Source: Octopus vulgaris (taxonomy: Eukaryota). Taken from it: a stretch of 64,000 nucleotides of DNA. Shown one piece after another: positions 1 to 64,000 of this stretch; position 1 is the stretch's first letter, and the number at the start of each line of letters is the position of its first letter. Under the pieces are notes generated by a model. It worked only from the letters and a program-made list of their open reading frames with translations. It ran no database searches and was not told where the DNA came from. The translations under genes and the position numbers were made by a program. The stretch covers positions 39,246,001 to 39,310,000 of the forward strand of contig OX597819.1 of NCBI GenBank assembly GCA_951406725.2. The letters are read 5' to 3'.

Positions 1-174
1 TTGAAAATGAAAGATTGTAAAGAAATTATGATTTTCTTAATCATAGCTCAACTTAGACTTTAAAATTTCAGTGAAAAAAAATCATGTAAAAGTTCTTGGG
101 GTGAGATATTACTCAAATAATTTAAAACATTCCATACTCACTATTTTTATATATTACAGTAATTTATTCGTAAA

Positions 175-500
175 GGCGCATGGCTCAGTGGTTAAAGCAT
201 CGGGCTCACAAGCATGAGACAGTGAGTTCGATTTCTGGACCGGATTGTGTGTTGTGTTCTTGAGCAAGACACTCTATTTCACGTTGCTTCAGTTCACTCA
301 GCTGTAGAAATGGGTTGTGATGTCACTGGTGCCAAACTGTATCGGTCTTTCCCTTGAAAAGCATCGGTGGCGTGAAGAGGGGAGACTGATCTGCATGGGT
401 GACTGCTGGTCTTCCATAAACAACTTTACCTCGAAGAGGGAACTTTCTAATGCAATTCCATGGTCATTCATGATCGAAAGCTGGTGGTGGTCTTTACTCT
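175..500 (+). mobile_element. tRNA-derived SINE, family B
   Basis: A box TGGCTCAGTGG and B box GAGTTCGATT. Related copies at 48520-48828 (+) and 40695-41165 (-); similar head at 2008-2305. Confidence 0.85.
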
Positions 501-563
501 AAGTACTTTATAATCGTAAGTCCAGGAACTTTTTGATACTACCTCGTATAGCATGTTTTCGAT

Positions 564-800
564 CAGTGGTTCAACCATTTCTTGCTTATGGTCTCCTTTA
601 ATTCCTATTTTACTCTACTGGACCACCATAGATATGCGATGTTTATATAAAAAAAAATTCTACAATATTTTTATAATTAAATGATATTAGGAATTGCTTT
701 AAAAAATTAAAATATTTTATTCATTATAGACATATGACAAATTTATTGCACATAAATTTTCACAACAAAATCTTATATGGACCTCGATTTAGAACCACCA
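564..800. mobile_element. hAT-like MITE (degenerate)
   Basis: Ends CAGTGGTTCAACC ... TTAGAACCAC; resembles 26603-26925. Confidence 0.5.
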
Positions 801-932
801 TTTTAGATTCAGGTCATCTTCCATATGTTGTTTCTATATAGTTTACAATATATTTCAGACTCAGGCCATCTTCCATTAGTTACCATCTTTCTATGTATTA
901 CGTGTCAGTCCCTGATTACCTCCCATACTTAC

Positions 933-1050
933 CTTGTTGGTATATTCTACAATATGCTTAAGTCTCTGGTGATCTTCCATACTGACTATGCCACAGTCAA
1001 CTATACCCTTTGCATTCATCCCAACAAGAAAAGAGGTGTTAACAGCACCC
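933..1050 (-). CDS. Possible internal coding exon of an unidentified gene
   Basis: Acceptor ctctttatgtcgtcatag, consensus donor AAG|GTAAGT, one open frame GAVNTSFLVGMNAKGIVDCGIVSMEDHQRLKHIVEYTNK. No homology recognised. Confidence 0.3.
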
Positions 1051-3479
1051 CTATGACGACATAAAGAGTTGAGAACCCATAAGACAAAACAAATTCCGTA
1101 TAGTAGTGTATAAGTTGATATTCCTGCAGTAGTTTCCACTTGCCTAAAAACAGGATTTGAATGCCACATTAAGTACTTAAACACTTTATCAAGTGCTGCT
1201 CCTCATATAAACTGAGCCAGTAAGAACAGGGTTGATAATGGATGCAGTGTTATCTCAAGTGCAGAACACAAAGAATTTATTGGACTGTCATATGGATGAC
1301 ACCCTATTAATTCATATAGCTGCACAGCTAGTTCACATCACAAAGATCCAGGCATGGCCATTCTAACAAATATAAAGCAATTGTTGAAATATGGTCTACA
1401 CATGCCAAAATTCTGTTGACTTTAATATTAGTTTCAAATTTTAGCACAAGGCCAGCAAGTTCAGAGGAAGGAGTAAATCAACCCCAGTACTAATTTTATT
1501 GACCCTAAAAATATGAAAGGTAATGTCAACTTCGGTGGAATTTGAACTTAGAAAATGGAGACAGACAAAATGCTGCCAGCTCACTGCTTTCTGTTCACTT
1601 TAATCCTTAAAATCCTTTAAAATGTTTTAGCCCGAAGGCTGCAGCCATGCTGGGGCACCACAAAATTTTGTAGATGATTTGGAATATTGGATGTATAGTT
1701 TGGAATATTGGATATATGATTTCTTTTGACAAAGAAACAGGCATAGTTGTATAGTTAAGAAGTTCGCTCTGTAATATGTTTTAGAATTTGAGAGATTAAA
1801 ATCTGTGAGTGACGGTTTAGTAAATGGAAACTGGATGGAAACCAATTAGAGAAAGTTTGTCCTTAGGTAGATAAATTTATTACCTCAATTTAATGTTATT
1901 AGACAGACCTTAGTGTGACATTAGTGAACTCCAGCCTGCATGCAAGCACTCAGGCCAGACATCTGGGGAGTATAACTTGTTCCTTTCCTCTTACCAGTCT
2001 TGGAGTGAAGGCACATGGCTTAGTGGTCAAGGTATATGGCCCATGAGTTTAATTCCTTGTAGCAAGTTGTGTCCTTAAGCAAGACACTTTATTTCACTTT
2101 ACTCCGGCTCACTCAGCTGGCAAAAATGAGTTGTACCTGTAATTCAAAGGGCCAGCCTTGTCACATTCTTTGTCACACTGAATAATAATCGTACATTAAG
2201 GGTACATATGCCTGTGGAGTGCTCAGCCATTTGTACATTAATTCATGAGCAGGCTGTTCCATTGATCAAAAGGGACACTTTTCTTCATAACCAACAGAGT
2301 GCCATGCTTAGATGTCCTTAAAACAGTCAGAGCTGTTGTCATACTTGCTTTGATTAAACCATTAAAAAAAAAAGAAGATTTATAAAGTACTAAGAGATGT
2401 GTGTACAACTGACCTCTTTACCAAAATACATATTACGTCACTGGCCCGGTATTAGGTTTCAGAGAAAGTATCAGTTATCCAGGTCAACATTGTAAAGAGA
2501 AACAGTTTACTGCTGTAACCACTCTAATATTCATATATAACAGACAAAATGCTAAGGGGTGAGGGTGAGGAATATAGTTGATTAGATAAACCCCAGTATT
2601 TTATTGGTACTTATTTTAATGGTGGTAGGTAAAGCTGACTTCGTCAGGATTTGAGCTTTGAACATTGCTGATTGAAGAAACAGTGGACACGTTCTGTCCT
2701 TTAAAAAACTGGCTTTTTATAAATGCAAAAGAAATATAGACAATTAAGAAATGAAAAAATACTAATGATACTGGTACTAAAGATGATAGCAAGCTACATA
2801 GGTTTCTGGTTGAAGTCTCAAGAGCCTGTATACTGTCCACAGGGCAGCATTATTTCCATCAATAAAACAAAATATTTAACCTGTTATCACAGACCTCTGA
2901 GTTGTAAACAGCCACCAGGACTAGGCTCTGCACACTTTTATGAACAACGATTGCACAATATCCTTAATGTAGTTTGTCAACATATAATGCCAAATCTAAA
3001 TTACCAAAAACAGAAATAAATTAGACAAAAGGAGCCCAAGGGAAGAGAGAACATCAAAATACACACACACAAAACATACATACATAACATTTTCCTCAGT
3101 GAATTTATGAATACAAGTACACAATCTTTTATCCAGAACCGTTGGTGGCAGTTGTGCTCTGAATTTTGGATTTCAGAACAAAAGCCAACTGCCTCAGATA
3201 GTAAACTAAACATCAAAACAGACATCCTACTATGGTAGCAAAAGTACCATAAAGATTACAAATATTATTAGTTTATTTATAGAGTAATATACTAGAAAAT
3301 GAAATAGTGAGATAATTAAGATCACAAATAACAGAATGCATAGCGGGATAATTTAAAACAAAGATACACAACCCACAAGTTCAGGTATACACATTACCAT
3401 AATATTTCTGTAATGTGATGCACTATAAATACTATTACAATTTATTTGTATGCTAAAGCCTTAAATTGGTTCAAACTAG

Positions 3480-4172
3480 GCTAAAGATGTAGCAGCAGTT
3501 AAGTTGTAGAACAGGGGCCCATCAGTGTCACCATCATCAGGTTGCAAGCAAACTTCCGATAATTGGCCAGGAATGACATTCTCATGTGATGGAAGGAGCA
3601 TTTTTAAAGACTTCAAGTGTCAACTGTCTCATTAGCATAGGTTCTGTCTAAGCAATATCTCTTTGAGTAAACTCCCATAATCTGTTGCTCACCGATAAAT
3701 GCATGTTGTTCAAGGTCAGCTATTAACTGATCACAAATTTTCACCATATCGTCAGTAGGAATGGTTTCATATTCTTCAGTGAGCCACTGCACAGACACCC
3801 CATGATCAAGTTTCTGTAGTAACCCCATTTTCTGTACTATTGATAATGAGGTTTCTTTTTTCGTTTTCTGTTATCCATTGGGGTATCTGCAGTTCTTTTC
3901 AAACAATTTCAGGATAAATTATATGCAAAATCACGAGGAACAACACTAAGACAGTGAATTGCAAATGGACGTCTTCTCTCTATGAGTGCTGAGTCACACA
4001 TGACATTTGGCAATAAGTGGTAGCCAACCTGCCAAGCATTGCCACGTCATACCTGAATTGAGTTATGGTGGTCAGCTGTTTGCACACCTAAATGACGTAT
4101 TATGACGCACTCCACCCTTCATAAAAAATTTTCAGACTTTTTAGATTTCCGGATAAAGGGGTTGTGTACCTG
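3480..4172 (-). mobile_element. Tigger/pogo DNA transposon, internally deleted
   Basis: Terminus TA-CAGGTACACAACCCCTTTATCCGGAAATC at 4172. HTH-psq-like QKMGLLQKLDHGVSVQWLTEEY joined to C-terminal IPTDDMVKICDQLIADLEQHAFIGEQQIMGVY. Left boundary approximate. Confidence 0.75.
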
Positions 4173-4889
4173 TATGCTGACAAAGGCATTGTTGCATGAG
4201 AAACATTTTCAAATCAAGGGAGATAACTAAGATGATTTCAACACGACTGAAGTTTATATACATACATAATGATATATATATATATACATGAGACAGACGG
4301 GATTTCCTCTTTTGACCTATGATCAAAATAGAAAATCCCATCTTTTTAGAATAAAAGGTCATTATTTTAATGTTTTTTCTTTTCTTTTTTTTTTAGGGCA
4401 GATAAATAAAAGTACCAGTCTAGAGCAATGGCGAAGTGGAATTATTAGAGTTGAAAGGGTTGCCTTTGTTTTGTAGTACTTGTTCTGGCTCTCTGCATTC
4501 TGAGTTCAAATCCTGCTATGGCGTTTTTGATTAGTCGAACTTAATCACCTGGTTTGACAGCACCCTGTATGCCTTAGGTGGAGTCACTTTTTGTATTTAA
4601 ACCAGGTTTCCAGTTTGAAACTATCTTGCTCTCAACTAATACTACTACTACTACTCAAAAGTCCTATAAAGGATCTTTGGCACTACCTTTCCACCTGACA
4701 AAGCAAATAACTAAAAACCCAGTGACCATAAAAGTTCTCATTGACACAACTGATTTAACCCATTAGCATTTAAACCAGCCATATTTGGCCCAAATATTCT
4801 ATGCAGATTTTCAAATTGGCCAGACCCAGCCTCTCATGCTGACCTAAAAGTCACATCATCAAAATCTCAAAGCGACAAGATAAATACAC

Positions 4890-5190
4890 CATCATCATTA
4901 AACATCCGCTTTCCAAGCTAGCATGGGTTGAATGGCTTGACAGGAGCTAGCAAGGGGCCGCACCAAATTCCATAGACAGTTTGGGCTTGGTTTCTACAGC
5001 TGGATGCCCTTCCTGACCCCAATCACTTTACAGAGTGTACTGCATGCTTTTTATGTGGCATCATCACCAGTGTTTTACGTGGCACCTTGGTTTTTAGGAC
5101 ATCAATTCTGTTGAAACAGGCAGGTCTTTTGGAGAACAGCAATGTGCCACATAACTTGGTTCTTTTGTCATCTCCTTTGGAAGGCTCAGC
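4890..5190 (-). mobile_element. SINE family C with RTE-like 3' tail
   Basis: Tail CATCATTAAACATCCGCTTTCCAAGCTAGCATGGGTTG. Copies at 49725-49890, 53650-53990, 54141-54350, 59010-59325, 59350-59475. Confidence 0.75.
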
Positions 5191-6169
5191 AAAACAATGT
5201 AAATAACTAAGCATTACATTTGCCAGAGGAATCCAAATGTTAAAAGGTTAGAAAAGGTGATAAGATAACTAATGATTGAATTGTAATATACTCAAATTTG
5301 TTTTATCATTCAGACAGTATGTCCAGTTTGAATGTAAACTATCAGGCCTGTTGCCATACAGAGGCATCCTCATACCATACTATAATGTAGTGTGGTTGTT
5401 TAGTCTCAGGCTAGCCACATTATCAAAGTAACTGAAAGCTTGTTACCTAGGTGACCTAATCAACAATAGTGGTGGATATCAAGACAGTTGTAGTTGCCAG
5501 GCTAAGGACAAAGGTAGGAAAAGAGAGCTGTTACTTTAGTTGACAGCAAACTTCTCTCATCAAGTGTTGGGCAGACTGTATGATGTGAAATATTTGCATA
5601 GAAGCACAACCTAAGTGTTATGCAAAGGCAAAAAAAATCAGACATTCACTGTTGTGTGTTAGAAAGACTGCAATGATACAAACATGTGTATGAAGAATGA
5701 TTAAGTAAAGTGTCAAATTATTGTTGAGTCAAGTGGATGGAGCATGCAATATAAGAAAACTGAAGAAGATATGCACAGGTGATGAGGAATGGCCTTGTGA
5801 TGCCAAACCTTATTCACTAACATAATGTTCCAGTTGTGACCAAGCCATCTTTTTTTCAGCAATTTACAACAGATTTATTTCTCGAAGCTTGCCAATTGAT
5901 ATCCCAAATGACTGCAAACTAGCTTTGGTCAGTAGAAGGACATTTTGAATAATTTTAATATACTTTAGTAAAATTTTGATATTTCATGTTATATACATTA
6001 TAGTAATTGCATAATTCTTCTACTTTGGGTGTTTTTCCTTTCCTAACACTTGTTCTTGTATTATAATACCTACTGGCAGAACTGTATTTCTCGTCACATT
6101 GGCTAGTTATCGGAACACAGGCACAACTGAATTCACTTCCTTGTTCTTTTTTTTATCCTCTCTTGGTCA

Positions 6170-6399
6170 TTAACCCTTTCGTTACTGTATTCATTTTGAG
6201 ATGCTCTGTGTTTCTTTCAATTAATTGTAAATATAACAAAGAATTTAGTAAAATAACTTAGTTACCATTAAGCTACTGTTAGGATCATAAATTGTGACTA
6301 AGGTTTGGTGGTATATTTTAATGAAAAACTTATGATAAAAAGACATTTATACTACAGAGCCAGAGCCGGTTTTGGCCGGGTTAGTATCAATAGGGTTAA
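6170..6399. mobile_element. piggyBac-like MITE
   Basis: TTAA-CCCTTTCGTTAC ... GTATCAATAGGG-TTAA. Confidence 0.75.
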
Positions 6400-8043
6400 T
6401 AGTATCACATTATCAACTGCAAAAAAGGACTAAATTCACTGATCGAATACATTTTTATAATAAAAAAACAAAAAAGAAGAAACAGCAGTAAAAATGTGTC
6501 ATGTATTACAGTTCACATACAATTAACAAATAATTGCAATTTATTCCTATTTACCTGGATCCTCTATTGTTTATATAATTACTGATATGAAAATTCAATG
6601 TCTTGTCAGCAAAGAAAAATAAACTTAGCAGAATCATGGCCAACAGATGTAGGAAGAATAGTCATTTGTTTAAGACGCTTGTTTTACAATGACAGTGGTT
6701 AAGAGTTCAACCCCGCTGCACAAAACCTGGAGTTGACTGAAGCGATGTGAGTGAAATTTGATAGACAGAAACTTATTAGCAGTCAACTGGAAGAACTGCT
6801 TCTGTTGGTAGGTGGTTCTTATATCTGTTGCCCAGTTTATCAACACCATATACCCAGTGCATTTCAGACGAGTCCACTTTTCAGACCAGGTCTCTACACC
6901 AAAGATAACATCTTCCCATTAGCCTTGGGGGCACTGAAAAGGCGTTATTGGTGTATTCTTACCCTTCTCTAAGCTATAAAACAATTATGAAACAGTTACT
7001 AAGTCACAAGAGAATTGTATTTTGTACAGCAATGACTTTGAAGTTTGGATAATCAGAAATGACAGATCTGTACATCACAATAATATACTGACATATCTTG
7101 ACACTTAAATGTCTTTAAAAAAATGAGGAACTTGATTTATATGTCCAAAGAATATTTCCAAGTTCCACTTTATTAAATCAGAATCCTCAATTATTAAGGT
7201 TAATAAAAACATATACTAAAGTACCTTTCAGTCAAAAATTGTTTTGTACTAGAAAAACTAATGTATTAGTGCATAAATATTTAGCTTTTCTTTTGTGACT
7301 GAATATTATACTTTACCATCATCATTCATTTTTTTTTTCGTGAAAACTGCGATTACTTTTAATGTTCGTAAAACAAAATGATACTAGCATTCTTTCATGT
7401 CATCATATACAAGTTTCTTAGCAAGCAAAAGAGGAAGCTAGCATCGGTAGGTATTTTTGCAAATTTGACCATTTGCATTTTGTGTCAACAACACCATACC
7501 ACACTGAACCATTAAGTAGAAATGGAACATACAGTGAATCAGATAGACTAAGGCAAAAAAAATAATATTAAGAAATAAAATATGGTGCATTGTTGATTGT
7601 TAAAACCCAGCACCTTTATTTCTAAGCTGTTTTACCTCAAGACTAAAAATTCCTTGTTTATTCCAAAATGAACCACCAGCTTGTTTAGTCTCTCATTATA
7701 ACTACACTAAACAAAATTAGGGATTCCAAGCTTCTGTATCTGACATAAACTTGGACAAAGAAGTTTCTGGAATGCTTACTATCCTGACAGTATTGCTATT
7801 TTCTTGTAAACATTTTGGTGTTCATTAAAACCATTTTTTTTTACCTTTTTTTGTATAATATTATAAATTTTTCACCTTATCACTATCCTTTTTAGAAGAG
7901 AAAAACTTAAAATATTTCAATTTTTGATTCTTGTCAAGAAACAAAAACTTTATCAACATTTCTAACTGTTCAATTAAGTTAGATTCTGCTGAATATTTAC
8001 CTGTAGCAGTTAATAAATATGGGTTTTATTTGTGTCTCTATGC

Positions 8044-10182
8044 TCAGTCACAATCAGACTCATCAGACAACAAGTTCACAACATCATTTAAGGCTCTCTG
8101 TTTTTCTTTACATATTATTTGACTAGTTACAAAAATGCATTTTGACTTTCCAGGATGCTTTACTTGAATATGTTTCAAAATTTGCTGTCTTTGACTATTT
8201 TTAGCCTCACAGTGCGGACAGTGTACATATTTCAGCAAGTTCAATTGCAAGTGCTGCAACAGCTCAGCACTACATTGAAATATGAGGCCACAGTATGCGC
8301 AGCAGAATTCTTTCTCCTCTGAGTGAACGGAATCATTGTGTTGTACAAACATTTTGATAAGATTTGTGTTAAAACCACAAAGGGAACAAGAATAAAGAAG
8401 AAACATGTCTGTAGAGACATGGGTAGATAAGTGTTTTAAAAAGCAGTCAATAACTGGAAATGCTTGGCCACAGTGTGCACAAGCATAATCTTTTTTCTGT
8501 TTACTATGTACACAACGTAAATGCTCTACAAATTCATCTTGCACAAGGCTAGAAAACAAACAATTTGAAAATCCACATATATAAAAGTTCCCACCATAGA
8601 TTTCATTTTTCTCTTTAGGATATAGATTTACATTAATATAGGTAGTCTTTGAATTAAGTGGTTCTGTTTTTATTTTAGTAACATTGTCAACATTTGAAGA
8701 AACTACTAAATTAGATTCCTCAGATGTGGACTCTTTATTTGATATCACATTTGAATGTGGAGATTCTACAATCAACTTCCCAGATTCAAGTTCAGTTACT
8801 CTGGATAAATTATTTTCAGCAGGTTCAAACAATGTACTATCATCAATCACATATGCATTAGAAGCTAATGTTTTCTTTACAGACTCAAAAGTACTAAGTG
8901 ATTGTTTAGAAAGTTTAGTTGACTCCAAATAGTCATCAGATAAAGGCTCCACTAAATCTAAGTCAATAACCTTTCCATCTGATATATTCCTCTTGACATC
9001 TCTAACAGACCAAACTGCTTCAACCTTAATGTTGTTGCCACAATCTGACTGGCCAGGCATTTCTTCTTTTTCACCTGGCTGGAATAATAGCTTTGGATAA
9101 ATCTCAGGTTTATGTCCAAGTAGTTTAGAAATTGTTTTATTGTTTAGGAGTAAACGGTTGTAGGAAGTAGTAGGAGTCTGTTTCAAATGTTTTAAAGCAT
9201 TTTTGTCTGAAGATTTTGGTTTCAAATTTGGTTTATGGACATTTAAGCTAATTACACTTTGGTTTGACACAGGAGGGTTCGTTTTAGGTGCATCAGTCAT
9301 GTGTAAATATGTGTAAATATTATTAGACAATGATACACTAGGAGAAACTACAGTTGGGCTAGTTGCTAGCGAATTAGACTGAACATTAGGTGGTGGGATA
9401 CTTGCAGGAGTATATATGTTTGAATAAGGTGTAGTTGCAATAAGATTCATTACACCAGGCTCCAAAGTTTGAGGGAATTTTGCATATGGCAGTATTTTGT
9501 ATTTGGCAGTATTAACTGGTGAAACTACAGGTAGAGTAGGTGTTACCAAATTAGGGCGAACAAAAAATCCTAAAATGTCTTGATTTTGGTTATTAACCTG
9601 AACATTGGTTGCAAGTGCATATGGAGCAAGAGAAGTGGTAGTTGCTGTTGGGACATTAGAAGCAAATGTTTTTGTAGCTGAGGATTCAGTCACAGGTGTG
9701 ACTGGAACTGAACTTACAGGTATTTGTTTGTTTGAAGATCCAATGAGAAGTGGCTGGTAACCAAAAGAATTGGTTGTGTTTGGAATATTAATAATAATAG
9801 GTGGCACAGCTTCAGAAACTTTGACAGAACTCTGTACTTCAGGTGCAGCACAAACGATTTGAAAATTCTGGTTTGAAGGTGTTTGTATAGTACCTAAATA
9901 GTTTTTTGGTAATATATTTGGCAATAAAACAGGAGATTTCTTCTGAAAAGTTGCATGTTTTTTCTGATTGGGTGAGTAAGACATTTGCTTTTGTGAAAGA
10001 TTAACAGGTCCAGCTGTTACAGGTGATAAAATTATAGGTGAATCACTTTTTGAAGATCCAGTAGAGGTTTTTTCCTTGTTATGCTTGGCCATCTCTTGAG
10101 ATGGAGTGTCAGTCGAGGCATCACTGATAATTAGAGAATTAGTTTGTCCTGGTAATCCATCTAATTTCAGTTGGCCGTCTAG
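8044..10182 (-). CDS. C2H2 zinc-finger protein, C-terminal part (in-frame continuation after the UGA; five C-terminal fingers)
   Basis: Open from 10182 to TGA 8046-8044 (then GCA TAG), same frame as the upstream ORF. S/T/P/N-rich middle. Fingers CGFSNC..H..H, CAHC..H..H, CSLC..H..H, CAYC..H (degenerate), CPHC..H..H. SUMO-type motifs IKVE, IKTE and SIM-like VIDL. Confidence 0.85.
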   Translation of the reverse strand, partial: LDGQLKLDGLPGQTNSLIISDASTDTPSQEMAKHNKEKTSTGSSKSDSPIILSPVTAGPVNLSQKQMSYSPNQKKHATFQKKSPVLLPNILPKNYLGTIQTPSNQNFQIVCAAPEVQSSVKVSEAVPPIIINIPNTTNSFGYQPLLIGSSNKQIPVSSVPVTPVTESSATKTFASNVPTATTTSLAPYALATNVQVNNQNQDILGFFVRPNLVTPTLPVVSPVNTAKYKILPYAKFPQTLEPGVMNLIATTPYSNIYTPASIPPPNVQSNSLATSPTVVSPSVSLSNNIYTYLHMTDAPKTNPPVSNQSVISLNVHKPNLKPKSSDKNALKHLKQTPTTSYNRLLLNNKTISKLLGHKPEIYPKLLFQPGEKEEMPGQSDCGNNIKVEAVWSVRDVKRNISDGKVIDLDLVEPLSDDYLESTKLSKQSLSTFESVKKTLASNAYVIDDSTLFEPAENNLSRVTELESGKLIVESPHSNVISNKESTSEESNLVVSSNVDNVTKIKTEPLNSKTTYINVNLYPKEKNEIYGGNFYICGFSNCLFSSLVQDEFVEHLRCVHSKQKKDYACAHCGQAFPVIDCFLKHLSTHVSTDMFLLYSCSLCGFNTNLIKMFVQHNDSVHSEEKEFCCAYCGLIFQCSAELLQHLQLNLLKYVHCPHCEAKNSQRQQILKHIQVKHPGKSKCIFVTSQIICKEKQRALNDVVNLLSDESDCD

Positions 10183-10917
10183 TCACTTGACTGGCGGCAC
10201 ACACTGTTCTCTGAAGAATTTTTCCTCAAAACTCTTTCTTGGCTGACATGCCTGAAGATTATCTTTCTTTGCAATAGGCATCTGATTCAAAGGTGTTTTC
10301 GCAGCAGACATAATTTTCACCATTGAAGATGACTTTACAGAAGATGGCTGAATGATTCCATGAGATGAGCAAGCAGTTTTGGTAGCAGTGATAGGTATAG
10401 GAGAACTTGGCTGTGGAGTAGACATTGAAGAGCTAATATTTTGTTGATCTACATGGGAATCAGTTACAGGAACTGATGTCACTTTTTCTGGGTTTACAAT
10501 ATCCTCAAAAGGAACAAGACTAAACATTAAATTCTTACTTGCATGTTTTACAGAATGGTGATTTTTAATAGAAGTGACTTTAGAAAAATAGCCACGACAA
10601 TGGAAACACCGTAACAAGAAAGTAGTTGTAGAAGGAGTTTTACCTTCCAGGTATGGCTCTTCAAGTTGAAGCAGGAGTTTCTTGTATTTCTTTTTTTCAT
10701 TATCTGGCTGATTAGTTGTAGCGATCCTTTTCTTGTTGAAAGAACGACACATTGAGATGTGTGCATCGAATAAGCCATGGTCATCTGTAGTGAATTTACA
10801 ACCAGAACACCGCTGTACACCATACTTTGACCAATCAACTGAACTCGGTGGTTTTGTTTTGGAATTATTTTCACCACTTTCTGCTGCCTGTGACTCATCT
10901 TTCTCATTCAGATTCAT
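10183..10917 (-). CDS. C2H2 zinc-finger protein, N-terminal part (244 aa if terminated at the first UGA)
   Basis: First in-frame ATG at 10917 (AAAATGA) after a strong acceptor (tttcttctctttccag|G, exon start 11105). Fingers CSGCKFTTDDHGLFDAHISMC and CFHCRGYFSKVTSIKNHHSVKH. Ends at TGA 10185-10183. Confidence 0.85.
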   Translation of the reverse strand: MNLNEKDESQAAESGENNSKTKPPSSVDWSKYGVQRCSGCKFTTDDHGLFDAHISMCRSFNKKRIATTNQPDNEKKKYKKLLLQLEEPYLEGKTPSTTTFLLRCFHCRGYFSKVTSIKNHHSVKHASKNLMFSLVPFEDIVNPEKVTSVPVTDSHVDQQNISSSMSTPQPSSPIPITATKTACSSHGIIQPSSVKSSSMVKIMSAAKTPLNQMPIAKKDNLQACQPRKSFEEKFFREQCVPPVK

Positions 10918-11334
10918 TTTTGTTTGTTTATTTTCTTTTACCCTTTTCCCCACCACTCTTTGCCTTCGTATCAGAAGTTTCTGTATATCTAGCACATTAG
11001 AAACTTTATCAAAACATTTGTCCACTTAGACTATTTCTAACATGTGATGAATCGACTGACGCCTTTTTTGTAAAAAAACACAAATCGGTTTCCAAATAGT
11101 GGTCCCTGGAAAGAGAAGAAATATAAAATATGAACTTTTAAAGCCAAACAAATTTGACAGAAATTTTTAAAATTAAATTATCAGTCATAGAAAACTATGC
11201 CAAACAATATTCATGAAGTGTATATATATTAAAAATATAGTTTAACGCCCCACCCCACACACACCACTACCACCAATATCGGAAATCTTGCTTATCTAAC
11301 CGGAAATCCCCTTCCGTACTGGTAGTCTCCTCTC

Positions 11335-14222
11335 TCATACCTGCAATCTCACCCGTGGCCCCCACTTCCCACTCTCTCTCTTGCCAGGGACTAACCTAAC
11401 CAGATTGCAACCCACCCATTTACTTAATCTAACATTGGCATATTTACATTCATATTTATGTTTTAAATTTATATCTGCAGCACCAGTAAAGCTTATGTTT
11501 ACAATGCTCATAACGCTTATACTTACAATGCCTATAACACTTTCATTTACAATGTTTCCTACTCTTACCCCCAATAGGGACAACAATTTTTTAACAATTT
11601 TAACATGTTTAAATTGTGATAAGTTAAAAACGAGAACAGCCTGTGTGACATGTCTACCAAATGATCGCGGAAACCTTCTTTTCAGGTACTGAATAATATC
11701 TCTCCTTCCCATGTTTCCTCCCACATCCCTTTCCCAGCTTTTAGAGTTGGCACTGTCAATGTAGGTCAAGTGAGATTGTAGAGATGCTTGAAAGGAGATG
11801 TGTTGATGTATGCTGCATACAAGAGGTAAGGTGGAGAGGAGCTTCAGCTAGGGTCCTCACAGGCAAGACACATAGGTATAAAATCTTCTGGGAAGGTAAC
11901 AGTAACAGAGTAGGTGAAGTGGGCATACTCCTAGCAGAGAAATGAGTGGATAGGGTCATAGAGGTAGTAGGGTGTGCGATAGAGTACTTAAGCTCAGGCT
12001 AGTCTTGCAGAATAGTATAGATACAATAATCTCTGCCTACACTCTACAAGTGGGCCTACCAAATGAACAGAAGAACCACTTTTATGATATTCTTCTGCCA
12101 GCTACCTCAAAGATGAGCGACAATGATCTCATCTTTGTGGCTGGAGACTTTAATGGACATGTTGAACGGCAACCTGGTGTCTTCCATGGTGTTCATGAAA
12201 TTGGTTCTCAAAACGAAGTTCTGTGATGCAAGTAACCTATTGATCTGCAACACCAACTTCAGACAGTGGGATGCATGGTTGCTCTTAAATACAAAGACCC
12301 TCCCTGGTGAAGAATGTAACCCCAGCATAGACTAGTTATTAATGACTTTAGACTCAAGGCCAGAAAGATGCCAAGAAGCAGACTAATCTGGAAAAGAAGG
12401 ATTTGGAAGGTTAAGAACTTTTCACATGGTAAGAGATTTAGGGACATCCTCTTGAGAAATTTGATGAGAGGGAAGAAAAGCTACATACTTGACATAGGGG
12501 GCAACTGAGAATCCCTGCATGACAGCTTGCTGTGTGCCATGGACCAAATCTGTGCCTGGTGCAAAGTTCCTTCCAGACCTAGGGTAATGTGGAGGTGGAA
12601 TAATATGGTAGACAGGGCCATTACAGCAAAGAAGCAGGCCTGGAAAGTCTGGAAGAATGTGGGTAGCAAGGAACTGTATCAGATAGCCAGAAAGGAAGTT
12701 AGGTGACAGGTATATATAGCCAAGGTAGAAGCAGAAAAGAAGAAGCTTGCCAATGTTCAGCGATGTGAGGACCAAAGAACTGAAGTATTTTGGATTGCAA
12801 GACAGTGTGTGAAAGAACATTTTGATGTCATACGAGAGAAATGTGTCTGCATGGATGATGGTACACTTGTGTTTAATGATTCTGCAAAGAAAGATGCTTG
12901 GGGATACCATTATGAAAGTCTGCTGAATGTGAAGAATGAATGGGAGGAGGAGAGCCTGTAAATGTTGACCCAGTTGAGGGACCAGCTACTTGCAGTGGCA
13001 GTACCCTGGCAGATTAAGCAATTATGGATATGAAGACAGGAATTACTGCAGAGATGCTTAAAATATCTGGTGGTGTGGGTTATGGCCTAGTTACCCATAC
13101 TGTAAATCAGGTAATTCACGAAGGAGTCATACCCAGTGACTGGTGTAGCAGTACTATAGTCAACTGCTATGAAGGTAAAGGTGATGCATTAGATAGAAAT
13201 AACTACAAGTGTATCAAATTGCTGGATCAGGTAATGAAAGTCACGAAGAGGGTCATAGCCCTACTAATTAGGGAGAGAGTTAGCCTAGATGATATGCAGT
13301 TTGCTTTTGTGCAAGGTAGAAGCACTACTGATGCTATATTTCTGGTAAGGCAACTGCAGGAGAAATACCTAGCCAAAAGCCTTTGACAGAGTCCCCCGAA
13401 CCCTTATCTGGTGGTCAATGTGGGAACTAGGTATAGATGAGTAGTTGGTAAGAGCTGTACAAGCCTTGTACAGAGATGCAATCAGTAAGGTACGGGTTGG
13501 CAACAAGTATAGTGAGGAATTCTGGGTAGAAGTAGGGGTTCACAAAGGATCAGTCCTCAGTCCCCTCTTATTCATCATAGTCCTCAAGGCAATAACAGGG
13601 GAATTCAAGAAAGGCTGCGCCTGGGAGTTCCTCTGTGCTGATGACCTTGCCCTAATAGCTGAACTAAAGATGAAGTTTTTGGTGTGGAAGCAAGGTCTAG
13701 AATTGAAAGGCCTTAGAGCCAATCTAACAAAAACCAAAGTACTAGTAAGTAAGAAAGCAGTCAAATCACAAACCATATCAAGTAGATGGCCCTGCTCAAT
13801 CTGTAGAAAAGGCATAGGTAGAAACTCCATAGGATGGACCCAGTGTAAGCTATCGACACATAAGAAGTGCAGCAATATCAAAGGGAGGTTAACTGAGAAG
13901 ATAGTTTTTGTGTGTGGCAGATGCACAGGGGCAATAAACACCAAAAGCATACAGAGAACAGATTTCATCACATGTCAAGGGGAGAAACTAGAAGTAGTTG
14001 ATAGCTTCGGCTACCTAGGTGACCAAGTCTGTAGTGGAGGTGGATGCTCAGAGAGCATAGCCGCTAGAATAAGAATAGCCTGGGTAAAGTTTAGAAAGCT
14101 CCTACCTCTGCTGGTAACAAAGAGCCTCTTGCTCAGAGTGAAAGTTAGACTGTATGATGCATGTGTGCAAACATCCATGCTACACAGCAGTGAAACATGG
14201 GCCATGAATGATGATGATGATG
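11335..14222 (+). mobile_element. RTE-clade LINE, degenerate (APE endonuclease, RT, PHD-like Cys motif)
   Basis: LRVGTVNVG near 11740, AGDFNGHV, QFAFVQGRSTTDAIF, HKGSVLSPLLF, LCADDL, LHSSETWAM, then (GAT)n. Many stops and frameshifts. 5' boundary approximate. Confidence 0.93.
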
Positions 14223-14778
14223 GTACATGAATTTAGTCTTAGAAGTGTTGGAATGGGTAAAGTAGGCATATTGTTGACAGAGGAATGGATTAAGTAACAG
14301 CAGCCAGTTACTTCTGTGTATGAATTGCAGTCAGAAGTGAAAAATGGACCATTTCTATGAGGTCCTTTTGCAAACCACCTAATAAATGACAGTAACCTCA
14401 TTATTATGGCTTTAATGAACATGTTGGACAACATGATGGCTACAAAGGTACACATGATGACTATGGATAGAGTACAGGAAAAAAAAGGGGGTGAAGGCTC
14501 TAGGAGTTTTTGTGATGCAAGTGACCTAACCTTCTGCAAACCAACCAGTGTACCCTATCACCTAACAATCAAGTGAAAAAGCAAACCAGAAACACTCCAT
14601 ACTTACAAGAAAACAAGATAGGTAACTGGCTCTGAATATTAATCCTTCTTTGGTAAAAAATATACTGCTCAACACAGACTGGTGGTTAGCAATCTCAGTA
14701 TAAGAGTGAGGTAAACTCAGGGATAAATGATAATCAGGGGAAGTTAAGAAATAAAAGTTGAAAGATAGCTTCAATTAA

Positions 14779-15084
14779 AAGTGTCTTCTACTATAGCCTC
14801 GGGCCGACCAAAGCCTTGTGAGTGGATTTGGTAGACGGAAACTGGAAGAAGCCTGTCGTATATATGTATATGTTTGTGTGTCAGTGTTTGTCCCCCCCAC
14901 CATTGCTTGACAACCGATGGTAGTGTGTTTACGTCCCCATAACTTAGCGGTTCAGCAAAAGAGACTGATAGAATAAGTACTAGGCTTACAAAGAATAAGT
15001 CCTGGGGTCGATTTGCTCGACTAAAAGGCGGTGCTCCAGCATGGCTGCAGTCAAATGACTGAAACAAGTAAAAGAGTAAAGAGT
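14779..15084 (+). mobile_element. SINE family A, 5'-truncated
   Basis: Body GTGTCTTCTACTATAGCCTCGGGCCGACC... and tail GAAACAAGTAAAAGAGTAAAGAG. Confidence 0.9.
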
Positions 15085-15444
15085 ATACTATTATTTATAG
15101 CTTAATCCTGGTGGGTTCTTCTTTTTCTTTTTACACAGCCAGAACAAATACTGTAAGACACTAATGATGCTAATGACTAGCATAGTAAATCATAAACCAA
15201 CAATTACTGCTTGCTTTCATCAAATGTGTTTCAGAGTTTTCAAAAACAAAGACTCTGGATCATATCAATTCCTCCGGCTCCAATATCACATTTTCTCACT
15301 TTTACTTTTCACAATAAATGAACTAGAACTTCCCTCTTGTTTCATTTTCGCCAATGCAAACTACTTGCAGTTTCTTCGAATCCCAGATTCGTTTTTCAAC
15401 CCACAGCTCTGATGTATATAAAAATGTGTCACAAAGCAAGTATA

Positions 15445-15536
15445 TGTTGACTGTAGCCAACTGGTAATAATGTCTAAAATTAATGAATGTGTTGACTGTA
15501 GCCAACTGGTAATAATGTCTAAAATTAATGAATGTA
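15445..15536. repeat. 45-bp tandem duplication
   Basis: TGTTGACTGTAGCCAACTGGTAATAATGTCTAAAATTAATGAATG occurs twice. Confidence 0.9.
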
Positions 15537-16036
15537 TTGAATGATTGGATACAGACTTGCTGGGTCTGGGGAAGAGACCCACATATCACTTAATTTTCTT
15601 TATAATAGACAAAATAGTTTTAAATAATAATTTTTAAATGGTGCCCTATCTGAAAATCGAGATGATTTTTTTTTTCTTTCTTTAATTATATTAAGTGACA
15701 ATTTCGAAATATTTTGTTAAAACTGTGCATTGCTTTCCTGAAATTAAATTGCCATATTTAATTGTGTATGTGTGTGTGTGTGTACACACTTGCTGGGTCT
15801 GGGGAAGAGACCTTCACAGGTTCTCCTAAACCAGTGAAATTGTTGTCATCAATGTTTCTCAGCTGCAGAGAGAATATAGAGAACATCAGTGGTTCAATGC
15901 TTTGATTAGGAAGGACTAGTCGTAGTGATCTGGTGGCGGGAACACAAGCGCGATGAGAGGAGAGATCAGTGAGTCGGGAATGCTTGAGTTGGGTCAGCAT
16001 GTTAGCCAGTTCCAGGAAACAGAAATCATTTAAAAA

Positions 16037-16194
16037 CAGTGGTTCCCAACCTGCGGTCCGCAAAAGTAGTGCTTGGGGTAAGTGAACTAAATTCAAAATT
16101 TCATAACGATAAGCATATTAAAAGGGGTCCGTGGGAAAACTCATTTAAATAAAAAAAAAAAGATCCTTGGCAGTGAAAAATTTGAGAACCACTG
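16037..16194. mobile_element. hAT-like MITE
   Basis: TIRs CAGTGGTTCCCAA / TTGAGAACCACTG. No clear TSD. Confidence 0.7.
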
Positions 16195-17199
16195 CATTAA
16201 GATAATGAGAGAACACAGCGCGTCTGTGAACCAGAAGCTGGCGCGTGTCTGCTAATAGAAACAGTAAACTATTTTCTACTAAACTGTACAAAGTGTAGGG
16301 AAAAGTTTCAAGACAATGATGAAAAAATGCAAAAAAATATAACAATAAGAATCATTTCTATTATTACATGGAAACTGATGTGTATTTGTAATTTGTTTAT
16401 CCAGCATAAATATTGTTAATAATTGCTGTTAGAAGCCCAGTTCTGCTTGGACAGACTTAGAACATGAAGCTAAGTAGACAAAAGTAAACATTAAGATAAG
16501 TTGTCCAAACATTGAGGGATTCAGTCAGTTAAGGGATACTTAACTTTAACATTGAGCGAACCACATAAATATGTAAAAGAAAAAAAAAATAATTCTCGAA
16601 CTTGATAGCTAAATTCTTTTACATGCTTAAAAATGCGGAGTGTTATTCGATAGCATGAAGCAAAAAATACTTGGGGTACTACTTTTAGCCTGTGCTGGAT
16701 GGACACGAAATACCACCAATAGTTACTCATCTCAACTCACGCTTTTCCAGAGAAACATTTGAATAGTTTTAGGTTATTAGCGGGACATATTTGTAACTTA
16801 CAGAAAAATCAACAGCTGTTTAGAATAAATATTAGGAGAAAATAAGCAAAACAAGATTTGATAAAAATTAGTTCCCTCGTGGGAAACGACAAATTTAGAA
16901 TTAAAGAAAAAAAAGAGAAAAAAACAACTAGTAGGGAACGATTTACACAGCACCATCATCAGTTGGTCTGGTTGCCTTGGAAGTAAACAGTCATGTAGAT
17001 CAACAAGGTATGATGAAACCACACAAAAAAACAACTTGTAACAATTTACCAATATTTTCATATATTCTGTGGTGTCGTAGAACGTTAAATCTCGTCTAAT
17101 CTAATCCCCACCGCAGTCCCACCACAAATGATTTCATTTATTTTGCGCGCGTTCATTTATAAATACGCACGAATACAACGACGAATCGTTTACGATGTC

Positions 17200-17415
17200 G
17201 CTCAGTTGTCTACAACTAGCAGTCATATTCCAACTCAAATCACACACTACCGCCTTAAAAAAAAAAAAAAAAAACTAAAACGATGAGATAATGTAGCCAA
17301 GGATAAACAAAAAGAAATTACACTGTGCATAATGTAGTTGCGATGTGATCACGGCTGAAACGCCCTTGGTCATAGATAGAGCTGATCACTGAGGGCTGAC
17401 CTAGGGCCAAACAAC
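17200..17415. repeat. Old dispersed repeat family
   Basis: Ends GCTGACCTAGGGCCAAACAAC. Diverged relatives near 17850-17995, 42550-42690, 43290-43400, 52430-52570 and inverted at 57975-58160. Confidence 0.5.
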
Positions 17416-18016
17416 TTTTGAAGCGTGAGTGAGAGACTGAGAAAATAAACCAACCGTAACAACAATGTACGTTCAGTTGTTCGGGGAAAATAGAATGTCT
17501 ACGTTGCGATCGTTTTCGCAGATCTATAAACTTTGTTAGTGGTAGTGCTTCATCACAGCTTATTACTGTAGAATTCCATTAATTTTCATTATGTCTTATA
17601 TGATCTATTCACAATGTATTTGAACTTTCGGCTATAATCCTAAATGCACCAAGAGACATTTAACGCACTCGATCGGTTAAAATATTCACTAAATTAACAA
17701 CTGTTGAAATAGTAATTCATATCGGCAATACGTAAATTTCTAATTCAATATTCAGCAGTCAAAACCTTAAGTATTTTAGTGAGACAGCTTTTATTATTAT
17801 TACTGACACAGGCTTGCCTACCCAGTAGGAAGAGGGAGGGCTCTATGTGGTCGTTAAACCTACTACAACATGCAAATCATACAGCGTAGGAAACACTGAA
17901 TAAAGTAGTCCTAGGGACAACAAAAAGTAGGGATGGACACAATTGGACTGTCTTTGGTTGTGGATACATTTGCTTAATCAGAGCTAAACAAGAAACCACA
18001 TGTCACTTAAAGCTTT

Positions 18017-18237
18017 GATAGACAGACAGACAGATAGATAGATCGATAGATAGATAGGTAGGTAGATGAATGGATGGATAGATAAATAGATAGATGGATA
18101 GTTAGATGGATAGTTAGATAGATAGATGGGTAGTTAGATAGATAGATGTATAGTTAGATAGATAGATGGATAGTTATCTAGATAGATAGATAGTTAGCTA
18201 GATAGATGGATAGTTAGATAGATGGATAGATAGGTAT
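18017..18237. repeat. (TAGA)n compound microsatellite
   Basis: Direct reading. Confidence 0.95.
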
Positions 18238-18664
18238 ATTGGGGAGAGACGGAGTTCTCGAAATAAGACTTTCCAAGAGAAGATCCATGGTACCGCGAGA
18301 CAAACTAACGCCAGTTAATGCAGATGTTTAGATATAGTTGATACACGTTAGTTTATGTGTGTGCGTGTGAATGTATGAAACTGACGCTATTAACAATGAA
18401 ATCTCGTACAAAGGGTGGGAACTGTTACGAGAAAGCATATTCGAACCAAAGCACAAATTGTCAGAAACGGTGCACGTTCTCACAGAACGAATAAAAATAA
18501 ACCCCTCTTTATTTTTTTTAAAAAAAGATAACTATCTGAACTGATTTAAATATGTATAAAGTTTATTAGATATCGTATCAAATAAGGATTGCCTAAACAT
18601 ATGTAAATAAGTATGGGCAATTAAGCTTTAATCAAGATAACGTAAAACAGATAAACATACTTAC

Positions 18665-18830
18665 GGTGAGCAACAAACACCAGTCAGACGAGAAAATGAC
18701 AACATACAAAGCAAACGGCCTTTTATCACCCAGGCTATATATATAGCGAGAAGAGCATGCTGACGTTTTCTTTGCCGATTGGTCAATTTTTCTACTTACA
18801 AACGGAAGTTTATTGTTTATACATTGGTTA
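18665..18830 (-). promoter_or_regulatory. Candidate core promoter and short first exon of the zinc-finger gene
   Basis: Minus strand: CCAAT at 18827-18823 and 18782-18778, ETS-type CGGAAGT at 18803-18809, TGACG half-CRE, TATATATATA at 18736-18745. Exon ends at 18665 with donor GTAAGT (18664-18659). Confidence 0.55.
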
Positions 18831-20479
18831 TTAGTTTCGTATAAATATTTTTATGAAAATATATTACACAAATATATTTAATATTTAGTGTGATAGAAAA
18901 ATTCCCTGAAACATATTCTACAGACAAACTGCTTAATAGTTTCTTACAATTGATTTTTTTTTAATGAAAATCCACTTCAACTATAAATTGCTTTATTGAG
19001 CTGCGCAAAAATATTTATATGAAAATTTATGCGCGCGCAGGCATGATGGTTTGGTGAAGAATTTCACTTAGCAACCACATGGTTTTACGTTCGATCTCAA
19101 TTTACACGGCACATGAAGCACGTGTTTTCTTTATAGCGTTGGATTAAATAAATATAAAGAAATCACAAATTCCATCAAGAAATTGGTTATTGGATTCGAA
19201 AATATATTTTGGAAAAAGTATTCTAGTTCCTTGTTGTTGTTGTTTAGTTTCAGGTTACCGCTGAACGAGCTACCCTGTTCATCGTATTTTGTGTACTGCA
19301 AACTACATCGATTAACCTATCATTTTGGATTTTATTTTACCGAGTTGTTTTTGGTGAGTGGGAGGGGGCTGCTTTTTCTAGTGAATCGAACGATTACGTA
19401 GAGACGCCTCCCTTTACTTTAATAATGGCAGATAACGCTATTAAAAAAATTTTTTTTTTTTACTTTTCTGCGTTAACATACCGCTGAGATTGGTGTATGC
19501 TCCGACTCTTTATGTTCTTAATTCAATTCTCACCAAGGTCTGCTTTAACTTTCATTCCTCCAGGGTCGATACAATGTAAAACTAGTCAAGTATTGAGTTG
19601 ATATAATCAACTAAATTATCCTTAGAAATTTGGGGGTAACTCTCGTTCATTGAAGGTAGACTTTTTTCTAGAAAAGAAAGTTCTTCTATAATAATAAACT
19701 CAAAATCTGTCCATCTAGGACCCCTGTATCTCAGTCTACATAGACATATTATACCTTTTTGGAATCAAAATGATCCCAGGATTGAAAATTTGCCATTCAT
19801 TTCGTTCTCCAACATCCAGCGTTGGAATCTGATTTAAAAGCATTTGGGTTGCTATTTCTAGTAGGTAAAGATTAGATGGTTCACGCCATCTTTTATGGCG
19901 TTTGTCAGATGACACCAGAGATCAAGAGAGAGATAAATCACACTGACTTCGTTAATTTTATGTCGAGATAAGAAATTTAGGACAAATTGGCCAACAGTTG
20001 GAATTCAAATTGGGACTGGAACAATTGAATGATTGCATTAAAGAATTCTCACCCGTCCTTAACCTCTCATCAGACACCACCGGGGCATATAGTCATCATA
20101 AACGTATTATAGTCATACTGTTTTGCTCGCTTTTAGTTTTGGGCCGCAGGTCCAATTAGCCCTAGGAAGGAGGTAGCTTCAAAGTCCGCACGGAATGCGG
20201 CTTTTAAGCTAGTTATATAAGAAATTTAAGTTGGCGTCATCGACTATCAGAGTTACGTGGATCTAGATGTATTTAAAACATTATATACCCGCGCGCGCGC
20301 GCACACACACACACAAACACAGGAGGAAGCATATAAATGCAAAATAAGATAGAGAAAAACAGTACTCGAATACTGAAGGTAGAGTAGCATGCTTTTGTTA
20401 AAGCCGAAAAATACTTCACAAACTGTTACTCATAGTTTCATATTACTATTCATTGAACAGTTGTGATCATACGAACATA

Positions 20480-20526
<47 letters not shown>

Positions 20527-20984
20527 TTTAAATGAGGGTGAGATTTCCGGTAATTTAGTGCGCCAAAACGAAGACTTTTGAATAGTAACCACGTGTGTAA
20601 TAGGTAGAACTATATACAGATCCGACTTTGTTCGGACGTCCTAGTATATAGTTCTACAAATTATTTTTTTTTTGACGGTCACACCGAGGATCTACGGACA
20701 TTTACGTAAGTAAAATTACGTAATACGTTAATAGTGAAACATGTATGTGATAAATCCATATTTTTATTGCTTTTCTTTTGTCTTGCTCGATTACGTTTCT
20801 GGTGTTTGCTAAATTCTTCATGCATAAGGGTTGTCCACATAGTGGCCATTCCTCTCATATATATATATATATAAACAGGAAGTTGAAAAACTTTTTGGGT
20901 ATTAATTATTCATGATTACGTATTTCATTTGCTAATAGGAATTACAAAGTTGTAAAAGTTAGATAAGCATGTTTCCTGTTAGAA

Positions 20985-20985
<1 letters not shown>

Positions 20986-21053
<68 letters not shown>

Positions 21054-22460
21054 CTGCATGTTTGTTACAGACACTTGCCGAGACACACCCAGCGTCTTGG
21101 GGCGAGTTATATAAGTTTTACAGTATGACTGAAAGCTTGGGGAGGGGAGGTGGTGAAATATATCTTCATGTAATACAACACACATTTTAATGGATAGGGT
21201 TTTTGCTAAGGATTTGGGCAGTACTTGTCAGCACAATCTTTTGGATTTCTCTGAGACATAGTTTTCCTGACATCTTATCTAGATGTTTCTGACATCCATT
21301 TTTTATTATACCTTGCGCACCCACAATAACAGGAACAGTTCTCGTTTTAAGATGCCATATCTTTTGTATTTCAATTTCCAGGTCCTTATATTTAGTTTGT
21401 CGAATTCTTTTACAGATATACTTTTTCTAGTGGGAACACTTGTATTTATTAGTGTACAAGTCTTTTCTTCCCTGTCTTTTATAATTGAATCGTTCTGTCA
21501 GTGTTGGCTGAAAAATCTCAGAGGATAGTGAAATTTTTGCCTTCAACAACTGGTTCAGGATGATGTTCATACCAGTAAGCAGGAGTGCCGATTTTGTAAT
21601 GTTTACATATTTTCCAATGTAAATACTGTCCTACTTTATCGTGGTGATTTTTATATTCGTTTGGTGTCAGCACAGGACATCCCGTGACGAGATGATCTAT
21701 TGTTCCGTCAAATGTTTCGCAGAATCTGCATTTAGGGTCAGAACCGTTTTGAAGAACGTTAGCCTGGTAGTTTTTTGCGAGCAAGCTTTGGTCTTGTGCC
21801 GCCAATATAAAATCTTCAGTCTCTGCTTTCAGTCCTGAACTTCTCAGCCACTGATGGGTTGTTGATTGATCTACATCAGCATTTCAACTTTGAAATATAT
21901 ACTGTCTATGCAGAGGCTTCTGACTCCGTTGCTCCTCAATTTGTTCCTGCCCGTTCTTTTTTGCAGTCTGCTTGATCCATTTTGCTTGTTTTCTGGCAGT
22001 GGTTTCAGGTTCTTCAGCTATTTCAGGTTTAATGTCAAGTTCGCTTGCGAATTTGCAAGCTTCCATGACAATCGAATGTGACATTTTGCTGCTTTTGTGT
22101 TTGCACACAAATCGCAGCGTCCGGTCCTCTGTACTAGATAAGTACCTGTTCATTGCTAACGTTGGGGTCTTATAGGACAGTTCTACCTGCATCATTCCTC
22201 TTCCCCTGTTACTTCTAGGTAGGTACAGACAACCAACATCTGCTTTTGGGTGGTGCATGTTCTTAGAAGTTAGTATTTTTCTTGTCTTCCTGTCCAGGCC
22301 TTGGAGCTCTGTAAGATTGTAGTTAAACTTTGTTAAAACTATATTGGACTACGGGGAGTACCAGGGTATTAATGGCTTCGATGAGATTTTAGAGTTGAGG
22401 TCAGTTTTTAGTATGAGTCTTATTCTCCTGTAATATTCTTTTCTTATTTTTCCTTCATAG
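20986..22460 (-). mobile_element. Dong/R4-clade LINE, 5'-truncated
   Basis: HHPKADVGCLYLPRSNRGRG, AAQDQSL, CCHC motif CRFC...DHLVTGC, HHDKVGQYLHW. Ends in a (TAA)n run at 20986-21050. Confidence 0.88.
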
Positions 22461-25400
22461 GCTCAATCTCTTTCGGTGCTGGTACATCGAACATGTCGTA
22501 AAACACATCCATTGGAATTTCCTTCCTTTTTTCTGTATGACTGATCTTTAATTGATTTAAATGTCGTTTATGCTCCCATCGTTGGTCTTTTATTAAATAT
22601 ATCGCGTTTCCAATTCTTTTAGTCACTACAACATCCTGTCAACTCTCTTTACCGTTCTTGTATATTTTGAAATGGACTTTGTCTCCGACATCAAAATGTT
22701 TAGTTGAATTTTTTTGTATTTTCTCTATACGTTTTTTCCTTTGGCAACAAGTTGTCGAAGATCGATTTAATCTTTCGCGTGAATATTAGCTTTGCAGGCG
22801 ACTTGCCTGAACTGGTTTTGGGATTGGGCGTTTTTCTGTACACACTTAAGAATTTAGTTAGCGCTTCATCATTTCCTAACTCGTTTCTTGCTTTTTTAAG
22901 CGCTCGCTTGAAAGTATCTACGAATCGTTCTGCTTGCCCATTTGACCTCGGGCGGCAGGTCGAGGTAAACATGTGCTTGACTGCAAGCATTTTGCAGAAT
23001 TTCTTGAATTCATATCCTCTTCTATTTTCCGATACTATGGTGTCCGGAACACCGTTTCGAGTAAAAAGTTCGTGAAGGAACTTTATTGTTGCCTTCGATG
23101 TAAGTTGACTGCACTCACATACTTTCGGCCACTTGGTAAAGCTATCAACAATGATCAAGTAGTACGCGCCTTTTCCTGGTCCAGGGTAGTTTATATGTAC
23201 CCTGGACCACGGACTATCCATCTCAGGCTACAATTGGTATTTCACCGGTGGTGCCTTGGTTTCTAGCGCACACCTTCTACAAGATTTTACCAAGTTTTCA
23301 ATGCCCCGGTCCATTGTCAGACAATACACGTAACTCCTCATCAAAGATTTCATTCTTGACATTCTCGAGTGTTCAGTATGAAATTCGAGTAATATCCGTT
23401 TCTGTAGTGCAGTTAGTACTACCACTCTTTGTGCGTACATTAATACATCGTCACAGTGTGAAAAATTATTCGCATTCGTGTTTCTCTTCTGTTTATTTTT
23501 CAAGGCTGCTTTCATTTTTATGATGTATTTGTACTCCGCTGATTTACTTTTTATATCTTGTACAGTCACTGGCAACTCCTGAATGACATTACACATAACA
23601 TCTTTAATTTCCTTTTCTGATTGTAATGCGGCTATAACCGTATCTTCTAGCTGTTCCGTATTCTTCGGAATTAGTGTAGATAAACAATCCACATGGCCAA
23701 TATTCTTCGAAGGAATGTACTCCATCTTAAAATTTTACCCCAGCGTTGTAGATGAATGGGTAGACAATCCTTTCTTCGATCCGAAAATTAATTGTAACAG
23801 TTGGTGGTCCGTCTGAAGCCGAAAACGTCCACTGTGAAATTTCTTCACGGCATAAACTATTGCTAGAGCTTCTTTCTCTATCTGACTGTAGTTTTTCTCT
23901 GCTGCAATCAAAGCACGTGAGGCGTGGACCACTGCCTTCATATTACCGTCTTTATATCTGTGTTGCAAAACTGCTCCTACGCCGTATTCAGAAGCTATAG
24001 CAATCTCCACTGCAGGATACAAATGAGCCACCGACAAATCCAAAATTTAAATTTTTTTATATCCTAAAACGCCTTTTGACAGTTATTTGACCAATTCAGT
24101 TTGGCGTCTTTCTTTAGCAAATCATTAAGTGGAGCTCTCAGTTCATATGTTTGGTATGTAATTTTGATAATAGTTCACTAGGCCAAGAAAAGCTTGGGTA
24201 ATGTTAGTTGGGTGAGACATATTTTTAATTGCGTCTGCCATCGATGTGTCAGGTCGTCTTCCATTTTCATCTATAATTTGTCCTAAATATCTAATTTTAG
24301 GCAAAAAGAATTAACATTTCTCCTCACTAAGTGTGAAATCGTAATCTCTTTTATCTTTTGAAAAACACACTTCACATGTTTGATATGCTGATCACGTGAT
24401 TCACTTTTAATTAATACATTATCGAGGCATGGAATTGCTAACTGACAGTCCACCAACATCACATGCATAACCTGTTGAAAAATTGCGGTGCGACTTTCAG
24501 ACCAAATGATAATCTATTATATTTGTATAGTCCTCTGTGCGTATTCACTGTTAGAAGCTTCAAGCATTCCTCTCTACTTTAATTTGTAGATACGCATCAG
24601 ACAGATCCAGTTTCGAAAATATTTTGCCACCATTTAATTTTGCAAAAATATCCCCCGGAATAGGCAATGGATAGTGGCACATTTTTTGACAGTCATTCAA
24701 GCCAGTAGAAAAATCGGCACAGGCCCTGATTTTGTTATTTATTTTTTAATACTCACCGATGGTGCTGCCCACTTAGAATAATTTACTTTTTGAATAATTC
24801 TCATTTTCTTCAGTCTGTCTAACTCTTCTTCTACCTGCTTTATCGCAGCAAATGGATCTTTCTATAGGGTTTGTATATAGGTACATTTTCCTTCATTTGA
24901 AAACAGGCCTCAGTCTTAGAACAGAGACCTAATTTATCCGACAACTCTTCAGGAAATAACTTTTTTAAAATTTTTTCTTCAATTCCGCTGCTGAGTTATT
25001 TTTCACTGGTGGGACAGCCATTTATTTTTTTTACAGAACAGACTTATGAGGAAGTCCCATAACACAAACAACTCCAACCAAAACGTACAGAACAGATTGG
25101 TTGCGTTTTTTACCACGAAAATGTTTGCTCTCCAAGTTTTTCCCTGAAATGTGATATCACTCTACATTTCGCCCACGAAGTGTAGTTTTTCTCCTGTCAC
25201 GCCTCGTGCAATTTTCGATGTTCTTCTTAACGTAGATTTCTCAATTCTTTTCTACGTGTCGGTATCAATAACCGAGATATCGCTACCAGTATCTAGTTGT
25301 AATTTAATATTCACTTTGTCTACATTTACATGTACCAATTTCCTCTTTTGGTGTCGCTTCTACTTTCCGTTGAGAAAACTTTAGAATTTTTTAATATTCG

Positions 25401-26215
25401 ACCTTTCTAACTTTGCTCTGCAATGTGAGCTCTTGTGTCCTACTTTTTTGGCAGCTGTTAACATTATTGTGTTTTGAAAGGACTATCCTTCCTGGAATGT
25501 AGGGCTCCACACCCGTAGCATGGGTTTGTTCTTAAAGGTTTTTTTTTTATTAATTTCCCGGTCGACATGCTTGTACTTGTGAGAACTCCTCTTTAATTTT
25601 GTGTACGTCCTGACGTAAGTTTACCATTCTTTGACACTGCTCTGCAACTGCCTTCTGGGTTAAACTTTGGTTCGCTTGTTCAAGTTTTGAGAGAATTCTT
25701 GCACGTATTTCCGCATCTTTGTTTACCGTAAGCCCTTGTACAAAAATGAGGCCCTTAAACATATCAAGAGTTAGTTCCTTCAGTTTAAACTTTTCGCATA
25801 TATGATTTACGGTCCCGGCAAACGTGACAAAGTCTTCATCTTTTTTAACTAGACTCCAAGACTCCCATCAAGTGTTAAATAGGAAACTCTTATTACTGAA
25901 TATTTTTGATAGTAGTTCGACTGTTTCCCGGAAACAAATTTCACTAGTTTTTTTGGGAAGTATGAAATTACAGTATTTTCATGTTCAGCTGGCGCTAATT
26001 TACATAATAGTAAATTCAAAAGTTCTGAATCACGTTCTACACGGGGCTTTGGTCTCCAAAAAATACAAGTTTGTTGTTCTTATCAGCGTTTTGCAGAACT
26101 GTTCTTAGATCACCATAATGAGAAGAATTGGTGCATAAACACTAATCACTTCTCCGAATTGCAGTAGTAGAATAATTACACGTTAAAAAAAAAAACCACT
26201 TAGGAGCGCTGTCAA
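22461..26215 (-). mobile_element. Ty3/Gypsy LTR retrotransposon internal region, degenerate
   Basis: gag (IFVQGL...AEIRARILSKLE), protease LQLDTGSDISVI, RT remnants, RNase H ([14 protein letters not shown]), integrase (PWSRVHI...IVDSFTKWP, SNGQAERFV), in Gypsy order. No LTRs found. Confidence 0.92.
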
Positions 26216-26269
26216 ATGCTATACCAAACGTGTTTTACGGAGAAACCAACACAAACTTTTCGACGTAGA

Positions 26270-27500
26270 CTATCTGACCTCTTCTTGCAAAATATGGAGT
26301 CTATGTTCTGCTAACCTATCATCAGAAAGTTTCGTTTCTGAGTCAGCAATTATATCGAGGTTATAACGAAACAATTCCCTATATATATAAGCAGTACGGC
26401 GTTCAGGGTGAGCAGGTCCTGGCAATACTAAAAGGGCACGTATATTCCAGTACGCGATCTTAAGATTTGATCTCATCGAGGATATCATTTATTCATGATT
26501 TAGCTCAGAGTTTTGTTGAACATATGTATTTCGCTCACATGAGCGAACAACCGCCATCCGTGGAGTGCCGGCCAGTTTGGTAGAGGTAAGCCTTGTTTTG
26601 ATCAGAGTTTCTCAACCACTTTTTTTTATCTATGGACCCCTTTGACATTCGATGTTTAAAAACTAGTTTTATAGAAACCTCTTCCAAAATTCCTATGTTG
26701 TTTATCACACATTAACTCGCGTAGGTCGAACTATGTAAAATGTCAGAGAAAGAAATGTAGCTCTTTCTTGCAATACTTACCAATACATACATCCAAAGCA
26801 AAAATTTTTCAGGGACTCCTATAATACTGTTGTGGATCCCCAGTTTATTATTTTGTTGCGTGTGCCCCCAAAATCGTATATGGACCCTTGCGGGTGGACA
26901 TATGGACCCCGGTTGAGAACCACTGGTTTAGACCAACCCTTCTAGTTCCCTCCTGTCAGCAGCTGAACAGTGCCGAATACTCCCTTTACTACATAAGATA
27001 AAGCGACAAAAACCCAAGCCACCTACGTGTAGGTTAGCAATTACATGTTCCCAACTTGTTACGCCTGCGTACTTCACTGCTCTACTATTCCTGCAGGACT
27101 GTTTTGTACATCTGTAAATCATTCTGGGAGTCCAAAAAGTTCCTGTGTGGATTTGTTTTGAGTGGATAAAGCGTTGCAAAAGATTGAACCTACTTTTCAG
27201 TGCAATTAGCAATAACACCAGCGGCACTAGAGAGATTGAAACGACCAGAAAAACCATCTGATTTTCAAGTCTTTTTTTTTTAATACGAGTTTAACTTCTA
27301 GAAGGCAGTTCAGACGAGAACTAGGACCCCCTTCGCTCCCAGTGGTCAGGAGTCTATCACTCCTATTTATTGGCTAGTCAATAACTCTACTGCGTTCATT
27401 CGTCACATAGAGTGTTCAACGAAAACCAATCTCCTTACCAAGCAGGCTTGGTAGGTAACCGACAGCCTAACCAAGAGACAGATTGGGTTTCATGCTACCA
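26270..27500 (-). mobile_element. RTE/BovB-like LINE 5' fragment
   Basis: LKIAYWNIRALL...PERRTAYIYRELFRYNLDIIADSETK is the endonuclease N-terminus. UTR boundary approximate. Confidence 0.7.
26603..26925. mobile_element. hAT-like MITE inserted in the RTE 5' UTR
   Basis: TIRs CAGAGTTTCTCAACC / GGTTGAGAACCACTG. Flanks GTTTTGAT / GTTTAGAC (6/8). Confidence 0.8.
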
Positions 27501-29489
27501 GTAACACTAAGAGTGACCTGATAAAAACACACGCACACACATACACATTATTTCGCTTAGGCATAACCTGGTATTAGAACACATACACATCTTTTATTTT
27601 TAGCACTTTAGTATTGATAGCATCAATACAGGTTTTTAATTATCTTTTCTATTTCTCTTATCATAATTATTTAGCTGTAACTGTATCAGATGTATCATCT
27701 GGGTTGTTCAATATATCTAATCTCGTTTTTTGTCTTTATTCATAGGCTAGCTCTATGTCTGATAATAGGCGTGTCACTTGTTTTGAAACTTTCAAACTGA
27801 TGGTTACTTCTGTGATTTTGTAGTTTCTTTGAAAGGCACATAAACTTCGTATTATGTCAACCGCCTCGATGTAAAGCAAAGAAGCGAAAGGGTAACCACT
27901 CTGTATTTTAAATTTTGGGGGCAGAATCTTCATCGCATATTTTCTTCACGTTATATTGTTATAGTAATTTACAAAATAAATTATCATGATGAAATATATC
28001 AATAGTCTTTTTATTTCGGTAAGAAGATTAAATTGATCACAAGGTATCAAAATCGGATAGGATAAAACAACAGCAGTATCTGGGGCAATCTTTTGGCCCA
28101 GCGTAACCCTTCCTTGTGTCTGGCTGAACACAGCTGATTTCTTCCTGTAAAAAGACAGAAAGAGAAGAATCAATCCAAGTACAAGAGTGGTTCTTTGTTG
28201 ACCCCGAGAAGGAGTGGAACAGTCACATCATAGGTTTAGTTCAGTAGATGTGTTATATGACATATCAACTTGACACGACCTCCCCGCATGGCTGTCATAT
28301 GACCATAATATACAGACGTAGCTGAAAAGTGACTAAAATTTCCCTTATCTCACTAAGGGAGCATCTTCCACCAGTCAAACTGCATGTTAACTGATAGTGA
28401 TCTGAGCCACATGTTCTCTATAACGACAAACGGCGATTAGAGCAATCGTCAGAAACGATAGTTCGCACACACTCCATCACGTTCCTCATAACGTGATAGA
28501 CCACCAAATAACTACGTAGAACTGGCGTTCCGGCAAGACTTCAAAGACCCTAGACTACGAAGTTAACCACATAAGCGGTGGACCTCTCAGAACGGCAAAG
28601 ACAGTTACCACTTGCAACAGAAAAGAAATGAACACCCTGTAGCAGGCTGGATTTGCTGTGCAATATCAATTCGATATGAGGTAACCCACTACTGAATGTA
28701 GCGTATAGATGTGACGCTTCGAGGTTCTCGCGTCGGAGTAACCAGTGAACATCGAAGAATTAACTTCAAGAAGGAAGAAATGTTATTTACATATATTCAT
28801 TCGTTTACTCGACAGGTTGTTACAGAGACAGTAGCAATTCTAGTGATAGTGACGACAAGGTTGACTCGCTGGTTAGTAGCTGATATGCAGAAAAAAGTTG
28901 TCTGTCAGTTGAGAGGGAGAGAGTAAGGTAATCATGGGGCTGACTAGAAAGGAAGAAAGGATAAAGGCGGCATTACCTTTCTTATGGCCAAAAGCTTCTC
29001 TTAGCTGCTTTTGGTTAAGGCTGATGCAAAACGTGTGTTGCTCCTTGGTCATAGCTGACACACAAGAGGAAGAGATAGAAAATTCTCTGTTATATAGACT
29101 ATTGTCAGTAATGTAGGTCAAACCTTAAACAAAGGACTGACCTCTCCTTGACAAATACAAGTTCTAGAGGTTGGCATGTTTCCTCATGAATCATCTAGTG
29201 TGGATGATTTTCCGCTCGTTTTGACAAGAAAAGATAATGGATTTCCAGGAATCGAAGGAAAAGGAGAGAGACAGACAGACAGAAATTACTTCTCTGAAAG
29301 TTACCGAGAGGGTAAGAGAGACACATTAACCTCTGGTAAGTTGCCGAGCGAAAAGAAAGTTTGACTGTAGGGGTCTCTATTTCTATCAATCATAAAGTTA
29401 GAATCAGGTCATTATAACAATGAAAATTCAGTGAGTTTTCTGGGTTGAACTGAGTTTGACCGAAGACGATGAGGAATGGGACAGCCGCA

Positions 29490-29826
29490 TGCATAGCTGT
29501 GTGGTAAGAAGCTTGCTTCCCAATCACATGGTTTCGGGTTCACACCCACTGCGTAACAATTTGGATTAGTGCCTTTTGCTATAGCCCCAGGCCGACCAAT
29601 GCCTAATGAGTGGACGGAAACTGAATGTAGCTCGTCATATAGATGTGAGCGTGTGATCACCACAGCTTGACAACCGGTGTTGGTTTGTTTACGTTCCCGA
29701 TACTTAGCGTCTCGGCAAAACAGACCCTTAGAATAAATCCTGGAATTAATTTACTCAATTAAACCCTTCAAAGCGATGCCCCAGCATAGCTGCAGTGTAA
29801 TTACAGAAACAAATAAAAGATAAAAG
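29490..29826 (+). mobile_element. SINE family A, older subfamily
   Basis: GCTGTGTGGTAAGAAGCTTGCTTCCCAA ... GAAACAAATAAAAGATAAAAGA. Similar copy at 50620-50997. Confidence 0.8.
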
Positions 29827-30110
29827 ATCATTTTAAATGATACAAATTCCGAGTGCAAATCCTGAGAACAATAGAAAGAAGCTTACAGAAACATTCAGGC
29901 TGTGGTTTCAATTCCTGGTCGAAAATTCAGCGTCCATTCGTCCCATCATTCCTCGATGTTTAGTGAGCTTCTCATTAGAAGTGAAACGATACTGAAGTTA
30001 TAATTGCTCACCTGGGGAAAAAATTACTTCTATGGTTTCGATACATATGTAACGAAACTTTGATGCAAAAAAAAAATTCAGAAAACTTTTATTTTTAAAA
30101 TACAGAAAAC

Positions 30111-30494
30111 TGTGTGGTAAGTAGCTTGTTTACCAGCCACATGTTTCCGGGTTCAGTCCCACTGCGTGGCACCTTGGGCAAGTGTCTTCTACTATAGCCT
30201 CGGGTCGACCAAAGCCTTGTGAGTGGATTTGGTAGACGGAAACTCAAAGAAGCCCGTCGTATATATGTATATATATATATGCGTGTGTGTGTTTGTGTTT
30301 GTCCCCCTAGCATCGCTTGACAACCGATGCTGGTGTGTTTATGTCCCCGTTATTTAGCGGTTCGGCAAAAGAGACCGATAGAATAAGTACTGGGCTTACA
30401 AAAGAATAAGTCCTGGGGTCAAGTTGCTCGATTAAAGGTGGTGCTCCAGCGTGGCCGCGGTCAAATGACTGAAACAAGTAAAAGAGTAAAGAGA
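30111..30494 (+). mobile_element. SINE family A
   Basis: Near full-length; very similar to 49057-49466. Confidence 0.9.
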
Positions 30495-30527
30495 GTATCT
30501 GTGTTTCCATGAGACAAAAAAAAAGGA

Positions 30528-30626
30528 TTCGGTCTCTTTTGCCGAACCGCTAAGTTACGGCGACGTAAACACACCAGCATCGGTTGTCAAGCAATGCTAG
30601 GGGGACAAAGACAGACACACAAACAT

Positions 30627-30682
<56 letters not shown>

Positions 30683-30840
30683 GACGGGCTTCTTTGAGTT
30701 TCCGTCTACCAAATCCACTCACAAGGCTTTGGTCGGCCCGAGGCTCTAGTAGAAGACACTTGCCCAAGGTGCCACGCAGTGGGACTGAACCCGGAACCAT
30801 GTGGTTGGTAAGCAAGCTACTTACCACACAGCCACTCCTG
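30528..30840 (-). mobile_element. SINE family A, 3'-truncated, inverted
   Basis: Reverse complement of 30111-30378. Further minus copies at 54400-54710, 56233-56580, 61865-62228, 62880-63070. Confidence 0.9.
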
Positions 30841-31519
30841 CACCTGTGAATAAAATGTATAGAGGTCAATGTGAAACAAGGCCAAAAAAGAGAATATGAG
30901 GTAGGGTAGAGTGTACGGGCGTGCAGGATAGGATCCGATGCAGTTTTGAGTGGGTTTGAGTGTGATGTGGGGCTAGGTTGTATTGACATGAGTTCATATG
31001 CATGTACTTCTGAATATGGTGTAGTTAAGGAGAAATGAAGCTATTCTCGATCCATAGTAGAGTAGGAAGATTTCTGGGATAAGCGTCCATTGTGTGTAGG
31101 TACCGTGAAGGAAATGCAGAAGCCAAGTGTGTCTGGTGTTGTGGACATCTGCAATTGGCGTGAATGAAGCAAGAACGACAAACGGCAAAAGATTTGTTGG
31201 TTGGGTTGAGCCAGACAAACTTTCTCTATGTGCAACGTGACCTGAGCGAGGTTATGTTGAAGAAAGAGGATAGATGGCTGGAAGCAAGGGCGCAAAAGAA
31301 AAAGAAAAAAGAACTTGGTGCTCTTACAAAAAAAAATCAAAAATGCTAAGAGAATTTAGCAAGCCGTGTTAAGAAATCTGGTCAAGCTAAGCTGGGAAAC
31401 GACTATAGCAGAGTGGACTGTCGCTAAATTTCAACATCCGACTGGGGCAATGTCAGGAATTAGAGCTTCAAGATGATAAGATCTGAAAACAAATAGTAAC
31501 AGGCATAGGTAGTAAGGTG

Positions 31520-32476
31520 TGTAGCGATATTGATACCCTCACTCTTTGAGAGACTCAATAAGAACGATCTCGTTTGAGATTACAATCATCTTTGGCTAGT
31601 TTGATCCTGTTGTGTCCACTGCTCTGATTGGTTGGCATCTAGCGCGGTCTGTCTCCCTACTTATTTCGCGCCATTGTGTAAAGCTAACCAATCACGGCCT
31701 TCGGATAGGATGCTTCATTTGAGCCACCTTAACTCCTTAAATAGGCTAACATTTTCACTATTCTTTGTTTTCCGGCTCCAGACCTTTTACGGTCTAGTCC
31801 TAACCACAGAACTACTCAGCCATGTTCCAGCGATAGACGACCTGCCTGTCATGCTCCTGCTTCAGCTACTACGACGCTAATGTACACCCGCAACTGGACG
31901 TTCTCCATCTCCGTCGACTTCAACAATATGTACACACCAACACCCGACCAGTTTAACTCACGCTATTGTGTGAATCTTTCACCACGGATAAACAGTTGCA
32001 GTATATCTGAAAGAATATCTATATCAAGAGACTCGGCTCGGCGTTGAGGCTCCAAGCGCCTCCGCCTTGAGACCCCCGACATCTTGTTATAGAACTCTTA
32101 CTATTGTGTACCTCATGAACTGGTAAACTAACTCTATCTTAACTCAATATGCTGAGACTTATCTTATGCTCTGTATTCTGTATTTCTGTTGTATATACCT
32201 TTGTCTGTACCTTCTGTCTCACACAGACACAAATACTATGCGCACGCATTCATACACAACATTTCGCTAGCACTCACACACTCTCTCTGTACATTGTGAA
32301 TAAAGTCATCTTCTCTCTCAAACAGTAGAACGGTTTGTCGTCCTCATTTATTCTTTTTGCACTGTATTTTATATCCATGTATTTGGCTCTCTTATATTTT
32401 GTTGGGGAACGACCGTGCGGCGTACTAAAGGAGACATTTGTCACCAACACCTTACGTACGGTCGTTTAACCCTACA
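31520..32476 (+). mobile_element. Solo LTR
   Basis: TGTAG...CTACA termini, 4-bp TSD GGTG, AATAAA near 32299. Homologous to 35010-36030. Confidence 0.88.
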
Positions 32477-33607
32477 GGTGCATGTGTGTGCAATTGGGTG
32501 AAAGAACATTGTTTATGCAAAAAAAATTGAAATTGTCTGTTATGTATTTAGAATGGTTGGATGAGTGCGTATGAATAATGGAGTACAAAAAGGCTGAGAG
32601 GACATGTTATTGTATACATTTAATGATCGCTAGCCTTGAGTGTAAGAATATGTACTTAATAAAATAAACATTTCAGAATGACAGGTAATTATACATACAC
32701 GCTTGACACTGTAAAAATCATAAAATGGTAGAGTCTCTGTGATTTGAATTGAAAAGGAATTCAATCAATTTCGATTGGCATGTGATCAATAAATGACGAA
32801 GGTCAACCGAAACCAATGCAAATATGGACATAACTTATTATATAGATATAGGTCGTTCAAAGTGTACGTATAATGGACCGATGTGTGTCTACAACTGGGT
32901 TACCAAATGTAGCGGTAAGATATATATCTTACGTTGAAGTTGCCAAATGTAATGTACAGGGTCACCATATGTAATGTACGAATGTACGGCTCTCACGTCG
33001 GAGTTACCAGTTGTATTGAACAGATGAAAAGTTACTTGATATAGAAATAGCTAGCTTTGTTTCGCATCGGGTCCGCTATATGTAGATACTCGAAAGTAGG
33101 ATGAAACAGCGTAATAAAAATATCGAAGAGAAAAAAACTTTATCTGTAGGGAGTAGTCGGTAAAACATACATAGCAGTACTTGTAAATAAGCGACAATGG
33201 CAAAAATGTGTGTTGGTCGCTCGCTGGTAGTGTGTGTGGAAGCCAAGTACATTCTGTTAACAGAGAGAAAAAAAAAGGGGAAGAACTTTGTCCTTCCTTT
33301 TCATTCGGTCGATGCTGTGCTTCCGGTTGATATCTGAAACGAAGAGAGAGATATGTTCTTACTTAGCCGGTTCAAAACCCAAGAGGACAAGAGAGAGATG
33401 CTCCAGTTATATAAGGTTCGGTCAGGAAACATATGAAACCTAAAACAATGGAATGACCATCAAAGATCTTCGGAGGTCAGGTGTTTCTCATTAATCTATC
33501 AGCATAGAGATTAAACACGAGAAATCAGACATTCGTTTGACAACCAACAAGTGTGTGGATTCGATTTCGAATCTTCAGCTAGCAGAAGGAAACGATCATC
33601 TCCCACA

Positions 33608-34650
33608 TACGTGTTGGTAAGGTAATGCTTCTGTTCCAATAACTTTTCCTGTTCTTCATTGCAGACGAGAAACGGATTCCAAGCAGAAGCACTGTGCTGC
33701 CATTGAGTTCTTGATGAAGGAGTGCAGGTTATCCGACATCCTTAGAAGGCTACAGTTTGTTTACAGAGAAGACACAATTGACAAGAGCCATGTGCAGATA
33801 GATGAAGATTAATAAAAGGGAAGCCAGCATTGAAGACAAAGCACGCAGTTGGAGACTATTGATTCCGACCACTGACCCAAATCACCAGAGAATGCGAGCT
33901 TATCGGACAACTGGACAATGGTCACAATGCATTACAGAAAATGGTAGAAAATATTAGGTATCGGAAAGTGTGTGCAAAGTGAATACCTCAGCCGTTGTCA
34001 ACCGATTTGAAGGAGCAAAGGGTCGAATTCTGCTCTGATCTGCTGGAAGTGTTTCAAGCCAATGAAGACACGTTTTTCCCCTTTTTTCTTTCCTTTTCTG
34101 ATGTGATGACGGAGGAAGAGACCTGGTCGTATCTTTGCGACCTAGAATCGAAGGCTCAGTTCATGGAACGTCGCCACAGTTCTTGTCCAAGGCCTACAAA
34201 GTTCAAGGGCCAGCGGTCGACTTAGAAAGTCACAGTAACTGTTTTGAGCGATGTCAAGGGCTCATTGTCCTTGATTTTCTGGACCGTTGAGATACCCGTA
34301 AGGCACAGAGAAGCTATTAAGGAGGAAGAGACCGAACAACAATCTGAAAATGATCCACATTCATCATGACAATGCGAGATCACACACATCTTCGGCAACA
34401 AACAACATGTTACTTACTCTTCCCCATCCACAGAACAACTTGGATCTGGTGCCATCCGATTTCTGCCCGTTCAATTCAAACGAGATGAAACTGGATGTGA
34501 AAAAATGGGTAACAGTGTCAGCTGAGTTTTTTTAAAGGAGATTCGAGAAGATAGGGTTCAACAATGACACAAGCACATCATTTGAGACTACACTAAGTAG
34601 CAAGTATCTTCGCAGAAAGGAAGAAGGACTTCACCAATGATCTACGTTAG
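33608..34650 (+). mobile_element. mariner transposon relic
   Basis: VMTEEETW, IHHDNARSHT and LPHPQNNLDLVPSDF are degenerate mariner DD34D motifs. Confidence 0.88.
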
Positions 34651-35009
34651 TCACGCACACTTTTGTCATACATTTAGTACAAGCCGTGTGTGTGTGTGCG
34701 TGCGCGCGCATTGATACATACACACATGGGCATTATAACATCTTTATACGGACAAAATGAATCTGTAAAAAAACTTTTAGAAGTCTGATGTATTTTATAA
34801 TCGGGCAGTAATAAGAAAAAAGCAAAAACAAACAATTTATAGAAAGGGTATTTCAATTTCAGGTACAACTGAAAATCGGCTGCAAAACGTACAACAGAAA
34901 CAGTGAGCTGCTTGAAAATTAGGCATCTGAAGAATAAATTTATTTAAAAATATAATAAATTCTTTCACTTAACGTGTTTACAGTTTAAGTTCTACTACAA
35001 ATAAAAATG

Positions 35010-36030
35010 TGTAGGGATAACGACCGTACGTAAGGAGTTGGTGACAGAAATATCTCGTTTTTAACGCCGCACGGTCGCCCAAACAAAAGAAGCCAAATGC
35101 ATGATATAAAAGAATAGGTACCAAAAGGAATAATGAGGACGACAACCGTTCTACTGTTTGAGAGAGGACACTTTATTTACAGATGTGTACAATAAGATAA
35201 AGTATGGGTGCTAGCAAAGTGGAGTGTCTGTGTGCATACGACAAGTGTTTGTGTCTGTGTATTCGTGTGCGCTACAGAAGTACAAACAAGATGTATGCAG
35301 AATACAATACAGAGCATAGAAGAAAAGAGTCTCTCAGGGTATTTTAGACAAGATGGAGTTAATTTACCAGTTCGTAATAAGGTTACATAATAGTAATAGT
35401 TCTGTAACAGGATGTTGGGGTCACAAGGCAGAATGCCGGTGAACACGTGTCATGTAGCAGTTGTGGCTTCAATGCTGTGCCAGGTCTCTTGATACAGGAA
35501 TTCTTGCAGGGAGTGCTGTGCTGTTAACCTTTGTGAAAATTACAACAGCGAGAAAGCTAAACCTGAGCGAGTGCTGTGTACGTATCGTTGAAGTCGACGG
35601 TGGTAGTGACGGCGTTAAAGTGAAGACGACTATGGTGATGGCGATGGTGGAGAAAAGCGTCGTTGAAGTTGCTGCATGTTGTCTGTCGCTGGAAACTGGA
35701 ACTGGAACTGGCTGAGTCGCTCTGTGGTCAGAGGTTAGCCCTGAGAAGGACTGGAACCTAAGACGAGATATCGTGAATGCTGGGGCCTTTTTATTACCTG
35801 AGGTGGGCTCCCGTGAAACCCCAAAAAGACTGTGTCATGGGACTTTATTCGAAGGCCGTGATTAGTTGGCTTTCACACTGGCGCGAAATAAGTCGAGACA
35901 AACTGCGCCAATGCCAACCAATCAGAGCAGTGGACACAACAGGGTGCAAAATAGCCGAAGATGGTTGCTATATAACACGGGATCATTTCTAATATATCTC
36001 TCAAACAGTGAGGATATCAGCTACGCTACA
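35010..36030 (-). mobile_element. Solo LTR, same family as 31520-32476
   Basis: TGTAG...CTACA termini, 4-bp TSD AATG, shared blocks at both ends. Confidence 0.88.
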
Positions 36031-36149
36031 AATGTAAACAAATACAAATTTTAAAATCTACACAATGATTTTGATAACCCGGTACGAATAAATATATGTG
36101 GATACAGAGAAAGAAACAGAAACATAGTGTGAGAAATAGAGAGAGAGAG

Positions 36150-36205
<56 letters not shown>

Positions 36206-36234
36206 AGAGAGAGAGAAATATATATATGTGTGTG

Positions 36235-36508
36235 TAAATATAATATGTGACAATTATTCTGTAGCCATGATAAAACTCCGAGTTTCGGATGTCGGGGTGG
36301 AAACCAACGCTGCCATCTCTTCTGTTATCCGGCCATCGAAAAAATGCTACGCAGATTTTTATGTATCCTAGAATTTGTTATTCTGTGTGGAGTCGGTGTT
36401 GAGGAGATGGACGGATAACTGAAGAGATAGCGGTGTGGGTTTCCAACCTGACATCCGAAACTCGGAGTTTTAATTTGGTTACCGAATAATTGTCACATAT
36501 CATATTTA
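36235..36508. repeat. Imperfect palindrome, possibly an inverted Penelope terminal repeat
   Basis: Arms of about 95 bp: ATATGTGACAATTATTC...AAAACTCCGAGTTTCGGATGTC and its reverse complement. Confidence 0.8.
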
Positions 36509-36579
36509 GAGATAAATTCCTCTATTTATATAATATCGAGGTCACTTTCATTCTTTTGTTGTCTTACCATTTCTTTCAA

Positions 36580-36652
<73 letters not shown>

Positions 36653-36717
36653 GTGACCGCGTGTGTACCGTTGGCGATTTTTCCCCTCCGTCTTCCCTTC
36701 TTCGGATCTTTACTTTT

Positions 36718-36762
36718 CCTATGTTTCTGACGAAGAGCTCCGCTCGAAACGTTAAACCCTTC
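36718..36762 (+). ncRNA. Minimal hammerhead ribozyme motif (Penelope-associated)
   Basis: CTGACGA-A-GAGC-TCC-GCTC-GAAA-CGTTA: both core boxes, 4-bp stem II, palindromic AACGTT at stem III. Confidence 0.65.
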
Positions 36763-36871
36763 TTCTTTCCTGAGCGTCCAATAATACTATTCTTGTTCCA
36801 CGTCCTCGCGTTGTGTTTTCTCTTTGTGTTTTCATGTTTGGATTAACTTTGTATATATATATATATATATA

Positions 36872-39554
36872 TCACGGACAAGGAGTATGAATACATCACT
36901 AACTTCAAGTGCAAATCATGTTTGTTCTACAGTATCCCTAAAGTCCACAAAAGCCAAATAATTAGTGAAACATGCAAAACATCTACCGATATACTCATCA
37001 AAATCCCTTCACCAAATGATCTTAAACTTAGACCGATAATAGCAGGCCCAGCATGTGAAACTCACCGCCCCAGCAATTTCTTAGACACACTTCTTAAACC
37101 TTTCCTAAAACACATCAAAAGCTACGTAAGAGACGATATAGACATGCTTAACCACCTCCCTAAAACAGTCAATGAGAAAACCCTTCTAGTATCCTTCGAC
37201 GTAATTAACCTTTATTCAAACATCCCTCACACCCTAGGAATAGAAGCGATCACTTTCTGGCTAAATAACTACTCCTTTGAACTCCCAACTCGCATAAATA
37301 TAGAACTTATAATAGAAGGACTTAGAAAACAATTACTTTATTTTTGACAATAATTTCTACAGACAAAGATCGAGAACAGCGATGGGCACGCGTACTGCGC
37401 CTTTTTTTGCCAACCTAGTGATGGGATGCCTCGAGAAAATACTCTACCAGATAACACTCGAGAAATATGGAAACACCTTCTCCACCTATATCCAGAACAA
37501 CTGGAAAAGATACCCCGACGACTGCTTTATATAGTATAGAGAAACTTGAGGAATTTAAAATACTATTAAATGGAATAAATGATAATATACAATTCACGAT
37601 GGATCATAACGAAGAAGAATTACCATTTTTAGACATCCTCATTAAGAAAGCCGGCAACAAAATAGAGACAGATATCTATTATAAACCGACAGACTCCAAA
37701 CAGTACCTACTCTTTGATTCATGCCACCCAAGACACACTAGAATAAATGTCCCTTTTTGTTTAGCTAGAAGGATTTGCACCATAATATCAGACACAAACA
37801 CCCGTCACACACGTCTCCAGGAACTTAGAACTACACTCATAAATAGAAATTATCCACAGCCCCTAATAGACAGTGCAATCCAACGGGCACTTAAATTAAG
37901 TATAGAAGACCTGAGACAAACAAAACCAAAAAAGAAAGAAAAATTAAAAACCCTTCCCTACATCTCTACACACAACCCACCTAACAATGAGGCCTTCAGT
38001 ACCATACTACAAAGCACAGCCCTACTAAAGGGAGACCCAAAGATGAACCGGATCCTCGAAACACACACCATCATTAAAAGTAAACGGCAACCAAAATCCT
38101 TGAAAAGGATTTTAACCCAAGCTAAACTGCACTCAACATCAACCACAAAACCAGCAGTTAGAAAATGTGGAAGGCCCAACTGCGGAATCTGTGTCATCTT
38201 GGTAGAAGGTTCAGAATTTATACTAGAATAAGGCCATCAGTTCACCATAAGAACAAACTTCACCTGTGCATCAGAAAACTTAATTTACGTCTTAACATGC
38301 GCAGGCTGCAATAGGCAGTATATAGGCCATACAAAGAATAGCTTATGTAAAAAGATGGCGGTGCATAAATCCCAAATTAGAAACCCTGAATACCGGAAAA
38401 TACCGGTCAGCGGACACATAGATAGATGTGCTACAAATGAAAATCTGAAATTTACAACTTAACCACTTTACAAATTCAGTGACAGCGTAACCTTCACCCA
38501 ACGCCAAAATAAAGAACTTTATTTCATCAAAAAATTTAGACCAAGTTTGAACACCCTGGGCCAGGAATATTAAAACAAAACATTGGTCTTCCGAAAAGGA
38601 AAAATGAACTTCTACCACAACCACCACTACCACTACGACTGCTTCCACTAGCACTACTACTACAACCACCGTGGTCACTACTATTGCTGCTACGATCAAC
38701 AGCCCTCTACTGCTGCTACGGCCACAGTGTGAGAATTAAAATGGTAAAAAAAGGGTGGAGGTGGGGGGAATTACAATTTCTCAGATCTTTAAACAGTCAC
38801 TCCCGCTTGCAATGGTATATTTTAGGGAAAGATGAATTTATAAAAAAAAAATTTTTTCTGTGAGCAGATCTGATTTTGATTCGTTAAAAAATTGATGTCG
38901 TTCTGCTTGGTTGGTTTCCTTACAGGATACTGTTATGGGTGAGATCTGATTCGTTAAAAAATTGATGACGTTTTTCTTCCGTGGCCAAGCTTGTCGTTCT
39001 GCTTGGTTGGTTTCCTTACAGGATACAGTTATGGGTCTTTTCTTTGTATTCGTTGAAGTTTGGTTTTGATTGGTTTGGAATTATGTGACGTCAGTGAACA
39101 GTGCCAGTGAACCCACCACTTTTGCTGCCACGGCCACAGTTTAACTGCTACAACCCCAACAACCACCAAGGTTGCCAAAATTACGACCAACAGTAAAAGT
39201 CACAGGTTACTACTACTACGACAAACAATCACTACAGTTGCTACCATTGGAACACAAGGTAACAAAAAAGCGGTTCCTTTTGATACCAGCAAGAAACAAT
39301 AATGGACTTCTTCACTACACTCAACAGTAATATAGCGATTATACCAACTACCGACAAAACAACACCACATGGATTCTATTGAGACGATTATGAACTTTTC
39401 CATTGCACTTTTTATAATATTTTTGATAAGGTTCGTTTTTTCAGGAACCGAAACATGTAAAATTCATAAGAAAATAAAAATTTATCTAATATAGTGGCGT
39501 TTTCAAACTTCTTTTTTACAAATATATACCCACTCGTATACGATCTACTCTTAT

Positions 39555-39560
<6 letters not shown>
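36872..39560 (+). mobile_element. Penelope-like element (RT + GIY-YIG), 5'-truncated and degenerate
   Basis: FYSIPKVHK, LRPIIAG, LVSFDVINLYSNIP, LPFLDILI, TDIYYKPTDSKQYL, CGRPNCGIC, FTCASENLIYVLTCAGCNRQYIG. Hammerhead-like motif at 39423-39460. Confidence 0.93.
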
Positions 39561-39612
<52 letters not shown>

Positions 39613-39847
39613 AAACGTTTAGTAGATGAAACTTTAGCGACTGAAGAAGGGGATTTTTCGTTGTGCTTATTGTCCTGTATCTCCTTTTTTTGCTTGTCTT
39701 GTTCCTTGGTTTGTGTCTATGTCTTTCGTCTCTCTATGTGTTCGACGTCCTTTTGGTGTCCTGTACACATATATGCGTGTATATGTACATGTAGAGGTAG
39801 GTACGTACATATATGTTTATATATATGCATATATTTTATTAACATAT

Positions 39848-39924
<77 letters not shown>

Positions 39925-41487
39925 AGAATGCGTGGGGGTAGAAGAGAAAAAACACGTAGTTAACAATATTGAGAGACCGGATATGAAACACAACCAATGA
40001 AAACAAAATGTCGGAAGAAATTTTCACCAATGAGACAGCAATAAAATACGTGAATTTTCTCAGACTAAATAAATATTTAGCGACATCAGATAGTACACAA
40101 CACCGACTCCACACAGAATAAACAAATTCTAGGATACATAAACAAAAACTGTGTATTAAAAATTATAAAGAAAAAAAAAAACCTAAGGAAGGCTAAAAAA
40201 TCTAACACACACACCGGCAGTAAAACTCATTGCTGATCCCAATAATAATAATATATAGATGGAGTAAAAAAAACTATCAAAAGAGCAGCGAAAGCTAAGA
40301 CGCATATATATTCATGAGGTAAAAAAAAGTATGAAAACATCGCTAAACAGAGAAAAGAAAAAGAAAAATTACTACTTTCAAATTTTTGTGTTTACTGGAC
40401 TGGTCAATTAGGGGTTCCATCTATTTTTTTAATTCTTTTATTTGTTCCAGTCATTTGACTGCGGGCCATGTTGGAGCACCGCCTTTAGTCGAACAAATCG
40501 ACACCAGGACTTTTTTTTGTTTATAAGCCTAGTAGTTTATTCTCTAAGTTTCGGGGGCGTAAACACACCAGCATCGGTTGTCAAGCGATGGTGGACACAC
40601 ACACACATCCATCCATCCATCCATCCATCCATACATACATACATACATACATACATACGTACGTACGTACGTACATACATACATACATACATACATACAT
40701 ACGTGTATGAATGACCATGGGATTGCACCTAGAAAGCCACCCTCCGAGGCACAAGTCCAGGTAAAGTTGTTTATGGAATACTAGAAGTCGCCCACGCATA
40801 CCAGCCTTTCCACGTCACCGATGTTATCCAAGGGAAAGGCAAAAGCCAATAAAGTTTGGCACCAGTGACGTCGCAGCTCATTTTATTAAAGTGCAAGTGG
40901 CTGAGCAATCCACAGACACGTGTACTCTTAACGTAGTTCTCGGGGAGATTCAGCGTGACAAGGCTGGCCCTTTGAAATACAGGTACAACAGAAACAGGAA
41001 GAAAGAGTGAGAGAAAGTTGTGGTGAATGAGTACAGCAGGGTTCACCACCAGCCCTTCCGGAGCGTCGTGGAGCTTTAAGTGTTTTCGCTCAATAAACAC
41101 TCACAATGCCCGGTCTAGGAATCGAAACCGCGAGTCCGCAGCCCTAACCACTGGGCCTTTGTGCCTACACACACACATACATATATAGGCGATGTACTTG
41201 CATAGCAAGTGACCTGATCTGAGATCAGGTGCTGAAACAAAAACAATTGCAGTGTGAAAAGTGTTTAGTTATAAACCATTAACCGACAAAATTCCGTGCA
41301 AACACGGAATTTTGTTAGTGAACAGGTCGAGGTCTCAAAGCGACGAAAATATTTTGACAAATTAAGTTTAAATGTTGAAGTGAATCTAACGTTTTTTTTT
41401 TGTGTTTTTTAAATGGCTTATAAACACCTTCCACGCTGCAATTGTTTGTATATATATATATATATATATATACGGCGGACTTCTATC

Positions 41488-41716
41488 AATTTCCTATTTC
41501 TTTATTGCCCACAAGGGGCTAAACATAGAGGGGACAAACAAGGGATTAAGTCGATTACATCGACCCCAGTGCGTAACTGGTACTTAATTTATCGACCCAG
41601 AAAGGATGAAAGGCAAAGTCGACCTCGGCGGAATTTGAACTCCGAACGTAACGGCAGACAAAATACTGCTAAGCATTTTGCCTGGCGTGCTAACGTTTCT
41701 GCCAGCTCGCCGCCTT
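41488..41716 (-). mobile_element. SINE family D
   Basis: Head AAGGCGGCGAGCTGGCAGAAACGTTAGCACG, B box GAGTTCAAATTCC. Copies at 51173-51397 (+), 58602-58815 (+), about 1430-1590 (-) and 46600-46795 (-). Confidence 0.88.
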
Positions 41717-42806
41717 CACTCAATTTCCGTTTACCAAATCCACTCAAGGCTTTAGGGTCGGAATGAAGATCTTCATCTGTGAACAATAAATAAATAAACA
41801 AATACATAAACCAGCCTGGTGGGTGTTATAGCAAGTATGTAGAAAACGTATATGAAAAAAAAAAATATTGCGCTAACGACCTTGGGGGTGGGGAGAGGAC
41901 TTTCAGAAAATTCAAAAGATTCGATTTTTCCGTCATAACTTTCGGTAAAATGGATATATATTGATTTTTTTTAACGGAATCCCACGTTTTTTTTTATTAT
42001 AGAGGATCCGATTCTGAAGGAAAAAAAAATTCAAAAATCGGATTTTCAAAATTTCAATTCTGCCTCATACCCCCCCCCCCCCCGCTTCATTTTCACTTTT
42101 CCGGAAAGTTTGCTTTTGCGAAGTACGTAGAAAAATACGATGATTACGATTCTGAAAAAAATTTGTTTGTAAAATTTCAATTTTTCAACAAACACACACA
42201 CACACTTATATGTGTTTTATACATTACCCCAAACCTTCAAGCAGGCTACCCACATGCTAGAAATAACAGCCAAATCTCACAAAACTGCGATAACATAATG
42301 TTATGAATCTATTCACCTTTCTGCAAAGATTTCTTCCAGATTAATTTCCCGCACTCGACACTTTATTTCAACGATCACTATCGCTCGACCTGTTAAGTTA
42401 TGTTATAAAGAGACATCAACAACACCATTTATTGATGTTGACAACAGACCAACTTCTCTGCTAAGTTCCCGTCTTCAGAGAATCCACTCACACAGCATTG
42501 CAATTTAGAAATGATACTAAATTATTTTATTTTAAAATTGCAAGTGTCCAACAATAGAAATTAGCAGCCAAATGTACCTGCAATCACCTCTTACCATTCG
42601 TTTTAAGTCAGTATACATTGGTATAATGCAGTCGGAGGTGGTCACAGAACAGCTTTATTTGATCATAGCGCTGACGAAGCTAAACAACAAAACTCAAGAA
42701 TAGAATTTAGATCGATCGACACATGTAAAATAAGGCTAAGGGCAACAACTCACATTTTTTTTAATACGTTGACTATAAATCGATTGTGAGAAATGCAGCG
42801 AATCAA

Positions 42807-43078
42807 GGTACTACCTGAGAACAGTGCGCGCACTCGCGTAAACTAGTCATGACTAGTCGATCCTTACCTTGTGTTTTTGTGTTATTTACTTTGTGTTTTT
42901 GCGTTTTATTTATTTTGTTTAACAAAAATTATTTACTTTGTGTAAAAAAAAACTATTTATTTTGTGTTTTATTTACTTTGCTAGGTAGTCGTTGTAGGAT
43001 CGACTAGTCACGACTAGCTAGCGCGGATACGCGACTACGCGAGTGTGCGCCCCGGGACCACTGTTCTCAAGTAGCACC
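42807..43078. mobile_element. Palindromic MITE with GG termini
   Basis: TIR GGTACTACCTGAGAACAGTG / CACTGTTCTCAAGTAGCACC plus inner inverted blocks CTAGTCATGACTAGTCGATCC. Confidence 0.8.
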
Positions 43079-44561
43079 GCGCCAATTGCGATATAAAATA
43101 AATTTATAGATAAAGATCAAAACAGTATTTCTGAGTTTTTACTAGTATAAAGAACTTTGAGATTCGTCTGTATTTGTAAATTTGTTCTCGGTACTAAAAC
43201 AGTTTCCTCGCTTCTGATACACACCATAAGCTCGATCTCTTAAAAGTCGTCAAGTTACACTTTTCTGTCAGAAAAAAAAAAAAAAAATGTACGAGACACG
43301 TGTATCTCGGAGAATGTATTTCTGAACATGTTAGACATTAAAATTAGACAATATGATCTGATTCCGGCTGATCGAACAACTCAAACGGGGCCAAACAACA
43401 TACATTATTTTATTAGATGAATGCAGTGTCATCGCATATTTTATTTATCAGTTTTCCATATGTTGCTTTAAGCTTGTTTTTGTTTGTTTATATAACCACT
43501 GGTATTCCAGCCGTGACCGCCTCGTTTTTATTTCTGAAACTATGTAGAACTACACTATCCAATATGTTTGGCAACTATTTCTAGCAGATGACCACGTGTA
43601 ACGTGACCTAATTAGTAATAAAGAGAAAGAAACTAAATTCAAAATAGAAGTTATTTATATTTCATGCTTCCTTGTTTTTTTTTTTATCACTACTCTCTTT
43701 GAATCATCGGTTTTATTTAAACCAAGAATAAATTAATAACGACTCCGGTAACATTGGGATGATGAAAAAACATTTAGATGTTCTTTCGTTTATTACTGTG
43801 TTGCTGACACTAGAAATTGTCTAGTTGTTAACTAGAAATTGGGTTGAATTCTGTCTATCTAAAGGAAAAGATCCCTGGATTTTGACATAGCTAAACAAGT
43901 ATAGGCCTTTAAAATCCGCAGAGGCCTCGCAATAATTAAAAGGTATATTATGGTTCTAGTTCTGCCGAAACCTTTTAGTGTAATTAGTGCTTTCCAAGCT
44001 TTACGTAACCTAAAGCCTCACCACCAAGTGAAGGCTAAGGTTTATGGAAGAGGGCAGAAGATCGAAATATATTTGATGCTTTTATTTTTCTTCACCATAG
44101 TTGCTGGAAACATGAAAATGTTTCTAGCAGGTTAACTGGTCATGTAGAGACTCGGTAGCGGAAGTAACATGATAGCTCCACAGATGCTGTTGTGCATATA
44201 TTTCTTGGTAGACATCACTTGAAAGTATCAAATTCAAGGACAACGATTATATGGTAAGCAACAGTCATCATTTCGTACATCCCAACGACGCAATGCCACA
44301 TACAAACATAACAGAAATGTACTTGGAGTTTCATAAAAATTAAAACTCGCGCCGTAACAAGATTTATTTGGCGTCATTTTCACAAACTTAAGGTCTGGGC
44401 TAACTTTCGCACGAAATGAAAACTTAGATTTTACCTACTAATAGTTTGGTAATTATTTTCCTTTCACTTTGCTGTCGGCTGTATATGGTGGGCGGTAGAA
44501 TTAAAGGAAAATGAGATCATTTCTGTTTGGCTTTCACTTTTCAGTTCCTATAATTTTGTTG

Positions 44562-44941
44562 GGATCTTTTCCTTTTGAACGGCACATGTCAACACAATTT
44601 CTAGTTAACTAAACACTTTAAAACTTCGTATACTGGTAGAATGTGTCAAAATAAAGCATTTTTTTCTCTTGGCTTCTTGAGAAAATTGTAATTTGTTTGT
44701 TTAACGGTTAAGGGTTAGGGTTAGTGACAAGATGTTGTCTCAGTTTTAGACGCAGCAAATGATTTTAGCTCAATTAGAGGCAATTGAATGGTTAAAATTC
44801 GAAAAATTAAACTATGTTAAACAAACGAATTACAATTTTATCAAGAAAGCCAAGAGAGAAAAATAGTTTATTTTGACACATTCTACCAGTATACGAAGTT
44901 TTAAATTGTGTTGACATGTGCCGTTCAAAAGGAAAAGATCC
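44562..44941. mobile_element. Merlin-like MITE
   Basis: Long TIR GGATCTTTTCCTTTTGAACGGCACATGTCAACACAATTT, perfect 8-bp TSD TTTTGTTG. Nested in an older MITE at about 44515-45049. Confidence 0.88.
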
Positions 44942-45319
44942 TTTTGTTGTAGGTTTCAAATTTGGAATAAGTATATAACTGCATCAGATTCAGTGTGGAA
45001 AATTACAAAATCCCAAATTTCAAAAAGTGAGAGTCAAACAAAAAAGATCTGAAAAATGTCCTAAAAGTTATTGCGCAACCAATTTTGTTGCTGTTGACAT
45101 GTATTTACTATGTAGACTCTCCATCTGATCAATGTGGAAAAGAAAGTTCCTTGGTTCAGTTGACCACACTTCTCTATAGGGCACCAGAGTAGACATCTGT
45201 TGTTAATAGTTGAACTTAAGAGTAGCAGCTTAGGTAAATGCCTGGGACATCATATAATGTTTGGGATATTCAAAATAAAGTGGAAAAATTAAAATAATAA
45301 CTAAAATAAATGCTTTGTT

Positions 45320-46430
45320 CATCACCATCATCATCATCATCATCTTCATCTCCATTCTGGCATGGGTTGGACAGTGTGACAGGAGGGGCTTTGTGTAGGT
45401 TTTCTCAAGCACAGCAAACCAGAAGTCTCAGTAAGATGAGATGACAAAAGTCTCAGTTCCTTGTCATCTCTGTGAGACCCAATGGCTGAAGATCCTTTCT
45501 CATCATTTCGTCCCACATCTTCCTGGGTCTATACCTTCCACACATGCCCTCCACAATTAAAGATCGACACCTCTTGTTGCATCTGTCCTTATTCATATGC
45601 ATCACATGACTGTACTAGTGCAGTCTTCTCTCTTGCACACTACATCCGATGTCTTATATACCCAATTTTTCTTTCAAATCACTTACACTCTGTCATTACC
45701 CATCCAGCAATACATGCTGGCTTCATTTCTTTCAAGCCTTCACATGTTCTCAGTAGTCACAGACTATGTTTCACTGCCATGTAGCATAGCTGTTCATACG
45801 CAGGCATCATACAATCTGCCTTTCATTCTGAGGGTAGTAGCTTTCTGAACTTTGCCCTAACCACTTTTATTTTAGCAGCAATGCTTTTGGAACAACCTCC
45901 ATCACTGCTAACTCAGTCACCTAAGTAATGGAAACTGTCTACAACTTCCAAGGATTCCCCCTGTCATTTGAGGGAGTCTATTTTCTGTATATTCCTAGTG
46001 TTTGATGTACCTGCACATCTGCCATATACAAAGACTACTTTCTCTGTTAACCTTCTTGTGATATCACTGCACCTCATTTGTGTCCATAGCTTGCACTTGG
46101 TACACTTTATGGAGTTTCTACTAACAACTTTTCAACATATCAAACAGGATCATCTCCCTGAAGGGATTAGTGATTTGTCTGTTTTAGTCTTTGCTAAATT
46201 AAGGTCCTTTGGTTCCAGACCTTGCTTCCACCTGAAACTTCTTCTCTAGTTCTGGGTAGTGATTCAGCAATAAGAACAAGGTCATCAGCATACAAGAGCT
46301 CCCAAGGGTAGCCTGTCATGAATTCCTGTGTTATGGCCTGGTGGTCTACGATAAACAAGAGAAAGCTGAGAATAGATCCTTGGTGAACTCCTACCTGTAC
46401 ACTAAATTACTTGCTACACTGATTCCAGAC
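45320..46430 (-). mobile_element. RTE LINE 3' fragment, related to 11335-14222
   Basis: HQGSILSFLLFI, PWELLYADDL, LYDACV, then 3' UTR and (GAT)n tail. Confidence 0.85.
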
Positions 46431-46900
46431 TTTCACCAAAATATTTATTTATTTTTACTGTCTTTGTGAAAGTCTAATATCTGGAAGAATGGGCAGACTG
46501 ACAGATACTTGTAAGGCACTGAAATTCAGCTTGTATGGGACACCAGCATCCTTAGAGAACAGTCCTGGTGAAACTACAGTTATAAATAAAGCTAATAATT
46601 GCTTCTAACACAGTCACAGAACCTGAAATTGAGGGACAGGAGGTTAACCTATTAAATTGCACATGATACTTGACTTGCTCTTTATTTTATTGACCCCAAA
46701 AAGCAGGATTTTAACTCAGATAATAGAGAGAGAAAGAAGAAATACTCAAGCCATTTGTTTCTAATGTTGTAATTACTCTGCTAGCTCACTGCCTTAAATA
46801 AATCTAATAAGCTTTGAAGTGATTTTGTTATCTCTATTGTATTTTATAAATGTGATGTCTTATATTTCATGATTGAGAAATTCAAGTAACATGGCATTAT

Positions 46901-47058
46901 GGCGTAACTTCGGTATAGGTACCGGATACATTTCAAGAAAGTGTTTTTTTTCTATATATGGGGGGTTTAGGGTTAGGGTTCGGGGTGGGAAAAAGGGTTT
47001 CTGTTATCTTCAGTAATATAAACAAAACCACTTACAGTACCTATACCGAAGGATCGCC
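46901..47058. mobile_element. Short MITE with GG termini
   Basis: TIR GGCGTAACTTCGGTATAGGTAC / GTACCTATACCGAAGGATCGCC. Central TTAGGG units. Confidence 0.75.
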
Positions 47059-47408
47059 CTTTTGCATTCTGTTATCAACTCCTGCAATATTAGTCCTAAA
47101 GTGGTGACCTTTTTCTTGTACAACATTGGTGGCTTATAGAGGGGAAACTTACCTTACCCAAACCTGATATAATTTTAATTGATGTTTCAGAGTTGTCTCC
47201 CCTACCTACCTTTATTAGACTCAACTAAGTAGCCTCTGTGATACCCCCCCACCACCACTTTAATATATGATGACTTGTGATCCAATGAAAGCTTTCTTAT
47301 TTGCTACATTAAAGGTATTAGCACTTACTCCACTAATCTTGTATCAGCTTGTAGCATTGAAGTCCTCATAATGCCACAGAGAAAACAAACAAACTTTTAT
47401 GTATTCAG

Positions 47409-47821
47409 GGATCTTTTCGGTTTGAACAGCAGTTTTTTCTAGCGGTGTCATATGAAATTGTCACCCATAATTATGACCCTAGTATCGATCTATTGCATTT
47501 CAATCTGTTTTTGGGTTTGGGGTGGGGGGAAGGGTATCTTTTTTTCTTCACAAATGTAAATAAACCCAATCTGTTTCTTAAACGAGGGACATATTCATAC
47601 GGCACAGAATGTTTTTTACCTCAATAGAAGTCAGTGATTGGTTGAAGTTGCAGAAATTGAAGAAAAAAAAAACAACAAATATCTTACAAACAATAGAATT
47701 TTCTCAATAAAGCCAAGAGAAAAAGATGTTTTATAAACACATTCTACCAGTATACAAAGTTTAAAATTTTTTAGTTACCTAGAAATTATGTTAAAAACTG
47801 CCGTTCAAACCGAAAAGATCC
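47409..47821. mobile_element. Merlin-like MITE
   Basis: TIR GGATCTTTTCGGTTTGAACAGCAGTTTTT, TSD GTATTCAG / GTATTCTG. Confidence 0.88.
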
Positions 47822-49056
47822 GTATTCTGTGTAAATTCATCCTGTTTCAGTTATTAACTTTGGTATGGAGAGAGCTTTCAAGCTACAATTTTTTCAGTCT
47901 AAAACTATACATAGCATCATTGATATTTCCGAAACTGATTGAAATCTGTGATAGTTGAATGAATGCTAACATGTATAATTTAGTAATCTGAAAACAAAAA
48001 TTACTACTGATAGAACAAGACAAAAACATTAGCCCAATTCTCACTGAGGAGGTCCTATGAGATCAAAATGTGTTCCAGAGTTGCCAAAGATCAAATTATT
48101 TAAATACCAGCCCCAGCTTTACCTTTCTTCACTAGGATAAGCAATTTGGTTAACATTTTCTATCTTTCTCATTTGGCATTCAAAGAATGGTACTGTCTCA
48201 AGTCCTAAGACTTATAAGGCCTATTACTCTGTTTTCATGGTGTATAAGTGACCAAGCTCACAGCATTCCCCCAGAATTGGTTGGCAGTTCACCACAAAAT
48301 TACTCACAGTTGAAGGGACTGGAGCAACATGAAATGATTTGCTCGGGGGAACAATACACCACCTGGTCCAGAAATTGAAACCATGATTATGTGATCATGA
48401 GTAAAACACCTGAGCTACGAGGTCACACATTCACTGCCTTACTATGGGTGCATTATAATTAATTCTTTTGTCTCGTTATTTAAAATATGTTGGCACTTAT
48501 TTTCTCTTACAATTGATTTCAGCTCAGTGGTTAGAGTGTCGAGCTTACAATTGTGAGGTTGTGAGTTTGATTTATCTGGACCAGGCTTTGTGTTGTGTTC
48601 TTGAGCAAGACACTTTATTTCATATTGCTCCAGAAATAAGTTGGTGCCAAGATGTATTGCCTTTGCCTTTCCTTTGGATAACATCAGTGGCATGGAGAGG
48701 GGAGGCTGGTATGCATGGATGACTGCTAGTCTTCCATAAACAACCTTGCCTGGACTTGTGCCTAGGAGAGGAACTTTCTAAGTGCAATACCATGGTCATT
48801 CGTGACCAAAGGGGGTCTTTACTTTACTAGATTTCCATTTAGAATTATAAAAAAGAAAAACACCACTATAAAAAGGGATCTTTTAGGGATGCTTTCATGT
48901 GTTTATTATTCACACCTGAGACAATCCTCTTTCACTCCATAGTCACTATCACTATAAATTCTGAAAAGTTATACCTAATAGTGTACTACTTCTCTGTATG
49001 ACACTCAAATAGTCTTAACTTAAAAAAAAAAAAATCATAACTGTGTTATTCAAGAA

Positions 49057-49466
49057 GTGACTGTGTGGTAAGTAGCTTACTTACTGACCACATGGTTCCG
49101 GGTTCAGTCCCACTGCGTGGAATCTTGGGCAAGTGTCTTCCACTATAGCCTCGGGCCGACTAAAGCCTTGTGAGTGGATTTGGTAGATGGAAATTCAAAG
49201 AAGCCCGTCGTATATATGTATATATATATGTGTATCTGTGTATGTATGTTTGTGTGTGTGTTTGTGTCTGTGTTTGTCCCCCTGGCATTGCTTGACAACC
49301 GATGCTGGTGTGTTTATGTCCCCGTAACTTAGTGGTTCGGCAAAAGAGACTGATAGAATAAGTACTGGGCTTACAAAGAATAAGTCCCGGGGTTGATTTG
49401 CTTGACTAAAGGCGGTGCTCCAGCATGGCCACAGTCAAATGACTGAAACAAGTAAAAGAGTAAAAG
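49057..49466 (+). mobile_element. SINE family A, full length
   Basis: Head, central (TA/TG)n and GTAAAAGAGTAAAAG tail. Confidence 0.9.
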
Positions 49467-51790
49467 CTTTCTTTGAGACAGAGATGAATGGAAGTTGCCT
49501 AATCAATCTCCATGTAACTTATTTCCAGAAATAATCATTTTAGGCCTACTGTTTCTCATTGGCTATTCATTGAAGAATGCATTTGCATTTGTGATTATCC
49601 TCTCTCTCATATTCCAAGACTCAACGTTTTTTCTTAAAGTATTCTATCTTAGATATGTAACATTAAGTGATGAGAAGAATTGAGCGTGATTTGAGAAGCT
49701 GATTAACATCAGATGTATTGGTCATCATTATCATCATCATCGTTTAACATCCATCTTCCATGCTAGCATGGGTGGGATGGTACCACAAGAGCTGGCCAGG
49801 CCAAAGCCTACACCAGACTTCTGTGTCTGTTTTGGCAGGATTTTTACAGCTGGATGCCCTTCCTAACACCAACCCCTCAGCAGAGTGGTCAATTAGCGGA
49901 AAATAATATTCATTGTGGTAAACGCAAGAATTTTAATTAATATTACATCATAATGAGGAGGAAAATAATTATTTTATTGATGATTAATTCTGTTAAGAAA
50001 GGTAGGGGAAGTAACCCCAGAAAATGACGAAAATAGAATATGGCTAGTGTTTGTTCCTTAGCAGCATGATGACCATTCTGGATATTTAAAGCAAAGATAT
50101 TATGCATACTAGGTAAATAAGTACATGTCTTGATTGAGAAGAACTTGCAATGACAGTTTTGAGAACATTAGATTTCAGAAACACGTCATAAAAGTTAAGA
50201 TGCATCACAGACTCGTTTTAGCATTAAAAATTTGAGGATTAGTATCTGAAATTAAGTAGCAATTTACTTTTCCTAGTTAATGATTAGAATTTTGTATGGT
50301 ATTCCATACAAACAAGTTCAGTTTGATTAACTGAAACCACATACTGTCACAGAAAAAAAAAAAAAAGATAAACACTACATTGTAAACATAACATTAAAAT
50401 ATTCAAAACTATTTAAAAACATTTTTATGTATTGAATTAACAACACTGAGTACACAACCCACCAAACACAGTATGAAAGCTAAAAATTTTCTATATAAGA
50501 ATATATATTGTAAGTTAGCTGTGAAGGGAATTTTAAGGGTATATACCCTTGTTCTCTGAAAATGGATCTCAGGGTAGTTATACTTTGTCAGAGTCTGCTT
50601 AAATGATTGTTGTGTTGAAGGCACAGGCATGGTTGTGTGGTAAGAAGTTTGCTTCCCAACCACATGGTTTTGGGTTCAGTCTTATTGCATGGCACCTTAG
50701 GCAAGTGTCTACTATAATAGCCCCAGGTTGCCCAAAGCTTTGTGAGTGGATTTGGTAGAGTGAAACTGAAAGAAGCCCATCATATATATTATATGTGTAC
50801 GTGAATTTGTGCATGATATCACAAATGATGTTGGTTTGTTTACTGCCCTGTAATTTAGAGGTTCGGCAAAAAGAGACTGATAGAATAAGTACCAGGCTTA
50901 AAATCAAATAAATTCTGGGGCCAGTTTGTTCAACTAAATCCTTCAATGTGGTGCTGCAGCATGATTGGAAACCAATCACTGAAACAAGTAAAAAATACGA
51001 GTTTGTTGAAAACATTACTTAAATACAATAATTTGTATAATTTTTTTTTTATAGTACAGTGACAGGAGAAAGTGCTGAGTCCATGATCCTTTCTCAAGGA
51101 CTCTGAAACTGTTGGAAGAGAGTTTTCAGTATTCTTGAAACTAGAAACCTAACAAGAAAACTTGTGAGTATTAAGGCAGTGAGCTGGCAGAAACGTTAGC
51201 ACGTCAGGCAAAATGCTTAGCTGTATTTCGTCTGCTGTTATGTTCTGAGTTCAAATTCCGCTGGGATCGACTTTGCCTGTCATCCTTTTGGGATTGATAA
51301 ATTAAGTACCAGTTACGCACTGGGGTTGTTGTAATCGACTTATCCCTTTATCTGTCTCGTCTATGTTTAGCCCCTTGTGGGCAATAAAGAAATAAGAGTA
51401 CTTGTGAGTGACTTCTAGTAAAAGCAACCAAGAACTAGGTCATGTTAAATCTTAGTCCATTGACCACAGAATGAAAATTGCAAGCTCAGTATCACTATCA
51501 TCAGCATTTTACATCCTTTATATTCACTTTCTTTCATGCTTGCATAGGTTGGGCAGATCTCCTTTAGCTCAGCACCCTGCCACTTGGTACTCTTGTGTCA
51601 TCTCCTTGGAGAAATTTAAACTGTTTCTTTTCCTACTTCCTTTCATATTTAAAGTATATAGCAAAGGTTTTCGCCATGGGCAGCACCCCCCCCTCCCTAA
51701 GGGAGTGCTGGGCGTGTCAAAGAGGGCGTTAGGCTCCAGGGAACAGTGTGGTAACAAAATTAACACACTAAATTTTACCTATAGTAGTAA

Positions 51791-52175
51791 TCTTTATATA
51801 TAAAAGTGAAGTTGTGTGTCTGTCTCCTACGATTTAGATTCCTAACTACTCCCACATTTTGCAGTGCAGTGTAACCAAAAGCGGGTATCTTATAGCCGTG
51901 ATTCATATCGAGCCCTTCTGGGTATTAGCATGAGTCTACGATTTAAAAAAAAATTTACCATAATTTTTTCCCATTTTTAATGCATTTTTTTTGCTATTAT
52001 ATAAGGGAAGTAACTCTCTAAAAATGTATTATTAAATCTCAGAACGTAAAAAGCTACAGTAACACCTCCCTTTGTGGTTAGCCATATTGAGATGGCTATT
52101 ATACTTTACATCTCTAAAAATGCTTATATAGTTATTTCCCTTACAAACCCGAGCAACACCGGGCGATACTGCTAG
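51791..52175 (+). mobile_element. Non-autonomous Helitron
   Basis: Inserted between A and T, 5' TCTTTATATATAAAA, 3' hairpin CCCGAGCAACACCGGG then CTAG. Confidence 0.88.
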
Positions 52176-53269
52176 TTATATTATAAATGATAAAAATAGT
52201 AATGGTTATTAAAATAAAATGAAATCTCATCAGGAAGTCATTAACCTGCATTGTATAAGGTAAATTTACAATTTTTGTCTTTATTAAAGGACACATTGGG
52301 ATAACAATGGTCTGGCAACATGGGAGACAAAGCAAATGCCTTTGCCCTTTTCTGTGACTCGTCTCCCACCACCACTAATAGTGATTATAGACGGCATTAT
52401 CATGTAGTAACTATACACTATCCCTCAACTGGACAGGGAGTTGGGTTGATGAGATCCTAGGGATAATGTAATCTTAAATACACTATATTTGAAAGAAAGC
52501 CAGGAAGGTCATAGTTGGAATAGCTCTGATCAGAGGCCTGCTAAGTATGGGCTGACCTGAGGCTAAATAGCCAACTGACCAACACAGAGTAAAGTGGCTG
52601 GTGAAAAGTAACAAAGTAAGCCTGTCTTATTTGTGACTATGTGTTGGATTATGAAAGACCACAGTAAAAAGCAAAATGGTTTAAGCTCTCCTAACCTGTG
52701 CCACCACAGAAAAACAGATGTAAAACTATCAGAGAAAGTGTTTGTAAGCAATGTTATAATTTCATTAATGACCACCAGCACAGTTTCTATGACGTCAGAT
52801 CCACTGGTGGCCAACACTCCTAGGTCTCTCACTAGCAGGTTCTAGTCTAGAAGAAATTTGGTGAAAGCTATGTTCTTGCCCTTGACATCAGCTAAGCTTT
52901 CATCTATATTTGGCATGCAAATCTCTTATAAAAACTGTTTATTTGCTCACCTTTCTCGTATCTTAGATTTATAGCATCTTCATCACATCATCGTATTGCA
53001 GCACTGGACAGATTTCTCTTTCTCTTCTCTAGTGTGCCCTACCTTTAAGCACAAGCACACGACCAGAGCCCTCACCATTGCGCCAAATATTAGGTTTCAC
53101 TATCACTGAAGATCTGCATGCAAACAACCAACCCTTCTCTTCAGGCTCAGCTGATACTTCAGCCCTCAACAATTGCTGACTATCTTTGAAACTCAGGTGA
53201 GGCACACTACTAGGTATTGTTCCCACATCTGGGACAGTGCTGCTGAGTACAAGCCACCCAACTGATTGG

Positions 53270-53545
53270 TATTAAGTCACTCAGACATGTTCCATCCTCT
53301 AGCTTAAAGACATGCTGTATTCTTCCTACCTCTACTCCTTGGATTGGGCCTATGCCATGTCATTCCTAGTACACTCCAAACATTCTTGTTGTGTCCAACT
53401 TACCAAGATCTGTACTAAGTACTATATCCAGTCACAGACTGTCAGTCCAGTGGAATTTCCACCCTGTTCATATCTTTCCCCTCAGATGTCATATTGCAAT
53501 GATTCAAAGGGGAACAGTAATATCAATCTTACCAATCTGTTTTCC
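53270..53545 (+). mobile_element. Old CR1/Jockey-like LINE 3' remnant
   Basis: Frameshifted CVQL..., WNFHPVHIFP resembles the WNSLP..FP C-terminal motif. Confidence 0.4.
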
Positions 53546-56500
53546 ACGTTCACATTATGGTGCAACAGCATTAATGTATTAATTTCTTTATAACTAAACA
53601 TCACCATCAATATTTAACACTTTAACATTCAGATTACTCTGTCAAATGTGAGAGCAGCTGACTGGCTTCCATGCCGGTAGCATGTGAAAAGACATTCAAG
53701 CAAGGTCATTGCTAGTGCTGCCGGACTGGCTCCTGTGCATGTGGCACATAAAAAACACCATTGGAGCATGGCTGTTGCCAGTACCACCTGACTGGCCCTC
53801 ATGCCAGTGGCATGTAAAAGCACCCACTACACTCTTGGAGTGGTTGACATTAGGAAGGGCATCCAGCTGTAGATACTCAGCCAGATCAGAATGGAGCCTG
53901 GTGCAGCCATCTGGTTCGCCAGTCCTCAGTCAAATCGTGCAACCCATGCTAGCATGGAAAGCAGACGTTAAACAATGATGATTATGATTATCTCATAACC
54001 TTGAGATTTCAATCATGTGATTGTTTATTTTTAGAATGTCAAAGTAGGGTAGGTATGAGAGGTTGGACCTGGCCAGTTTGAACAGAAAGCAGATACAATA
54101 TTTGGGCCGGACATGCCCCATTTAAGTACTAAAGGGTTAATGTTTGCTTTCCATGCTGGCATGGGTTGGATGGCTTGACTGAAACTAGCAAGGCCAGTGG
54201 GGCTGCACCAGGTTGCATAGGATTTTGGCTTGGTTTCTTCATTTGGATACCATTCATAATGCCAACCACTACACAGTGTGTACTGGGTGATTTTGATGTA
54301 GTACCAGCACCCACACCAATGCTTTTTATAGAGTAACTTGGTTTTAGGATCTTAATTGTTGTAGTGGGCAGGTATTCTCAAGTATATTCTTTAAACCTAT
54401 TACTTGTTTCTGTCATTTGACTGTGGCCATGCTGGAGCACCACCCTGAAGGATTTTAGTCAAAGAAATTGACTCCAGGACTTTTTAAAGCCTAGTACTTA
54501 TTCTATCAGTCTCTTTTGCCAAAATCCCTATGTTACAGGGATGTATGGGAGACAAACACATACAGATATATACATATATATATATTACAGGCTTCTTTCA
54601 GTTTCCATCTACCAAATCCACTCACAAGGCTTTGGTCAGCCTGAGGTATAGAAGACACTTGCTCAAGGTGCCACACAGTAGGACTGAACCCAGAACTATG
54701 TGGTTATATATGTTGGGCTTCTTTAGTTTCTGTCTACCAAATCTACTCACAAGACTTTGTTAAGGCCGAGGCTATAGAAGACACTGGTCTGAGGTACCAC
54801 ACAGGTACTGCACCTATATATATATATAACCCATGCCAGCATAGAAAGCAGACATATGATGATGATGATGATGAGAGATAGAGAGAGTGTGTAGTTTGTG
54901 TACATTTATCTTTTAGTAGTTATGCAAATGGTTTTATATCAATATCTTTGTAAACAGTCTACTGCAGCCTTGTGAGTGATGGAAAGTATGATAACCTGTA
55001 AGAAGGATTGTTCCTTCTGTTGAGTGGCAAACTTAATTCATCACCTGGTTTATCACACCAAAATGCTCTTGGATGCTTTAAGGTCTACATTGTTGCAAGC
55101 ATTTGGACCAGCTCTCCAGTCAATTCAGAAGATAGGAATGGTGATTTAGTCTAGTGTTAGTGGTAACTCAGAAATATTTTTCATTAATTTGCAAAAAAGC
55201 ACAAACAGATGTAGAAAACCCTTAATTTAAAGATTCAATTTATAACAAGTGTGATAAAATATAGTATTTCTCTTTCAAGCATATGTTACACAATATCCCA
55301 GTCATTGTGTCCATGTCTGGCCATGTCTTGTGTCTCTCTCTAGAGAAATTCATTATTTTCCCAGGTTTGCTACCTCAAAGAGCCAAAACATTGGTATAGT
55401 TAGCTTTAACCATTTAGTGCTTGGGTTGTTTTGAATTAATCATTCATTATAATGTTGCTTCAAGATTTTGATGATGTAATGGCTTATTTTTAGAATGACA
55501 TTAAAGTATAGGTGTGAGAGGCCTGATCTAGCCAGCTTAAATATTAAACAGGTAGATTATTTAGGCTGGATATGGTCAGTTGAATGCTAAAGGGTTCGAA
55601 CTGTGTTCTCAGAGTGACTCATGTAGAAAGTTGTTTGCATACTGGCAACAAGATTTCTATAATTTACTGCTATCATTTGTAGAACTTCAACAAGTTTTTA
55701 ATTTGAAAGCATATCAGAATTTCAGTTTAATTTCTGGCCCAGGCAGTGCATTGTGTTCTTAAGTAAAACATTTCATTTTACATAGTTCCAGGTCTACTGA
55801 GCTGTAAATGAATCCCAGCAATAGCTGGGAAGTTAACTTTGTGCAGGACCAGTGCCCTGTTCAGGAGGCAGGGATCTCAGTTACTTATACACAATGGAAA
55901 CTTAGTTAAGTTTTGGTCTAATGAGTCTGAGGGTCCATGACAGCGAACTAACTTCATGAATAATGCCGGTACATCCAACTTTCCCAACTTGAAACCTTAT
56001 TTTAACATGGATTCTGTAATACGAAACCTATTGACTCACTGACTTTCATATAAGTATCCTCCATATAACATGGAAATCAAAGGATTTTGTTTTACAAAAT
56101 TGCATATAACACAAAGGTTTCACAAATAAATGTTTCTGTAATGTGGAAGGATACCAATATTCAGTATGGAGAAGATGGCAAACTAGCAAAATCATTATCC
56201 TGCAAAATGCTCAGCAGTATTTTGTCCACCTTCTTACTCTTTTACTTGTATCAGTCATTTGACTGTGGCCATGCTGGAGCACTGCATTTAGTCGAGGAAA
56301 TCGACCCCCAGGACTTGTTCTTTGTAAGCCTAGTACTTATTCTATTGGTCTCTTTTGCCGAACTGCTAAGTTATGGGGATGTTAACACACCACCATCAGT
56401 TGTCAAGCAATGTTGGGGGGACAAACACAAACATATATATATACGACGGGCTTCTTTCAGTTTCCATCCACCAAATCCACCCACATGGTTTGGTCGGCCC

Positions 56501-57129
56501 AAGGCTATAGTTGAAGACACTTGCCCAAGGTGCCACGCAGTGGGAATGAACACGGAACCATGTGGTTGGTAAGCAAGCTACAAAATTTCACTGAGGTTGG
56601 CTTTACCTTTCATCCTTTCAAGGTCAATAAAATAAGTACCAGTTGAGTGGGGGCGATGTAATTGACTTACTCTCCAGAAATTGCTGGCTTTATGCCAAAA
56701 TTCGAAATCACTGTTTTAGTATGGAGAACACTTACACCTGGTACTTTCCCGAGCCATACTGATTGTGTATATACATATTTGTGCATGTGTTATCACTGTA
56801 CTATGTTGAGGAGATTTGAAAACAAATTTTTTAAAGGCAATATAATGAATAAAATAAATTATAAAATGAAGAAATATTTATTGCATGAGAAAAAAATGTG
56901 CGAGAGAGAAAAAGAGAGAGAGAGAGAGAAGCTGATGAGGAGGTGGTGAAAAAAAGGATAGGAATGAGAAAAACTTGAGTTCATGACAATTTGATGATAT
57001 TCTGACTATCTGGTCTGTATAGAAAGGATCTTGAGGATATGAGAAGTCTAGGTTGATTGATATAAAAATAATAATAATAATATTTAAAAAATTGGTTTGA
57101 AAAATAAAAAAAGTAGAAATAAATAAAAA

Positions 57130-57185
57130 CTATTTTCTTCTTTGGAACACATTTCCCCGACCTCCACGACCTCGGCCTCGAGCAG
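57130..57185 (-). CDS. SNRPD3: Small nuclear ribonucleoprotein Sm D3, last coding exon
   Basis: Acceptor cttttatttcatttcag, then phase-1 (A)ARGRGRGGRGNVFQRRK*, matching the conserved Sm D3 C-terminus (human AARGRGRGMGRGNIFQKRR). AATAAA at 56882-56877. Upstream exons not found in the window. Confidence 0.85.
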
Positions 57186-57384
57186 CTGAAATGAAATAAA
57201 AGAGGAAGATTATAAAACAAGTATAAAATATACAAATGGAAGTTATATCAATAAAAGACACCTTAATGCTTATTATGTAAAAGTCTGAATGGTTTAGAGT
57301 TCCAAAGTTGTTAAGTGACAATTCTCTATATCAGTAGAAACAGCCTTGGTGAGTTCAGTGTAAATAGTTTCTGGTTAGTTTTGT

Positions 57385-57613
57385 TTAACCCTTTAGTGTT
57401 CACATTATTCTGCTAAAATTAATGCCTTTTCATCCACATTGTTTTGAACTAATCATGAATTATCTTGTATCTGTGAGATTTTGATGAGGTAGCTGTTAAT
57501 TTTTAAAACGATATTGTAGGGCTGGTATGAGAGACCAGATCTGGCCAGTTTAAGCATAAAATAGGCAGAATACTTTTGGCCGGATATGACCGGTTTAATT
57601 GCTAAAAGGTTAA
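57385..57613. mobile_element. piggyBac-like MITE, second family
   Basis: TTAA-CCCTTTAG ... CTAAAAGG-TTAA. Relatives at 4755-4885, 53614-54140 (interrupted), 55406-55597, 60827-60991, 61235-61410. Confidence 0.78.
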
Positions 57614-59476
57614 ACAGACTTATGACAAAAGTAACCAATTGTATATTTTCAAATTCAGCACCCCAAATATGAAGATATGGTTTTCATTTTAAATTTGAGT
57701 TGAACTTCATTCTTATGTTCTGTCCATTCATTTTTACCTTTTACTGGCAGTGAATTTGCAAAAAAAAACCCCAAAAAACCCCCACTGATGCTGTATCTAA
57801 TAAGCTAAGTGAGCACTGTGATAATAAACAGAACATCTCCATACTAATAGGTGATGTGATGACAAATATGTAACATAGCTACATGAGGATGAGTGCTGTG
57901 ATGACAGATACAGAACACTACCATACAGTTTTTAGATTAAATAGTGAGTGATAAAGGAGTATGAAGACTTTGTTGTTGATCTCTAGGTCAGCAATGATCA
58001 AAGACATTCCAGCCAGGACCATCCTATCATTTTTTTTTTTACAGGTATCTAGGGTTACATCATGCAACCTTCTGCTTTATTTTTAAGACAGTGGAATGTG
58101 TTTTGAGGGAGATTCAACTACCATGTTTAGTAGGTACAGTGATTGTGTGAAGAATCACCCCGTTGGCTTATACTTTGCTTTGTTGCTTGGTGGGGGTCAA
58201 TAAATGATCATTCTAACCAAAGTTGTGTGATGACCAAACATTATAACACCCTTTTATTTACATGCCGTGCAAACAGTGACACGAGGAACAACTTTGCTTG
58301 TATAAACAGTATAGAGTAATATCGTCATGGAGACCTTATACACTATCATATATAATGGGAGCACTATTATGGTTTGCATTGATCCATGTAATATCTATTT
58401 TTTCTTTTTATGGTGGCATGAATTAGATGGAGGGTTACTCGGAGGCATGATTTTTCAGCTGGATACACTTCTTGTCACAAATGCTTATCTGTTTTCAAGT
58501 AAGGGATTTTTTCTTTTATTCCAAAGGTCTTTAAAGGCATGGAACAACCAGTGATAATGTCCCCATTCACATGTGTATGTCTATGTTATATGTGTGCACA
58601 TGAAGGCAGCGAGCTGGCAGAAACGTAAGCACGCCAGGTAAAATGCTTAACAGAATTTCATCTGTCTTTATGTCCTGAGTTCAAATTCTACCGAGGTCAA
58701 CTTTGCCTCTCACCCTTCCGGGGTTGATAAATTAAGTACCAGTTGTGTACTGGGGTCGATCTAATTGACCGCCCCCCCCCTCCCTGAAATTTTGGGCCTT
58801 GTGCCTATAGTAGAAAAATGTGTGTGCACGTGTTTATTCATGGTTCACATCACATTTTCTATATTCATATGACGTGGATGATTTGGGGAAAATGTGTAAA
58901 GTCCCATATTGTCAAAACAATTGAACTTTTTAACTTTGAAACAGTCTTTTCTACAATCAGGTGTACATTTATTTAAGTGTGTGTGTGTATGTATGTGTTT
59001 CATTCTTGCCTTACTGGCAAGAGCACCATTCAAGCGTGATCGTTACCAACGTTGCCTTACTGGCACCTGTGCTGGTGGCATGTGTGAAAAGATTTGAGTG
59101 AAGTCGTTGCCAGTACCGCCTGACTGGCCCCTGTGCCAGTGGCATGTAAAAAGCACCTACTACACTCTCGGAGTGGTTGGCGTTAAGAAGGGCATCCAGC
59201 TGTAGAAGCTCTGCCAAATCAAGATTGGAGCCTGGTGCAGCCATCTGGTTCGCCAGCCCTCAGTCAAAATTGTCTAACCCATGCTAGCATGGAAAGCGGA
59301 CATTAAACGATGATGATGATGATGATAAGTGTATGTATAAGCATGTATGTATCATCATCATTTAACATCCATTTTCCATGCTGGCATAGGTTAGATGGTT
59401 TGACTGGAACTGGTAAATTGGACAGCTGTACCCGACTCCAGTCCTATTTGGCTTGGTTTCTACAGCTGGATACTCT

Positions 59477-59513
<37 letters not shown>

Positions 59514-60368
59514 GACTGGATTCTTGCAGTTTCTTTCAACCAAATTCCTCTACAAAGTATTAGTTGGCCCTAGCAGAAGAGACTTATCCAAGGCACCAAA
59601 GTGAAACCAATCCCAAAGCTGACCATAGTGGAATCTGAACTCAGAATGTAAAGAGCCAGAAATGTCACTAGACAATCTATTCTACAAGCTTAATAATAAT
59701 GGTTTCAAATTTCGGCACAAGAACCAGCAAGGTTGGGGAAGGAGTAAGTTATTACATCAACCCCAGTGTTCAACTGGTATTTATCTTAGCAACCCCTAAG
59801 AGGATGAAGATAATGCAAAATAATAACAAACCAGAATAGCTATAATGATTATGGAAAGACAGACTAGTAAAAATGACATTATCGAGTCTAAGTAAAAGTA
59901 TGTCATTTGTATTCTCTCTATCGTTAATTAACAAACTAATTAATGTTTAATAAAGTTGATTAAATTAAACTTAATGTTTACTGACTGATTTTAATTATTA
60001 CCCATCTACCCCGCCATCCTTCCCACTTCTTTTTATTAGTCGCTATATATACAAGAGACAGCTGGCATTTAGAGTAGAAAAGATCAACGTTGGAGAATTT
60101 ATCAAAGACAAAAGTTATTATTGAGAAGATGGCATTTGACTTTTCATCTGATAATGAAACTTTGAATAAGCCTGCAGGTGGGAATAACAGAAAGAAAGAA
60201 AGAAAGGAAAAAAGGCCAAAAGTAAAAAAAAAAAAAATAGATGAGCAGTTTTAGAAAGGTTATCCCTTTCAGGTCTTCGATTATTTTGCAAAATAAAATT
60301 GAATGAAAAGTGTTGAGAATATCAGTGTAATTGATATTCTGATAGCCTTTGGAAGAAGAGAGAGCTGA

Positions 60369-60392
60369 TGTGTGTGTGTGTGTGTGTGTGTA

Positions 60393-60466
<74 letters not shown>
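60369..60466. repeat. (TG)n(TA)n microsatellite
   Basis: Direct reading. Other long (TA)n runs at about 20484, 30650, 36154 and 39560; (ATCT)n at 36580; (GA)n at 39870. Confidence 0.95.
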
Positions 60467-60467
<1 letters not shown>

Positions 60468-63333
60468 CATTAAAGTCCACGTAGAAAAATAAAATGAAAA
60501 TCACACATTTATTAATTCAAAATCAATGAAGAAGCTACATAGACACTCTTATTCAGGATGGTAATGTCACCAAGTTTGCATCACAGTAACAAACAAGTCC
60601 AACTTCTATTGAATTTTTAGAACAAGGTGAGTACTTTCAATAAAGTTTATTATTAGCACAGGTTAGTCAGTTTCAAAGCACAATAATGCTGTGCAGTAAC
60701 CGTGGCAAGCATTTAACTCTCACTGGCTCAGTCTAACCAAGTTGTAGATAGAAACTATGCAGAGGTTTGATTAATGCTCAGCTCAAATCTACCCCAGAGT
60801 AGCAGGAATATTATTAGAACACTGGATTAACCCTTTAGCATTCAAACCAGTCATATCAGGCATCTCACACCTACCCTACAATGTCATTCTAAAAATTAAT
60901 GAGCACATCATCAAATTTTCAAAGCTACAAGTATGATTAATTCAAAACAATGTGAATAAATAAGCATTACATCTGAATGCTAAAGAGTTAGATACCTAAC
61001 TGCATATTTTGTCTAAATTCTGCATAATTGGTTGACTTTGCCTTCAATTGCTCAAGGCTTATATTAACCAGTCATATTCTAAGTTTATATTAATTTTCAA
61101 ATTTGTATCCTCGCAGCAATGCAAGGGATGATTACCAGTTTTGTTGCATCAATAGAGATCAATAACTCTATAGAATCCAAATTATTCTGCCGAATTTAAT
61201 GCTTATATACTCAGTTTTTAATTAATCAGGTATTATCCTGCAGTTTCAATATTTCGATGATGTGATTGTTTATTTTTTGAATGACATGGTAGAATAGCTG
61301 CGAATAGCTTTTGAATGACATTGTAGAATAACCAGATCTGGTTAGTTTGAGCACAAAACAGGTGGAATATTTGGGCCAGATATGGCCAATTTGACTGCTT
61401 ATGGGTTAAACTGTTAAAGAATGATGTCAAGTATTTGGTGTGAGTGAGTGGTGGTGGGGTACTATACATTCGTGGATTTAGACCTTTCAGGTTTTTTTGC
61501 AACATCAGTATCACAAAGATGTGGCATAAGAAAACACTAGGCCCTTCTGTTTTTTTAAAACCCTATTTTTTCTTAATGACTTCATCAAAGGATGAAAGGT
61601 AGCACATTGAAACTGGTGGGAGGAAATTATATACTCAGACTGAAGCTGTGACTTGAATGAATGTGACGAAAGAAATTCAAAGGGCGAGGTGGTATAGACA
61701 CAGTTTCTGCCAAACAGATTTCATTCAGAAGGCTTTGTTCAACCAGATGCTGCACAGGGGTAGTGAACCTGATACTAGGTAGTAGTGAAGTAAAACTCTT
61801 TAGCCCTTTTGATACCAACCTACTTGAGACCACCTCAATTCTATGACAAAAAAAAAAAAAAATCTTACTCTTTTACTTGTTTCAGTCATTTGACTGTGGC
61901 CATGATCGAGCACTGCCTTTAGTCGTGCAAATCGATCCCAGGACTTATTTTTTGTATGCCAAGTACCTATTCGGTCTCTTTTGCCGAACTGCTAAGTAAT
62001 GGGGACGTAAACACACCAGCATCGCTTGTCAAGCAATGTTGGGAGGACAAACACACACACACACAAATATACGATGGGCTTCTTTCAGTTTCCATCTACC
62101 AAATCCACTCACAAGGCTTTGGTTGGCCCGAGGCTATAGTAGAAGACACTTGCCCAAGATGCCACGCAGTGGGACTGAACTTGGAACCATGTGGTTGGTA
62201 AGCAAGCTACTTATCACACAGCCACTCCTAATGATTCAAATTAAAACCTTCCACTAAAGTGTCTAGTTAATTTATGCTCTGAACACCAACTTAATGACTG
62301 TCTTTATTTTTGAAATTAATTGAAACAAAAGCAGTACATCTCAACAAGAATATGGTAATGAAAGGGCTAATCACACAGCCATGCCCGGATCCAATTAAGC
62401 CTTGTAGGGTAGAACCTGTTTCACTGGCTCTACAGAATGCAAGGTGTTAAATTGTCTCAACCAACTCTATAAAAAGAACATTGCAGCAACAATAACAACA
62501 ACAATAGCAGCAGCTGCTGCCCCTGCTTGCAAAGGAGTTCTATGTCGCTAGTATAAATCATAATTGCTTAACAGGACATAACAACAAATCAACAAGTAAT
62601 TTATTAACCATCAAGTCAATAAAAGGTAATAAATGAGTGGTAGTACTTTACAATGTGAATAAAAAAGAAAAATGTACAATAAAAAAGTATTAGTCAGTAA
62701 CAAATTAAAAACTCGTAAAGAATCTAGGAGAAACTATGACATACTAAAATACTAAGATCGCTACTTATTAAGTGATGATACAAACTGGGATACAGTATTT
62801 ACAAAAATCTTACAAACCGGTATGTAAGTGTGTGTGTGGGGGGGTCTACTCCTTATTGCTACTTGATAACTCGTATATATTCTTTTACTTATTTTAGTCA
62901 GTTGACATCAGCCATGCTGGAGCACCGCCTTGAAGGGTTTTAGTTAAGCAGATCGCCCCAGGACTTATTTTTTAAGCCTAGTACTTGTTCTATTGATCTC
63001 TTTTGCCAAACCGCTAAGTTATGGAGGTGTAAACACACCAGCACCAGTTGTCAAGCAGTGATAGGGGGACAAATATTGATAGGGGAACATACATAGATAT
63101 ACACACATACATATATATGTGCTATAGAAAATTAGTAATAATGGTACACCCCTCCCATGTGACAAGTGGAATGAGCCTGTTACTATAAGTAAGGTGACGT
63201 CAGCCAGTATCGAGTGTATGTAGAGTACCCAGAGTGCATGTTAGAACGTGTTGTTAGTAGAGTCTGTACTGATCTAGTAATTATACTGTGATATTGAGTA
63301 GGCATTATGATGATCCAAACTTTTGAGGATATT

Positions 63334-63735
63334 CTACTATATGGCTCAGAAACCTGGACATTATCAAAGAAGATTGAGAGGCGGTTGGATAGAACCTACA
63401 CTCGCCTCCTTATGAGAACTCAAAATCTCTCGTGGAAGCATCATCCAACCAAAATGCAAATATATGGGAAACTACCACCTGTGTCATCTCTTGTGAAAGG
63501 TAGGAGAGTCCAGTTTGCTGGACATTGTTGTAGAGCTGAAAACGAGGCAATTTCTACTCTTCTCCTCTGGAAGCCATCTACTCGCAATACCAGAGGGCGC
63601 ACACTCTCCTACCCTGATGTAATCTCCAGGGATACAGGCATCCAGCAACAGGACCTCCGTAATGCTACGATGGACCGTAAAGTCTGGCGTAGCATAGTAA
63701 ATTCCATTGTCTCGACCATGGTCGAACAATGATGA
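63334..63735 (+). mobile_element. RTE-X-like LINE, 5'-truncated
   Basis: LLYGSETWTL...FAGHCCR, (TGA)n tail, 12-bp TSD TTTGAGGATATT at 63322-63333 and 63736-63747. Confidence 0.9.
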
Positions 63736-64000
63736 TTTGAGGATATTAACACTGTATGACTGGGGGTTGTACAGTGCCAGATTGAAACATTTTATTGACG
63801 ACTTTGGAATATCACAATATCTGTCAGAGCAACAACTGTTGTACAAAGACAGATATAATAGTGGCAAAAGACCGCTTTACAACAGTAGTGATGAGGATAA
63901 ACCAATTCACATGGAGTTAATAGAAACTCGAAGAGGATTTAACCAGCTCATGAGAAATTGATAAACTTGATGAGGATTAACCAATTCACGTGGAGTTAAC

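Follow-up and report, generated by a model that had tools for sequence, protein, structure and literature searches.

Predicted readthrough of a UGA-CUAG stop codon at a conserved position between two zinc-finger reading frames of an octopod gene

The heptamer UGA-CUAG surrounds the stop codons of vertebrate OPRL1, OPRK1, AQP4, MAPK10, MDH1, LDHB and VDR (PMC4132726, PMC5868278, PMC4207609), and on its own it directs about 1.3-7% readthrough in human cells (PMC5868278). In these vertebrate genes the extensions are short, 13 aa in MAPK10 and 67 aa in VDR, and conserved structure is reportedly not needed. The readthrough device of MDH1 has been described across animals (PMC4207609), and a mollusc example with the same core motif, Aplysia NADP-IDH (TGACTA, N16-SKL; PMC4207609 supplement), has been predicted. 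In alphavirus-type readthrough, UGA-CUA(G) is combined with a structure that begins 11-12 nt past the A-site codon, close to the edge of the channel through which the mRNA enters (PMC13517186). Two long in-frame ORFs meeting at one stop are known from kelch (689 + 782 aa) and headcase of Drosophila, in which a predicted 3′ stem-loop stimulates readthrough, and readthrough has been measured and is enriched in neurons (bioRxiv 10.1101/2020.06.22.165522). Abundant readthrough has been conjectured to be restricted to Pancrustacea (PMC5100048).

Here we describe an octopus zinc-finger gene on the minus strand of a 64-kb stretch of DNA (the window) that carries the same heptamer between two in-frame ORFs. 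The first nine nucleotides of the human MDH1 stop context, UGACUAGAC, are identical to the octopus junction (PMC13517186). The octopus gene differs from the vertebrate cases in its 713-aa extension, which holds most of the fingers, appears to match ancestral coding sequence and is accompanied by a predicted hairpin; the Aplysia extension is a short peroxisomal tag, whereas this one is multi-domain. Like kelch and headcase it has a predicted hairpin downstream of the stop, but its readthrough is predicted rather than measured, and its long form would be the ancestral one. A structure is also predicted at the position used by alphavirus-type systems, although in a cellular gene and from a single sequence. 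In the 'pseudo-pseudogene' Ir75a of Drosophila sechellia, a stop within an ancestrally unbroken ORF is reportedly bypassed by readthrough as well. That case is said to be recent and species-limited, whereas the octopus stop is common to Octopus species and Argonauta (at least as the end of ORF1) and follows a constrained segment. The mechanism is already known; a cephalopod instance would be new to the literature searched.

The original prediction of a shared frame was borne out by minus-strand translation and by the letters of the junction, CCA GTC AAG TGA CTA GAC GGC CAA CTG. From ATG 10917 to TGA 8046-8044 there are 958 codons with a single internal TGA (10185-10183) and no frameshift, and the product across the junction is 244 aa, X and 712 aa in one frame. 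By direct reading of the sequence, the fingers need correction: the first one in ORF1 is of the C2HC rather than the C2H2 type, and among the five downstream the finger CAYC..HLQLNL lacks its second His. The coding exon begins behind an acceptor whose score of 11.3, on an approximate matrix, exceeds that of every other AG between 11200 and 10050; for AGs across the window the 99th percentile is 5.0. Of 7398 stop triplets counted over the two strands of the window, 9 stand in TGACTAG. Random 90-nt stretches were open in a given frame in 4189 of 20000 cases. The IKTE motif of ORF2 is SUMO-site-like, and the ORF has SIM-like motifs as well. Coordinates are collected in the table.

Table. Features of the locus by position in the window (splice scores from an approximate matrix)
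Feature	Position	Strand	Remark
Strong 3′ splice acceptor; coding exon starts at 11105	11105..11127	-	splice score 11.3
Three upstream short ORFs (5, 2 and 2 codons) preceding the ORF1 AUG	10989..11043	-	
ORF1, 244 aa: C2HC and C2H2 finger (~aa 27-141), linker, conserved last 29 aa	10186..10917	-	
Alternative predicted hairpin pairing across the stop, A of UGA inside the stem	10168..10210	-	
Internal stop in UGA-CUAG-ACGGC context (+11G, +12C)	10174..10185	-	sequence
Candidate in-frame 63-nt GT-AG intron removing the stop	10124..10186	-	donor 1.4, acceptor -1.1, weak sites
Predicted 17-bp hairpin, +15 to +63, beginning 11 nt past the stop	10123..10171	-	
First in-frame AUG past the stop (GAG AUG G)	10090..10092	-	start of annotated 682-691 aa proteins
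ORF2, 712 aa: Ser/Thr/Pro-rich linker, IKTE and SIM-like motifs, finger block	8047..10182	-	
Five-finger block: four complete, one without second His	8071..8613	-	46% identical to P0011
Terminal stop UGA-G; in-frame UAG two codons further	8044..8046	-	

Other octopods show the break at the corresponding position. Homologues of ORF1 were found in another octopod (P0007, 84% identity) and in Argonauta hians (P0008, 58% identity), and all three sequences end in the same alignment column, with VPPVK in this gene, VPPIK in P0007 and VPPAT in P0008. On the other side, the ORF2 proteins of the three other species seen (O. sinensis, O. bimaculoides and the octopod of P0007) all begin at MAKH, after the break, and the strong-context AUG 10092 is kept in 4/4 species. 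These annotated ORF2-only proteins are 682-691 aa long, and NCBI holds three accessions of them each for O. sinensis and O. bimaculoides; a fused octopod form was met in none of 4 matches among proteins of 526-1675 aa. Public annotation carries only ORF2 in O. sinensis and O. bimaculoides and, as far as found, only ORF1 in A. hians, so none of the databases searched contains the complete protein. P0007 lies on 5 contigs and P0004 with P0010 on 3 + 2, the longest contig being 5047 for both, which suggests that one contig carries both ORFs in that octopod. The Argonauta ORF2 protein was not found among proteins of 334-2000 aa or 526-1675 aa and may be unannotated, short or lost.

Conservation is concentrated in the fingers on either side of the stop, at 93-97% identity in the finger blocks versus 70-86% in the linkers. 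Against P0007, 107/115 finger residues of ORF1 are identical versus 52/74 in its linker (Fisher p=6e-5). For ORF2 of the same octopod the numbers are 180/190 versus 344/432 (Fisher p=4e-7), in a protein-level comparison that covers the region from AUG 10092 onward. Hence both finger blocks appear, at the level of the protein sequences, to be under purifying selection, and the orthologues, compared as proteins, favour a shared break position and constraint on both sides. The last 29 aa before the stop also are nearly unchanged in P0007 (27/29 identical, p=0.018 versus the linker), while against Argonauta the difference is not significant (16/29 versus 27/74, p=0.12).

Unbroken relatives exist outside the octopods. 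P0011 (2053 aa), the top match outside the octopod set, combines the two finger modules within a single ORF (117 and 174 bits) and groups with ORF2 at 96/89 support. P0174 stays open for 1181 aa over the equivalent region. Of the 158 proteins scanned, another 13 long ones, including five named as bivalve, have a weak N-finger and the C-block in one chain. The five-finger block and an N-terminal finger are common to the octopod gene and the long mollusc multi-finger proteins P0011, P0015, P0021 and the octopus paralogues on C25. These are single ORFs of 1300-3900 aa, in contrast to the interrupted octopod gene. Since orthologue and homologues are unbroken, readthrough would rebuild the ancestral protein, and the stop probably arose in the octopod lineage, inside an ORF that was originally continuous. 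Nothing in the unbroken orthologues detectably matches the 30-codon spacer between the stop and AUG 10092. No further coding segment corresponding to the C-terminal third of P0011 was found within the window, and a search of the in-frame leader for a remnant of the orthologue N-terminus gave no significant match (E 1.3).

We consider programmed readthrough at UGA-CUAG, yielding predicted isoforms of 244 and 957 aa, to be the probable explanation of this arrangement. According to this model, the in-frame UGA-CUAG within one coding exon is a leaky stop, which would give a 244-aa two-finger protein without the five-finger block and, upon readthrough, a 957-aa seven-finger protein. UGA would be decoded by a near-cognate tRNA, inserting Trp, Arg or Cys by precedent, and the CUAG-ACGGC context would give a basal rate that the hairpin at the mRNA entry channel increases. 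The ratio of short to long form may then tune a nuclear, chromatin-type zinc-finger protein. The stem-loop is predicted to start in the range of about 8-12 nt 3′ of the stop, as in kelch, headcase and alphaviruses. Its window has z -5.1, the best of 355; under stricter controls, structures as stable were found in 7/599 GC-matched coding windows and 57/2000 synonymous resamples, and the predicted hairpin is moderately unusual by these measures. In the same genome, cytosolic MDH ends in TGA CTG and then codes LFDPKL before TAA, an extension that looks like a PTS1-like tail and would be a supporting parallel. The recurring break, the constraint, the unbroken orthologues, the hairpin and the MDH1 parallel thus lend partial support to the original reading, and readthrough itself stands as a prediction. 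More tentatively, leaky stop and hairpin may have been fixed at the root of the octopod clade, within the multi-finger ancestor of this gene, and retained as a regulated switch. The short isoform would then have its own conserved C-terminus, and the long form would come from tissue-dependent recoding, either by readthrough, possibly enriched in neurons as in Drosophila, or by editing.

Alternatively, the gene may have split in two, with ORF2 translated from AUG 10092 either through reinitiation or off a shorter mRNA that an internal promoter or an alternative acceptor would supply. CUAG would then be incidental or cause only trace readthrough; to this we give a modest chance. The AUG is in strong context and starts the annotated protein wherever it was seen, the ORF2-only proteins of two species have several accessions, and constraint on both pieces would be expected. 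However, annotation pipelines by default take the earliest AUG that follows a stop as the start. Moreover, 23 AUGs precede that of ORF2 within the exon, so plain leaky scanning is ruled out, and ribosomes normally reinitiate poorly once they have translated an ORF of 244 codons. The six acceptors between stop and AUG are all weak (-8.5 to -1.1 on the approximate matrix, versus 11.3 for the real one), and separate translation leaves the shared frame, the rare motif and the hairpin unexplained. Splicing would, like readthrough, restore the ancestral single chain. The original statement that no good donor was seen needs some qualification, as a possible 63-nt intron runs from donor AA/GTGACT at 10186 to an in-frame AG at 10125-10124; its removal would give 936 aa and its retention 244 aa. 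Among the GTs of the window the donor ranks at about the 95th percentile, TCAG is preceded by two branch-like CTAAT motifs, and the 3′ arm of the hairpin ends on the AG; the hairpin would mask branch point and 3′ splice site. Yet any G-UGA-CU context looks donor-like automatically, and the acceptor lacks a long pyrimidine tract such as the real acceptors seen here and in the MDH gene have. In-frame pairs of equal quality span 371/5692 control codons, which is near chance, and given a donor such an acceptor occurs at 994/5914 positions. No fused protein of about 930 aa appears in the 4 matches, which include RefSeq models of two species, and an alternatively retained intron is left with a small chance.

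Editing of the A of UGA to inosine by ADAR would give UGG (Trp), and the editing level would set the amount of long protein. In its favour, the A is paired at p=0.99 in the alternative predicted hairpin, the second-best folding window of 355. On the other hand, ADAR disfavours a 5′ G, the neighbour present in UGA, more than any other base, the target A lies 2 bp from the tetraloop, and the residues that differ in P0007 (V to I) and in Argonauta (AT) would, judged from the proteins, alter the 5′ arm of the stem. The stop is retained in public assemblies, and editing has no need of CUAG. Coleoids recode heavily, and stop-loss edits joining adjacent ORFs have been handled in cephalopod transcriptomes (PMC8382921), but the methods passage concerned treats UAG to UGG; only a slight chance is left for editing at this stop. 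No stop-loss entries stand in the 64,827 characters of that paper's supplement that were covered. Assembly error, a recent nonsense allele or a dead downstream remnant could be argued from the failure to find Argonauta ORF2 in the protein size ranges above. Two of these, nonsense allele and assembly error, were listed as alternatives originally. The stop column is common to three lineages with the break in two more, and the downstream finger blocks are 95-100% conserved. With the recurring break, the constraint on both sides and the unbroken orthologues, these explanations are largely refuted and very unlikely. Decoding of UGA as selenocysteine would agree with the conserved position of the in-frame UGA and is extremely unlikely, as the site sits in a low-complexity linker and no SECIS was found in 4000-12000 (Rfam, E up to 5; the 1 match was a snoRNA model far under threshold), while a simple SECIS-like pattern gave 0 matches over 3 kb of 3′ sequence.

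If programmed readthrough is correct, cephalopods would have their first case of long functional readthrough, which would also indicate that genes of this kind get annotated as split pieces. Insects provide well-documented examples of long functional readthrough, and recoding in cephalopods so far has been treated almost entirely as a matter of RNA editing; an octopod case that is conserved would be a second recoding layer. With the stop gained inside an older ORF, the polarity is clear and the short isoform would be the innovation. In the literature searched, which mostly lay outside subscription journals, neither a cephalopod readthrough case nor a paper on these gene ids was found.

The junction is single-copy in the genome (1 match; 1 forward/reverse match and 0 control matches in a second search), so an origin of the hairpin from a mobile element was rejected. 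A second readthrough at 8046 was rejected as well, given its UGA-G context and the UAG that follows. The ORF1 finger module is the sole copy in the genome, and its fingers retrieved only generic C2H2 neighbours from the ESM Atlas. Two scans of metagenome contigs for relatives gave 251 and 137 pattern matches, with 0 confirmed in either. Neither ORF has a Pfam match above cut-off or a match to the ZNF462 finger models at E up to 1. Among six relatives compared with the ZNF462 models, three were sub-threshold and one was barely over one cut-off (27.3 versus 27), and weak ZNF462-type fingers are present in P0011, P0015, P0021 and the C25 paralogues.

The internal stop of this zinc-finger gene is a real and conserved feature. 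The original prediction of two ORFs in one frame, with a single internal UGA and no frameshift, was confirmed as 244 + 712 codons. Codons around the stop read CCA GTC AAG TGA CTA GAC GGC CAA CTG on the minus strand; the 2.8-Gb genome contains this junction a single time, and TGACTAG accounts for 9 of the 7398 stop triplets in the window. ORF1 encodes one C2HC and one C2H2 finger, a module whose sole significant genome match is itself (the second match, E 0.27, contains stops), and ORF2 encodes a long Ser/Thr/Pro-rich linker and then a five-finger block.

Positions of the reading frames, their exon and the comparison gene (L018, malate dehydrogenase locus; G000:C16, contig of the same genome)
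Feature	Position	Strand	Description
ORF1	10917 to TGA 10185-10183	minus	AUG start, 244 codons
ORF2	same frame as ORF1, to TGA 8046-8044	minus	open frame, 712 codons
Exon start	11105	minus	strong acceptor
Three tiny uORFs	10918-11043, ahead of ORF1 AUG	minus	short upstream ORFs
Cytosolic MDH	L018:1501-1731, G000:C16 near 52348141-52348371	plus	best matches are cytoplasmic MDH

At the protein level, the break is conserved in other octopods. With the read-through sequence as query, proteins of 526-1675 aa gave four matches: three ORF2-only octopod proteins beginning MAKH (O. sinensis, 682 aa, identical to ORF2 at 679/682 residues, which marks the genome studied as that of an Octopus; O. bimaculoides, 691 aa; Logan protein, 687 aa) and a distant fish protein. 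A sense codon at the site would lengthen those ORFs upstream to ~960 aa. The ORF1 query matched the window's own protein, the octopod protein P0007 (244 aa, 84%) and an Argonauta hians protein (248 aa, 58%), and all three C-termini (VPPVK, VPPIK and VPPAT, respectively) share one alignment column. P0007 was found on 5 contigs and the ORF2 variants of the same octopod on 3 + 2, the longest contig being 5047 for both, which suggests that the two ORFs lie on common contigs. Against conservation of the break, no Argonauta ORF2 protein was found among proteins of 334-2000 aa (6 matches from 147 candidates).

Judged by identity to P0007's octopod, with ORF2 compared from AUG 10092 on, both ORFs are under constraint. 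Fingers exceeded linkers in ORF1 (107/115 vs 52/74, p=6e-5) and in ORF2 (180/190 vs 344/432, p=4e-7). The final 29 ORF1 residues were identical to P0007 at 27/29 (p=0.018 vs linker) and to Argonauta at 16/29 (linker 27/74, p=0.12).

These 29 residues (10186-10272, minus strand) are conserved to the same degree as the fingers and could serve the short form as a C-terminal motif or belong to the recoding signal; within them, a perfect 9-bp hairpin encodes FEEKFFR. The peptide of the 30-codon spacer between the stop and AUG 10092 opens LDGQLK LDGLPG (10147-10182, minus strand), and its LDG copies, CTA GAC GGC and TTA GAT GGA, differ only synonymously, which hints, post hoc, at translation of the spacer. 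The ORF1 leader (10918-11043, minus strand) is also open in frame for 36 codons. Argonauta ORF1 has its start 17 residues further upstream; this genome reads GTG GGG AAA at that point, possibly a non-AUG start or a lost AUG.

In a profile search over 1.84 billion representatives, the top match after octopod proteins was P0011 (2053 aa), a single chain in which the ORF1 finger pair is found at 41% identity (117 bits) and the ORF2 block at 46% (174 bits). P0174, 64% identical to P0011, is open for 1181 aa through the equivalent region, and a weak N-finger with a C-block occurred in one chain in 13 further long proteins of 158 scanned, those named being from Argopecten, Sinanodonta, Mytilus, Mactra and Saccostrea. 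Because unbroken relatives carry both modules, the stop was probably gained within an older single ORF. The finger-block tree had 75 rows, of which 55 were distinct, once rows below 85 bits or 140 columns, as well as P0002 and P0009, had been omitted; it placed octopod ORF2 with P0011 and the relative P0188 (support 96/89), apart from paralogues on contig C25 with open frames of 1297-3874 aa; from this tree, the source of P0011 is likely another coleoid. Pfam gave only weak ZNF462-type matches in the relatives.

The paralogues (L005-L009, G000:C25, 10.1-28.7 Mb) are five five-finger-block copies with one open frame each, three within ~180 kb, and represent an uncharacterised family of molluscan finger proteins, very long and encoded by single exons. 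The octopod protein stops just past the finger block, and P0011 and P0188 run on for at least 700 residues with more fingers, an extension with no match in the window.

We lean towards readthrough, for which this stop is a strong but unproven candidate. Of human UGA-CUAG contexts, all 17 tested showed readthrough of 1.3-6.7%, and the best four genes reached 6-17% (PMC5868278); CUAG deletion nearly abolished it (PMC4132726), and +11G and +12C are reviewed as increasing it in this context (PMC13517186). The octopus stop has UGA-CUAG, both of these bases and the human MDH1 context UGACUAGAC (PMC13517186). Among 355 windows of 70 nt across 11110-7500, the best two folding z-scores flank the stop (-5.07, 10180-10111; -4.77, 10230-10161). 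On the 3′ side, a hairpin of 17 bp is predicted at +15 to +63, starting at the limit of the 11-12 nt covered by the ribosome beyond the A site (PMC13517186). Stricter controls temper this predicted signal, equally stable folds occurring in 7/599 GC-matched coding windows and 57/2000 synonymous resamplings.

By readthrough, most ribosomes would end at the UGA, giving the 244-aa protein with C2HC and C2H2 fingers, and a minority, boosted by CUAG-ACGGC and the hairpin, would place an amino acid at the stop and read on through the Ser/Thr/Pro-rich linker, motifs that we take to be SUMO-site-like and SIM-like, and the five-finger block, so that the ancestral arrangement would be restored. Lying in the apparent last exon, the stop should escape junction-dependent decay. 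Because of the fingers, the family may have a nuclear, chromatin-associated role. The gene resembles Drosophila kelch, with two long in-frame ORFs and a predicted stem-loop; kelch readthrough (689 + 782 aa) is neuron-enriched (bioRxiv 10.1101/2020.06.22.165522), and by analogy the octopus rate may be tissue-dependent.

Other routes are not exclusive of readthrough and can coexist with it. ORF2 could be translated separately from AUG 10092, which has a strong context and is kept in 4/4 species. However, the exon has 23 AUGs ahead of it, and all six acceptors that lie between the stop and this AUG are weak. The original prediction also considered a cryptic intron and saw no good donor; a donor GT at 10186 and an in-frame AG at 10125-10124 do exist, delimiting a candidate 63-nt retained intron whose acceptor is weak and is covered by the 3′ arm of the hairpin. 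Splice sites here and above were scored with an approximate matrix. Against this intron, G-UGA-CU itself resembles a donor, equally good in-frame GT-AG pairs span 371/5692 control codons, and the read-through query found no fused product among proteins of 526-1675 aa.

A-to-I editing could convert UGA to UGG. The A in question is base-paired within a predicted stem, but it has a 5′ G, a poor ADAR neighbour. Coleoid transcriptomes are known to carry stop-loss edits from UAG to UGG (PMC8382921). For selenocysteine insertion at the UGA, no SECIS was found in 4000-12000 or, with a simple pattern, in 3 kb of 3′ sequence.

Returning to readthrough, one comparison gene in the same genome, picked beforehand, was cytosolic MDH, whose last exon ends TGA CTG, followed by LFDPKL and TAA. 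Animals from Hydra to human have an MDH1 described with UGA-CU and a PTS1-like tail (PMC4207609), and octopus MDH is like vertebrate MDH1 in its predicted readthrough-derived peroxisomal tag; hence the device plausibly operates in this animal. The supplement of that study rates a PKL end weakly positive and predicts TGACTA readthrough for Aplysia IDH.

The mechanism itself is already known. Readthrough on an abundant scale was conjectured to occur only in Pancrustacea (PMC5100048), and there are predictions of short extensions for a gastropod. In the literature searched (listings and abstract openings, mostly outside subscription journals), no case from a cephalopod appeared, nor were these gene ids mentioned.

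Elsewhere in the window, broken retroelement pieces at 13445-14230 (plus), 22700-23734 (minus) and 36847-38231 (plus) hold reverse transcriptase PF00078 (below cut-off), integrase core PF00665 and zinc-binding PF17921, with no Pfam match at E 0.001 for those at 36.8-38.2 kb; they are ordinary repeats.

What the first reader, a model, noticed from the sequence alone, without database searches (positions are those of the whole stretch)
10108..10191. Stem-loop just 3' of the internal UGA: readthrough stimulator or editing substrate
Seen (mRNA sense): ACUGA-AAUUAGA (10171-10160) pairs with UCUAAUU-A-UCAGU (10135-10123), giving 12 bp with one bulge, starting 12 nt after the stop, with a 24-nt loop. 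It extends by GGC:GCC, and GUCAAGUGA spanning the stop could pair imperfectly with UCGACUGAC (10116-10108). Established: 3' structures a short spacer after the stop stimulate readthrough (alphavirus UGA-C, headcase), and coleoids recode heavily by A-to-I editing, which would turn UGA into a Trp codon. Inference: readthrough is more likely than editing because ADAR disfavours a 5' G neighbour. Selenocysteine would need a SECIS, which I did not find.
Basis: partly seen in the sequence, partly recalled or inferred. Interest (0 to 1): 0.72.

Follow-up and report, generated by a model that had tools for sequence, protein, structure and literature searches.

The report
Octopus zinc-finger gene needing stop readthrough
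An octopus zinc-finger gene has a stop codon in the middle of its coding sequence, followed by a well-known leaky-stop signal and an RNA hairpin, so the long protein is probably made only when ribosomes read through the stop, a trick familiar from viruses and flies but barely recorded in molluscs.

Summary
The hairpin is there: 10171-10160 pairs with 10135-10123 (12 bp, one bulge), starting at +12 after an in-frame UGA (10185-10183). The '24-nt loop' folds 5 more pairs; the stop-spanning pairing is not predicted (p<=0.01). Stability is only modestly above chance (34 of 933 exon windows as stable). The UGA splits one exon into a 244-aa ORF (2 zinc fingers) and an in-frame 712-aa ORF (4-5 fingers). 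Contigs of 4 of 4 runs laid keep the UGA unedited and unspliced; three end at the exon edge like spliced RNA. ORF1 ends in the same column in an unnamed relative and in Argonauta; ORF2 fingers are 95-97% conserved; an unnamed 2053-aa homologue carries both finger sets in one open frame. Best reading: programmed UGA readthrough (0.72), hairpin probably auxiliary (about 0.45, no orthologous DNA for covariation). Rivals: ORF2 from its own AUG, a minor 63-nt in-frame intron, neural editing, selenocysteine. New member of a known kind.

The parts
11105..11120 (-). Pyrimidine tract and AG splice acceptor; the large exon starts at 11105
   Evidence: Sequence; contigs of X11, X12 and X18 stop matching exactly at 11105 and continue with 37, 55 and 8 other letters, no depth in 11126-11300 in 4 of 4 runs
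10186..10917 (-). ORF1, 244 codons from ATG 10917, two zinc fingers then a Ser/Thr/Pro-rich stretch
   Evidence: held as a 244-aa protein record (P0006) with relatives P0007 and P0008 ending in the same column
10543..10809 (-). Two N-terminal fingers: C-x2-C-x12-H-x3-C (aa 37-57) and C-x2-C-x12-H-x4-H (aa 104-125)
   Evidence: motif scan; 39/40 and 70/77 identical in P0007, 34/40 and 57/77 in Argonauta for aa 27-66 and 67-143
10183..10185 (-). In-frame internal TGA (codon 245), the proposed readthrough codon
   Evidence: unchanged in the long contigs of 4 of 4 runs
10179..10182 (-). CUAG directly after the stop (UGA-CUAG leaky-stop motif)
   Evidence: 9 of 2491 TGA in the window, both strands, this one included; motif proven in PMC4132726 and PMC5868278
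10154..10171 (-). 5' arm of the downstream hairpin (outer 12 bp 10171-10160, inner 5 bp 10158-10154)
   Evidence: prediction only
10123..10140 (-). 3' arm of the downstream hairpin; also overlaps a candidate 3' splice site ending at 10124
10117..10176 (-). Full hairpin with the GGC:GCC basal extension (starts +7), predicted when upstream RNA is unpaired
   Evidence: -18.6 kcal/mol with upstream held open to +6, -13.3 with it held open to +9 or +11
10168..10206 (-). Competing hairpin that buries the stop codon in naked RNA (A10183 paired to U10190)
   Evidence: p 0.86-1.0 in three unconstrained contexts
10093..10182 (-). 30-codon stop-free linker between the UGA and the first in-frame AUG
   Evidence: 0, 4 and 3 stops in the three frames; 168 of 1554 3'UTR windows of this size are stop-free; codon-usage score inconclusive
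10090..10092 (-). First in-frame AUG of ORF2 (G at -3 and +4), start of the public 682-691 aa models
10124..10186 (-). Rival feature: 63-nt GT..AG stretch whose removal would delete the stop and keep the frame
   Evidence: one of 19 such pairs of 40-200 nt; retained in the contigs of 4 of 4 runs
8044..10182 (-). ORF2 / readthrough extension, 712 codons, long low-complexity region and the C-terminal finger cluster
   Evidence: 0, 46 and 77 stops in the three frames
8155..8577 (-). C-terminal zinc-finger cluster (aa 781-921): four matched fingers plus one degenerate finger seen by eye
   Evidence: 177/182 and 173/182 identical in P0003 and P0004 for ORF2 aa 531-712; 46% to P0012 aa 1149-1330
6354..8043 (-). 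3' UTR, at least 1.7 kb, no SECIS found
   Evidence: X12 contig runs 6354-11105; Rfam and pattern scans

Best explanation
Programmed, in-frame stop-codon readthrough of the UGA-CUA(G) plus 3' stem type. One large exon is translated from AUG 10917. Most ribosomes stop at the UGA and release a 244-aa protein with two zinc fingers. The CUAG after the stop makes termination inefficient, so in a fraction of events a near-cognate tRNA (Trp, Cys or Arg; recalled, not tested) is accepted and the ribosome continues for 712 codons, giving a 957-aa protein with the N-terminal finger pair and the C-terminal finger cluster, the same layout as the uninterrupted homologue P0012. The hairpin at +7 to +12 sits where the mRNA leaves the entry channel when the stop is in the A site and probably raises or regulates the readthrough rate. 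SHOWN: anatomy, frame, motif, retention of the stop in consensus transcript-like contigs, same ORF1 end in two relatives, conservation of ORF2, existence of an uninterrupted homologue. INFERRED: that readthrough happens, the residue inserted, the rate, and any role of the hairpin (about 0.45 on its own).
For: UGA-CUAG at the junction, 9 of 2491 TGA in the window; all human UGA_CUAG contexts tested read through at 1.3-6.7% and the best at 6-17% or more (PMC5868278, PMC4132726). ORF1 and ORF2 share a frame with a stop-free 30-codon linker. Long contigs of 4 of 4 runs from 4 studies cross the stop with every mismatch accounted for elsewhere (4/4, 13/13, 1/1, 10/10) and no 63-nt gap. ORF1 ends in the same column in P0007 (85%) and Argonauta hians P0008 (61%); the Argonauta-Octopus split has a fossil lower bound of about 29 Ma (PMC12682272). 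ORF2 fingers 177/182 and 173/182 identical in two relatives, so it is no dead remnant. P0012 holds both finger sets in one 2053-aa frame (41% and 46% identity). Twenty AUGs from 10917 to 10121 precede the ORF2 AUG, which argues against leaky scanning. Stem geometry matches Sindbis (11 bp, 3' bulge, 12-nt spacer) and VEEV (11-12 bp, 8-9-nt spacer) (PMC3159437); 11-12 nt after the A-site codon lie in the entry channel (PMC13517186).
Against: No protein, peptide or ribosome-profiling evidence. No orthologous DNA: the identity of the stop, the CUAG, the linker frame and the stem in relatives are all unseen (searches found none; all 20 holders share 96-99% of words). No Argonauta ORF2 protein came up (length limit 526-1675 aa) and no O. 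bimaculoides ORF1 protein. The ORF2 AUG has a strong context and begins all three related ORF2 models. The linker's codon-usage score (2.3) lies between coding windows (7.7 +/- 3.0, circular) and UTR windows (0.5 +/- 3.1). The stem is only in the top 4-10% of exon windows and weak against synonymous resampling at two of three lengths. Contigs drop minor forms, and the tissues are unknown. P0012 is unnamed; it may be a paralogue.
Confidence: 0.72

Rival explanations
1. Gene fission: the UGA is a true terminator, and ORF2 is made separately from AUG 10092, by reinitiation, an internal promoter, or an alternative acceptor at 10124 that skips ORF1. The hairpin would be incidental or would mask that acceptor.
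For: AUG 10092 has G at -3 and +4 and starts the RefSeq models of O. sinensis and O. bimaculoides and the unnamed P0004; a pyrimidine-AG candidate ends at 10124; linker coding score inconclusive.
Against: Long contigs of 4 of 4 runs run unbroken from ORF1 into ORF2; 20 AUGs lie upstream, two of them out of frame between the stop and 10092, one right at the candidate acceptor; does not explain CUAG or the in-frame, stop-free linker. Of the loose-end table 193 rows were not shown, so a minor acceptor there is not excluded.
Confidence: 0.13
2. A minor or tissue-regulated 63-nt in-frame intron (10186-10124) removes the stop and gives a 936-aa protein; the hairpin lies inside it and could govern use of its 3' splice site.
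For: GT at 10186, AG at 10124, length a multiple of three, branch-like sequence before the AG; the best-looking of the candidate pairs by eye.
Against: No joint listed and no such gap in the long contigs of 4 of 4 runs; 19 in-frame GT..AG pairs of 40-200 nt could do the same, so one is unremarkable; the donor lacks G at both -1 and +5 (consensus recalled); public models did not use it.
Confidence: 0.06
3. A-to-I editing of A10183 in neural tissue turns UGA into a Trp codon; the relevant duplex would be the competing hairpin that buries the stop rather than the downstream stem.
For: Coleoids recode heavily in neural tissue and much less elsewhere (PMC4384741); stop-loss editing (UAG to UGG) is allowed for in coleoid pipelines (PMC8382921); A10183 is paired in the naked-RNA fold.
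Against: No change at 10183 in the consensus contigs of 4 of 4 runs; UGAC was among the most poorly edited stop contexts for the human ADAR2 domain (PMC5137428); the downstream stem does not contain the stop. Tissues unknown; contigs hide minor editing.
Confidence: 0.05
4. Selenocysteine insertion, with the hairpin acting as a SEPN1-type redefinition element.
For: UGA with a 3'-adjacent stem occurs in SEPN1 (PMC3159437 Discussion).
Against: No SECIS family among the 3 weak Rfam matches at E<=10 in 5000-12000; my pattern scan of 8043-6350 gave 0 hits at 8 of 9 pairs and one weak hit (-5.6 kcal/mol) at 7 of 9, with no positive control; the codon lies in a low-complexity linker, and P0012 and P0013 have no Cys in that column of an unreliable alignment (a Cys lies three columns on).
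Confidence: 0.02
5. Recent nonsense mutation, assembly error or decaying pseudogene.
For: A single in-frame stop in an otherwise open 957-codon frame.
Against: Same TGA in 4 of 4 runs; same ORF1 end in two relatives; ORF2 intact and conserved in three other records.
Confidence: 0.02

Closest known systems
Type II readthrough cassette, UGA-CUA/CGG plus 3' stem-loop (alphavirus nsP3/nsP4: Sindbis, VEEV; Firth et al. 2011, PMC3159437)
   Same: UGA followed by CUA; predicted stem of about 12 bp with one asymmetric bulge after a 6-11-nt spacer; long in-frame extension.
   Different: Cellular mollusc gene; compact hairpin (no 100-150-nt loop); no covariation or reporter evidence here.
Vertebrate UGA_CUAG genes OPRL1, OPRK1, AQP4, MAPK10, MDH1, VDR (PMC4132726, PMC5868278)
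   Same: Identical seven-base context; VDR is also a transcription factor.
   Different: Their extensions are short (13 aa for MAPK10, 67 aa for VDR) and need no structure; here the extension is 712 aa, three times ORF1, and holds most of the fingers.
Drosophila kelch, headcase and vvl/dfr readthrough (10.1101/2020.06.22.165522; PMC8417969)
   Same: Internal stop with predicted 3' stem-loop (kelch, headcase); readthrough isoform of a transcription factor with a disordered extension (vvl/dfr); tissue regulation is a plausible parallel.
   Different: Abundant readthrough was judged a Pancrustacea trait (PMC5100048); this is a coleoid mollusc, and a homologue reads through the same region with no stop at all.
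Aplysia californica NADP-isocitrate dehydrogenase TGA-CTA with cryptic PTS1 (PMC4207609, Fig. S3 text)
   Same: Predicted UGA-CUA readthrough in a mollusc.
   Different: Short peroxisome tag (16 residues plus SKL) at the normal C-terminus; here an internal stop gating folded domains.
Unnamed multi-finger protein P0012 (2053 aa) and P0011/P0013
   Same: Same N-terminal finger pair (41%) and C-terminal cluster (46%) in the same order.
   Different: No internal stop; has an extra central finger and about 700 more C-terminal residues; taxon and orthology unknown.

Membership tests
Type II (UGA-CUA/CGG + 3' structure) programmed readthrough | UGA stop in frame between two coding frames | tested here: met
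   244 codons, TGA, 712 codons; both halves have conserved homologues
Type II (UGA-CUA/CGG + 3' structure) programmed readthrough | CUA or CGG directly 3' of the UGA | tested here: met
   CUAG at 10182-10179
Type II (UGA-CUA/CGG + 3' structure) programmed readthrough | Stem of about 10-12 bp or more starting 7-12 nt after the stop | tested here: met
   predicted only: 12 + 5 bp from +12, basal extension from +7
Type II (UGA-CUA/CGG + 3' structure) programmed readthrough | Stop codon present in the mature mRNA (not spliced out, not edited) | tested here: met
   consensus contigs of 4 of 4 runs laid (of 24 listed); minor forms invisible, RNA label is the tool's guess but three contigs end at the exon edge
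Type II (UGA-CUA/CGG + 3' structure) programmed readthrough | Position of the stop conserved across species | tested here: met
   ORF1 ends in the same alignment column in 2 of 2 close relatives found; these are predicted protein ends
Type II (UGA-CUA/CGG + 3' structure) programmed readthrough | Stop identity, 3' motif and stem conserved, with covariation or synonymous constraint | not testable with these tools
   no orthologous DNA obtained
Type II (UGA-CUA/CGG + 3' structure) programmed readthrough | Readthrough product or reporter activity shown, dependent on the stem | not testable with these tools
   needs reporter, profiling or proteomics
Eukaryotic selenoprotein | SECIS element in the 3' UTR | tested here: not met
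   Rfam and own pattern scan without positive control; SECISearch3 not available
Eukaryotic selenoprotein | UGA aligns to Cys in homologues | tested here: inconclusive
   aligned to Ser/Pro-rich region, Cys three columns away, alignment unreliable there
Stop-loss A-to-I recoding site | A>G at the stop in RNA versus DNA | tested here: not met
   0 of 4 runs at consensus level; tissues unknown, minor editing invisible
Retained in-frame intron (exitron) | GT-AG ends, length divisible by three, no stop left after removal | tested here: met
   10186-10124, 63 nt; one of 19 such pairs
Retained in-frame intron (exitron) | Spliced junction seen in RNA | tested here: not met
   no joint in 4 of 4 runs; contigs drop minor forms

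The most novel reading that the evidence does not exclude
A zinc-finger gene that was once one continuous frame acquired a nonsense codon in the octopod lineage and domesticated it as a regulated switch, kept for at least about 29 million years: UGA-CUAG plus a two-state RNA element (a hairpin that buries the stop in free mRNA and a downstream stem that zips up once the ribosome opens it) sets the ratio of a short two-finger protein to the full six-to-seven-finger protein, possibly high in neurons as for Drosophila kelch. Readthrough would here have arisen by splitting an old gene rather than by extending into a 3' UTR, and would show that coleoids recode by readthrough as well as by editing, in genes that annotation cuts in two.
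Probability: 0.3. Interest if true: 0.8.

Novelty: new member of a known kind. Interest (0 to 1): 0.62.

Why it matters
Functional readthrough is well documented in viruses, insects and a few vertebrate genes; the only mollusc case I met is a predicted short peroxisome tag in Aplysia. Here the bypassed stop would gate three quarters of a conserved zinc-finger protein in an octopus. Public annotations give only the second half or two separate proteins, so the real product is missing from proteomes, and other coleoid genes may be cut the same way. It gives a simple, testable cassette (UGA-CUAG plus hairpin, about 90 nt) for asking whether cephalopod neurons regulate readthrough alongside RNA editing, and a possible case of readthrough born from a nonsense mutation in an old gene.

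Tried and rejected
No whole genome is held for this window. Searches for orthologous DNA found nothing: metagenome contigs twice (251 and 312 pattern matches, 0 confirmed), viral contigs (133, 0), prokaryote genomes (19, 0). The run search listed no holder on record as RNA (labels are guesses) and no diverged relative. A search for longer proteins with the N-terminal fingers gave 0 of 42 candidates and missed even P0011, so it is uninformative. Pfam gave only sub-threshold zinc-finger hits; the ESM Atlas gave generic C2H2 clusters, no family name. Rfam gave three chance-level matches. The codon-usage test of the linker was inconclusive. One search was translated in the wrong frame and is not used. 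Earlier-finding look-ups by place and sequence returned nothing. Ten literature searches listed no title or abstract start naming this gene or a cephalopod readthrough case; most hits were seen as listings only, the library lacks most subscription papers, and Jungreis et al. 2011 was not held. The supplement of PMC8382921 was listed but not read; coleoid editing-site tables there or elsewhere could bear on the editing rival.
Full report
Setting. The finding lies on the minus strand inside one large exon. A pyrimidine tract and AG end at 11106, an ATG at 10917 opens 244 codons, a TGA at 10185-10183 interrupts, and the same frame stays open for 712 more codons to a TGA at 8046-8044. Read through, this is a 957-aa protein with two zinc fingers before the stop and four matched fingers plus one degenerate finger at the far end (the fifth by eye). 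ORF2 from its first Met differs at 3 positions from Octopus sinensis LOC115212909 and is 88% identical to O. bimaculoides LOC106867237, so the window is from an Octopus; the public models begin at the Met 30 codons after the stop.

The observation. The stem is real: 12 pairs with one bulge between 10171-10160 and 10135-10123, first paired base +12. The supposed 24-nt loop forms 5 more pairs. The GGC:GCC extension (from +7) forms only when the RNA up to the stop is held open (p 0.91-0.99 against 0.00-0.16), and the proposed stop-spanning helix with 10116-10108 has p of at most 0.01; in naked RNA the stop is instead buried in a local hairpin, 10206-10189 with 10184-10168. Against dinucleotide shuffles z is -2.4 to -3.5; against synonymous resampling 114, 20 and 73 of 1000 controls fold as well at 63, 75 and 90 nt. 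Within the exon 34 of 933 windows of 75 nt are as stable, 78 of 938 at 60 nt, 176 of 908 at 150 nt. The hairpin is thus notable for where it stands more than for its energy.

The stronger signal. The stop reads UGA-CUAG; only 9 of 2491 TGA triplets in the window do. This is the motif shown by mutagenesis to drive readthrough in OPRL1, OPRK1, AQP4 and MAPK10, where 12 nt after the stop sufficed (PMC4132726, passages); all 17 further human contexts tested gave 1.3-6.7% (PMC5868278, passages). In alphaviruses UGA-CUA or UGA-CGG is joined by an 11-12-bp stem after an 8-12-nt spacer, which raises readthrough 3- to 14-fold (PMC3159437, passages and Discussion); 11-12 nt after the A-site codon fill the entry channel (PMC13517186, passages).

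Is the stop in the mRNA? I laid 4 of the 24 runs listed, from four studies; all are contigs and their RNA label is the tool's guess. Three long contigs stop matching exactly at 11105 and go on with 37, 55 and 8 other letters, and none of the four covers 11126-11300, as expected of spliced RNA; the fourth begins at 11051. All four cross the stop. Their mismatches are all accounted for by listed places elsewhere (4 of 4, 13 of 13, 1 of 1, 10 of 10), none at 10183-10185, and their lengths leave no room for a 63-nt gap. So the main transcript form keeps an unedited, unspliced UGA. Contigs drop minor forms, tissues are unknown, and 193 loose-end rows were not shown.

Relatives. ORF1 ends in the same alignment column in an unnamed relative (P0007, 85%) and in Argonauta hians (P0008, 61%); the Argonauta-Octopus split has a fossil lower bound of about 29 Ma (PMC12682272, passages). 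The last 29 residues before the stop are more conserved than the linker before them (27/29 against 50/72, p 0.01; 16/29 against 26/72, p 0.12; blocks chosen after looking). ORF2 is intact in three other records, its finger region 177/182 and 173/182 identical in the two diverged ones; P0007 and P0004 both list a longest contig of 5047 bases, probably the same one. A profile search of 1.84 billion representatives returned 3 proteins: the window's own ORF1, P0011 and P0012. P0012 (2053 aa, unnamed) has the N-terminal fingers (41%) and the C-terminal cluster (46%) in one open frame, and P0013 is likewise open across the region. The two halves therefore belong to one protein in a homologue; its taxon, its orthology and the direction of change are not known. 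Against my reading: no Argonauta ORF2 and no O. bimaculoides ORF1 protein came up, and no orthologous DNA could be had, so the stop's identity, the CUAG, the linker frame and the stem are unseen outside this species group.

Mechanism. Most likely (0.72) most ribosomes stop and release a 244-aa two-finger protein, while a fraction insert an amino acid at the UGA and make the 957-aa form; CUAG is the primary signal and the hairpin a probable amplifier or regulator (about 0.45). Rivals: (a) ORF2 made from its own strong-context AUG at 10092 (0.13): 20 AUGs precede it, two out of frame between stop and AUG, but the linker's codon score is inconclusive; (b) a 63-nt in-frame GT-AG intron over the stop (0.06): one of 19 possible pairs, not seen in contigs; (c) neural A-to-I editing (0.05): editing is much lower outside the nervous system (PMC4384741, passages), coleoid pipelines allow for UAG stop-loss (PMC8382921, passages), but UGAC is poorly edited by the human ADAR2 domain (PMC5137428, passages); (d) selenocysteine (0.02): no SECIS by Rfam or by my uncontrolled pattern scan; (e) error or pseudogene (0.02).

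Comparison. It works like a Type II readthrough cassette and meets every defining feature I could test; conservation of the RNA element and a readthrough product are untested, so it is a strong candidate, not a proven member. Cellular parallels are Drosophila kelch and headcase (10.1101/2020.06.22.165522, passages) and vvl/dfr (PMC8417969, abstract). Abundant readthrough was judged limited to Pancrustacea (PMC5100048, passages; no mollusc term found in its main text); that paper's own criteria exclude splicing and downstream-AUG cases by the coding score between stop and AUG, the very test I could not run. A predicted mollusc case exists: Aplysia IDH with TGA-CTA and a peroxisome tag (PMC4207609, passages and one supplement row), to which an earlier AI note pointed me. 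Ten searches listed nothing on this gene or on cephalopod readthrough; most were seen as listings only, and unread supplements such as that of PMC8382921 may bear on editing.

Verdict. Observation partly confirmed (core stem yes, loop and stop-spanning helix no). Interpretation partly supported: readthrough is the best reading, for reasons mostly outside the hairpin. New member of a known kind, unusual for its host, for an extension three times the length of ORF1, and for a homologue without the stop. Interest 0.62.

Noticed in passing
window 10168-10206 (-): A competing hairpin buries the UGA in naked RNA and uses the same bases as the basal part of the downstream stem; the two folds exclude each other.
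   Followed up: partly
window 10186-10272 (-): The last 29 residues of ORF1 are more conserved than the linker before them (27/29 vs 50/72; 16/29 vs 26/72): a C-terminal motif of the short form or an upstream RNA element.
   Followed up: partly
window 9331, 7856, 10890: All four runs differ from the window at these places; 9331 (synonymous) and 7856 (3' UTR) are A>G in mRNA sense, so SNPs, assembly errors or editing; 10890 changes codon 10.
   Followed up: no
window 11043, 11017, 10997 (-): Three AUGs in the 5' part of the exon upstream of the main ATG (short upstream ORFs).
   Followed up: no
window 6168-6400: A repeat matched by hundreds of contigs at very high depth in all four runs, at the end of the 3' UTR.
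   Followed up: no
window 13445-14230 (+) and 22700-23734 (-): A LINE-type reverse-transcriptase fragment and a retroelement integrase fragment upstream of the exon.
   Followed up: no
P0012 aa 926-968 and 1330-2053: The uninterrupted homologue has an extra central finger and about 700 more C-terminal residues with two fingers that the octopus frame lacks.
   Followed up: no
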